The notes beneath the pieces are model-generated. The model saw nothing but the letters and a program-made list of their open reading frames with translations, ran no database searches and was not told the DNA's origin. A program made the translations under genes and the position numbers. Positions 1-64,000 of a DNA stretch of 64,000 nt are shown piece after piece. Every line of letters starts with the position of its first letter. Position 1 is the stretch's first letter. Source of the stretch: Utricularia gibba. Taxonomy: Eukaryota; Plantae; Magnoliophyta. Where the stretch lies: positions 1 through 64,000 of the forward strand of contig NEEC01000004.1 in assembly GCA_002189035.1 (NCBI GenBank). Direction: 5' to 3'.

Positions 1-604
1 GCAAAAGCTCCTTGAGCAATTTGAGGTTACCGCCCTCGCGGCGGCATGAAGAGCCCTATTCATGATTTCCAGCCTGTACGCCGACGGAATCGCGTCCCCG
101 ATTTGGTCCCCAAGGCGAGGAAAGGCCGCGAAATCGAGAACAATTCTGAAGACCTCCGTATTTTTGCTCCTCGCGGCGGCGTAAAGAATATCCGTAACCC
201 CATATTCACCTTCCCGAACACCAATAACGGATCTCGCCCCAATAGTTCCTGTACAAAACCCAAATCCCCGCAGAAGCCGCCGTGTAAAGAAGCCAACCGC
301 CATATCCGCCACCATTTAATGGATCCTTCCCCTCTTTGCCCTGACACTCAATCAATAGATTCCTCGCCACCTCCGACCTGCACTTGGCGACATTCTGAAA
401 CTGCGCCTCGTCGTCCCAAACAGTCTCCAGTCTCCGGATTCTGCGAAGGGACGTCAGTTTGATGAGGTTGTTAGCGTCCAGTCGGATAAGTTCACGCACG
501 ACGTCGTAATGCCCATTCGCCGCCGCCCAATCCACCGGAGACACGTACCACCACTGGTCCCCCGTGCTCTCCCATCTCAGCGGAAAGTTCATGGGCAGAG
601 ACAT
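1..604 (-). CDS. Ankyrin-repeat protein (plant FPLRWESTGDQWW family), 5' part; runs off the window start; three apparent -1 frameshifts
   Basis: ATG at 604. Reads FPLRWESTGDQWWYVSPVDWAAANGHYDVVRELIRLD...GYGGWLLYTAASAG, then continues in shifted frames as DLGFVQELLGRDPLLVFG, EGEYGVTDILYAAARSKNTEVFR and NRALHAAARG/GNLKLLKELL, which are ankyrin repeats. Confidence 0.9.
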
Positions 605-1664
605 TTTCTCTCCGTGGTGCTGGTGATGAATCGAAAAGGTTCAACAAGGCAACCGCTGGCGCTGGCTGCACAAATCCGATCGCCCCCACTTTAATGACCA
701 ATTAAGTGCATGATGTGTAAGATACGTCAGATTTCCTTTCAATTACTTTCCCCCTTACAAAACGGATAAGAAAAGAAAACTTCCAAAGTCCTCCGGTCAC
801 TTTTGGGCGGCGGCTGCCGGAAAGGCCACCGGTAGTCCCCCACCCGCACCACTTTATTGCTTGATAACTGCCTATCCCTTATCTGCACAATTTGTGCATT
901 ATTTATTATTTTTTAACTTTTAATTCGATTAAAAAAAGGTTAAATAACAAATTAGTGATTCCAAATAAATAAATGCGAGATTTTTTAATTGAATGGGATA
1001 TTCTCCAATGGCATCATGCCGCCTGCCTGCCATTTGCAATAAAGTTACTTTATACCAATTCTCAAAAGTACCCCCGACATTTCCACGTGGGGCACGGGGT
1101 AAATATTCCCAAACCGGGTTCGGAGTTTGTTATGAACCGGGAATAAGACATATATGTATATATATATTAATAATATTATGATATATTTAATTATAATGGA
1201 TAAATAATCACATTAAATAATAATATATATTAATTGTATGTAAATTAAAATACACTATATGAACTTTAATGGAGGACCAAACATTATTTAATTAAATTTA
1301 TGATGCGTGTTTTTGCATGATTGGTGGTTGCCGTGTCTTAATAAAAAGGGGCGAGGAGCACGTGATCCCCTCCCACCTCTAAACCTGTCGACGATGAACC
1401 ACTTCGCCGGCCCCAAATTCATCACAATCCTGCCCTAATTCCTCGCTTCTGATCTATGAAAACGAGATGGGATTAGTCGAAAACTTGTGAAGCAGAAAAT
1501 GCCCGCCCGATGTGATGGAAAAAGCAGGAATGAAGAAGACGACGAGGAGGGGGCGGGCCCCTTGCCTTTAGGACAAGTCGCAACCGAGCGTGGGACGTGT
1601 CGCATTCTCTCGGATCGGGGGCACAGCCGTCGGATGACAGGAGCTGGCTAGTGGTAAGTAATCT

Positions 1665-1690
1665 CAGCCGCAACCGCAACCGCAACCGCA
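1665..1690. repeat. (CGCAAC)n hexanucleotide microsatellite, about 4 units
   Basis: Direct reading: cagccgcaaccgcaaccgcaaccgcaag. Confidence 0.85.
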
Positions 1691-2723
1691 AGCAAGCCGC
1701 GCTGTCCTAGGGAGAAATGGATGCTCCGAGCGCCATGTGCTCCTAAAGCATGCTTCCCTTCTTTTGTGCACTGTGTCCATGTGGCCTGCACTCGCCTTGC
1801 GCTGAACGAATCGAATGCCATTTATTGGATACACGACTCCTCTGTATCAGAATTATTGACAGTGGGGTTGGGCAGTGCTCATTCTGACACACGGTAACAT
1901 GTTTTCAGACGACGACATTGAACACATCCAGTTTAACTTCTGCTGAGGATGTTTTCAGGGACTACACTCGCTTGCTGGAATTAACGCCATAGCCTTACAG
2001 TGAAATTCGATGGGCTCGTGAGTGTTTAATTTTTAAAAATGGGTTAAGGTCCAATTCTCCCCATGGACTTGGCCCACACTTTCCCATGACTGGTTTTTGA
2101 TGGGGCTCCGATAAGAGATGATCGGAATAAAAAAAGAAAGCATGTTGACTAGAATACTGGTAAGTTCCACGGACAATGACACGTGATGGTTCAGAAAGAC
2201 ACGGCAGAAGACCCACAAAGCTGGGACTTCATCTTGGTTGAGAGCCTCACCTTGGTGAAGAGCCAGTCTGTCTGTCGGCAGCCGTGGACTCGCATCACAC
2301 AGAAGGGGAGATCAAGAGGGGTAAACCTTGCAAGCTGGCGAAGAATCAAAGGGCTGCGCCGAGCTGGGTGAATAGAGTGCAGCAAGTGGTGCTCCAAAGT
2401 TTCCTGGGATCACACCTCACAGATAAATGGTTCTCGTGGTTAGGCTGAACAGTGCAAGAGTCACTTCAGGGGGTTCTCTGCGCAGGCACACTCCTCGCAG
2501 CTTTCTGGTCACATCTCATGCTACTCATCTCGCATTTCATGTCTTCTGCTACGTCTTCCGAATCCCCTTTACAGCACGGCGATAGTAATCTCTTTCGCAA
2601 GAACAACTATGGATGGTAATCTGTCTCTCCACAGCTGAATAGGGGCATCAGTATTTATGAGAAATCCATGCCAAGTAACTCCGTTCGCAGGAAAACCAGG
2701 CTTCGGGGAACCAGCTTACTTGT

Positions 2724-4502
2724 TCATATCAACAAACAGATGGAATATAACATACTGATCATGCTTCTAGCAACGATGTCACCCCTGAATGTGGCAACAA
2801 CAGAAACTAGGCACTCCCAAGTCATATCCGTTAAGGTCCAGCAGGGGATGCAAAGTGGCTCCAGAAAAAAGGTTTCCACATATGGTCTGTCCACCAAACA
2901 GCAGCCGCAGTGGACACATCGAGGAATGCAGCATATGCAAGCTCTGCAGACGGTGGAATTGATCTTGGCTGGGCAGTTCTCTGCAGGACAGTCATACACT
3001 TGACTAGGCCGCTGACATCTTGGACATATTTCAATGTCTATAACACGCTCATCTTCCAGGGAAAGATACACTTCTCCATCACGAAAAAATCTTGGTTTAT
3101 AGTTTTCACATTGCCTTTTCCCATTATCACCTAAAAGAAGCTTAAAATCATTGAAGAGCTGTTCTGTCAAACCATTTAGGTTGCCAATCCTCAACTTTTT
3201 TATACCCGGCTGGGCAGCAGAGTTGAAGATCTTTATTGTCTCATAAACACTTCCAACAGTGAGTTTCATACATCCTGCCACATTTAACTGCACCACAAAA
3301 GTAGATACCATATTAGAACTCCTCGCTAGAGAACATATCCTGGTGTAGAAATAGGATGAAACTTGTTCCAATAAATTCTAAGGCTTGAAAAACTAATATA
3401 ATAACGGTGACAAGCCTTAAGATTTTTTAAATCTTCTTATCTGCAAAGCGATTCATAAATAAAACGTGTAGTAACATTAATGACCAATTATTCTTAAATC
3501 CATGCATCACCAGCGATATAAGAAATTAAGAATGGCATGTGGTAACAGCAACATCGACAAACACAAAGCGCCTTCCATATATTTAATTTAAAAAAGGAAG
3601 AAGTAAAGAAAAGGAAACAGTAATCATTAAAAAAGAGATCTTGGAAACATAGTCAGACCTTGGTCAGTCGTGCATTGGCTTGGAGTACGTGTCTCAGACC
3701 AGAAATAGTGATTTTCGGACACTTCACAAGGCTCAAGCTGTGAAGTGTACCCTGAGCTCTATTTGTTAGTTTCAAAAGAGCACTATCTGTAATCAAATCA
3801 GAAAAAGGATGGCCAATAGCAATATTTCTCCAAAGGGAGGATTATCCCGAACAGCATCATTCAATCTCTTGCAAATGCGTTCAACTGTAAACAACTCCTT
3901 GATGCTAAGATAGCCAAGAGAAAAAGTATAGCATCCACCTGAGAACCTTCCTCATCAGAACTGAAACTCCTCCTATCGTCATGTTCACACTTTTCACAAT
4001 CAAATAGCATAAAATCCTTCATTTCACTAGAGAGTGACTTGTGATCACTGCTTGCTTCATCTTCCTCGTGCATCATTGAATCAGCATCGACCACCACATT
4101 TTTTATTTCCTCTTCAGGAGTAGGCAAACTAAAATTGACTTTTGCAACACATTCATCATCTTCGAATCCATCTTCAATAGTACCCCTATCTTTCTCCTTC
4201 TGGGATGTTTGCAACCCAAAATCCTTGATCCAATCACCAACAGAAGACACAGTGGTCTCTATACTGAAATCCATCCCAAAAGGATCCACAGGGAGACTGA
4301 TGTTGAAATCTATAGTAAAATCGTTGGGTAAATTTATGCTCACCTCCATTCCAAAAGGATCGCTAGGCAGCAAATCATCGAAATTGAAGGAATCCCCATC
4401 TAATTTTGTATCCTCACCATTCACCGAATTCTTTATTTCAGGATCTCTTCGTTCCTGCTTTAAACACCGCCCACTCACATTCTCCTCTAGATGTACCACC
4501 AT
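2724..4502 (-). CDS. SKIP14: F-box protein SKIP14-like (RNI-like), 2 coding exons (4502-3659 and about 3290-2724); two apparent -1 frameshifts in the F-box
   Basis: LLPSDPFGM motif. F-box DAILF(S)LGYLSIKELFTVERICKRLNDAVRDNP(P)LWRNI. LRR-like ITDSALLKLTNRAQGTLHSLSLVKCPKIT. C-terminal Cys-rich DIEICPRCQ...YDCPAENC...CRACICCIPRCVHCGCC. Confidence 0.85.
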
Positions 4503-5363
4503 ATCTTGCCCACTTGAAAAGACAAAAACAAGACGGAGCAAAATTTACACCGATGGCCAGAATGACACTAGAAAGACCCGATTTTCAACTCCAAACCCTC
4601 AAACAAAGAACAATTCGGCTGCAACCCCTTTCCATACGGCCAATGAACCACGAAAAATCGGCTCCAATCTTTCTCCTTTTTCCAAAATACCAGATCCTCA
4701 ATCCGAAATGGATAAAACCCAAAAACAATCACGGTAACGGACGACAGAACTCCACAAGGGCAAAGCAATAAATGGATACGAGAACCATCGAACGAACACG
4801 CAAACAAAAAAAAAAAAAAACGAACACGAAATCAGGCAGCGGACTCCGCTATTTCTGCTGCGCATACAAATCCAATAACAGGTTTGCCCTTTGAAACGCT
4901 CAATGCAGCGGAATGGTGGCAGAATACCACCGAAAAAGCGCCTTAAATGAACGCAGACGTTCGAATAGCGCCCAAACCGGAAGAAAAGAGCGAATTCAGA
5001 GGAATTAGGTTGTCATCGTGGGACGAGACGCGAGACGCGTGGAATCCTTTAGAAAATTGATGAGAATATAATTTTTATCATTAGTTTTGACTGATTTATT
5101 CAAATTAATTTATTCTCCACAATTAATTACTAAAGAATCAAAACACTCACAAACTCGGTCAAATTAAAAAAAAAAATCAGTCACTTTTAGGATATTTAAA
5201 ATAAATAAGTAATTTTGACCAATTCTGATTTCGAATCTACTCTCTCATCAAATAATAAATAAATAAATAAATGCCATTGTTGTAGTATTAAGTAACTGAG
5301 GGGAAAAAGCAGTCAGCTTCAAAAATGATTGAAAATCAGATAAGAGGAACTCTCAAAAAATGT

Positions 5364-8300
5364 TCAGTGGGAGTGTTTTTTGGATCTGTGGCGCGTCTCT
5401 CCCGTTTTGTTTCTGTGCCTCGTCCCCATGATCCTACAGCTGAATGAGAGCACTCCAACTGCCGCCATTGCATAGAACACTCTGTAGGGAGCTGATGCCA
5501 AGGCGCACACAAAGCAGAAATGTCCGGCCAGGAGATAGCAGACAAGCCTCACTCTGAGCTCCCACCGGGGAGTCACCTGCGTTCCCAACGAAAATGGACC
5601 TGATTCGGGGATAGAATGGCTCAAGCCATGGAGAATGATGCCGATACAAAGTGTAGAATCCTCGAGAGGAGGCAGGGTTTTGCCAGTTCCGGCACGCTGC
5701 AAATAGGGGAAGGATTGTTTAAATGTTGTAGTATGGTAGTGCATGTGGGAGATTTCATGTACCTGAAACCTGGCCACGAGAGAAGGTAGAAGCATAAGGA
5801 ATCCGAGTAAATGCAGGAGAAGTATGCCATGTTGGTGGTGAAAGATCTCCAACTGAGTTTCATTGTAGCTCCTTGCAGATTCTGAACTGGCAATACCATC
5901 TGTATCAGATATATTGTTATCGCCCTCGTTTTGAGATGCATAAAGCTGCTCATTGGTACAACGGCTGCGAAGTGAAGCCATCAGAGAACTGTGTACAGAC
6001 AGGCAATATCAGAAACGGGCGACAGGATTGAGGTCAATGAATCTAAGTGCTAAGGAATAAAAATAAGCTGATGCCTGGAGAGAGCGCCATGGCACTGTGA
6101 AGCATGTGACAAGAGTAATGCAAAGAGACCCAACGCTGGATGTACAAGACAGATGAGGACTATGGCAATGGCACTGGTAAAATGGATCGCATTCATTCTG
6201 AGTACTCTTATAATCTGCACAAATGAAAAAATGAAGATTTGTACAATCAAATCTGGATAATCCAGTAACATTCCTAAACGAGATGGGCGGAAACATCCAT
6301 AAAAATAAATTCTACATAAGGTTACCTTTACTGATACGAATCTGAACCAAAAATTGATAAGCCATCGAACACAAGGAAAACTCATATTCCCTTCCTTTAA
6401 CTGCCAACTGCATTTTTTTTTAATCCAAAGGATCTCATTCATTTGATTACAAAATAATAATGGAACGGCATGCAATGAAGTGCATGAACACAAGGAAGAA
6501 TAAAAACATGTGCTGATGTACAGATCGACTAACCTTTTCTTTATTGATACATGGAAATTTCCGGAGACAAAGAAAAACAATTGGGAGAGTAGTGTTAGCA
6601 AAACTACTATGCCATTTGCAACAATATAGCATAGGATTGAAACAATACAAAAGGTTGTAGTTGGAGGTGAAGAGTGAAAGATGAGAAAAGATAAGAGCAA
6701 AATGAGAGCAATGGGAATTGCAACGAGGAGCAAAAATGTCCTTGAGTTGCTCATATTTGATTCAATAGCAGAAAGAACTGAAGGTATAGGCTTATCAAGA
6801 TCCCGTGCATAAGTCTGGCACATCAGAGCAAAAAAGATGACTGCAAAGCAAAGTCCACATATCTGCATGGTTTTTGATCCATTAGAGAAATAATGAAAGC
6901 AACTCAGAGAATTTGCAAAGAAGAGAAACATACATTTAACAGTAATATGTGCCAAAAGTAAATGGGTAGGAAAGTGAAATAAAATATAACGCCTCATTTT
7001 GAAGTTTTGAGAAATAGCGGTTAAAAAATTCAGACCCATGAACCAGAATGAAGTCTATGATGGTAAAGAGCTTTAAATATTACCCTTGGAAAATATAACA
7101 TCAAGAATCTACCCACTGCGCTACCAAGAGAAACACCAAAAGTAGCTTTATATGAACAGAGTGGATCAGCCTGCAGATGTCAGGGAACCAAAAACTATTA
7201 GGATGAGCACAAGGAATACTAAGAAACCCAAAAACAGATGGAGGTTTCCTTGTTAAATGAAAAGATTAACGGTGAGTACAAGTATCAGCACAGTTGTTTT
7301 GTCAGTGTCTTGAGAAGAAGTCAAAAAGCCAGGAGAAGAATCCACAACAAGTGTCTCAGACTGCAAATTTGGGTAGACATGCAAACCAGATGTTCCATCC
7401 CAAGCAAGTGCCACAGGGGGGAAACAGCGAAGTTTACAGAGTTCTGCACCGAAAACATAAGTCACGGGAGGAGGAATAAAAAGAAAGGAAGTGATAGATT
7501 CTATAGGGACTATGACCCCGTCAGAACTATTGAGTCCTTCAACCCACTTAGGACTCAATATACAGTTTTTTATTTCTCTATTAATCTTTATAAGTTCCAA
7601 ACAAACATTGATCACTAAGGGAACTCATAACTCATGAGGGTGAATAAACACTCACTATTAACTCATCAATCACCTGATTCTTCCACAACATAATCATTCT
7701 TCTTAATTCCACATCCAGTTGTTGTTAGGGATAATGAAAGAGGTAGCAGACCAATGCTAATAGAGAGCATAATATTTACAGCAAGAGGATGATCCTCCTC
7801 CATATTCAAATCCTGAAAACCAAAAGTAATCAGGTTTTATCCTATACCAGATTAATGTAGCAAACAGGTTCATCTTTGTAACTATCATTAAGAATTGAAA
7901 GCAGAACCTTCTCTGAGTATAACGTCTGAAACAGCATGCTGGGGAAAATATGTGGTTTCCACCGTTGGTTTCAAAAAACTGTCCTATTCCCATTGAAGCT
8001 GCTGGCGGAGGTCCACCTGAAACAACCTGAGAACAGAATTTAAGATCTAACATTTGGAGGCTGAGTAATAGGGCAGGAATCCTGTTAGTTTAAGGGACAG
8101 AGTGATGCCATTACATAGTGAAGCTATGAATATTTCAGTAAAGTCATTGGTTTTCATTCAGTCAACTCACGTGGTAAGATTTCTATGCTTAACTTGCTTC
8201 AAAAGCAAATAGCATCCAAATTTTTTTGTTCTTTGATTTTTTATTTTTTATTATTATTTTTTTTTTTGTGATACGCATGCCAACCTCAGTAAACGACTAA

Positions 8301-11300
8301 AAATATTTAAAATCTTGGGACAGCTTTATAAAATTATACAAGAAAATTATGTCTTATGGAACCTGAAAAATGGGACGTCCATTAGGAAAAAAAACCAGCA
8401 ATTATCAATCAAGATATGTGTAAAAACTTCAAAGATGAGATGTACCAGATGAGCCACTGAAATTGTCAGGAACCTGAAGCCATCCATGTCCTGAGGATCC
8501 AACCAAAAAACAGCAGAAGGAGGGGCTTGCTCTGTTTGGCTGCCTGGCTCAATCTTGCGGAATAAGCACAAGAAGTCAAGGCCAAGAGTACCCTAAGTCT
8601 CTTATGGAAGAGAATAATGTGATAGGCCATACCTGCTTGGGAGAAGGTCGGGAGGGAATTGGGACCATTTTTGATGTGATATCAACGACGCCTTTTTTCG
8701 AAAAAGATATTGAAGCTGAAGTATTTCTTTCAGGCCAGAGATGGAGCCTTACACCAGAACAAGGTGAAAGGTTTGTGACAAAAACAAAGTGGTTTTTCCT
8801 ACCTGGATCCTGTACGATAATCTCTTTGAATCCTTCTTAAATGAAGACACCATACTATTATGAAAGGAAATTTTTGGTCCTCTTTTAGATTGATGGTTCA
8901 AATGTATATCATATGAAATTTCGTTGATAAATAAGAATCTCTAAAAATTTTGAAGTGGATTTTTAAGACAAATTTCGCATTGCAAGACTATCATGACTCA
9001 AAGTAATAAAGAATAAAAAAAAAGATGATGAACACACTAACTGAACTTTACCAGTTTCTCAAAGTCCAACCACCGTCTTCTTCCATCCCTTGCCAAAATA
9101 ATGAGTGTCTTTATTTGGATGTGAATGTCTCTTTGTTTCCCATCTTCAATCCAGTGAGCATTATTCGGGCATTTTGGGGCATCAGAAATCCTCAAGTCTG
9201 ATTTATTTTAAAATGTCTAGGAGTTCTTAAAGAGTATCATACCACAAATATGAAGAATATAACGAAAATTACAAGACTCCAATTAGAGGCAGAGTAGCGT
9301 ATATAAAAGCCAAAAGGGATGAACGAGATTAGCATAAATAAAACCAGGAAACCATAAATGAGGAGCCTCAAGTCTTGTAAACACTGGTTGACCATATAAT
9401 GGGGATAAATAGCAGATTGAAGTATTTTTCAGGTAAGCTTCACATTAAATTACCCGGAATTAATCGTGCATTATTTGAAAGATTGTTGGTCTTTTGGGCC
9501 AGGTGTGGTTGCCACTTTGAGATGAAGCTTCTTGGGATTCCATTCTGAAGCATTTTGGAAAAAATTCCAAGTCTTTTCTCTGCATCAGCGATAGGTTGGC
9601 CTGTCTTCATATCTATCAAGCTGAGGAGAGTGTGTGAGACCTGCATTTACAGTAGGAATTCCAGATCAACGAATCTAGTGAAAAAGACAAGTTCAGTTAA
9701 TTGAAAATAACTTACCTGCACGACAAGCTGATTGCACCACAAGATAACCTGATGCTCCATTGACAACCAAACATTTTTCATACTCATGCTGCTGATCATA
9801 AATCCATGGGTTTCTGGAACAATTCCTTCAAGGGACTCCAAATTTGCACGAACCTAGGATCATAACGGCAATCTAAAACCATCTACTTCTATTTTTCAGG
9901 ATCAATAGAGCAAACCACATACTTGATGCCAAAAATTTTCAAATTGAAACAGTAACAGAAAATCCAAATGTTATTACCCGGTGAACACTTCACGTTCTCC
10001 AATATTTACCTGATAATCATTATGGCCACTAGAGATTGAGATGACAACAACATGAGAAAGGATGGGATCAGAAACGTAATATCCAGTGTTAGAGATCTGA
10101 GCCTTGTATCCTTTCCTCCATTCCAGATTCACACGTTTATAGTACTGGGCCAACGATGGTTGGAAAGCCACAGGAGGAGATCTGCATAAAAATGAGGAAA
10201 AACCATGAAAACCTGCAGGACAATGATAAACTGAAAATTTATTTTTTGAGATTCCATGTTTACTGGTGTGGACTTGAAAGTGTCACTATCGTTTCAACTG
10301 CATTCTTCCTCAAGTTCGGGTGCACTAAAGCAGCCCTTGCAACAAAACCACCCATAGAATGGCCGACTAATATCACACTTTTGGGTGGGCTACCAACAAC
10401 AGAAGCACCTTCTTTTCTTCGAGCATCATGGGATTCCTTATACTGATCCAAGATCTACATGCAGGACCATGACAGGAACGTAAACAAAGGTGACAGGATT
10501 AGCAGCATGAAGTTTTTTCTAACTTGGGATGTATAAAACGATTCCAGAACTTCTTCAAGGAAAGACAATTATTGAATGTGTGTGAGAGAGAGAGAGAGCA
10601 GTACTCTGTTGATGGAGTACACTACATATTCTGCATGTTCTTGAACTATATGAACATCCAGCGCAGAGTGTTCACCTTCAAGATCAACAGCAAACCAATC
10701 TAGCCTAGTATTATATATGTTGGGTAACGATATGTTCTTCAAGCTGGCACCCACTCCAGCCACAAAACTTGTGGAAGCGTGGAATGAGTTTGATTCAAGT
10801 GGTCCAGCGTGATACGCCCTATCTGATTCTGCTCCGAGGGATCTGACCTATGCCATTGCCAAAAAACATGAATAATGGTTCACCTCTTTGGGTTAGCGTG
10901 GTTGTCCAATATAAAATTTCATCTGCGGATCACTAAAAATTCTCAAAGAATACGAAAATGCCTTTGGATTACACAGCCATCGCGTAATTACATCAAAAAA
11001 AGTTTCCTCAAGCAGTTGCACACCTGTTTGTAGCTTCCACCATTTCCAGGGATAAACAAAACAGGAACGCCATTAAGTTTTTTAATGTGATCACTGAAAT
11101 CAATCCTTCTCCAGCCCTCATGGTATAAGTACAAACCATACTTCTTATAAGCACCATTTTCCGCCATAGGTATTGGAATGTATGTTGGATACATGTACGT
11201 CATGACACAACCATTTGAAATCGGCTTCGACAAATTGTACAGCCCCACGATTCCAATCCATAGGCAAATGATGACAACAAGAGCCAATCTTAATTTCTTC

Positions 11301-11344
11301 TTAGAAGGTCTCAGATCTGAGACACCTCTATCTGCCATCTTCAC
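5364..11344 (-). CDS. PGAP1: GPI inositol-deacylase (PGAP1/Bst1), multi-exon
   Basis: N-terminal TM plus NGCVMTYMYPTY and VPVLFIPGNGGSYKQ. Lipase nucleophile motif VILVGHSMGGFVARAA...TLSSPHQ. Multi-TM C-terminus ending RSKKHSH*. Confidence 0.95.
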
Positions 11345-12494
11345 TGATCACGAGCACACAGTTGAGTAATTGTTCATCCTACAACAACCACCAAGAGTTG
11401 AAATTGCCCATAGAAAATGGATGGTCGCAATACCAACTCCCGTGAAGTACAAAACAAGAATGGGCTAGTAATATCCATCATGAGCCATGGAGAACACCTC
11501 CCAAACACGACGAGACATCGCACAAGATTATAAGAACGACGAAAATGCATAGAATATTACCTAAAAAACTTGAACGAAAACACGAAACGAAACTACCTAA
11601 AAGAGAGAACTGAATTCATCCTTAGCGTCGAGGTGAAGATCGAGAACAGACAGAAGCGGGCGCGGTAAATAATTTTTTAACCGCGATGGAAGTTAATCAG
11701 TCACAGTTAAACAATTCAAAACACGGCCCCTATTGAAACAGTAAAAAGTCTTGTATTGTTTCCGAATATTTATTCGAACTATTTATACTTTCTTAAAAAT
11801 ATAAATTAGAAATAGAAATAATTTATAGAAATAGTAATGCTGTTACTTTTAATTTTTACTGTTAGTATAATTTGATTTTAGAAATATTTCTACTATAATT
11901 AAAAATATAAATTAATTATGTTTCCTGCGAAAATTATTTTTGTTATTTTAAAAGTAAAAATATTATCCAGAAATATTCAATAACATTGATTTAGTATTCT
12001 ATTTTTAAAAATTTCTAAAAATACTCAAATTCCAATGTTTACGAAAAAACTAATCGTACTGAACAGCGGTTGAGTTCATAGTTCTGAACTGCATTTCAAC
12101 TTCGTCTTCTTCATCTAACAACAGTTCTTTCTTTAACGTTTGAATTTCAAGTTCTAAGTAACTGAGCAGGAGACAGAGGAAACATCCCCCACCGAAATCT
12201 GGAAAGTTCATGTGCTGAACATTCAATAATGTTATGTTTTGGATTTTGTTTTTGCTTTGCTCCCTCCAGTTTTTGAGGCTGTGCATCTCTCAGTTGTATG
12301 CAACAACCTGACCTTAATGTAGGTTCATCTTGTTTAATTCATGGTTTTTCCTACGCCTCTGCTGTACCCAATGAAGCCACACAGACAACCAACGACACAA
12401 ACAAACAAATACACCCTTTAATTCTTCTGGAAATCTGTGGCGTCTCCACGTTTTCCAGAGCTATTGCAGTTTGAAAATGCTAAGAATCGTTTAG

Positions 12495-13025
12495 TCCTGG
12501 TGATGCATGACAGAGTCCTTTTCATAGGAGAGGTGGTCAGCATTTTCATCATCACACAAGAAGTATGTGGAAGCTTCTGATGCTTTAGCATCAAAAAATG
12601 AAGATGCACATCTTCATAATTTGAAAGATGTTATGGCCTATTCTGATAGCCATGTTTCAACTGCTCCTATTGATGGAAGTGGGCAAAATGATCATATTGA
12701 AAATCACGAAGAAGACTTGACCAAGCAGAATCCTCTTAGTGAGCCTCGAGTAAAGAAGACTTCTCTTAATGAGCAAAGAGAATGTAGATGGATCAAAAAA
12801 GAAATGGAAAGGCTTTTTCTAAAGGTGAAATCCATCCATCTCAAGCCCACCATTGGTATTCAACATGAGACCTCAAATGGATTGAGAAGAATTCCTGGCA
12901 CGTGGCTTTTGTCTTTACGCCAAGAACCGAAACCGTTACCTTATGTTATCGGGGCCCACCCCATGTTAGAACGCGACCTTATTTTTTTTGGTTACCGAAA
13001 GAGGAAAAAAAAACATGAACAATGA
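12495..13025 (+). pseudogene. Degenerate remnant of a WVD2-like/TPX2-family gene (SxSFGRFxxESLxWEKWSxF type)
   Basis: The frame of ORF 12567-13025 reads upstream as S-W-*-C-M-T-E-S-F-S-*-E-R-W-S-A-F-S-S-S-H-K-K-Y-V-E. This matches the recalled motif SFGRFMTESLSWERWSAFS-HKKYVEE, with TAG at 12525-12527 replacing the conserved Trp. The following GSVAQKKAFFEAHY block is absent. Confidence 0.6.
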
Positions 13026-13219
13026 ATAAGAATTACCAAAATTGGAAAAATGAAAATAGTTTTCCATAGAAAACTAATATAAAAATAACAGGAAATTATT
13101 TCCGTAAATAAAAAAAGCTTGAGCTAGGGTTTGCTTGTATTTATTTATTTATTCGCCCACCCTGACAACAGACTCATTTCACAAAATCGAAACTAAACTA
13201 ATCTTCTGCAAAAATTGGT

Positions 13220-14601
13220 CTATGGCTCTTCACAAGCGTTCTGCAGTAGGGGCTTCTGGGACTCCGAGCTCCAAGTCTTTTTGGGAGGATAGAGCAGGAA
13301 GATCTGGACCATGAAGAGGCTGTCGAAGAACAAGCTCACCTGCAACAGGCGGTCATTTCCGAATCCTTCACATCACTAGTTCAACAAATCGCAGTACAGA
13401 CTGAATGCTAAGGCGTACCAGAGAGAGGAGAGTTTTTCCGATGTTGCCGTACATGTTCACCGGCGATCCTGCAGTCATCGCACGACGATGCATGAATGAA
13501 ATGAATGAATCAAGGGAGGGGCAATTCTGCTGCGAAGTGTCATAACAGAACTCACTTTGGTCTATGGATTGCATGGCTATCTGGCCTACGCTCGCCGTGC
13601 TGCCGATGAAATCGAGCAGGACGAATCCGATGCTGAATCCAACCGTGCTCTTTTGTCGAAAGTTAAAGACAGCCTTCAGGTTAAACAGATTTGAGGTAAG
13701 ACTTTGTGGCAGAACTAAAGTCTACTGCATTTTAAGAAAGGAGGCAACTTTATGAGTTCAAACCTGAGGGGTGTACTTGATGATGGTCATGACGATCTGC
13801 AGAGTGCTGGAACACCAAATACGAATTGTGAGAATTGTGAGAGTGGGGGCGAGCGGGGAGAAGGCATGTTATGGAAGAGAGCTTACTTGAAGCAAGAAAC
13901 TAGCCAATACCAAGAATGGGTAGGCAGAGCTGCAGCAACGCAAGCTGCAGCAGCTAGCCATGCCACAGCTAGAATGGCAATAGCAACTCTGGAGACTTTC
14001 TGGTTTCCACGCTGCAAATGTGAATACAAAATTTTAAGAATTAGAGAATACTACGTAGGACAGAAAATGTAAATGGCAAGGAAGAATGATATGCCAAGCT
14101 TACCTCATATACTGCAACTTGAGACAATGTCAAGGATGTGAGAATAACAGCATGAACTGAAAAAGCTACGTCGTTGGCTGCCACAGGAATCATCTGCACT
14201 CAAGAAGGAATGTGAAGAAGCAGGAAAAAAAAAGAACATTCTTACAATCCAGAGCAAGGTGTTAAAACTGGACCTGATCGACGCCAAATTTCTGCCTATA
14301 CTGTGTCTGAATGACGGGGCTGAAGAAAACAGAAGCATTGTATATCAAATAGAAGATGTTTGTCGTCACATTCAACGCCACGAAATCAAAGTTCAGGCCC
14401 TGCACACTGACAAACATCGAGAGATGAGGCGAATGTGATGTGGGGAAGCAAATGTCTAGAGCGGCCAAGCAAAACCCACCTCTTCCTGGTGAAATTCAAT
14501 ATAACTTGAGGGTAATAACAGAACGCCCAGGAGAAAAAAGAAATCCAGCCCAGCACATAAAAAGAAACCTCAAGCTCAACAGAGCTCCAAGACGCCGCCA
14601 T
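13220..14601 (-). CDS. Cystinosin homolog (PQ-loop transporter), 8 coding exons
   Basis: MAASWSSVELEVSFYVLGWISFFSWAFCYYPQVILNF, GLNFDFVALN, MIPVAANDVAFSVHAV, IIKYTPQAVFNFRQKSTVGFSI, YGNIGKTLLSL; stop TAG at 13222-13220; GT-AG introns traced. Confidence 0.93.
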
Positions 14602-15484
14602 TTCTCCCGTATTCTTCGCTTAGGAAATGAAGGGACTTTTGTGAGAACGAAGAGGCGGCACTTTTCGCCTTTAAAAGGATGACAAAATAGTGCCCCTCTC
14701 CATTATTGTAGGTCCAAGCGGCTGTTGATAAGCATGAGGACTCACTTTTGTTCGTCGGTATGCGAAGCAACGAAACTATAATCTGATTTGGCGACGCCAT
14801 TGGGGCCATCCCTTACGTGGATCAGCTTCAAGTTTTGCAACTCGCCCACCGGAAGTCGAAACGGCGTCCTCTAACTGTTTCTGTGCGGACTACACACTCA
14901 AGATAAGGAACTGGCCCACAACTTCAAGACCCGCCTTCTTCTCTTAAATTACAAACACTTGAAAAGAGTTCTGCTTCAACTTTTTGTGCTAATAAAAAAT
15001 AACTCCTCCGATTCGAATATTCTTCTAGATCTGTGTACAGTTCGTGGAGGCCATGTCTTAGGGAGTATATCATGCTTCAATTATTTTTGAAAAGATTATA
15101 CGAAATAGATGATGTATTTAGTTACGTAAAAATGTTTTGATGTGAACAAATTTCAATTGCAAAAGATCGTAAACATTGAAACCTACAAGTCCCTAAAATT
15201 CGAAAAAGATGACCATTTAACTTCAATTAATGGAGCACGCCGAATTCTACTGGTCGAAGGTGGGTAGTGGGTACGATGTTGATGTTCGAACGCCAGCAAG
15301 GCGGGGCGCAATGTATTTGTATAATATAATAAAGTATTAATTCATGTTTAAAATTAGGGAAGAATGAGGTGTTTGATTGGGGGATAGGGATGATGATGGA
15401 GGACAGGAGGAGACGTGCACATGACGATGCGAAATGGTTGCATTAATTATGTTGAAGCTTCCGCTTTCGCTTCCGTCTCTCTGA

Positions 15485-15767
15485 CTATGGATCGCCTTGA
15501 CAGCAGCGCACGCAGATGGGAGGCTGCCTAGTAATATCACAATAACAGCAAGCTACGTCGCACTCATTGTGACACCCTGCGCAACGAGAACCAGATGAGG
15601 CTCCCTCACAAAAAGAGCAAGCTTGAAGAAACTCGAGAGAATACTTCACCTGTCACCGTGATGTATTCGTCGAGAATTCGCCTTCCGGCGTCTGTTGGTG
15701 ATGGGATATGATGCAGCACCATGAGAATCAACAGGGAGCCAGGAAGGAGCATCCGCTGAAGCATCAT
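15485..15767 (-). CDS. Small secreted cysteine-rich peptide precursor, 69 aa, 2 exons (15767-15650, 15576-15485)
   Basis: Splicing a 73-nt GT-AG intron gives MMLQRMLLPGSLLILMVLHHIPSPTDAGRRILDEYITVTGCHNECDVACCYCDITRQPPICVRCCQGDP*. It has a hydrophobic leader and 8 Cys spaced C-x3-C-x3-CC-x-C-x7-C-x2-CC. Confidence 0.8.
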
Positions 15768-15931
15768 GCGTTGATGAGAGGGATTCCGCAGCTGCAAACA
15801 CAAATAAATATGCGTGCAAAAGGATCACACGAAACCTGTGGTTGCTACTAGAATTGCACCACGGGATGCATTCCAAATGCACCAGAGGTGCGGAAAATCT
15901 ATTAAAACAGCCATCGTTTCATTCAGTGAGG

Positions 15932-16024
15932 CATGCATAGTGCATGAGAGCTTATAAATCTATGATGTATACATGAGCAAGGATCCTAAGAGGGCTCATA
16001 GAGAAGAACATGCCAGGGCATGCA
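15932..16024. promoter_or_regulatory. RY-like CATGCA motifs and TATA-like sequence upstream of the cysteine-rich peptide gene
   Basis: CATGCA at 15932-15937 and 16019-16024; TTATAA near 15952-15957. Function inferred only. Confidence 0.35.
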
Positions 16025-16082
16025 CTGCAAGGTTCTCCATGGTGAGCTTTTATTAAGAGTTTCTAATAGAGATTTCATTTGT

Positions 16083-17106
16083 TTAGGATGTAAGCTCCAG
16101 TTTCTTGATGTTCTGAATTTGCATTCCAGGATTCAGGCCCTTGGGACAAGCTTTAGCACAATTCAAAATGGTATGACACCGGTATAGCTTGAATTCGTCA
16201 TTCACTGCATCAAGCCGCTCCTTTGTGAACTCATCACGACTATCCATTATCCATCTGCAACAATAACAAGGGAGAAACAGATAAACTACAGAGTCCAGGG
16301 AATGGGGATAAATGCAGATGCGGACGTTGGATATATCACATATAAAAAATTTTAAATTACGCTCTATAAGTAAATTGCACAGGGATTCGCGACCACAAAT
16401 AATAAATCACAGACTGGCGCGAGATATGCTGAATCAGTTACCTATTCGAATGGAGAAGGGCAGCAGGTCCCAAATAAGACTCGGGATTCCACCAGTAGCT
16501 AGGGCAGGATGTGCTACAGCAGGCACACAAAATGCACTCGTACATCCCATCAAGCTTCTTCCGATCCTCCTTGCTCTGCCGAATTTCCTTCCCTGGCTCC
16601 GCCGGTGGATTCTTTCTCTTTAACCACGGCTCAATCGACTTGTACTGATTATAAAAGTTGGTCATATCCACCACCAGATCCTTAATCACGAACATATGCG
16701 GTAGAGGCGTAATCATACTCTCGCTTCCCGCTGATATTTTCGTCAGACACGCCAAACCGTTACTTCCATCGATGTTCATAGCGCACGAACCGCAAATCCC
16801 CTCCCGGCAGGAGCGACGGAAGGTCAGAGTGGGATCGATCTCGTTCTTAATCTTGATCAATGCATCGAGAACCATCGGACCACAGTCCTTAAGATCAATC
16901 TCGTAGTTCCGAAGCTCCGGCTTCTGCGGAGAATCAGGATTCCACCGATAGATCTGAAAAACCTTGCGCGTAGACGTGTCCTTCGCCTTCTGCTCGACTA
17001 CCTGCGCCTCTGCCTCCGACGTGTGCTGCCGAGAAAACAGCGCTCTCGCTACGGGCGATAACACCGGAGAACGAGAAGCCGCTCGCCGAACCAATCCAGA
17101 CGCCAT
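16083..17106 (-). CDS. SDH2: Succinate dehydrogenase iron-sulfur subunit, mitochondrial (exons 17106-16442, 16254-16083)
   Basis: [60 protein letters not shown]; single intron. Confidence 0.98.
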
Positions 17107-17505
17107 TCACGGAACCTCAACACCCTCCCGTTGCAACATCTCAAATTCGCCGCCCTCCCATATATATATGGTTGAGATCAGGCGGTTAAAGTTTGGCCGT
17201 ATTACGTGGCTTCTCGCAGCCCCAGCGAATACTTAATACAAGAAAAGCCACGTGGATGAAATGTTGGCCATTAGAGAATAAATTTTATTATTTTTTAAAA
17301 CAGAAATCTTGGGATATTTTATTTTCAATTTCATTTATAATAAATTTTATAAGTGGAAAAATCTAATCTATTTTGTGATTGGCGCGCCATTACCTTGATT
17401 GATTTTCCCTCTGGCTCCTGAGGACCTCTGGGTTTCGTTTTTAAAGCGTCTTCATTCGTTCGTCGGTTCGTTCGTTCCTCCTTCGCCGAGCTCCTGCGAT
17501 CGTGA

Positions 17506-17951
17506 ATGACGTCCGTAAGTCTTCCTTCATTTAGTTACATGATTACGATCGCGATTTCGGGAGCATAATCTTGCCCAACGTTTCGTTGTAATTCTGCGTA
17601 TGCGGTTTGGCTCAAGGGTCCAGCGACCTAGTGATCGGAATGGTGATTGGAAACATTTGTGACTTTGCAGCAGGAGAGAGGTCGCCCGCTGCCGAAGTTC
17701 GGCGAGTGGGATGCCAATAATCCGGCGTCGGCAGATGGTTTCACCGTGATTTTTGCCAAAGCAAGAGACGAGAAGAAAACCAAAGGCACGGTCGCGGGTG
17801 GTCCGACCAACGGAAACACGGCTTCGTCTCCAGAACCGCAAGATTACCCCGGAAAGGTACTCAAATCAAATCCCCCAATTCTCTCTGATTAACAATTCAA
17901 AATCGCCCCCACGTTATGTTGATGCAGAAGAAGTGGCTCTGCTGCTTCTGA
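17506..17951 (+). CDS. NOI/RIN4-like protein with AvrRpt2 cleavage site (exons 17506-17514, 17671-17856, 17928-17951)
   Basis: MTS|QERGRPLPKFGEWDANNPASADGFTVIFAKARDEKKT...K|KKWLCCF*; C-terminal Cys membrane-anchor motif. Confidence 0.93.
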
Positions 17952-18517
17952 TAAGAAATCCAATGGCGCGACAGCTGAATCGCAGGCTAATAGCTTTATC
18001 TGCGCCAATGGATGATCAAAGTGCTGGTGTATGAGGGGTAAGCTTTGAATGGACTCCTGAATCAGACATTTTCTTCTAGCTACGGCTTCATAAATTTACA
18101 AGAACTTGATCAGACAAATACCGCCGTAGCCCGGTGCACCGCGAGCAAGCAAAATATCTTGAATTTTACAAATTTAATATTTCAATTTAAGGGGATTTGT
18201 CGTTAAATTACTGTCTAAAATATTATAATATATGCCAAATTTGGAACATTCGCTTTAAACCGATTTTCTAATTCGAGAAGAATTGCCGAAATTGGGAGCA
18301 GCGAGTTGTGTCAAGGGAAGTGACGTCGTCAGGTTGAAAATGCATCGAATTTTTTTTTTTTTAAATTTAGTTCCTTCGAATCCAGCTGTCATTTTTGCTT
18401 TGAGCGACGTGGTGTAGATATACACGCGGTCTGTTGCTTCTCTTCTGCATCTGCTTCCTTTACAAGTTTCATCTCCTGTGCCTGCGATCGTCGGTCGTCC
18501 TTCTGCTCGGTCGGGAG

Positions 18518-19917
<1,400 letters not shown>

Positions 19918-20188
19918 TTTCGCTATTCAACCCAACGCCGCGCCACATCAGAAGAATCAAAGTATTTGTTTTAAGCGATTGATGTGAATGATATGCATAT
20001 ATGACTGACACTACCTTCACATGAGGGCGTCCCAAATTTCTATCTATCATGCTTTCTAACAGCGCCTTGATAGATGCAAACTGAAATCATTCCTCACATC
20101 GCAATGTCTGACCATTCAATTTTCAAGGAAAACAAAAAAAATGCACAAGAAGCGTAAGGTCTGGCCAGGCCTGCGCAGAAGAAGAAGA

Positions 20189-21572
20189 CTAGGAGCCACC
20201 ACCAAAAACCTGAAGAAGAAATTCGGGATGCATCATTACAGGAAACAAAGCGGACGAATGAGAAGAAATAGGGCACAGAATTATGATGCTACTCACGTCA
20301 GACAAGATCTCACTCGACAAATGCGTCTTGTTCTCCGTAGGTTCCTGACCTACAGGTTTTTTCTGCGCAAAGGGGCGAACCTGTTTGTTTGGTAACACCT
20401 TCTGCTTCTGCAGCCCACCAAAAAACTAGGCTTAGGCTTAGTAGAGTGGAGAAGCAAATTGAAAATGGCCGATAGAGCCCTTTGAAATCCATAGAAGAGC
20501 AACGCCGCCACTCGAGTAGATTTCGCAGCCTGGTTAAACAAGAATGGGATTAAACTGAGAAATGCTCTGAACTGACCTTTGTCAACCTTTCTTCTATTTT
20601 AGTCCGGGCTTTTGCTTGGTCGACCTTGGAGAGATACAAATCTCGCTCCCTTTTGGCTGCGGATAGCTCCATACGCAGTTTTTGCTCCCGCGTGGCTTTC
20701 TTGTAGGCTGTATAATGAAAGTATCCATTAGTTGGCTCCATTACATGCTTTGTGAAGCATAAAATGTTGTACCTATCTCCTCTGTAAGATCATCCCACTT
20801 GAACTTGCTTAGATACTTGATGTTCCAGATGTCGTAATAGAATGACGATCTTTTTCTTCCTCCTGCACAAGAAATAAGCATTTCCTGTCTTATATCTTGT
20901 ACGGCGTCCTGAGCAGCAATGTGATAAACGAAACCCTTCCACATACCAATCTGTTCTCCATTCAAAATCTTGGCCGTTCGTTTTGCAACCTTCTTTTCAG
21001 AGAACTCTACCCAACTGCAGTTTGGAGAAGGAGAACTACCGAGGTTAAACACTCAGGTACAACTCTAACAACAACGATGTGAAGAGCAAGCACTCATAAT
21101 CTCTCAAGGATAACGAGACAACGGGAAAATACCCGCAACGGCTAAATAAACAAAAGAGGAAGAAAGTAAACGAACCCCTCTGAAAATCCTTGTCCTCTGA
21201 ACCCGCCGGACATTTTCCGGTGCACCTGTGCAGCAGCACCTGGCAAACAATACCAAATAAACAGAGATCTTTTATGCTGCATTGGATAAGCAGAACTCAT
21301 CTCGATGCAGTATTGATTAGCTAGCGATCAAAGGGCTGACCCTCAGGAGCAAGGTAGAGCCGCTGAATTTCCCCATATTGGGAAAGAATCTGCCTCAGCT
21401 TCAAAGGATTCATATGAGGAGGTACACGGCTCAAGTAGCAAACACCGCGCCTGCTTGCTGCTTCTGCTTCATTCATCAATTGTCTTTTCCTCTTCCCTTT
21501 CTTCTCCGTAACCTCTACATTCGTTTCAATATCACCTTCGCTTCTTGAATCTTCTCCTTCTTCCTCCGCCAT
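20189..21572 (-). CDS. ESF2: Pre-rRNA-processing protein ESF2 (ABT1)
   Basis: RRGVCYLSRVPPHMNPLKLRQILSQYGEIQRLYLAPE, WVEFSEKKVAKR, IWNIKYLSKFKWDDLTEE, EQKLRMELSAAKRERD; ends ILSDVFGGGS*. Confidence 0.95.
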
Positions 21573-21723
21573 AGTACTTCAGAAAACCCAACTTCTTCTC
21601 GGTAAAGAAGAATTCCAACCAGGCGGAACACAGAATTTGAACGCACGTTTAATCTCCCCTTCTCACCAGAAACCAACACTCCTCAATCCTCGCAGACGGA
21701 TCAATCGATAGTTTTGGTATGGA

Positions 21724-21840
21724 ATTGGGCTCGGCTTCTGAGACCTCATCGCACAAAACCCTAATTCTCCCGCCCAAATTACCAATTCCATTCACACAGC
21801 CCATGATGAAATGACGGATGTGTGGTCATGGGCCGACCCA
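21724..21840. promoter_or_regulatory. Telo-box plus site II-like motifs upstream of ESF2
   Basis: AAACCCTAA at 21756-21764 with TGGGCT, GCCCA and TGGGCC motifs around it. This combination is established for ribosome-biogenesis and translation gene promoters. Confidence 0.6.
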
Positions 21841-22152
21841 TCTTAATAATTCAAATTAAAAAAATCATCATTAATAAGTTCTCCTACATTTGCGGCCTGG
21901 GTGACGAAGGCGGTTCGACGTGCCACACATTTGCCCATTAGAAAATACGGATCGTGCGCATTTCCTTTTGAAAATTATAGCTCAATTATCATGCAGTACA
22001 CTACGTCTGATACCGGTCCGGGTTCTCTGGCAACACAGCGCGGCGGAGCTGCCGAATTGCGGATAACAGATGATCGAACCATGTGAACGAAACAGCAGGG
22101 AAATTGATGCAGTTCTTCGTCAGAAATTGAGACAAGGATACGTTACTACTCT

Positions 22153-22488
22153 TCATGCCGCCGCTTTGGTATGCGCGATTTGTTTAATTGGAGTTGGATT
22201 CACCTGAACGAAGAGATGATTCCCGGCGAAAAGATCGCCTAAATGCGATCGGCTCTCCCTGAGCCGCCGGCAGAATTTGACCCACACCGCCCTCGCCTTC
22301 CGCCGCAGGCACCGGTTCACTTTGAGTCGAAATTTGCGGTGGATGTGGAGCCTTCTCAGACGATAATGCCCCGTCCGCAGAGGCCCGACTACCTTCTCCC
22401 TGATGTCCTCGTCATCGCTGCCGCAGACCGAATCGAAATCGTTGCGGAGGCGGCGGTAGGCGACCTTGACGACGTCGGCGTAGGCCAT
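22153..22488 (-). CDS. Uncharacterised single-exon plant protein (RRLRESxSHLGDLFAGNxLFxQVNPTP family)
   Basis: GC-rich ORF; first ATG at 22488; conserved-looking C-terminal motif RLRESRSHLGDLFAGNHLFVQVNPTP. Confidence 0.75.
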   Translation of the reverse strand: MAYADVVKVAYRRLRNDFDSVCGSDDEDIREKVVGPLRTGHYRLRRLHIHRKFRLKVNRCLRRKARAVWVKFCRRLRESRSHLGDLFAGNHLFVQVNPTPIKQIAHTKAAA

Positions 22489-23562
22489 TTGCGGATGCAC
22501 GGAAGCCAAGGCGGAGCGGAAACCTTCCCGGAGTCGAGCGAAACCGCGCAGAGCCTCACTTCCAGTTAAAAAGTAGAGGGAATAAATAGCTGCGCCGTTT
22601 ATTTAATTTCAATTTTCAACCACAATAATAATATCAATAACAACAAACGTACACTTAGAATAAATAATACACCTAGAAAAAGCCATATTAGTGACTTTGA
22701 TCAATGACCTATTTTCAATATATAATTTTATAATATCATAGAAATATTTTTTTAAAAAGAGAAAATTACAAAAAAATACTTCAATTTTCAGTAAATATAA
22801 AGAGGTTTAATCTTCAAATTTTAAAATTATAAAAAAATATTTTAAATTATTAAAATCGTGTAACGAATAACCAAGCAATTTTCAAAATTTTTAAAAAATG
22901 AATCAAATATAAGAGGTTAAATATACAATGAAAATCAAAACATGAATAGTCAAATATACAATAAAGATCCAACAATTTTCAAAATCATATAATAAAGATT
23001 CAAATATGAGGGATTAAATATGTGATTTCATAGGTTAGGAAGTACACAATTTATAATAAAATACGTTGAGAAGTTTATGATGTGACTTTAAAATTGAGGG
23101 ATTAAATTCTTTATACTTAAAATAACTTGGAGCACTGCCGATAAATTCCACCAAATCCATCAAATGTGACATAATATGGGAGGGAACAAGAATTTAAAAA
23201 GCGTATAATCACGAGTGGACCAATAGAATCAATGAGTCTACCGAAACCTTGATGACGTAGACCCCAATAAGTCGATGTTCAGTAACGGACGCTCTCAGGA
23301 AGATTCTTTGGCATATAACTAGTAATGAACGTGATGCAACATAAATTTGTGTACCCGGGAATTAATTTGATGCACCAATTGGCAGTCTTCCATATTGGAA
23401 TAAAGGAAGCCCGGGTTGGGGAATCGGATCGGGTGCATTCGTCACGCTATTTACAAGATGTGGAATTTTTATTATCCATAGTAAAAATATACCTGACAAA
23501 ATACTAGAAAGCCCGTACTGCCAGTTGGGTTTCTCCTCCCGTGAGGAAGATGATGAGTGGGT

Positions 23563-25696
23563 TCAGTAGAGCCTTATCTTGTTCTCTATTAGCCTCCAGC
23601 AGACCGGGCACACCTGAAGGTTCTCGCCGCACTCACAGCATGTCTGAAAGCAGACACGAGCTGTTCAGATGTTGTTATGTACGAAAGCAATCCTCATCTA
23701 TACCTGATGCCCGCATCCAAACGCCATATCCTTCGTGTTGTACATGCAAATGGAGCATATCTGAGGAACAAAAAGAGATATCATCTCAGGGATGCTCAAG
23801 GATGCGGCCATTTTTGCGTTGAGGAGTACCTGACTTCCGTAGGTTTGAGCAGGCTGGTATGAGCTTGTGGAGGTGGCTTGGGGATGAAATGGGGTTCTGT
23901 TTCCAAATGATGGTGGTGTTGAATGCGAGTTGAAAGAGGAAGAAACGTGGGCAGGGGGAGGAAGCGCAGCTCGCTGGGGGCAGCTTCGTCTGCGTCTCCT
24001 GATGAGGGGGATCAGTTTGCAATGTTGGAATCTGAATGGATCGGGATTGCATTTTATGTAAAGAGGGAAGAAGATGATCACCCCAGGAGTCCGAGATCCA
24101 TTGTTGCCTTGTATTGGAAAGGGATTTCCATCAATGCTGCGAGAGCAAACTCCGCCTCCATCCTAGACTGGGACTTCCTCTTGGAAATTATCTCCATGAA
24201 GTTGACAAACTGGGGAAGACGATGGTGCTGTGCTGTAAGAAAATGAAACTGAAGGATCAATCCGAAGAATGAAAACCAACCTGGAAGTTATCGAACGACC
24301 CCGGATGTTGTCATCAAAATCCCTCATCATATCCCAGGGGCCATCCCCAACTCCAACCAAAACAATAGATAAAGGGTAGTTGCTGCAAGCGTGAGAAGAC
24401 AAACGTTCTTATTATACACACTAGTGCAACAGTGAGAGACAAAAGAGGACTGATGGTGAGTATGTAGCTGCCAAGCAGACGCTTGCCTTGCTTCAACTAT
24501 GGCTTCAATGGTTTTTCTCTCTTGGATACATAACTGGCCATTGTTTGGGGCATTTCCAGTGACCTGCAAGTAGAGCAATTCTTTGGGAGATGATCAAATG
24601 GCAGGTGCATCTTTGTATTGGAAGCATAGGTACCTGCCCATCTGCAATGATCAATAGAACATGATACTGTCCTCCACTTTGCTCCACGATGGACACAGCC
24701 ATTTCGATTATGGGTGCAAAGGAGGTAGGGCCTGCGGTAAAGTGAGCAAAATGAGTACTAGAAAGCCATTAATAAACTGAACTGTGGAAAAATCATCAAC
24801 CTGACAGTTTCAAATGAGGCAAAATTTCTTTGTATCTCCTCAAAACTTCCTCAAATCCAACGCAGGATTCGCCATTAGGACTCAAGCTGAACACATCCTG
24901 ATCATGCGTTGATGCTGTTGAGTATAAAAAAGACAGGTTAACACACACAATTCCAGGAAACTGCAGGATAAACACTGGAATCAACCACTGAGTCCATAAG
25001 TCAGCACCATCTCCAAATCCATAGCAGGGGATCAAGTTGTCATCATCGAAAGCAGCCAACGTTTTCCCGATGATAGATATTGCAAGTTCATATGGATTCA
25101 AGCTATTTCCAATATGGTGTAAGCTTCGGTTGCCGTAAGACCTCCGGCCTATGGTATTGAGATCGACCCATAGTTATCTCTGGAAGATTCAAGAACATAT
25201 ATGATGCATAGAAGGCAATGAAAAGAAGGAAAAAAAGCTGAAACCTGTCCATTCATTGCTCTTGGTGAAGTCAATCCCAATAATAAGGTTGGAAGACTCG
25301 AGCCCAGCATGTCTGAGTGCCTCCGTTACCTTTTTCAAAGTAAAGTTCAGTGCACAAAATGAACACTTTATACAATCTATTCATGACCATGCATAAAGGT
25401 ACCTCTTGCAAAGAACTATAGTTGTCATCTATCCTTGAATACTTGTGTTCAAGGTTCGTCTGCTGTCGAATTGGGGTCCCAACATACGGGGTGAATCCAT
25501 ACGAATCAACAGGATTTCTTCATTTTTGAAGACATGAACATGGGTCAAAATATGGTGTGTAACCAGGTGAATAAGCACAGGGTAGATAGAGCATACTGTG
25601 AATATGAAGATTGCCTATGATCAGAGTGACTACGAGACCGGCTTGCAGAAGACGACCTTCGACTTTCACCCCAAGGCTGCTACTTTCGTTCCCCAT
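23563..25696 (-). CDS. RGLG: RGLG-type E3 ubiquitin ligase (vWA/copine plus RING); reading frame disrupted as assembled
   Basis: [17 protein letters not shown]|[106 protein letters not shown]|[15 protein letters not shown]...IRLY*. In-frame TGA at 25522-25520 and a frameshift near 24288-24304. Confidence 0.9.
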
Positions 25697-26411
25697 CTTC
25701 GGATTTGTCAACTGAAAACTCAGAGACAAGACTCCTGCACTCAAACACACCCAAATGAAGATCACAGAGAAGAAGATTCTAGTATATGCCACACCTCAGA
25801 ACCTGGGATTCTCGCGAGTCAAGCAAGGTACGTTCCTATAGGATGCCTATCATCACCAAGGTGGAGCTAAAAAGTACGCGCCATTTACATACCCGCAATT
25901 AGATAAGGGTTAACAGTTAAAAATACAGTCTTTAAAAGGGCTCCACTTCCCACTTGGAAGTCTCGGATGCGCGCAACAATGTGAAAGCGGCAGTTTAACG
26001 TACTCGAAACGCGCAGAAGGAAGCAACCCAGAAATTCAAATACGAAAATGACGCATACAGTTTGCTTGAATGAGTAACGCAGGCCGCAGATGATGGGTCT
26101 TGCAATTTGCAGAAGTATCGCTCGCTGGTGATTAATTAATGAAAATGCAAATTCGAGGAAGGTTCGTTATTGTGAGTGCTGAGTGGCGGACAAATCCGTT
26201 AGTTTCTTTGGGGGTCATCGTCGTCAAGAGAGAGCTTTGTACGTTTCCGGGGGCAGGACCGGGACTTTTTGGCTCGTCTGCCATGTGGCGACTTCTTATT
26301 GGCCTCCGTTATATAATAACGCACTGATGGCTTATACTTTTGTTTATTTATTTATTTTATATTAATATTGAAAACAACTGGAGTCCTTTTAAAGGGCCCA
26401 CCAAGAAAATA

Positions 26412-27232
26412 GTCATACGAATCTTGAATTTGATATATAATAAATAAATAAATGAAATATCCAAAACAAATATTTTTACTATAAAATTATATATTTTAAA
26501 CAAAAAATTTGAAACCCAAAACGTATCTTATAAAAAAAAAAATTTTAATTAACTAAAACAATTTTATATTTTCAATGTCATATAAAGAATTTCAGATGAT
26601 TTCCGATGCCTATTTATTTATTGTATTTTGAAAAATTTTGATTGATTTAAAATTCCTTTTTTAATACTGAAATGAAATCCTAAATTTATTTGTGTTGCTA
26701 AAAATTCTAATTAATTTATTGGATTTTAACATGAAAAATCTAACAAGCAATCAAAATTAATTTTATAAGAATCTATCATAGTAGTAAAGTAATTCTTAAA
26801 AATTAATTCTCGTATATTAGAATTTGATATGAGTTTTAAATACATAATCAATTCTATTGAGAATTTGAATGATTTCTAAACCTTGCTTATACCGACCGCT
26901 TGCAATGGAGTGGGCATGAAGGTCCAAATCGCGAAACAGGGAGAATAATGCAGGATACGTAAAATAGGGATATGGGTCTGTAGCAAAACGAACAATTTGA
27001 GTGGAGTTGCAGGATGATGGAAAATAGTATTTTATAAATTTACTCATTTCAAATCTTTCTCTCATATAGTAAATTTATTTTTTTTTCACATGGATTAGAC
27101 GCTTTTTTCATACAATTAGATGATAGTGGTTATTTTCCAAAATACCTTGTCGAAAATACCACCATGAGGTGAGATCAAACTTGGGGAGAGAATCGGATTA
27201 TCTGTACATGAAGACATTTACATGAATGAAAT
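26412..27232 (+). repeat. Copy A of a diverged non-coding direct repeat of about 0.8 kb (partner 30839-31662)
   Basis: Shared blocks: GTCATAC.AATCTTGAATTTGATATATAA, AAATGAAATATCCAAAACAAA, TTTTCAATGTCATATAAA, GGTCCAAATCGCGAAACAGGGAG, GTGGAGTTGCAGGATG, GTACATGAAGACATTTACATGAATGAAAT. Confidence 0.9.
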
Positions 27233-27595
27233 ATTAGCATAAAGATAAATATTTTTTTGAAAATGTTTTTTATACACATGATTCCAAATACGAATTAATA
27301 ATATTTGAAGAATTTATTTCACGTAATTATTGGATTTTATATTAATATATAATATATAACATTTAATTACATAATTATTGTATTATTCTTTAGATTAGTG
27401 ATTAATCGAAAGATTACAAATTCAACTTTTATAATCATAATACATATAAAAATTCAATAATACAAATTAGATATCTTATAATATTTAAAACAATATTTTG
27501 ATGTTAAACACGAAAAACAATAAAATTATAATTAATTTCAAAAATATTCATTTAAAAAAATGAGTTATTCTATAAAATAATTAACCCGTGGCCCC

Positions 27596-29650
27596 TTAAA
27601 TGGGAACCTGGGCTCCTGAGGACCCCGCCGCTCTCTTCTCCGCGTTGCCCAACCAATCCTTGGCACACACCAGCGCTTCCACCGTCTCCGGCCGCAACGA
27701 GCACCGGTAGCCATCCATTTCCTTGCGCACCGTGTCGAAAACAGACTCGGGAGGGACCGTGCAAACCGGGATGGACAGAATGTCCAGAGCCATCTTGGAG
27801 AGAGTTGGGTACTTGGTGTTGTTCAGCTTCCACCACCCTATGACGTCGAAGTTGGGTACGCGAGGCAGGAGCGACTCCTCCAGGTACTGCTCTAGCTCTG
27901 ACCTTTGCAGTTGGCTTGTGGTTTCCATGATGTAGACTTCAAAATCCTGGAATCCACCATTGCGCTTGGCTCCCGTGGCGTCCTCTGTCTTGATTGAAGA
28001 AGCCCCGTTTGCTTCTTCAGTATACGCAGGAGTGAGGGGTAGAGGCAGCGCCACGTACTCGAGGAAGAGTTGGTGGATCCCATCGTCGACCACCTTCACG
28101 TAGGAAGCAGCTTCGTCGCCATATATCTTTGAGAAACTGAACTCAACCAGTTTCATTTTGAACCTCGGGTCCATGGCAACGGCAATAGCTAGAATAAAGC
28201 AGCAGCTCTTGAAGTACTTGTCGAATTTCTGTTGCATCAACTTCGCCAGGTTGCTTATGAAAGCATCCTCACTGCCTGCGGCACGTTCCAACTCTAACTG
28301 AAACTTCCAGACTTGGTGGAAGAACGTGTTCGTAGTAGGAAAATCTGATGACGCCAAAAGGTTCGCCATTTCGAACACAGGCGCCAGAAAGGTCTGAGCG
28401 AGAGCTTCTACTTGCTTCCACTCCTCTTCTGTCAAGGCATCGCTGTAATCTGGGTCCCTGGTGTCCAAGCAGGAGAACACCTGCTTCAGCTCTGAAGCAG
28501 CCAGCAACATTTCGTAGGTTGTGTTCCAATGAGCGCTGTCGTCGATAGCAAGATTCCTTGAGCTTGGTACTTGGAGCTGCTGTTTCAGCTCAGTAAACAT
28601 CTCCTCACGAGACTCTGAGGTTTTGACGTACTTGACGCTGTCTCGGACTTTCTTGACGATATCCTGAACCGAAGCTAGGGATTCTTCAACCATGCTACTC
28701 ATGGAACGAGCCAAGCAATTTTCGACCAGCAACTGGCCACCAAGAACCATGGGATTCTTAACTGAGAGCAGTGCCCTTAGATTGTCAACAGCTCCATCAG
28801 CAAGAGGCTGATTAATAGTGACTGAGAACAGCTTGCCATCCATATTCCAGTCTGATAGACAAGCAGCAACCGCATGGCTGAAAGCAGTATCGGATTCTGG
28901 ATGAGGCTCCATGATCACGTTAAGAAGTTTCCGATGTAGATTCCACTCACTATCAATGAACTGCCCCGTCACAAACATGTAACCATTAGTTTGAGAAGAA
29001 GACCACAAATCCAATGTGAGACAGATTCGCCCAGGAACACCCTCCATTACCTTCTGAATGCTCTGTTTCTCCCTCAAGTAAGTTGCAACGCAGTCTCCCT
29101 GTACAGTATTAAAGCTCACCATATCAAACCGAGGCTGCAAACTCTGAGTAAACTCCACAAACCCGGGATGCTCAACAATGTGGAGAGGATAATCATGCAT
29201 GATAATCATCTTAGCAATCTTGTGTCTACTGATATCGGCATCAGAGGAGACAAATGGCACAGAGGATGTCCGGGACCGTTTCTTTGGCGTCGCAAGAATG
29301 CCCATCTTCGAAGGTGCGCTATATGCAGACATCTGGTATTTCTCCTGATTACGTTGGACAACAGGGCATGTACCCTTGGCAATATGACGCATGAGATGAC
29401 TTGTACCAGAAACTTTAGACCCATTACTATAAGCAAACGGCTGCCTGCATTGCTTGCAGTAGGCCTTCCGAATTCCAGGAGCAACAGTTTCAATGGTAAA
29501 ATGCTCCCATACTGCAGACTTTTTCTTCCTACGCTTTGTTGGAACTTCGTTTTCCATACCGATTGGTGTTGCTGTTTCCACTGGGCTGGGTGCTTCCACG
29601 GGTACGATGTCAAGTTGCATATCTCCATCCTTGAAATCCATCTCCTCCAT
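27596..29650 (-). CDS. DAYSLEEPER: BED zinc-finger domesticated hAT transposase (DAYSLEEPER), intronless CDS, 684 aa from ATG at 29650
   Basis: KRRKKKSAVWEHF...CKQC...GTSHLMRH BED finger, MIIMHDYPLHIVEH, MDPRFKMKLVEFSFSKI, C-terminal hAT dimerisation domain WWKLNNTKYPTLSKMALDILSIP...RCSLRPETVEALVCAKDWL. A 5'-UTR intron donor is at 30002. Confidence 0.93.
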   Translation of the reverse strand: MEEMDFKDGDMQLDIVPVEAPSPVETATPIGMENEVPTKRRKKKSAVWEHFTIETVAPGIRKAYCKQCRQPFAYSNGSKVSGTSHLMRHIAKGTCPVVQRNQEKYQMSAYSAPSKMGILATPKKRSRTSSVPFVSSDADISRHKIAKMIIMHDYPLHIVEHPGFVEFTQSLQPRFDMVSFNTVQGDCVATYLREKQSIQKVMEGVPGRICLTLDLWSSSQTNGYMFVTGQFIDSEWNLHRKLLNVIMEPHPESDTAFSHAVAACLSDWNMDGKLFSVTINQPLADGAVDNLRALLSVKNPMVLGGQLLVENCLARSMSSMVEESLASVQDIVKKVRDSVKYVKTSESREEMFTELKQQLQVPSSRNLAIDDSAHWNTTYEMLLAASELKQVFSCLDTRDPDYSDALTEEEWKQVEALAQTFLAPVFEMANLLASSDFPTTNTFFHQVWKFQLELERAAGSEDAFISNLAKLMQQKFDKYFKSCCFILAIAVAMDPRFKMKLVEFSFSKIYGDEAASYVKVVDDGIHQLFLEYVALPLPLTPAYTEEANGASSIKTEDATGAKRNGGFQDFEVYIMETTSQLQRSELEQYLEESLLPRVPNFDVIGWWKLNNTKYPTLSKMALDILSIPVCTVPPESVFDTVRKEMDGYRCSLRPETVEALVCAKDWLGNAEKRAAGSSGAQVPI

Positions 29651-30177
29651 GGTTAACCCATAACTCAAATGGGCAGTTTGCAAGAAGACGTTAATAGTTA
29701 ACCAATTCAAAGCTGTAAACTTTTAGTCGTCCAAGGAAATTGGGCCAACAAACAGAAAAAGAAACAGGCCAACGATCCACACCTAAGTGTCATATTCACC
29801 GAAGCAACCCACACCCAATTGTCCACCTATTATAAATTACTGGACCGAGTGGACCAGAGACGCCAGAAAATAGAGTACCCATAAACATTTCTGCACCCAA
29901 CTCACACAAAAAAAGAATTACACGAAAAAGACCGTCGCCTCATGAAAAAAAAAAAAAAGAGATTCTTCGAAACACCGACGCAGAAACCCTAAATCGTCGT
30001 ACCGGCCAAACAAGATCGGACACCGATGAGCGCCACCGTCAGAGAAGGAACTCCAGCGAATCTCCCCCTTCTCAGATCTAGGGCTGCGGTGTGAGAAGCG
30101 AGTTGGGCTTGGAATTGGACCTTGAATCAACTCTTTTTTTTTCTGCGTTGGTGGGTTTGAATTTGGTTGGCGATAAC

Positions 30178-30736
30178 TAGGGATGAAAGTTAAAGCTCAA
30201 GCCCGTGGGCCGGCCCGGCCGGCCCTAAAAACATCGGGCATGGGCCTATGCATTGATGACCCGAAAGATTGTCGAGCTTTTTGGCCCGAAGCCCTAAGCC
30301 CTTAGGGTCTATTGGGCTTAGGGCCTTAAAGCCCGACGGGCCTAGGGCCAATTTAAAAATATGATTTTTATATATGATAATTATAATTTATTTTTAATTT
30401 TTAATAATTAAAATTCATTTTATATGCATTATTTTATTTTTAGAATAGACAATATGAATTAATAATTTATATAATAATTTTAAATTTTTTTCTATAAATT
30501 ATTTAAATAATATTCAAATGTATATTAATGTTTAATAATTTTTTAAAATTTTTTATTTATTACATGATAGGCTCGTGGGCCGGGTAGAGCCAGCCCGGCC
30601 CAATGAATAATCGGGCTAGAACCATGCTAATCATATTTTTGTGTAATCGGGCTATAACCCGGCCTTAGCCCGAAACTTGACGAGGCCCCCTGAAATAGGG
30701 TCGGGTCGGCCCGGACCGGCCCAACTTTCATCTTTA
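30178..30736. mobile_element. Non-autonomous hAT (Ac/Ds-type) MITE, 559 bp, with perfect 8-bp TSD GCGATAAC
   Basis: Left TIR TAGGGATGAAAGTT (30178-30191). Right end AACTTTCATCTTTA (30723-30736; 12/14 match). GCGATAAC at 30170-30177 and 30737-30744. GC-rich GCCCG/GGGC subterminal repeats around an AT-rich core. Confidence 0.95.
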
Positions 30737-30838
30737 GCGATAACTCTGGGGCGGGCGGTACCAAAAAAATTCGAAAACCAAATCGGATATGGACTTTCAG
30801 GTCCGGTCCATTCAAAATCCACCAACGCGCGCGTGCGG

Positions 30839-31662
30839 GTCATACTAATCTTGAATTTGATATATAACAAATGAATAAATGAAATATCCAAAACAAACAT
30901 TTTTTTTATAAAATTATATAATTTAAATTAAAAACTTTCAGACCAAAAATGTATCTTATAAAACAAGATAGAATTTTTAATTCACTAAAAGAATTTTATA
31001 TTTTCAATGTCATATAAATAATGTCAGATGATTTTCGATTTTTATTTATTTATTATATTTTAGAAAGTGTTGATTGGTTTAAAATGACTTTTTCAATATT
31101 GAAATAAAATTAGAAAGTTGTTCATGTTATTTAAAATTTTAATTGATTTGTTGGATTTTCACAGGAAAAAGAGAACATACGAAATAATTATAGTAATGTT
31201 TTGAAAAATTTATAGAAGTTATTTTTTATTTTTTTAAAATTATTTTAGAAAAATAAAAATAATCTATTTAGAAAAGTAAAAATAAAAAGTAAAAACAATC
31301 TAATTCATATTTTTTCAAAAATAATTTTTGTATTATAATTTTATGAGAATAGTGCTTATGATATATAAGTGATTGCCTAAATTCTTCAATTCATGGATTT
31401 GAATGCATTGATTCTTAATTTTAAAAATTATAAGTAACATACCTACCTACCGCTTGAGATGGAGTGGGAAGGCATTGAGGTCCAAATCGCGAAACAGGGA
31501 GGAGAGACGATGCAGGACACGCAAAATAGGGACATGTGTTTGTAGCACAACGAACAATTTGGGTGGAGTTGCAGGATGGTGGAACATGCCGCCGTGAAAG
31601 TGAGATCAAAGTTGGGAAGAGAAGCGGATTATCGGTACATGAAGACATTTACATGAATGAAA
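30839..31662 (+). repeat. Copy B of the direct repeat of about 0.8 kb (partner 26412-27232); upstream region of the GDSL gene
   Basis: Same collinear blocks as copy A, in the same orientation. Confidence 0.9.
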
Positions 31663-32062
31663 TCAGTGAAGTGAGTCGTTTCTTGGGCGGAGGATGGATG
31701 TTCAGATCAGGAGATCGACATCTTTTCCATTGACGTCACATCTACCTCGCCCACATAAGTGCATTATTGAGGCTTGGTGCTTTTGGACAGACGTTAGGGA
31801 AGGATGGTTATGGAGGGTGCTTCTTGACTTGTGGGTGGTATGTCAGCAGCTGTATCCCATAGTCAAAGATACCCGAAACACGGAGGAGGATTTGCAGAAT
31901 CACAAGCATGCTGTTGTGATTTTAAAGCATCGGCGGCACCCCATCTCTTAAATGCTGGAAGATACGGATTCCCCTCTGTGTCTTCTGTCCTGGAAACCAT
32001 TTCTTCTTTCATGGGTTAACCGCCCCCTCACGAGTATTCATTTCATTTCGTCCCTGTCTGCA

Positions 32063-33673
32063 ATGGCGTCAATTGGAAGTACTCTTGTCGGGTTTTTGTT
32101 CCTGTTACTGGTGTATGCTGATGATGAGAGCATGATGAACTCACCGCCTTGTAGCTTTCCGGCGATTTTTGCATTTGGTGATTCCAACACGGACACGGGA
32201 GGAATAGCTGCCGCCTTCTATCCTCCGGTGTCCCCCTTTGGCCAGACATTCTTCCACCGACCTGTCGGCAGGGCTTCCGATGGCCGTCTGATGATCGATT
32301 TCTTGGGTAAGAGACTGAAACTTGCTGTTTAGTGTCACCGTTTCCAGTTTAAACGATTGGGATCTGATTTTGATGAAGCTGATCATATGGGGCTGCCGTA
32401 TTTGAGCTCCTACCTGGATTCAGTTGGTACAAGTTACAGACACGGTGCGAATTTCGCAACTGGTGGTGCAACCATCATGCGTCCTGATGGTTCATGGTTC
32501 GAGCATGGAGTTAGCCCCTTCTCTCTTGAAGTCCAAGTGGAGCATTACACTCAGTTTAAGGCCAAAACAGAGTACTTTCACTCGGGTCCTCCTCTCCCCA
32601 TATTCTCTTGAAATGCAGAGCACTCTTCCCTTTTACTGATCAAAGCTTTAGGTGATCTTCAGAAATAGGGACCTGCAGGAGACGGCTGACGAAGCTCAAG
32701 TACTTCTCTGAAGCCCTGTTCATCGTCGACATCGGGCAGAACGATCTTGCTGCAGGTCTGAGAAGGAATTGGTCTCCCCAACTCCAGAAACAAGCTCTTC
32801 CTGGCATCATCAAACTGTTCATAGCACAAATGAATGTAAGTTACTCAGTTCATCTATTAAGGCAGGAAGCAATCTTAGCAAATAGATAGTTTCTCAAAAT
32901 CAGATGACCATTGCAGACGTTGTATGAAAGGGGTGCAAGGTTTTTCTGGGTTCACAACACTGGCCCCATTGGGTGTCTTCCGGTGAGCATGGTTAAGGTA
33001 CAGAACCCTGTGCCGGATTACACTGATCCCTATGGCTGTGTGAGGATCCAAAATGAGATTGCCCTGGAGTTCAACCGGCAGTTGAAAGATGGGATTGATG
33101 GCCTGAGATCAAATCACTCTGATGCCTCCATCATCTATGTAGACATGTACCGCGCCAAGTATGATTTGATAAGCAACGCAAAACTTATGGGTAATCATCA
33201 TTTTCTTCTTCTATACTCGAATGATATGTGAAGATCATGTGATTCAATATTTAATGCAATAGTAGAGAAACAAGAAACAGACACAGAGACGGTCAGTGAC
33301 AAAAATGCAGGTCTCATCTTACCTGGAAGCACATCATTGAATTGAAGCTGAAATATGTTACCAGAGCTACTGCTGATCTCTGATAAGATTCCTCTTCTTG
33401 ATTGCAGGATTTGTGGAACCTTCAAGGATCTGCTGCGGCCATCATGGAGTAGACTATGATATCTGGTGTGGAAATACAGGAAATGTAAATGGAAGCCAAG
33501 TCTTTGCAGATTCTTGCACAAACCCCGCAGCAGTGATTAGCTGGGATGGTGTGCATTACAGTGAAGCTGCAAACAGATGGATTGTTGACCGTATTGTGGG
33601 TGGATCTTTCTCCGATCCACCTGTTGGAATCAAGGAAATATGCCTTAAGGCACCATCAGAGTTGCATAAATGA
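32063..33673 (+). CDS. GDSL esterase/lipase, secreted, 5 exons
   Basis: Signal peptide; block I FAFGDSNTDTGG; GRASDGRLMIDF; GANFATGGA; DIGQNDL; HNTGPIGCLP; block V SWDGVHYSEAAN. Confidence 0.96.
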
Positions 33674-33821
33674 TCCATTTCGTTTACCACTAAGGTAAGG
33701 GAAACATTTACAAGCATCTGGCAACATAAAGTCACGATTATCACCTAACTTACTCTTTCTACTCATGCTACACTGACTGGGTCTAGTTTACAGGACAATT
33801 GCGAAGATCATAAATCTAGCT

Positions 33822-35737
33822 TCACTGACGATATCCTTCGGGAAGTGGAACAACTCGATGGAAGGGTACAAGGCGCTGAGGCAATGATCCATCCTCCTCA
33901 TCATCATCGAACTCCAGGATGTAACTGCCGACACAAAAATTTATTTTTAGGACCTCGGCTTGTTTCAAGTAGCTTGTTAGTCCTTAAAGTTGTTGCCTTT
34001 AAAACAATGTGATCAACATTATAACTTCACTTACTCATCATTCTTCTTCTGCTGACCCGTGAATCATGACCACCAACGTGTGTGTATTTTAGACAAACCA
34101 GAGTTAGATTCACATAATTCATCTGCAATAAACGAACGTATATGCAAATTATACCTTCCGAGTTTGGACAACAGTTGCTTTGTACAGCGCTGTGGTTTCT
34201 GGATATACAGCCAAGACGTCTTTCCCAGCAGGAAAATCAGGGGCACTAGAAGGGTCATTTCGCCTTGGGAAAGGAATGATATGTGACATGGGCAGCTTGT
34301 ACTTTCTAAGAGAAAATACAGAAAATCCGTTGAGGGACTTGGTTTCAAATCTTAGGTAATGCTTAGGTGATTGGAGAACCAACCTCTGTCCAGTGCTTTC
34401 TTCATCATCCCCTGGTTCCTCATCAAGTACTTCAAATCTGCTCAAGGATAAAAACAGTGAGATGGATTAAAATGAGCACAGCAGTTTAGAAACCATCACC
34501 AGATCGAAATGGAATCTTTAGTCAGCAAGCATCAATAACGAGTTTAATTAGGCAAGAATCAAGCATGGGAAAACTGCTACATTTGTAATTTTCCTGGTAT
34601 CAGAGCGGGCAAAGAGCAGACATGAAAACTGTGCAGCCAAAGGGATTTACAGTCTGGAACAATACTTACTCTCTTGATTCCTTGTCAAAATGGATTACTT
34701 TAACTACAAACCATTCATCCTTTCCGGCATCTTCTTGGCTGACCCTGGCGGCAACCTAGGTTACATAGAAGGTCCGAATCAGAGGAGATAATAACTTTCA
34801 CTTATTAACACACGTAGATACAGAAAAAGTTTCTCAAGTTAAAAGACGATTTCACATGAAAAAGCTGACCACATACTTGTTCGCCCTTCAAATTAGCAAG
34901 AGATTCAAGCTGGCTACGCATAGATGCTGAAAGTCTTGGGACTTCAGAATCCACCTTCATTCTCTTTTTCTTTGGCTCACCGCCTTCTGTATAATCAAGA
35001 TTCAATGTTACATTGCTGGGAAAAAGAAAATTGTATTCCAACAACATCTACTGACATCGATCAGCTCAATTACAAACCTATCCTTCTTCGATGTTGCCCC
35101 TGGTTTCCCGAAGGAAGTATTGCGTCAATCTGTCCTAGTAATACATTTGAAATACTGCAAAACCAGAGAAAACAGAAGCATTTGTTGAAAATCAGTTCAC
35201 AAAAGATAACAGATGAGGCCAGACGCAATCATACGTTACTTCATTCTCAGACAGCTCTTTGACTTGAGTATATAGCATCTTCAGCCGTGAGAGAGAATTG
35301 TCACCAGGCTTTTCAACAACCTCCGGCGCTGCATGGCCAAAAGGCAATTGAAACCCGTAAACAATCTACAGTCAAAACAGAGGGCTTTGAAAAGGCAACT
35401 GAAGATCTGCAGAGTTAGGCTACTCAATCACTAAACTCTCCGCGAAGTAAACAACTTCACCACCGATAATGAAGCTGATATCGAAATACTCAACTGAATC
35501 CTCTTCCATTCCAAAACCCAGAATTTTTTTTAAAAAAATAATTCCAAATTAAGGCAATCATATAATCGGCTGCAATTACGCAACATCAAAATCGGCTTCC
35601 AAAAGTTGAGCACACTCACTAGTTTGGAGTTTCTTATGCATCCTGTTGATCTCCAGGATTAAATCCTCCTGCTCCTTCCTCAGCCGCTCCAGCTCCTTAG
35701 AGTTGTCCAAGATTCCAGAAATATCCGGAGACGACAT
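33822..35737 (-). CDS. SGF29: SAGA-associated factor 29 (tandem Tudor)
   Basis: MSSPDISGILDNSKELERLRKEQEDLILEINRMHKKL, LANLKGEQV, FEVLDEEPGDDEE, VLAVYPETTALYKATV, LEFDDDEEDGSLPQRLVPFHRVVPLPEGYRQ*. Confidence 0.95.
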
Positions 35738-36283
35738 GGGTATCTGGCGATCGCATCAACGCCTTAAGCTCGAAATCAACATCAAGGAGCCGGGAACGGG
35801 ACACCCATCAGACTGCGAATCAAAATCAAAACCTTTTCTTGGATTCCACAGCAAATGATCTGTTAATGGAAACTTTAATCTAACTTCTGAGGAGTTCGGT
35901 TTGGGGATTCGAATATTGGGTCGATAGACGAGGTCAATCATGGGAATTTTGTCGAATATTTTTACACGTGGCGGCTCCGCCCCCTTTCTCACTCCGCCCC
36001 CTTTTCAAGGAAATTACGAGTTTACCCTTCGAACACTTCCAAACTCGGGAAATTTGATTTTGCATCAACTCAAATACATACTGCTTTGTAAAATCAGCAC
36101 TTGAGAAGAAGCTCTTCACCCAGTTCGCCTGCATTTTCGGCAATGGCCTGTAGCTTTCACCTGCAAAGTTTCTTCTTTTAGGACGAACGGAGACGCTGAA
36201 AAACTTGGGTCGTGTTTCAGGTTGCATGGCTGCAACTGAGGGTGCCCTGTTGGTCAGCAGGCGATGCGATTCAGCTTCCCACT

Positions 36284-38559
36284 CTATATGTATCCCTTGG
36301 TGATTTCTTCTTCAAGCTCTTGGAACTCCCAAGCGTCGTCTGCGGAGTAGTTACCTGCAGACGGCAGCAAGATCACAAAAAGGAGCCGGCTGGAAATGAA
36401 TCTTGTAGGTAGGGGAGCGTTTACCTATCGAGTCTCTCCGCAATGCTGTCAAATGTGCGCAGCTGCAATAGATGAACACAATGTCACTGGGGTTCGAAGT
36501 TTGGGTGTAGGATATGGGATATGTAAATGATGGAGATGATGTGCAGGATTACCTGCCCAATGCCTTTCCGAGATCAGCTGAAAGAGATCGAATGTAGGTT
36601 CCCTTGGAGCAAGTCACACAGAAAACAAGGTTTTGCCTGCGGAGGAACATATAGATGAAGAAAAAAACAACAGAAGGAACCCCAAATGTGTTCTTTTACC
36701 TATCATCTAAACTTCTTTCAATATCAAAGCGAAAGATAGCAATTTTTCTAGGAGAAAGTTCGATGCTTTCGCCTTTTCGGGCTTTCTCATACATCCGCTC
36801 TCCTCCAACCTGATATGGAAAAGAGTAATGAGATGAAACAACAAAGCATCTGAAAACCAACATGGAAGGTGTGCAATTATCTTACTTTGATAGCCGAGAA
36901 CATAGGGGGAACTTGCCATATCTCCCCACAAAAGGATGCAGCAGCTTTTTTTATCTGCTCATCCTTGATGTGCTCCCATGGCTCCCGCTGAATCACCTGA
37001 AAATAACACACAGCAATAATGTGATTCTCTATGAAATGAGTAAGAAACCAGTATTTTCTAAGCAGTGAACATACGGGTGAATCAGCATCCCATGTCGATG
37101 TGGCTTCTCCTAAACGGATGATTCCACTGTAGCCCTTTATCATCCCTTGGTATCTGCCTCAGTAAACAACAAGCATCACGACGTATTTTCAGTCACATGC
37201 TAATCAAAATCACGCGTTCTGCTTAAACAGCAGAGTCCTTGCCAGGACTATGACTATACATACACATCCTTTGCAATGAGTGAAATTCCAAGATGTTCAT
37301 AAGGACACAATGAGATTACCTGTCAACCACCTTTGTAGCTTTACCAATGCATACAATGAGCAATCCTGTAGCCATAGGATCTAAAGTGCCAGCATGTCCG
37401 ACCTGTGTTATGACAGGGGAATTCATTAGAATACACACGTTAAAAAAAAGATCATTCCTTCATTCCTAAAGCAAAAACCTTTTTAACTTTGACTAGCCGT
37501 CGCAGCTTCCCACAAACTGTAAACGATGTCCAACCTGTTTAATGTGTATAGAATTAAAAAAAAAGGCATAAAAACTGATAAGTGCCTGTGAAAAACCCAA
37601 CATAAGAAAAGCTCAACGCATTGGAGATTTACAAAGATATAACCTTTAGGTTTGTTCACCAGAAGAACAGTTCCACCAGGACTATCCCATGTAGGAGGAA
37701 GTCCACTTCTCCTAGTCGAAAGAAAGGGCTGTGTGCTAGTATCATCTTCACCATTCTCATTGGGGCATTTCTTCAAACCCTTGAAGAAGTCCTCCACTTT
37801 CTTCTCCGTAACATGTTCAACTTTCACATCCTTTGTTTCCTTCTTGCTTTTATCAAAAAATACCAACTTTTCTTCGCTTTCCCCTGCAGTTTCAGACCCC
37901 TTGCTGTTAACATTGCGTTTCCCTGGATCGAGAAACGCCTTATCGAAACACTGATCAGGAAAATACTTCTTCTCCAACTGATACACCATCTTGTAGTGCT
38001 TGTTTTGCTCCCAAGGATATGCAAAAGCGTCGTAGAAATACAACTCTTCCTCTCTCTTATGATACGTCCGCATCTCCACTACCTCCTGCTTCAGCTCAAT
38101 GAAATCACCTTCTTGCTTCCGCCGCCCACCATTCTCTTCCTCAGACTCCGACTCCCCATACATCCTTTTCCTTCTCTTCCTGTAGTATTTCCTCTTACCC
38201 TTGTCCATCACATGCTTCCCTTCATCATCATTCCCCTCTTCAGTAGACAGCTTTCTCTCGACCCACTCATCAAATCCCATTTCATCGTCAGCTCCAGCAC
38301 CTCTGGGCTCTGGAGCATTAAGCGCCGCCGGAGAACGGCGGGATATTTTCCGGGGCAAGGGATTTGCCGGTCGAGATATAACCAATTCATACTGAAGTGG
38401 ATATCGAGTTGCTGGAGTCGAAAAAAACTTCTGGGAAGAATCTTTGATCGGACCGAAAGAAAGAAGCCGAAATGCTGCGGAGAGAGACACCGTAGACATG
38501 GAGTTATCGCGGCTGAGGCGGAAGAGCAAAAGGACGCCGGTAGACTTCGCCAAGGCCAT
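36284..38559 (-). CDS. TruB: tRNA pseudouridine-55 synthase TruB, organellar (plastid-type long N-terminus); start 38559 or 38565
   Basis: [102 protein letters not shown]. Confidence 0.95.
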
Positions 38560-38990
38560 TGTCATCCGCAAGGGAAGCCAATGCCAGAACAGTCCCTTTG
38601 GCCAATCACTCGGCACAACACACAGTTAATAAGTCATAATTAAATTGGATTATCATCTTAATCGATGACTTAAAGGCTAATGAAATCAAAATCCTTCTAA
38701 CTCAGGGCACCGGGGGGCTTTATTAGGGTTTGTTCTTTGTCGTTGATGATGTGGTTTTGGGGGGAAAATCTTGGCGTGGTTTTAGTGGGGAAATATTTTC
38801 GGCCCACTTGTGTGTCTGGAATCTGCTATAGCAAGGATTTCTTTCTTCTGTGAAGCCTTCACCGTTCTCCTTGTCATTCTAGACATCGGAAGTTCTGGGA
38901 CTACAGGCGGGCGTATTTGGGATTGTAGTATGCCGAAATATCACAAAGCAGTGTCTTTTTAGCGGAAGTATTCATAGCATATCCATAAGC

Positions 38991-41782
38991 ATGGAGGGGG
39001 AGAATTCGACAACCGTACTAGGGGCTGAGGAACTGAAACTGCTTGCTAACGAAGCTTTCAGAGGTATTGGGCTGGGGGCATGCGTTTTTCAAACACTGGC
39101 TCAACTTTTTGACGTGTTTGTTTGGTTTCCCAGCGTGTAAATTTTCCCAGGCTGTTGATTTGTATTCACAAGCGATTACGTTGAATGGGGATAATGCTGT
39201 TTACTGGGCTAACCGTGCCTTTGCGCACGCGAAATTGGAAGCCTACGGGAGTGCAGTACAGGACAGTACAAGGGCTATTGAAATTGATCCAAAGTATTCC
39301 AAGGCCAGTGCTTTCGTTCTCGTTTTATAATGGAAGTGATTTCTTGTCTGCTTTTGAGGGTTAAAGTAACGTGGAAGTTTGTTTGTTCGATTTGTGTTTA
39401 TGTGCAGGGCTACTATAGGAGAGGTGCGGCCTATATGTCAATGGGCAAATTTAAGGAAGCCCTCAAGGATTTTCAACAAGTGAGTTTTCATTATCTTTTT
39501 ATAGGCATAATTTGATCTTTTCCGTCTCCAAGGATTTTATCCCAGTTGTAGTCGTTAGTTGCCAATTGGAAAACAAGTCTTGAAGTATGATTATTTAATA
39601 CATGTGAAGAACTAGAGAAAAAAAAAATCTAACTTCTTTCACGATGTCTTTGTCTTTGAGCTGATTGCTACTCTCGTGAACCATAAGTGAAAATGTTTGT
39701 GTTTCTGCTAAATTTTGTGTTTCACATTTCATCATAAGGTGCATAAATTGTGTCCCAATGACCCCGAGGCCATCAAGAAACTGAGGGAATGCCAGAAAGC
39801 AGTGATGAAATTCAAATTTGAAGAAGCTATTTCTGTACCTGAATCAGAGAGGCGTTCTGTTGCCGACTCTATTGATTATCGCACCATAGGTGAATATTCT
39901 TGTTGAGCTGTTTGATTCATCTTACTCATCCAAACTTGTCTAGTAAAATGAGCAACCATTTGTTTATGACCTCTTTGAACTCCAGCGGTTGAATCTCAGT
40001 ATTCTGGCGCAAGAATAGATGGAGAGGTTGTGACACTGGATTTCATTAAGAAGATGATTGATGACTTTAAGAACCAGAAGACCCTGCACAAAAGGTATGT
40101 TTGTGCATAGTTACAAGAGACTTGCATAATCATCTTTCTGGCTGCTGCTTATCCTGTTTCTGAATTGCGGCTGATTGGTGGGTTTTAATTTATTTGTCTT
40201 CAGATATGCCTACCAAATTGTGCTTCAGACAAGAGATTTACTACGAGAAATGCCATCTCTTGTTGATATCAATGTTGGTGATGGGAAGCATTTTACTGTG
40301 TGTGGTGATGTCCATGGTCAGGTAACGTGTATTGTATAATGCCTCTACTGCATTAGGTCAACATCGAAGGACTGATTATTCTTAATGATTCATTTTTCAT
40401 GTTGCAGTTCTATGATTTGCTAAATATTTTTGAACTCAATGGGCTTCCATCAGAAGATAATCCTTATCTATTCAATGGAGACTTTGTGGATAGAGGGTCA
40501 TTCTCTGTAGAGGTCATATTAACATTGTTTGCCTTCAAATGCATGTCCCCATCAGGTGATCAGTGTTTCATGTTAAATATAAGTGGCACAATATTGATTT
40601 ACAGACACTGAAAAGTTCTCAAGATTTCTTATATTTGTTTAACAATTTTTGTTTTTTGGCTCTTACTGGGTGGGAATCCCTGGATCCAACACATTTCACT
40701 ACCAGCAATATACCTAGCTCGAGGGAACCACGAAAGCAAGAGCATGAACAAGATTTATGGTTTTGAAGGCGAGGTCAAGTCCAAGTTGAGTGAAGCATTC
40801 GTAGAACTATTTGCCGAAGTTTTCTGTTGGCTGCCACTCTCTCATGTCATAAACAAGAAAATTTTCGTGGTCCATGGAGGGCTTTTCAGTGTGGATGGTG
40901 TCAAGCTCTCTGATATAAAAGCAATTAATCGCTTTTGTGAACCACCTGAGGAAGGTAAGCTCCATGTGCAGTTTCATAACCCTGTATTTACAGTTGACTT
41001 CACAACTATTCAGGGCCCATCTTCTTCAAGCCACGGATGAAACACTGTTCCCCAGCCTTTGCTTATTCTTACCTTGTTTGTAGGATTGATGTGTGAGCTG
41101 CTGTGGAGTGATCCACAGCCACAGCTCGGGCGGGGTCCCAGCAAGCGTGGAGTGGGTCTTTCTTTTGGCGCAGATGTAACTAAAAAATTTTTGCAGGACA
41201 ACAACCTAGGTTTGTTTCTGCAGTGCATAGTATAGAAGCCTCTCTAGCAGGTATACCATCTCATTCTGCTACGGAATCCTTTTTCAGATTTAGTAGTGCG
41301 GTCCCATGAAGTAAAGGATGAAGGTTATGAAGTTGAACATGATGGCAAACTTATCACCGTGTTTTCTGCTCCAAACTACTGCGATCAGGTAAATGACGCT
41401 TTTCTCAATGAAGCACACCACGCATTTTCTAAGGTAGTGAGAACAATCAGTACAAGTCTTCTTAAAGTGTCCATATTTTCCATAAAGCACAACAATGCTC
41501 ACGTCCTGTGTTGCCTTTTATTTGCATTGTTCTTACCCATGCATGCTTCAGATGGGAAACAAGGGAGCGTTTATACGGTTTGAAGCCCCCGAAATGAAAC
41601 CGAACATCACAACGTTTTCAGCAGTGGTCAGTCTCTTCCTAGCTACACTATTTTATTCAAGCACTCACGAATGATTAGTTGTGTGATCATATGCTTAACC
41701 GGCGTCCTTTGTTTGCTTGCAGCCGCACCCTGATGTGAAACCAATGGCGTACGCAAACAACTTCTTAAGACTCTTCTCATGA
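38991..41782 (+). CDS. PP5: Serine/threonine protein phosphatase 5 (TPR plus PPP domain)
   Basis: [12 protein letters not shown], TPRs [11 protein letters not shown] and [70 protein letters not shown]; ends [11 protein letters not shown]. Confidence 0.97.
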
Positions 41783-42027
41783 CCCCTTCTTACGCCTTGT
41801 TCCTGATTCATTAAACCTGTCACCTTGGAGGTTGCTTTTGCAGCGACGTGTTCAAGTCATTGTTCAACCATTTTCACTCTGGAATTCTTCGACGCGTTTC
41901 TGTTCAAAAATTTTTTTCCAAAGAATTGTTATTCAGCAATGAGATAGTAACCATGCCTCTGAAAAGAGAACCAGTTGAAGAGTATGAGTTTCCTGGGAAT
42001 GAAACCGATGTACGGAAACTGAATGAA

Positions 42028-43991
42028 TCAAAAAAAATCCACTTGCACGAAATCACCACGCGACTGCGTCATCTCGGCGTGCTCCACTTCCTCTGTAAAT
42101 GCTGCCTTGTGTTCAGGTCCGGCTTCGCTCCTGTCGAAGGGATCCGGCACATCCGGTGGTGTGGTGCAGCGTATGAGTGCCCAGTTGTCGTTCTGGAAGA
42201 AAGGGTGCTGCTTTATCTCTGCAGCTCCACGCCTGTAACCCAGCCTATGCTGAGGTTCTTTCACCAGTAAGCCCCTGATCAGGTCTCTTGCGGCGAAGCT
42301 TACCGTGGGGGACTCTGGGAATCGCAGTGGCTGGCCGATGACGTTGAGTAGTGTAGCTCGATTTCCATTCCCACGGAAGGGTGTTAATCCGTACAAGAGC
42401 TCATAAAGAAAGATCCCGAAGGTCCACCAGTCAACAGCACTTCCATGGCCTTCTCCCTTGATGATTTCAGGGGCTAGATACTCATGAGTGCCAACAAAGG
42501 ACATGGATCGAGCATTTGTAGGCTCAGCTATCAGTTCAAGGAGCACGTTGGTTTCGTCTGAGATGTCCATCTTCAGTGGGGGGGCCTGTTTCTTCGGTTT
42601 GCTGAGAAAACGAGAGCTGAAACAAGTTGTCCGGATAACGCGTGATGGATCAACACAGAAGTTAACTGAGCTCTTGGATTCTAGTTTGTGATTTGAAGAC
42701 CGGACCATTGTTGGAATTGAAGCACACCGAAGGGAGAGATCGAAATCTGAAAGCATGATGTGCCCATCTTCTCTCACCAATACGTTTTCCGGTTTAAGAT
42801 CTCTGTAAATGATCCCTAGCATGTGCAGATATTCTAGAGCTAGGAGAACTTCAGCCAAATAGAACCTGGAATATGGAGATGATACAGTCGCACAACAATG
42901 AGCTTAATGATATGATTCCACGGTGAGGTCAAGAGTGTTCCACACATAAATCCCCACAAAAATACGGACGAAAGAGATATGCAATGAAAACGAGACACGC
43001 ATTTAAGGATTTCAGAAAGAATGACGGAGATTTTCCAAGAAACATGAATCTGGTAACGTCTAAATCATAAAGCCTGATATAAATGGCACCTTGGGCAGCA
43101 GCATTAAACAATCAAGCATGTCACGGCATCATTTCACACAAATCAGATGTGATGAGAGAATGTAGCGTATGACCTGGCTGCATGCTCAGGGAAGAACTTG
43201 CCCGGTTGTTTTTGTCTGAGTGAATGAAGGTCGCCACCAGGGCAAAACTCCATTACCAAGAAGGAGTAGTTGCGTGTCTCGAAATGGGTGTACAAGGTGG
43301 GGAGAAAGGGATGATCCAGTGATTGAAGAATCTCTCGTTCTGTCTGAGCTCTGAGAGTCTTCTTTCTTTCCATCAAAACGCATTTGTCCATAACTTTCAC
43401 AGCAAAGAGAGTTCTCGTGCCTATCAATTCTGCAAGATGAACAGTACCTATATCGCCACCACCCAATCTCTTGAAAATCCTGAAATTTTTCAACTCGAAA
43501 ACTCCATTATTCCGTGCTCCAACAGCTCGAATGGCCACCCACCTGGCATCATTTGCTTTATGCGGCTTGTTCATGGAGCTGAAACTGCCATAACTGCTTT
43601 CCTCACTGGCCTCGCTTTCACTACTATCTTCGTATACACTTGTCTTATGGCTTTCCACCAATTCAGAAGAATTTCTAGCGCCAAAAACACCAGTATGTTC
43701 ACTTGTTTCAGAGCTGCTGAAGCTCCGTTTGCTGTCCAAAAACTGTGCAACCGAGTAGAAGCTACCCTGCGGACTAGGACAGAAGCTAGATCCTGATTTA
43801 AATGGGAAAGAAGACACTGTTGAGAATCCCCTATAGCCATACGAATAATCCACTGGTCCATGAATGTACTTCTTACTCCTGGATGCCCCTGTATCCTGCT
43901 TCCCATTGTCTTCTTTATTTTCCAAATGGCTTCTCACTGAAAAAGTCTCTTGAATGCCATTGATTCTTCTATGATCCCTATCCTTATTCAT
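42028..43991 (-). CDS. AGCVIII Ser/Thr kinase (D6PK/AGC1-like), exons 43991-43174 and 42865-42028
   Basis: [41 protein letters not shown]-specific LSDFDLS with insertion, [17 protein letters not shown]-terminal DFF hydrophobic motif. Confidence 0.96.
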
Positions 43992-45107
43992 AGCCGGATT
44001 TGTAAGCAGATGGCGTGGCGGACGACGACTCGTTCTGACAGCCGGCGAAGAACTCTGCTCTATGCAAAAAGCACTACCGCTCGTCATCTTTAAGAAACTG
44101 CAGCCCTTGATCAGCTATTGTGATCCTGTTTCATCGCAAGACACGTGCGAAAAACCCACAGTAGAGCCGTAAAAACCAAGTTAAATCAGATTCCTGAATC
44201 AAGATTTTCAAATTTATAATCAGAAGGTAGAGAAAAGAATCATACAAGGCAATTCATGCATTTCTTGACATGCATCACATTCAAGACGTCCATCTCCATC
44301 AACAACGGACAACAAATACAGAAAAACAAAACCCCAAACAAAAGAAGAATCCAATGAATTACAAAGACGCGGACCTGTATCCAAGGGAAAGGAGAAGAAA
44401 GCTCGCCCAAAACCCAAATAAGTGTTCTACAGAACCTGCATGTAAAGGGAATCGGATCGGAAAGAAACCAACTTTGAATTTGATCGAACGGCGATACAAA
44501 CAGCACTGAGATCGTGCTGGAAGCAGTGACAAATCCCGGAAATATTCAGTTCTGGTAATCAGTGCATACTCTAGAGACAGACAGATGCATAGGTATTTGG
44601 AAAAAGAAGCAGAAAGCGGCGGAAAAGCGGTAACTCCCATTGCCGGTTAGAAAGCTGGAAAAATGGAAACGTGTGCATTGATTGCTTCATTCGCGAGTGA
44701 ATCAAAACGGAAGAAATTTATCTCTTCTTCAGTTTCCTAATCCTTTGGTAATATCCAGATAAAAGATAATCAACAATAATTAATCCCTACAAGACAAACA
44801 CCATTGCTAACAACTGCCGTACTAACACAAAAAACAAGCAGCAAAGCAAAAGAAAAAGGGAAAGAAATCACCATCTTCATCGTATTTGCTGCACCCGCAT
44901 CAATCCTCTGCACAATCAGACGGAAAACTTCGAAAAACTCAATCTTGATCGCTGGAAGAGTGAAGTTTATATTTTTAGCTTCCGAGCTACATTTCTTTTT
45001 TGGCGCCAGTCAAGTATTCAAAGTAGACTTATGCGCCCGGATACGCAAAATGAAGAAATCAGTGAAGGACTAACGGACTTGAGAAAGTACAGTGCATCTT
45101 GAAGCTA

Positions 45108-48100
45108 CTAGTATGTATGTTGAGGATTTATCCTCCTCCTCCTCCAGTGCTGCTTGTAATAAGGAGTATCATCTATAGTCTGCCTGATGTAGTCGATGAA
45201 AGGTGGTGGCGTTCGAGGAGACTGGTCCAGTACTGTTTCAGAGACGCTCTCACGTCGAGGTGTGACAGGTGAAGCAATGACAGGACTGCTGGAAGAAAAG
45301 GCTGGTTCTGATCTTTCTTGCCGATCCAAGTAGTATGCGCCCGCAGCCAATGGTACTATCAACAAAAACAGCATAACCAATACAATGGGCCATGAAATCG
45401 GACTTGCTGCTTCTGCTGCTATCACGTCCTGCTCCTCAGGGTTGTAGCTGACAGTGAACTCAACTCTCTGCCCGGTTGCAGGAAGCGAGAAGATGATCTG
45501 ATCGTTGAATCTCTCATTTCCAATTACGCTGACCTCATACTGCACAAACTTCTTTTCTGCAGAATGCCCCCTGTGGATAGGCCTTACAACAAGGTGAGTC
45601 TTGTTATTCCAGTTGATTTCTAACCCAGAATTACCAACTATGGTTACAAGTCGGTTGGCAGAGTCTCGGGAAAGATTGAAATGTAAAGAATCCATGTCCA
45701 AAATAGAAAAACCTCCAATAAAGAGGGCAGATGCTGAACCAATAATATCATGGTCCCCTTTGAGTGAAGCCTTAATAGAAACTGGAACCTGAGAATTGCT
45801 CCATCTATGTCCTAGATGCTCAGGCGAGTAAGGGAAGAACAAACAATACAGATCACCAGTTTTTTGATCCTTCGAAGGCTTAGCATACCCAAGATCATAT
45901 GGTTCAACTTGACAGTCGAGCAAAGAAGAATGAATGTGGCTTTGATGATCATTGTACTTTACAGTGAAGGTATACCCTTCTGCCGGAAATTTGACATTAG
46001 TGAGTAGTCCTCTTGGAGGATCAACAAGTAGAGTATTACCCTTCAACACGCTCACTGTAGTGTGAAGCTTTAACTTTGGACCCTCGAAGAATATACGCGT
46101 AGAACCTTCGCCTCGGGCTTCAGCTTTTCCAGAAAACATATTCACAAACACAGTACTCGCATTGGCACTGGACCAGTGGCCTGATACTGAATCACCTAAA
46201 CCTTCAATTCTGAAGTCAATGCTAGATCCTTGCCGGATAACTGGATTCTGTGGATATACATGAGGTCCACAAAAAATGACCACAAACACAGCCTTTTCAG
46301 GATTATTTTGAAATCCTACCCTGAGAAGTGCTATCCCTTGGCTTATTGCTCGGATGGTGATAATACTCTCACGAACATCATAGCCCTCAATGGATACTAC
46401 ATCAGGATAGTTGGTTTCCATCTCGAACAGGGTAAGATTACAAGCCTCATGGAAAGGATTTCCAAGGTTGTCATAATATCTAACTAGAAGACTTAGTTCG
46501 TTGCCAATGGCTAGTGAATAATAAGGAAAATCATCTGTCATAATCCTCAGTTGAGACACTTCAGCAACTCTCACGCAAGAAACGACCTCAGTTCTTCCAC
46601 TTGATCTATCCATTCCTTGAATACATGCAAGATTGTTAGGCCCCTTAGTTATAATTTTAGCTCCTTCAATCTGAATATGATCAGCCATTTGGTCTGCCTT
46701 ATTGGCACATTTTTCCAACAAAGAATAAGAAATACCCACGTCACCTTGAGAATCCACTTTTCTGTACGTGTCAGAAGATAATGGTAAAAGCCTCGATGAA
46801 GCGTAGTATGGTGGAAGGACCCAGGTAACAGATGATCCAAGAGCAAGGGGAAGATTCGGAACCACCAAAACTGATACAGATGCAGAGTAGGTCACTGATT
46901 TTGAGGATGAGTCAAAAAATATGTAATTGCAAGAAAAAGAAACTGTAATTTTAGTCCTTCCTGCTGACATTCCATGCACGACTTGAACAAAATTAAGGTC
47001 GCGCCCTTCAAAGGAACTAGTGCGGTTGACTGGTTCCTGAGGCATACCATTAGAATCATGTGCATGAACAAATTTCAAGATATCTTCATCCTCCACAGTC
47101 CACTTGTAACCACCGCACAGCTCATAGAATGAAAACAAATTTCCCTCTGATAGAGAAGCATATATTGGGATTGTTCGACTGACAGCAAGTTTTTCACTCT
47201 GAGAATGTAAACGTGCAGACAAGGGAATTCCCACAGTAATCTTGCCATAGGCTTTGCATAGCACGGCTTCATTATTATCATACACAGTTGCAACTACAGT
47301 GCTGTTTCCAGGCCACATGGCAGAAACTCTTCCTGAAACCTCATGGATTTTAACAGTCTCATCATTTCCACTGGCATATTTGACATGCGAATCAATTTTA
47401 GGACCCCCTTGCACTGTCAGGGAATAGGATGCACCTGGTACCAGGAATATATCACTTGGATGAAGTCTTGCAGGTGCATAAACTTCTACATTTATAGGCT
47501 GGCTCACTATTTGTTGTCCAGAATTTTGGATAGCAAAAAGATAGAGTGTTGTCACCCCAAGGCGTGCAGCCTTTAATGTGAAGTGCGGGGATTGTATATA
47601 TGAACCTTCAACAACTTCTGCTATAGGTTCTTCAAGTTGAACATGAATCTTCATGTAAGTGTACTGTGAAGGGTCAAAGGTACGGCCATCACCAACCCCA
47701 ACTAAAAACTTTATATTCCTAAAACATCCTACTTCAATACTTATGTGATTCCCTGTTGAGACCTTAATCCAGTCTATTTCAGCAACTTGAACTGTAGAAT
47801 GAGCAACAAGAGGAGGTACAAGCCCAACATCTCGAACTGTCACAAATGCAGTACCCAGGCCTTTTGGCACCAACAGTAGATGGAGATGATCGCAAGCTGA
47901 TTTCTGTTGTACTACATCCAACACATGGGAATGATTCACCAAAGTTTCCAAGAAGCAGCTTCCCCCAGTGACAGACATATTTAACATAGCTTCCGGGCTG
48001 AAAAACAATAAGCCAAAATCTGGGTTGACTCTGAGAGAAGAAACAAGCTGTAACTTGATAGAATCTGTTAGAGAATTGACATAGCCTCTGGTGCCCAAAA

Positions 48101-51025
48101 TTGAATCAAAATGTGATGAGGAATTCACGAAGCCATTGACATGAGACCTGACAGTACACACTCCAGACGCATTTTGCAAGATCAAAAATCTTTCCCAGGT
48201 GGAGCGAGAACTGGAGACAGAGGATTCGTCCCAAAATGCCAACCCTTCACATTCATTTAGTTCCCAAGTCAAACTGATAGAAGAAGCATTTGCAAAAGGT
48301 TTTCCAGAATCACTGATGGCAACAGCAGAAACCCGAATTCTACGTCCATTTGCAACATTGAATGGGGTGACACGTTCTCCTCCAAGCGTACGTTCAGCTT
48401 GCACAGCAGATTGTATGACAGAGGGAGCATTCAAAGCTTCATCTGCTATTATAACAACAGAAGATGGAAGCCTGCAGAAAACCTGCAGCATCACTTCTGA
48501 TATTGCCGGCAACATGTGGCCTTCACCCATTAAATTTCCACGCCTGAAAATAAGTTTGAAGGTTCCCAAATTTGCACAGCCTATTCTATATTGCTGCCCA
48601 TTCACAGTTGGCATTTGAAGGATCGAAATTCCCTCTCCTTTAGTAGAAATACTTTCACTTAAAAGGTCTACACTTTCAATGAATTCAATTTCCTTGCCCC
48701 ACCTTTTGGGTCCCCTATGAGGCATTACATCCATGTATGTACCAATAGCTAGATATAAGTAATCCAAAGTTCCCAATTGATTTTCTGATTCACATTTTTC
48801 CCAATCAAACCAATAACCACCAAACTGGTTTCCATCACTTGCCTGGTGCACAATAAGTGGCAGATATGCGGAAATACGAGAGGAGGCTTTTAACAAAATA
48901 GGAATTTGGTGATCAATAGTTAATGTTACATGCAATTGAGCCTGTCCGGAATTTGAAGCATATGCATATGTTCCTGAACAGGGGATACCATATGAATAAG
49001 GCTGAAAGTTTATACGTTCTAGATTATACTGAGAAAGTATTTCTGACGTTGTATTAACTATTCTAAAATGTTCACCCTCAACCCCCCACTTTATCCAAGA
49101 CATAAATGCGCTGCATGCATGGAAACCTACACCATCAGAAGTCTTCAATGTTACCATGGCTTGAAAATGTGACCCAACTGGTGCTTCAACAGGAAAGTTA
49201 GGGAGCATAACCACAGATGCAGGTATAGAAACCTCAACATCTATCTCATTATAATTCAGTGGATCATATATGGATACTGCCTTGACAGTCATCGTTCCAG
49301 GTCTTTTAACCTGAATAATTCCAGTTGCAGAAACAGAAGCGATAGCTATGTCTGAAGCTATCCATTTGTAGTCATCGGGGATATGGCACACCCTCCACTT
49401 ACTTTAAGCTCGAACTCTTGATAAACTCCGGGAATCCAAGGAAGACGGACTTTCTCTTCCTCCAAAATAAATTTAACTCGATCACAAACCATAACTTCGT
49501 GAACAACCTTAAGAACTCCTTTCCATGGATCATGGTCAGTGCTATAACCTAAAGTTGCTGTAAGCTTTCCCAATCCATAGGAGGTAGCCTTCAGGATTCT
49601 TGTATTCTTCTTTGAGGTACCATTACTTAAAGCAGGAAGAATGCTCCAAATAAGTTCATTATTACCAGTAAGCTCTATCTCATCAGCATCAGTCATATAT
49701 ATTTCTTGTCCTAAGCAGTAGACCTTGACTTGAATAAGATATACGCATCCAGCAATGGCATGCCACCGTGATATAGACGAGATAGTCTTCACTCCTTCTA
49801 TCTGATCACCACGAGGAGACAACGGCGTCAAAAATAACACCAAATTGTCAGGCAAGACAACATGTAGTGATGAGGCTTGCACATGCCCCATGACTCTGGT
49901 ATCTTCCACAACAACTGTTGTTTCCCCTAGTCCCACTGCACGAACGGTACCAACTGATTGGTCCACCAAGGCAACTGAAGAGTTCGAGACAGACCACTCA
50001 TGGGAAGGAGATGGTAAACTTACAACATAAGGCTTATTGGCACGAATCACATTGAGAGTATAGTCAAAAACAGCACCGATAAGGACATATATTGGTGATG
50101 GAGGATTCAAAGACATAGCTTCAGCAACTGTCAACACAATCTTGTCAGCCAATTTCTCATATGAATGCTCAAGCAAACTCACCGAAACAATCTCATGACC
50201 AATTTGAGTGCCTTTCACAACAAACAAATCCGAAAACACCCCACTTTCTTCAAGTTTAGCCTGTATATCGAAATCGCCACATAAGCCACCAAAATCACTC
50301 AACGGAGAGTCTTTTAGCGGCACATGGACAAGGCTATGTGGTGTTTCAGAGGCCTCCGGCATCAACTGCCACATAAATCTCACACCCACCAAAGAGGAAA
50401 AAATATTATCTGCATTATAGTCAGAGTATCAGGTAAATAATGTTGAAGGTTCCAAATTTCAATAATATCCTCACAACTCTTGGAACGAAATTACCCTCAT
50501 TATCGAAAGCACGGACGCGGAGTGTAGCCAGTCCATCGAGGTCAAGTTTAACCGAGTTGTGGAAAATCTGTATCCTGGATATCTTATCTATGTAAACCTT
50601 GCAACGAATCACCATCCCCGTGTTCAAATCCCTTGCATAAACAGCAGTCTCCCTCCGCCCCTCGTAAGCAGCAATCGACTTCAACCGAGCACTCGTCGAA
50701 CAAAGTTCAACTTCACTCGTATTATACTCCGGCACCACTGACAACACATCATGATGGTCCCAAGTCCTGCATAGCAACAACAACAACGACGACGAACATA
50801 AACCCACAACCCAAAACTAAAAGAAACCAAAACAAAACAAAAAAAACCGCACCACTTGAAGCAGCCGTCGCTACCCTGAAGTCTAAACTCAACGGGATGC
50901 GTCATTTTAGGAGGTAGGAGTATGTTGACGTCAGCGACATGGGGACCGGAACTGATAAACGAGTAAGCCGGCGGAAGTGGCAGAAGGAGAAGAAAAAACA
51001 GGAGTAACGGAGAGTAGAACAACAT
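45108..51025 (-). CDS. NUP210: Nuclear pore glycoprotein GP210/NUP210, about 1915 aa, only 3 exons (51025-50853, 50766-50495, 50409-45108); one apparent -1 frameshift at 49377-49380
   Basis: Signal peptide; GPHVADVNILLPPKMTHPVEFRLQGSDGCFKW|TWDHHD; Ig-like repeats; C-terminal TM WPIVLVMLFLLIVPLAAGAYYL; tail SPRTPPPFIDYIRQTIDDTPYY. Confidence 0.95.
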
Positions 51026-51169
51026 TGTTCTCTGAGCTTTCAGGTGAAAATCGAGCAGCATTAGAGAACCATTACGGAAACATGGCGGAATCGCAGAAGG
51101 AACCAGATGCCTTTTGTGTTGGAATAGAAAAGGAAATTGAATTTTCATCCAAAACCAAGTCGCACCTTT

Positions 51170-51480
51170 GAGCCTGGCCCAAACCCCTCTACTCTAAGCT
51201 GTCTCATAAGCCTCCATGATAGAAAGCCCAATATTAAAATATTATTTTTATTTTAAAAAGTAGAAGTATAAATACCTCAAGTCTAATCGAAAACCGTACT
51301 GCACTTGGGCCTGGAGGAAGGAGGCTACGGGCTCCGTGACAACATTAAGGAGAAAAGGGCCGGCTCAGGCCCATCAGAAATAAATAAGTATTTATTTATT
51401 ACAGAAAAAGTTAAAACAACAACATAGGATTCCTTTCCACCCCAGTCCAGATTTGGCCATTGGATTCGGCCACGACCCAT
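51170..51480. promoter_or_regulatory. Site II (TGGGCY/GGCCCA) cluster in the NUP210 promoter
   Basis: TGGCCCA near 51175, AGCCCAA near 51226, TGGGCC near 51306, GGCCCA near 51369. Confidence 0.5.
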
Positions 51481-52543
51481 TTAATAATTAAAAAAAGAAA
51501 AAAATCAAGTTTAATATTCCACAGCCTCTTCGACTCCAATTTTTAATAATAAAAAACCGAGTATTTATGCAATACCCATACATTTTCGCACTAGTTAAAA
51601 TCCTAAAATCCAAAAAAGAAAGAAAGAAAAGAAAGAAGATTAATGGTAACTGCATTCACCAGGGGTTCCACTTCCACGCCCAATCACGAGACACAAATTC
51701 AGAACCCTAACTTCCGTACGCCCTGACTCCCTTGACTTTTGTTCAAACCCCACATTTAAAAATCTTCTTACATTCATTCAATGCAGGGCTTCAATTTTAT
51801 ATTATATTATTTATTGGTCTTATCGCCATTTGGTTCGGTTCCGTTGCGCCCACGTTCTGGATTATTTCTTTTTTTATTTATTTAATTGCATTTCGGATAA
51901 TAAAAATAATAATTGTTAAAATTCGTACCCCGATCACAGACAAGGAGCGGTGGCATTTGGACTGGGAATATTCATTATTTTAGTTTGTCCTGGTGCGAGA
52001 ATCCAATGCAGCGCGTAAACCTGTCCACCTCATCATCCAATAACCATCACGTGATTCATACCTCGATGGCTTTCCCCTACCTTGTACATACCACCGCATC
52101 AACTTCCAATTTCAGACCGGAGATGTTTCTTTCAATATCGAAATATTTCTAATTATCAGAATAAAAATAATTGACTGTATTGTTTGTTAGTTTTTTCAAC
52201 TCAACAGGGGAGAGAGTGTTTTTTCGGACCAGAAATGAAATGCCTCAGGGCTGCTTTCAACCCCACTTTTGTTGGGTTTTCTTGTTAAAACAAGCTTTTA
52301 GGCCTGTAACCAGAGATGGAGTCAGCAACTTAGCATGCTGATCGAACCAGAGGCGGAGGGAGAAGAGAAGGATATGTAGTAGTAGAAGATTGATAAGCTA
52401 CTGGATACAGATACACTCTGACTTTGTTTTTACAGGCTAATGTCGCCGCGGCTGCGGAACCGAGACTGCAGAACTAAAACAAACGCAGAGCAGAACAAAA
52501 ACAGAACTACAAGGAAGAAGAGTGCAAAAACTTCAAACTCCGG

Positions 52544-52882
52544 CTAAACTCTGTCGCTGCTGAATACGAAAACCGACTCCAAGTCAGGCGGGATGAAGAA
52601 CTCGATAAACCCAGTTACGTGGCGGCAGGCGGGAGGAGGCCGTCGCTTCCTCGGCGGCGGCGGCGGGCACGTTAGTGTCTCCGGTATCCGGCACTCACGC
52701 GCGGTAGGCGTCGTCGAGCACGCGTTTTCATTTTCCTCTTCCTCTCTGTCCCCGTCGCTGCTGGTTCTCACTACGGATATCGGCTTAAGGGGAGCCCGGA
52801 GAGGGATTCCGGCGATTACCCATTTCCTGGCGTCCGATTCTTTACCCCCTTCCGATTTCTGGTGCTTGTTGGAGAAACCCAT
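52544..52882 (-). CDS. SMR: SIAMESE-RELATED cyclin-dependent kinase inhibitor (SMR6-like)
   Basis: MGFSNKHQ...[51 protein letters not shown]. Confidence 0.93.
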
Positions 52883-53584
52883 CTCGAGGAACAAACCAGA
52901 GAGCAGAATCGAAGAGTCTTTTCCGTCTGGAAACCAGAAGGATGGCGAGGAAAACGGAGGGGAGCAAGCAAGTTTTCAAAGAATGGCGGCAAAAACAAAA
53001 GGAAAAAAAAACAAAGGCTTTTGTTTCGGGGGATTAAAACCAGCAAGAAGAAATGGGAAATGGGAATCGTGGAATTTGGAAGGGGTGATTTTATTTCAAT
53101 GGCTGGCTGGATTGGACCGCCACCCAATTCTTGGGCTGCCCGTTGAATTTTCTCTTCTCTTCTCGGGCAAGTTTTTGCAGGTTTCCCGCCAAATGTTTTA
53201 GCTTCCCGCACGGAAAACGGTCCTGTTTCCCGCCAAATGGATACGACACCGTTTTCCACCGCCGGGCCCGGTCTTGCGTCATGTGGGGCCGAGGGCCTCA
53301 TTGGTTCAAGGCCCTTCCCTCCTCCGGCCCACCTATATTTTATAAATTAGTCGAAATTTTTTAAAATATTAAATTCCAGTATTATGAAAAATGACATTTT
53401 TACCTGAAACATCGATGCTTGCAATTGACCCTAAAAAAGTCGTTTGGTCTACACAGTTGACTTTCGGGTCAAACATCGTACTCATCTAATCAAGGGAGTT
53501 ATTTATACGATCATAATGAACTCAAAACCGTTACCACAAAATACATTACGCATCACCGTTACCTGACTGCACCGCGCCTTCTTT

Positions 53585-56500
53585 CTACGATGGGGAGGGT
53601 GGAGAAGAAGGCTTGGGATCCTTTTCCTGTTCGGCTGAACATTCTGCTTGCGACGGCTCAGCCTCCGAGCCTTCAACCGCTGGTGCGTCCTCTCCGTTCG
53701 GCTGTGGGGTGGACGCTGGCTTTTCCGGTGATGAAGGATTTCCCGAGACAATAACTTCGTTAGCTGTCTTAGAAGGGGGAGTGATCCAAAGGAACTGTAG
53801 TTTGTGGCCTTTCCATGATTTCCCATGAAGGAATGCTTTCTCCGCGAAATGACGACTGGTAAATGATACTAGAGCCGAGACTCCGGAAGAGGTTTGAGCA
53901 TCGTTGGCCTCTTCAGGCTTTGAACCTTCGAGTTCCACTGATGAAAGCCCACCAGATGCGCCGAAGTGTTCCTCCAGGGCGGCAATCTGATGAAACAAAA
54001 GTTCACATTATCATGGAGCGCATTGAAACACAGTCAGTCAAGCACAGAAGTGGAAACACCCAGGCACTGCTACTATGAAAAAAAAAATATATATATATAT
54101 ATATATCCCACAGATGCTGGACTTCAAAGATACTTTCAGCAGCAACTAAGTCGTTGAATTACAGTATGGGGGCCAAAAGGACCACGAGGCACACAACTAT
54201 ATGGAGATGTAGAAGCAAATACAGGACTTTTCAATTGAGGAAACAATGAATGGGAACTCTAAAAAGCTATCTAACCTTCATGAGCTCAGCGGGCAATGGT
54301 GAAACAACCCGGAATGCAGTGGGACGATTGTCCAATTTGAATCTGTTAACTGCTGAGGGTGTCCCTTGAGATCCGAATGGGAGAGGCGGTGACAAAATGT
54401 GTTCCTGCCCTGGTACAGCTCGATGATTGGTAGACTTGGGTAGCACATCAGACGTCGCCTTGTCCACTGTCTCATTTTCTCTTGCAGGTGATCCTAATAT
54501 TTCAGCATTTACAGGATCTGTTGGTATTTCACCTTGAAAACTGATCTTCCGTTGATCCGAAATTGCCCCATTTTTAGGACATACTGCCTGAAAACATATG
54601 AAAAATTTAGGACGAAATGCAAGTAAACAACTCGAAACTCTAAACGATGGAACCTCTATCAACCTAGGTTGAAGCCACCAATTTCAAGACTAAAATCGTT
54701 CAGATAAGCAGGGATACCATCTTTGAGAAATCAATATTCAGTTAAATACTCTGATGCAATATTCTTATCTCAGAATTACACTAAACTGGTTAAATTCCTG
54801 ATACGGACACAAGCCATGGGATTCATTGGATAGTAAGAAATAACATCCTTAGAATCAGCCCAAACATGAATAAATAACACCAAAATGATAAAAAAAAAAA
54901 CCTGAGAATGACCTTTTTCTCAAGTCTGTCTAGTTGGAGCTTAAACTCATTTCGTTTCTGGTCTAGCATCTGCTGCTTTTTGCGGAGTTGTTCCTTCAAA
55001 AGCTCCAAACTTTCCATCTTCTTTTTCTGAAGGGCGGGAATTTTGGAAGCACTGGAAATCAAGGGCTTTTGATGATGATTCACTGGTGATTGAGCTACAA
55101 GGCCATGGGCACTACCCTCCTTACCACCTGGATTAGAAGGATTTTCCTTTCCCTTATCAGGACCAATAGGATGTGATGAGGAAGAATTAGCCATCATTCC
55201 ATAGGGAAATGCCACACTACTGACTCCTTGTTTTGCATCTGGAATATTATCACGATTCGCCCACCAAAGCTTGATAAACCGATTCCCCATCACGGCATCA
55301 GGGGATTTGAGTGCCATCTCTGCTTCTTCTCTTTTTGAAAATTGAACAAAAGCCCGTTCACTATTCATGGGAATATAAATGTCAATGACATCACCAAATT
55401 TCTGAAAGTGCAAAAGAAGTGCTTCTCTTTTGTTGTCTTTCAGGGGAATACCATTGACGAATAGTGTGCAGAGAGCCTTCTGAGATGGTTTTTGAATGCG
55501 AACAGAATCATTGCGCAGTTTATAAAATGGCAGACCGTTTCTATCCATATTAGACAACATTCCATGCTGCAGAGTATCAGCAAGACCCGAGTTCATTGCC
55601 TCCACGTCTTTGACATCCATTTTGAGAGAAGTAGATGATTTTCCAGCAAACTCTGCTTTTTTATTCATTTCTAAACTATTTTTTGTATTGTGAATTGTAT
55701 CCCTTGAAGATGAACTTTGAGATCCAGCAGCACGAGTGTTTCTAACTGAAGGCTCATGATCAAAGTCGGAATATGATACCTCAGTGTTTTTCTGACTTAA
55801 TACATCAGCATCTGCAAAGGAACCTGCTCCATCCACCTTTGATTTGTTGAGACCAAGGAGGGCTGTTGACGTTTCAGGATTGTCATTCGTCAACTGAGGT
55901 TGATCTGGATCATAAACGTCAGAAGCTCCAATAGCAACACCATTTGAATCATGACTGGCGACACCTGGCTTCTCAAGCTTTGCACTAAAAGTTTTATTGT
56001 TCAGTGATGAGCCTAAGGGGGTACTTGATCGAGGTAAGGCACCCTGTAAAGGTGATGTGACTATAGGTTGTGGTCGGGGGACAGAAACAGGGAGATTGAA
56101 TTGAGAGAGACTCTGCAAATGAAACAAGAGAGAGGGTAGGAGAGAGTTAAATAAAATCTAATACATTTAGCAGTAGAAAAATAAGTGAAACATAGCCATC
56201 CATTCTCAATAACATGAATAATTAACTAGCTAGGACTGATTGACACAGTGACAGGACCGCATCTATCTATCAACATGATGAGAAATGTCAGCAACTCAGT
56301 CATTGACCATAAAAGATTCATACCTTGACATATATCACAGTTCTGGAGATCGGAAGTGCAATAATTCAAAATCCAAAGAGAGCACAAAAAGGTCCAGCAG
56401 GGAAGCACACTAGCATCTCGATGCATTAAAAAAAGTAAAGAAATACTTGAAAAATAGCTTCTCACAGTCACAACAGCTGTAATAAAATGCATTCTACAGG

Positions 56501-57379
56501 AATTTACAACCTATTCCAATCTCAATAAATGAGGATATTTTAAACGAAAGCAGGCATTGGAGAAACCGAAGACAAGAAGATCCTACATGGTCATCATCAA
56601 GAGAACTCACAACCTGCATGTGAAGGTAAAATTTCATGTACCTGAAAATCATCGACAACAATTCGATTAATCCCATGTTCCATTGGGCATATATCCCCTC
56701 TCAAGCAAAAACCACGTTCTTCAAAGTCTCTGCATCTTTGCCTTGGTATCCCAATGTTCATTTGGGTGTTAAAGGCTGGCACCAATGTACCTTGAAGACT
56801 TAGAGGATGTAGATGGTCCAAACCACCACCAGGTAAGCCTGGGATGAATCCATATGAGGACCAAGATGTCCCCTGCGGATTAGTAACATTTGGCATGCTC
56901 CCTGGCCTAGGATGAGAAATATGTGATGGAACATCAGCCAAGCCAAGCCTGGAATCAGACACACCCCAGGGAAAATGCTCCAATCCTCTACTCCCATTGC
57001 CTATCATACTATTCAATGGCTGCTTTCCCCTGAATTTTTGTCCCATGTCCGAGTGCATAATGGAAAACGGACCCATATTTGAGCGCCTTTTTGCAACCCT
57101 TGAGCCAAAATCCCTTTCAGGAGAAAAATAATCTTGAGCCACATTATCTCCACAAGAGTACTCATTTTGAAATGCTATATTCCTTTTCTGATAGGGTCTC
57201 TGAAAACCTTGGCCGACAGAATTCCCTTCTATTGACTGTGAGCAACCCTCTCGCCTACGATGCTTGTGGTTACGGTCATCATCCTCATCTTCTCCTTCAC
57301 TTATTTCCTGATCCTCAGGATCACTAGTACCATCAGAAGATGAGCATCCAGGCTTGTCAGCCGAAACCTTGAGCTCCAT
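53585..57379 (-). CDS. CCCH zinc-finger / RRM protein (RBM26/27-like, C3H41 type)
   Basis: MELKVS...DDDRNHKHRRRE; QRCRDFEERGFCLRGDICPMEHG; RRM TLFVNGIP...ERAFVQFSKREEAEMALKSPDAVMGNRFIKLWWANRD; RFKLDNRPTAFRVV; FTSRHFAEKAF. Confidence 0.93.
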
Positions 57380-58496
57380 GAGATTCTTTTCAATGGAGCC
57401 TCAATCAGTTTCGAGTTATCTCCCAAATACACTGTATCGAGTAACGTAATCCAGTAAATGACCGATGAAGGAAACAAAAATCGTAGAAGCAGGGGGTGCT
57501 AGATAAAATAAACCGTATGAAAAGGTGAAAAATTTTCACATGAACACCATCGAATTCAGTTCACTAACAACATAAGCAAGCAAAACAACCAAACGGAATA
57601 AAAATCGACGACCCAAAAGCCCCCCTGAGAATGGCAATAACAGGCGAATTCACAAATCAATAAATAAATCAATCCCAAACTTCAAATTTGAAACGATGGG
57701 TTGGACGGCAAGTTCACCAACAGAAGGAGCACAATATGATTAAAAAGTATACGACTGCCCCCGAGCTCAATCAATTGGAATTAGGAAAGAAAAGGCTCAA
57801 CAAACCTAATGAAACACGATTTAGCCTAAGGCTTTATTCCTGGGGTCCCAATTTTCAAATACTTATGGCGACATGAAATTTCTGGTGCAGAATTTCATGA
57901 CCTTCCTCTCGAAAATGATTAATACGACGGGATGCGTGCTTGGGGCTACGCACCCGCTGTCCCGTTGTACTTCGATTGTTGCTGCCTACAACTTCGATTG
58001 TTGCAGAAATTTCGTGGCAATTGGATTTCACCACGAGGAACCAACCCGCACACGACCGAAGGAAGAAGAATTAGTTGGGCCTTGGAATACATTTTGGCCC
58101 ATGCATTAATACGCCTAGAGCCAGACGTGGGGCCCTATCATATTTTAAATTTATAAACAAAATTACAAAATCAGATTTTTTTAATGATATTAATGCATGT
58201 AGCTTGGGCAATATCCTATTCGATACATCTCCAACAAAATAGCTTTAAATAATAATCGATTAAATTTAATTTTTTTAATATGATTTATGTTTATTATGCA
58301 TTTGAATTTTAAGTGTGTTTGTTCAATTAATTCGATTTTAAATATCAATAATAACAACTCTAAAAATTTATAGAACGAATAAAATAATATTTCAAAAAAA
58401 TTATGAATATTTCTAAATTTCTGTGTTTTGGAAGTGAAACAGTACAAAACACGGTATAATTCCATTGAAGGATACATGTAAATTTATTAAAATTTC

Positions 58497-59724
58497 TTAA
58501 ATAAAGAATCCAGTTGGTGGGTCTGAGTGTACAGAGGTGCATTGTGGCGGGGGCATGAGACTAACCTCCCAAGAGACGAATTGAATTGTAGTGCACTTCA
58601 GCCCAAAAGCTCAAGAAGATGGCTACCATTGAAGCACAAACAGAGAATGACTTCCCCTCGTTTGAGGTGAAACGATTTTGCATGAGAATGAACATGTTGC
58701 AGATGACCAAAACTCACTTCTTTCGGACTTCTGGGCTTGTGGGAGGATCTCGATGTAGCAGGTGTCCTTGTATGATGTAATGACAAGGACCTTGATTCCA
58801 TACTGCATGCAACAAACCAGCTTCTCGTTCAACACATCAACCAGCAAGACAACCAGAGGGAGAAAGAAGAAGAAGAAGAAGGTTTACAGAATCTGCAGCA
58901 GCCTGCAGCGTCACATGATCACCCCATTCACCAACCCTGCCAAATGTACTGTGAGAAAATCTCTGCCCCTGTGTTTATCTAAGTACAATAATAAACGCTG
59001 TACTTGCTCATTTTCTTCAAGTACTCGGTATACGGCATCGGGACATAGTTTTCGTAGCGATCGCGCTGCGACTTCAGCTGAAGGAACCGTCAGACACTGT
59101 GGAAACCCTTTTCTTTTTTTGCAGATTAGAGGGCATGGTGATTGATACCTGTTCAACAACTTGCGCTCTCACGAACTTATGATGCTCCGGTGAGTGATAT
59201 ATTTGATCCGACAACGACCGGAACTGCGTACAGCAACATGCATACCAGAAAAGATAACAAACAGGGACAAAACTCCAGTTACCGACGAAATTTACCTGGC
59301 AGTTACCGTCTCCGGTGATCTTTACTTCTTGTAGATCGTACAACTTCAACCTGGTGCAGAAAAAAAAAAGACATGTATGCAATATGGAATTATAATGACG
59401 TAGTAAGGCAACAAAATGGGGACCTGTCGAGAAGGCGTTGATGGTCAGAAGTGACCTCATCATCTGAGGGTATGGCTCCATTGACTTTTGGAACATGCTG
59501 ATTCGATCCAATGTGACGTATGGATTGGGGTTCAGTACGCACGCACGCGTTATAAAAGAGTTGTATGCGTCAGGGTGCGAGCAAAGACAAGAAGAGACGA
59601 GACTTACAGGAACAGGAACCATGTGTGTCAATCTTTTCCCCATTTCACCCTCTAGATTTGATTCATGGTCGCTCATTGTTTCTTGGCAAAGCTTTCGATC
59701 GTCCACAGCTTGATGGTCCCACAT
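58497..59724 (-). CDS. OTU-domain deubiquitinase (OTU9-12 clade); both ends approximate
   Basis: Spliced reading GKRLTHMVPVP|HVPKVNGAIPSDDEVTSDHQRLLDR|LKLYDLQEVKITGDGNCQ|FRSLSDQIY...GEWGDHVTLQAAADS|YG...|IFLSFWAEVHYNSI; catalytic Cys and His present. Confidence 0.9.
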
Positions 59725-60194
59725 CGACTTATCGGAATCTAGTTTGTCGTGAAGTCATCTTCTCAGAAAAACCAAAAAGCCTGAATTCAAGAACAACCTG
59801 TTGGAGATGGAGATAACTCGATCTTCAGCAAGAAAAAACACACCAAACACAGGCTTCCTCTCTGTTTGCGTATAGTACGCGGAGTTCGTGGCGAGAAGAA
59901 TCTTTTACATGAAGATAGAGATGGGTCGAAGAGGTTTATTGCATAGAAACCATAGCCGATCGAGTCAGGGAAAAAAAACACCTACCGATTGTCGCTTCTT
60001 GCTGATCAGAGTGGCCGAGGAAGAAGAAGAAGACGAAGCCGAAAGAGGCACGGAAGCTACAACCAGAGAAATCACCAATCAATTCAAATTCCCCACGATA
60101 ACGATATTCCACCTGCAATAAATTTTTCTTTTTTTTTTTAACAAATTCTGAATTTTATTAACATAGCTACAAAGATGGACGGTTGTGATGCGTC

Positions 60195-60396
60195 CACGCA
60201 ATGAATTTTTAATGCAAGTAACCTTCGTCTCTGGCAAACTACAAAGTGGTCGACACGTAAATACTTTTAAAAATAATACTTTTAAATTAATTAATTTTTA
60301 ATTAATTTCTAATTAAAAATACTGATTAATTAATGAACTACAAAGTGGTCGACACGTAAAAACTACAAAGTGGTCGACACGCAATGAATTTTTAAT
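60195..60396 (+). repeat. Local direct repeats: three copies of AACTACAAAGTGGTCGACACG and two of CACGCAATGAATTTTTAAT
   Basis: 21-mer at 60237-60257, 60336-60356 and 60361-60381; 19-mer at 60195-60213 and 60378-60396. Confidence 0.9.
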
Positions 60397-60748
60397 TAAT
60401 TAATTTCATGGTATTATTACGTATCATCAGAATACTGAAAAGGATTACCGGAATACTTAAATGTTGCAAAGCAAAGGTTTTTATTCCGGTCGACCGACAA
60501 TAGCTTTGGAAAGTCATAAATGGATTTCCGACCGACGACTGAACCGGACTAACGCGCTCGATCCCGGTTCAGATTTTCGGAGTGAATTATTTTTATGCAT
60601 AAAAGAATCATCGGGAAAAAAAGTATACTTTATTTATTTTGGGAATTAAGATGGATTTTATTTTTAGGAACTGAGAACAGCACCACTAGCTCGGAACTTA
60701 TTTATTCTACCGCTCACACGACGGTTCATCTTCTCCAGTCACTCACGT

Positions 60749-61135
60749 TCAGTTATTAGTCTCATCCTGAACTCCGGCCACATTGAGACGTCCATCGGAA
60801 TGTGGAAATCCCGGGAAGCCACCGCCATATCTACCAAAGCGCGGCGGCCGGAAGCCCCTGTAAGGATTGTAGACGGGGTATCTTCCAAACCCCGGATAGT
60901 AACCCGCAGCATGAATGACTCCTTCGTTGAATACTTCACTCGAGGCTGCTGCAAGGTATCAGAACGAATGAACTTTGACGGAACAAATGCAAGTAAAGTG
61001 GGTTATGTTAATTAAATGCATTGTTAGTTAACACGCACCAGACATGGGGTTCGTTGCCTCTTCCTCCGGGGACGAATAAGCAACGGCGACGAGCAGGAGC
61101 AGGGCTCCGAGGAGGATGAGCTTGGAAGCCGCCAT
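60749..61135 (-). CDS. Small secreted Gly/Tyr/Pro-rich protein (GRP-like), 98 aa, exons 61135-61039 and 60948-60749
   Basis: Splicing a 90-nt GT-AG intron gives MAASKLILLGALLLLVAVAYSSPEEEATNPMSAASSEVFNEGVIHAAGYYPGFGRYPVYNPYRGFRPPRFGRYGGGFPGFPHSDGRLNVAGVQDETNN*. Confidence 0.85.
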
Positions 61136-61807
61136 TGGGGAGATGGGTGCTTTGAGGGGGAAATGCAGCTGGTATTTATAGGGGAGGAAGGGAGGGGGAG
61201 GAGGTTAGACATGTACGATGATTAGGTGTGTAGGCAGGACCGGGGCTGTCTGTCTAGTGATCAACTGTTTTATTGTACCATGATGATGCCACAATTATGA
61301 TAATGTTTATGTCGTTTCACTTTTACAGTTGGGCCGTTACCTTAGGCAATTCAATCATGCCACATAATTTAGATACAGGGCTATGCTAAGGCATTAACAA
61401 CAAAGTTTTTTTTTTTTTTTTTTTTTTTTGCTATGAATCATATATTAAACAATTATGTTCGAAAAAATATTCTATAAATATATTTTCTATTAAATACAAA
61501 TGATTTATTTTTAAAAAGTATCAAAAAAGGAAATTAAAATAATGTATTAAATGGGTAAATATCAGCCCAATGTGTAACTCGAGCTGGAGTTTTTGGGCGT
61601 TAGCCCAATAACTGTCTTGGAGGCTATTTGGGCCTCGCATTCTTCGGCTTGTATCATGGGCCTGAGGTTGACGGCACAATTAATTCACCAGGCCTGACGC
61701 TGGATGTTGGATCAGTGGATTGTGGATACTCCGGTTTGATTTCACCCCAGTGCATTGGTGAGGGGGGTATTTGGGGTGTGAAGTTGGCAGAATCTTTGGT
61801 TGCTGCA

Positions 61808-64000
61808 ATGGAAGTCGTTGCGCTAGTCAGCGGCGGCAAAGACAGTTGCTATGCTATGATGAAATGTCTTCAATATGGTCACAAGGTTTTTGTTTTTCTT
61901 TTTTTGGAACTTTGAATTGGCTTGGGATCTTTGCGCAGCTATGTTTGATTTATTTTTTGAAACAAAAATTTCAGATTGTTGCGTTGGCCAATTTGATGCC
62001 TTGTGATGATGAGCAGGATGAGCTTGACAGTTATATGTACCAAACAGTAAGACCCTTTCGTGTTTGTGGATAAATTTTGCCCTGCTTTGCTTATTCCTTA
62101 GATAACTGAAAATGCATTCTGTTTCGAAATTGAAGCTATGAAGTAATCTATATTGTGCTCACAAATAGCTTGTGATTGGTTTCCTTTTTTTTTCGCCATT
62201 TTCTTTGTCACGAACTTCACTTGGATGCCTATTACAGGTCGGTCATCAAATAGTTGTTAGTTATGCTCGGTGCATGGGCGTTCCATTGTTTCGGAGAAGA
62301 ATTCTAGGATCGACGAGGTATTGCAGTTTTTGAACCGTCATGTAAGAGGGGATTAATGCTAATTTTCGATATGAGACTTCGTGCTTGGTCATTTTGGATT
62401 GCTTTTACGAGGTTTTCTGCTTCTTTCAGCTAGGTTTTTCATGAACTGATCTTGCTGACTGTTATCTATATAATATTATCTATTTTGGAGTTTCCAAGAA
62501 CGTGGTGGCACTAACTTGATGCTCTTTGGATTGATAGGAATCATGGACTTAATTACAACGTGACGCCTGGAGATGAAGTTGAAGATATGTTTATCCTTTT
62601 GAGGGAAGTAAAGAATCAAATCCCTTCTGTTTCAGCTGTCTCGTCAGGTGCAATTGCGTCCGATTACCAAAGGCTACGTGTTGAAAGCGTATGCTCTAGG
62701 TTAGGCCTTGTATCTTTGGCATATTTGTGGAAGCAAGATCAATCATTACTTCTTCAAGAAATGGTAACTGGATTAATATGTTTGCTGCAATTAAGATTCT
62801 TATTTATCTATCTTTTAGAAAAGAGTAATGTTTTTATCCTTTAAAAGTGAATGTCCCTTTTTCATCACAGATAACAAGTGGGGTGGTCGCCATCATAGTT
62901 AAGGTATGATTATATCAGCTTCTCCTTCTATTGGTTGTGGTCCCAAAAAGTGTCCAGTTTGCGCACCAGGTTTTTTTTTTTTCAAAAGCTCTCCTCGTTT
63001 TTGGTCCTAGCCAAACAGCGAGCAGAGATTATATATTTACCATATGCTAATAATGTGTCCCTCATGGTTCATCCTCAACTTAAATGCAATTTTATCAACA
63101 CTTTGGATTGTAGTGATTCTTTTTTTTTCAGGGAATTCTCATGCTTCTTTTTCTCTAGGTTGCAGCCATTGGTTTGGACCCTTCAAAGCACTTGGGAAAA
63201 GAAGTGTCCCAATTAAAACCTTATCTTCACAAGCTAAATGAGTTGGTTTACTTGTCTTGGGTATGCCTTTTTTTATTATCTCCACAGCTCTTGATGCAGA
63301 CATCTTTTATGGTAGGTTATACGGCATAAATGTTTGTGGTGAAGGAGGAGAGTATGAGACCTTAACTCTGGACTGTCCTCTGTTCAAGGTAAGCATCCAG
63401 TATCCTACCAATTTTTCTAGCTTTGGGGCTTCAAGTAGAAATGAGACACTATATAAATGGTGTCACTATCTAGCATTCTACCACTTCTTCCTTAATGAGT
63501 AGTGTAGATCTTTCTTGATTTTTACCTTTAACTTGTCTATATATATGGCGTCACATTTTTTCAGAATACTCGAATTGTGATCGATAAATTTGAAGTTGTC
63601 TTACATTCAGCTGACCAAATAGCTCCGGTGGGTGTTCTTCATCCTGTGGAGTATCATCTAGAAATGAAGCTTCAGCATTTTCCTGCCAATGATGATGGCT
63701 CTATAAATCACAATATTTCTGAAGAAGTTAATTCAGTCTGTGAGGTTCTGGGAGACCGCCTTAATATCAGAGATGACTTTTTCCATAAGAATGATCCAAC
63801 TTCTGACTTGGTCCTTGATACTACACAAATTCACATCTCAAAGTCCAATCATGATTATAACTTTTCAGTCACATGTTTTTCACAAAGATCATCGTTGGCC
63901 TCAAAAGGTATGGGCATTCTTTAGCATGGGTAGGAAGCTTGTGAAGTTAAATTTCATCATTGTGCGTTTAATTTAATTGAAGCACAAGAGAGGTTTTCTA
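61808..64000 (+). CDS. DPH6: Diphthine--ammonia ligase, 5' part; continues beyond the window
   Basis: MEVVALVSGGKDSCYAMMKC, DELDSYMYQT|VGHQ, GDEVEDM, GAIASDYQRLRVESVCSRLGL, NVCGEGGEYETLTLDCPLFK. Confidence 0.96.

What the first reader, a model, noticed from the sequence alone, without database searches (positions are those of the whole stretch)
45108..51025. NUP210/GP210 has lost almost all introns in place: two 5' introns then a single 5.3-kb exon
Seen: a complete CDS of about 1915 aa with only two introns (86 and 85 nt) in the first 0.6 kb, then 5302 nt uninterrupted to the stop. Neighbours (PGAP1, PP5, RGLG, OTU, DPH6, cystinosin) keep many introns. Recalled, not verified: plant GP210 genes have on the order of 40 exons. 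There is no poly(A) scar, a site II promoter is present, and the gene sits beside an SMR6-like gene as I recall for Arabidopsis, so this is not a dispersed retrocopy. Concerted 3'-biased loss is the signature of homologous recombination with a reverse-transcribed mRNA. A conversion tract over 5 kb removing dozens of introns would be an extreme case and a model for how this genome shrank.
Basis: partly seen in the sequence, partly recalled or inferred. Interest (0 to 1): 0.82.

Follow-up and report, generated by a model that had tools for sequence, protein, structure and literature searches.

The report
Ancient block intron loss in GP210
The nuclear-pore gene GP210 here really has two short 5' introns and then one 5.3-kb exon, but eight other core asterids (holly, carrot, cinchona, a wild potato, sesame and others) share exactly this structure, so the 33 introns were lost once in an old common ancestor and this says nothing about how this small genome shrank.

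Summary
The gene is real, on the minus strand (ATG 51025, stop 45108). It has introns of 86 and 85 nt, then one exon of 5302 nt. As written in the window that exon is not open: one base is missing in a homopolymer at 49377-49380, which puts a stop at codon 499. Contigs of two DNA runs and one RNA run all carry the extra base, so this is an assembly error and the true CDS is 5748 nt (1915 aa). RNA contigs confirm both introns.

Vitis and Actinidia GP210 each have 36 coding exons, with all 35 introns at the same aligned positions and phases. Nyssa is also intron-rich. The window keeps ancestral introns 1 and 2 and lacks introns 3-35, without gaps at 30 of 33 sites.

The same three-exon structure occurs in Genlisea, Sesamum, Erythranthe, Henckelia, Solanum, Cinchona, Daucus and Ilex. 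The loss therefore maps to the stem of lamiids plus campanulids.

The most likely mechanism is one in-place recombination with a 5'-incomplete cDNA. I found no paper describing the case. Interest is modest.

The parts
45108..51025 (-). GP210/NUP210 gene, from start codon to stop codon
   Evidence: Pfam NUP210/GP210 Ig-like domains. 56-60% identity over the full length to Lamiales GP210. Colinear alignment with 10 orthologues.
50853..51025 (-). Exon 1 (173 nt), including a hydrophobic N-terminal signal-like segment
   Evidence: The X5 RNA contig covers 50856-51060.
50767..50852 (-). Intron 1, 86 nt, GT..AG, phase 2. It is ancestral intron 1.
   Evidence: RNA contig gap and X4 loose end. Same aligned column and phase as intron 1 of Vitis and Actinidia.
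50495..50766 (-). Exon 2 (272 nt)
   Evidence: The X5 RNA contig piece covers 50495-50767.
50410..50494 (-). Intron 2, 85 nt, GT..AG, phase 1. It is ancestral intron 2.
   Evidence: Joint 'skips 85' in RNA runs X4 and X5, absent from DNA runs. Same column and phase as intron 2 of Vitis and Actinidia.
45108..50409 (-). Exon 3: 5302 nt in the window, 5303 nt in reads. It corresponds to ancestral exons 3-36 fused.
   Evidence: The sites of ancestral introns 3-35 project onto it, gap-free at 30 of 33 sites.
49376..49380 (-). Assembly error: one base is missing from the homopolymer (CCCC on the gene strand, five in reads), which shifts the frame
   Evidence: Frame change seen. 'Put in behind 49376: G' in X1, X6 and X5 at full depth. 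The corrected CDS is open.
45327..45398 (-). Single C-terminal transmembrane segment (residues 1820-1843), followed by a 72-residue tail
   Evidence: Strongest hydrophobic 19-mer in the protein. Sequence visible.
51176..51373 (-). Promoter-proximal cluster of four site-II-like motifs (TGGGCY/RGCCCA), starting 156-348 nt upstream of the ATG
   Evidence: 4 found, against 0.39 expected per 475 nt from the window-wide density. This is a motif match only; function was not tested.

Best explanation
This is the ordinary, expressed, single-locus GP210 nucleoporin gene of a Lentibulariaceae plant (sister to Genlisea aurea in the gene tree). Its odd structure is inherited, not recent. The ancestral eudicot gene had 36 coding exons. 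On the stem lineage of the core asterids (lamiids plus campanulids), after Cornales and Ericales had branched off, one event removed introns 3 to 35 together and precisely. Introns 1 and 2 stayed at their original positions and phases. The most likely mechanism (inferred) has three steps. A spliced GP210 mRNA was reverse-transcribed from its 3' end. The cDNA, or the recombination tract, stopped within or just after exon 3. Homologous recombination or gene conversion then replaced about 5.4 kb of coding sequence and all its introns at the resident locus. The structure then stayed frozen in every descendant sampled. In this small genome the only further change was that the two surviving introns are down to about 85 nt. 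The apparent frameshift in the window is an assembly error.
For: Shown. (1) Vitis and Actinidia each have 35 introns, all at the same aligned column and phase. Nyssa spans 98.7 kb with at least 28 exons at the same borders. (2) Window, Genlisea, Sesamum, Erythranthe, Henckelia, Solanum, Cinchona, Daucus and Ilex each have exactly two introns, phase 2 and phase 1, at the columns of ancestral introns 1 and 2. Each then has one continuous genomic ORF of 5.1-5.4 kb. (3) Loss is precise: 30 of 33 lost sites are gap-free in the window. The other three lie in stretches that are also gapped among the intron-rich genes. (4) In the gene tree, {Vitis, Theobroma, Actinidia, Nyssa} is split off with support 99, so the nine three-exon genes, plus the rows whose gene structure I did not check, lie on the other side and one change suffices. 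(5) The locus is kept. The RRM gene downstream of intron-rich Vitis GP210 matches the downstream flanks of intron-poor Sesamum and Ilex. Rosid annotations even fuse GP210 with that RRM gene (P0082, P0097, P0112). (6) The contig is not cDNA-derived: DNA contigs from two studies keep introns 1-2 and the flanks, while RNA contigs lack the introns. Inferred. If 33 of 35 introns were lost independently and at random, the two survivors would be the two 5'-most with probability 1/595. Concerted loss of adjacent introns with 3' bias is the stated prediction of the reverse-transcriptase model (PMC3652778).
Against: No direct trace of a cDNA intermediate can survive this long, so the mechanism rests on pattern alone. 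Retention of 5' introns could also reflect selection on them (for example expression-enhancing first introns) rather than cDNA truncation. Only nine core-asterid species were examined; Asterales, Dipsacales, Boraginales, Garryales and Icacinales were not. Recurrent loss of the same introns is documented in angiosperms (PMC4256211, PMC5716013), so parallel events are not impossible. With 3-kb flanks I found no microsynteny between the window itself and other Lamiales. I could not scan this genome for a second copy.
Confidence: 0.82

Rival explanations
1. One reading: the block loss happened in this lineage and is part of, or a model for, the shrinkage of this genome.
For: [quoted passage not shown]
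Against: The identical structure occurs in eight other genomes of normal size across lamiids and campanulids. The Genlisea aurea genome paper concludes that contraction was not due to intron loss. Only intron length differs here.
Confidence: 0.02
2. Parallel block losses: several asterid lineages independently lost introns 3-35 by separate cDNA recombination events.
For: Recurrent and parallel intron loss is documented in angiosperms (PMC4256211; PMC5716013). A highly expressed long gene could be hit repeatedly.
Against: All nine genes share the same 5' boundary, right after intron 2, and none keeps any of the 33 downstream introns. Independent events should stop at different places. One change on the tree suffices.
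Confidence: 0.06
3. Stepwise genomic deletion: the 33 introns were removed one by one, by microhomology-mediated or end-joining deletions, along the stem branch.
For: Genomic deletion and double-strand-break repair are accepted alternative routes of precise intron loss and were favoured for ABCB1 (PMC5716013).
Against: This needs 33 separate precise deletions confined to one branch, sparing exactly the two 5'-most introns (1/595 by chance). It also needs no further loss in nine descendant lineages, and none in Vitis and Actinidia, which keep identical sets of 35.
Confidence: 0.04
4. Retrogene chimera: a 5'-truncated retrocopy landed in or beside the parent gene (for example in intron 2) and took over, with the old exons 3-36 deleted afterwards.
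For: It gives the same final structure, and 5' truncation is typical of retrocopies.
Against: Exon 3 starts at exactly the ancestral acceptor with the same phase. That outcome is expected from homologous recombination but would be a coincidence for an insertion. It also needs an extra large deletion. No poly(A) remnant is seen, though after this much time none would be expected.
Confidence: 0.05
5. Artefact: the contig was built from cDNA-like reads or contaminated by transcript sequence.
For: The window does contain one assembly error in this gene.
Against: Contigs of DNA runs from two studies span the gene with its flanks and retain introns 1-2. RNA contigs differ from them exactly by those introns. 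Eight independent assemblies of other species show the same long exon.
Confidence: 0.01

Closest known systems
Reverse-transcriptase (mRNA-mediated) model of intron loss, as tested by Zhu and Niu 2013 (PMC3652778)
   Same: Precise loss, simultaneous loss of adjacent introns, a strong 3' bias with the 5'-most introns surviving, and the gene remaining at its own locus.
   Different: The scale is unusual for one gene in a plant: 33 consecutive introns and a coding tract of about 5.4 kb in what looks like one event. The paper's mammalian cases involve a few adjacent introns. The mechanism is inferred from pattern, not shown.
Parallel loss of introns in ABCB1 across angiosperms (PMC5716013)
   Same: A conserved plant gene whose intron complement differs sharply between lineages, with precise removal.
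   Different: ABCB1 lost introns singly and repeatedly in many lineages, mostly grasses, and end-joining repair was favoured. GP210 shows one contiguous block with one boundary, then complete stasis.
Processed retrogenes (dispersed retrocopies)
   Same: Most of the coding sequence is intron-free and presumably derives from a spliced transcript.
   Different: Two ancestral introns, the promoter side and the neighbourhood are retained. There is no poly(A) tract and no new locus. A defining feature (absence of all parental introns) is not met.
Canonical GP210/NUP210 genes (Vitis, Actinidia: 36 coding exons)
   Same: Orthologous protein with the same domain order, signal-like N-terminus, single C-terminal membrane span and short tail.
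   Different: Only the gene structure differs: 3 exons instead of 36, and 5.9 kb instead of 32-99 kb.

Membership tests
GP210/NUP210 nuclear pore membrane glycoprotein | Array of NUP210-type Ig-like domains along the whole luminal part | tested here: met
   Pfam Ig_NUP210_2nd, 3rd, 7th and 15th, Ig_GP210_15th and 16th, and Big_2, all above the curated cut-offs apart from one marginal Big_2 match on the N-terminal piece.
GP210/NUP210 nuclear pore membrane glycoprotein | Full-length colinear orthology with named plant GP210 proteins | tested here: met
   E = 0 and 100% query cover against about 120 plant GP210 proteins. 51-63% identity over the whole alignment. Sister to Genlisea aurea GP210 in the tree.
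GP210/NUP210 nuclear pore membrane glycoprotein | N-terminal signal sequence, one transmembrane segment near the C-terminus, short cytoplasmic tail | tested here: met
   Hydrophobic residues 1-22. The strongest hydrophobic segment is at residues 1820-1843 of 1915. This is a hydropathy scan only; no dedicated predictor was used.
GP210/NUP210 nuclear pore membrane glycoprotein | Intact and expressed gene | tested here: met
   The frame is open once the read-supported base is included. A 6020-nt spliced contig from a run labelled RNA covers the whole CDS. Localisation at the pore was not tested.
cDNA-mediated (reverse-transcriptase model) intron loss | Precise excision at ancestral intron sites | tested here: met
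   30 of 33 sites are gap-free. The remaining 3 lie in regions that are variable in all taxa.
cDNA-mediated (reverse-transcriptase model) intron loss | Adjacent introns lost together, with 3' bias | tested here: met
   Introns 3-35 are all absent and introns 1-2 are kept, in nine species. The chance of that pair surviving is 1/595 under independent loss.
cDNA-mediated (reverse-transcriptase model) intron loss | Gene stays at the parental locus | tested here: met
   Retained introns 1-2 at homologous positions. The downstream RRM neighbour is shared by Vitis, Sesamum and Ilex. For the window's own flanks the test was inconclusive.
cDNA-mediated (reverse-transcriptase model) intron loss | Germline expression of the gene and an actual cDNA intermediate | not testable with these tools
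   The event is ancient and no trace is expected.
Processed retrogene | All parental introns absent, poly(A) remnant, new genomic location | tested here: not met
   Two parental introns are kept. No A-rich tract follows the stop. The ancestral neighbour is kept in Ilex and Sesamum.

The most novel reading that the evidence does not exclude
GP210 underwent a single in-place conversion, templated by a cDNA of at least 5.4 kb, that deleted 33 consecutive introns on the stem of lamiids plus campanulids. It has been frozen since. That would make it an unreported rare genomic change that cleanly marks the core asterids, and one of the largest single-gene block intron losses documented in plants.
Probability: 0.45. 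Interest if true: 0.5.

Novelty: new member of a known kind. Interest (0 to 1): 0.33.

Why it matters
For this genome it matters mainly as a correction: the striking structure is inherited and cannot be used as evidence of recent, genome-shrinking intron loss. More generally, comparing a small asterid genome with a distant reference such as Arabidopsis or grape will count old shared losses like this one (33 introns in one gene) as 'net intron loss' of the small genome. Other block-loss candidates noted in this genome therefore need outgroup checks. The event itself is a clean, large example of 3'-biased concerted intron loss, with the ancestral state (36 exons), the derived state (3 exons) and the branch all defined. 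It could serve as a phylogenetic marker for core asterids and as a natural test of what the two retained 5' introns do. The 1-nt assembly error is also practical: any annotation of this assembly will truncate or split the gene.

Tried and rejected
1. Reading exon 3 as one ORF fails in the window. I considered a real frameshift or pseudogene and a micro-intron. Both were rejected because DNA and RNA contigs carry the missing base.
2. Plain tblastn exon mapping missed small exons in Vitis and Actinidia. An exact k-mer spliced mapper replaced it. That mapper lost track in the last part of Nyssa, and tblastn did not recover it fully, so only the first 28 Nyssa exons are claimed.
3. The Genlisea aurea annotation shows a fourth exon. 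The 174-nt 'intron' is in frame, open and homologous to coding sequence here, so I rejected it as an annotation artefact.
4. The small ORFs between the gene and the downstream kinase look non-coding, and a motif scan found nothing.
5. Microsynteny of the window's flanks with Vitis, Sesamum, Erythranthe and Henckelia 3-kb flanks gave no tblastx hits. The downstream kinase here resembles the Erythranthe arrangement, but the locus held only 24 nt of that gene.
6. The look-up for Olea (P0023) found no record.
7. Literature searches for GP210 with intron loss, for asterids or lamiids with intron loss, and for adjacent-intron loss in Solanum found no description of this case.
8. Earlier notes of the scan hold nothing on GP210.
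Full report
WHAT IS IN THE WINDOW. The gene is on the minus strand. Six-frame inspection and the sequence itself give this structure:
- ATG at 51025
- exon 1: 50853-51025
- intron 1: 50767-50852 (86 nt, GT..AG)
- exon 2: 50495-50766
- intron 2: 50410-50494 (85 nt, GT..AG)
- exon 3: 45108-50409

The pieces carry NUP210/GP210 Ig-like domains. They match about 120 plant GP210 proteins end to end at 45-60% identity, with Lamiales best. A hydrophobic N-terminus, one strong membrane segment at residues 1820-1843 and a short tail complete the family picture.

Exon 3 is not one open frame in the window. The frame changes between '...GGCAIS' and 'PDDYKW...' at a run of four C on the gene strand (49377-49380). 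The literal CDS stops at codon 499. I laid contigs of four public runs on 45108-51060. All three runs that cover the site have one extra G behind 49376 at full depth:
- X1: DNA, 2013, possibly the source sample, otherwise identical to the window
- X6: DNA, 2019, another study, 28 other differences
- X5: RNA, 2017

With that base the CDS is 5748 nt, or 1915 aa, without an internal stop. So the gene is intact and the window has a homopolymer assembly error.

The same call shows splicing. X5's 6020-nt contig and X4 skip 50410-50494. X5 jumps from 50767 to 50856, and X4's loose end at 50767 reads into exon 1. DNA contigs keep both introns and run into the flanks. The contig is therefore not cDNA-derived.

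THE ANCESTRAL STATE. I fetched the genomic loci of annotated orthologues and mapped each protein exactly onto its DNA.
- Vitis vinifera (70.8 kb) and Actinidia chinensis (32.4 kb) each have 36 coding exons. All 35 introns fall in the same alignment column with the same phase.
- Nyssa sinensis (Cornales) spans 98.7 kb. At least its first 28 exons have the same borders. My mapper failed in its last part.

THE DERIVED STATE AND ITS DISTRIBUTION. The window's two introns are phase 2 and phase 1. They sit in the columns of ancestral introns 1 and 2. The sites of introns 3-35 project onto exon 3 with no gap at 30 of 33 sites, and the other three lie in stretches that vary in all taxa.

The decisive result is that the same structure is found in every core asterid I could fetch. 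Intron lengths are in nt.

| Species | Order | Intron 1 | Intron 2 | Exon 3 |
|---|---|---|---|---|
| Sesamum alatum | Lamiales | 113 | 994 | 5406 |
| Erythranthe guttata | Lamiales | 126 | 107 | 5112 |
| Henckelia pumila | Lamiales | 132 | 514 | 5418 |
| Solanum pinnatisectum | Solanales | 844 | 1106 | 5409 |
| Cinchona calisaya | Gentianales | 692 | 91 | 5433 |
| Daucus carota | Apiales | 292 | 1840 | 5409 |
| Ilex paraguariensis | Aquifoliales | 1189 | 2154 | 5439 |

Genlisea aurea fits too. Its annotated extra 174-nt intron is open, in frame and homologous to coding sequence, so it is an annotation artefact.

In a maximum-likelihood tree the window is sister to Genlisea aurea (support 100), on long branches inside the higher core Lamiales. 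{Vitis, Theobroma, Actinidia, Nyssa} is separated from everything else with support 99. One change on the stem of lamiids plus campanulids explains all the data. From general knowledge, not computed here, that stem is on the order of 100 million years old.

IN PLACE OR RETROGENE. Two ancestral introns survive with unchanged phase, and exon 3 begins at the ancestral acceptor. The RRM-protein gene that follows GP210 in intron-rich Vitis also follows it in intron-poor Sesamum and Ilex, and the flanks match by tblastx. Several rosid annotations even fuse the two genes. This is the same locus.

For the window itself I could not show microsynteny with 3-kb flanks. Its downstream neighbour is a protein kinase, as in Erythranthe. 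I could not confirm the SMR6-like neighbour. Four site-II-like motifs lie upstream and there is no A-rich scar.

MECHANISM. The pattern is shown: precise, contiguous, 3'-biased loss, at the resident locus, on one branch. The process is inferred: recombination of the gene with a 5'-incomplete cDNA of its spliced mRNA. This is the reverse-transcriptase model, whose predictions are exactly these (PMC3652778). Under independent random loss the two survivors would be the two 5'-most introns with probability 1/595. The rivals need extra coincidences and are scored low: parallel block losses, 33 separate genomic deletions, or a retrocopy that replaced its parent. Parallel intron loss is documented in plants (PMC5716013; PMC4256211), so denser sampling is the proper test.

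The mechanistic reading is reasonable. The lineage-specific contribution is only intron shortening: 86 and 85 nt here and about 98 and 66 nt in Genlisea, against hundreds to thousands of nt elsewhere. This agrees with the published conclusion for Genlisea aurea that contraction involved shorter introns 'but not intron loss' (PMC3728226). [quoted passage not shown]

NOVELTY. Four literature searches found no description of this GP210 event, and the scan's own notes hold nothing on it. It is a new, unusually large and well-bounded example of a known kind of change. It is visible in any asterid annotation. It is not a new mechanism.

Noticed in passing
window 49376-49380: One-base homopolymer deletion in the assembly relative to contigs of three public runs. 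It breaks the GP210 frame. The window's own protein did not appear among database hits (best hit 60% identity), which suggests the reference annotation lacks a full-length model.
   Followed up: yes
L001:5141-5314 (Genlisea aurea KE531772.1): The deposited model M569_10806 has a 174-nt 'intron' that is in frame, open and 54% identical in translation to the window's GP210 residues about 1529-1620. It is probably coding sequence annotated as an intron.
   Followed up: yes
window 49795 and 39 single-base sites across 45233-51002: Runs X5 and X6 of the same species label differ from the window by about 21-28 substitutions. X5 also has an in-frame 3-nt deletion at 49795. This points to accession-level polymorphism in GP210.
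   Followed up: no
window 42031-44087, minus strand: A protein kinase gene in at least two exons lies directly downstream of GP210 on the same strand (Pfam Pkinase). Erythranthe has the same order, GP210 then a kinase. Orthology was not tested.
   Followed up: partly
window 54826-56127, minus strand: A 434-aa ORF with a weak RRM_1 / Nup35-type RRM match lies upstream of GP210. It gave no tblastx match to the start of the RRM gene that lies downstream of GP210 in Vitis, of which only about 1.4 kb was held.
   Followed up: partly
gene tree: The Lentibulariaceae GP210 pair sits on long branches (stem 0.24, tips 0.41 and 0.43, against a median tip of 0.18). This indicates faster protein evolution in this family.
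   Followed up: no
P0082, P0097, P0112 (Cephalotus, Fragaria, Arachis): Database models of about 2300 aa fuse GP210 with the neighbouring RRM protein. These are probably read-through annotation errors, and they incidentally document the conserved GP210-RRM adjacency in rosids.
   Followed up: no
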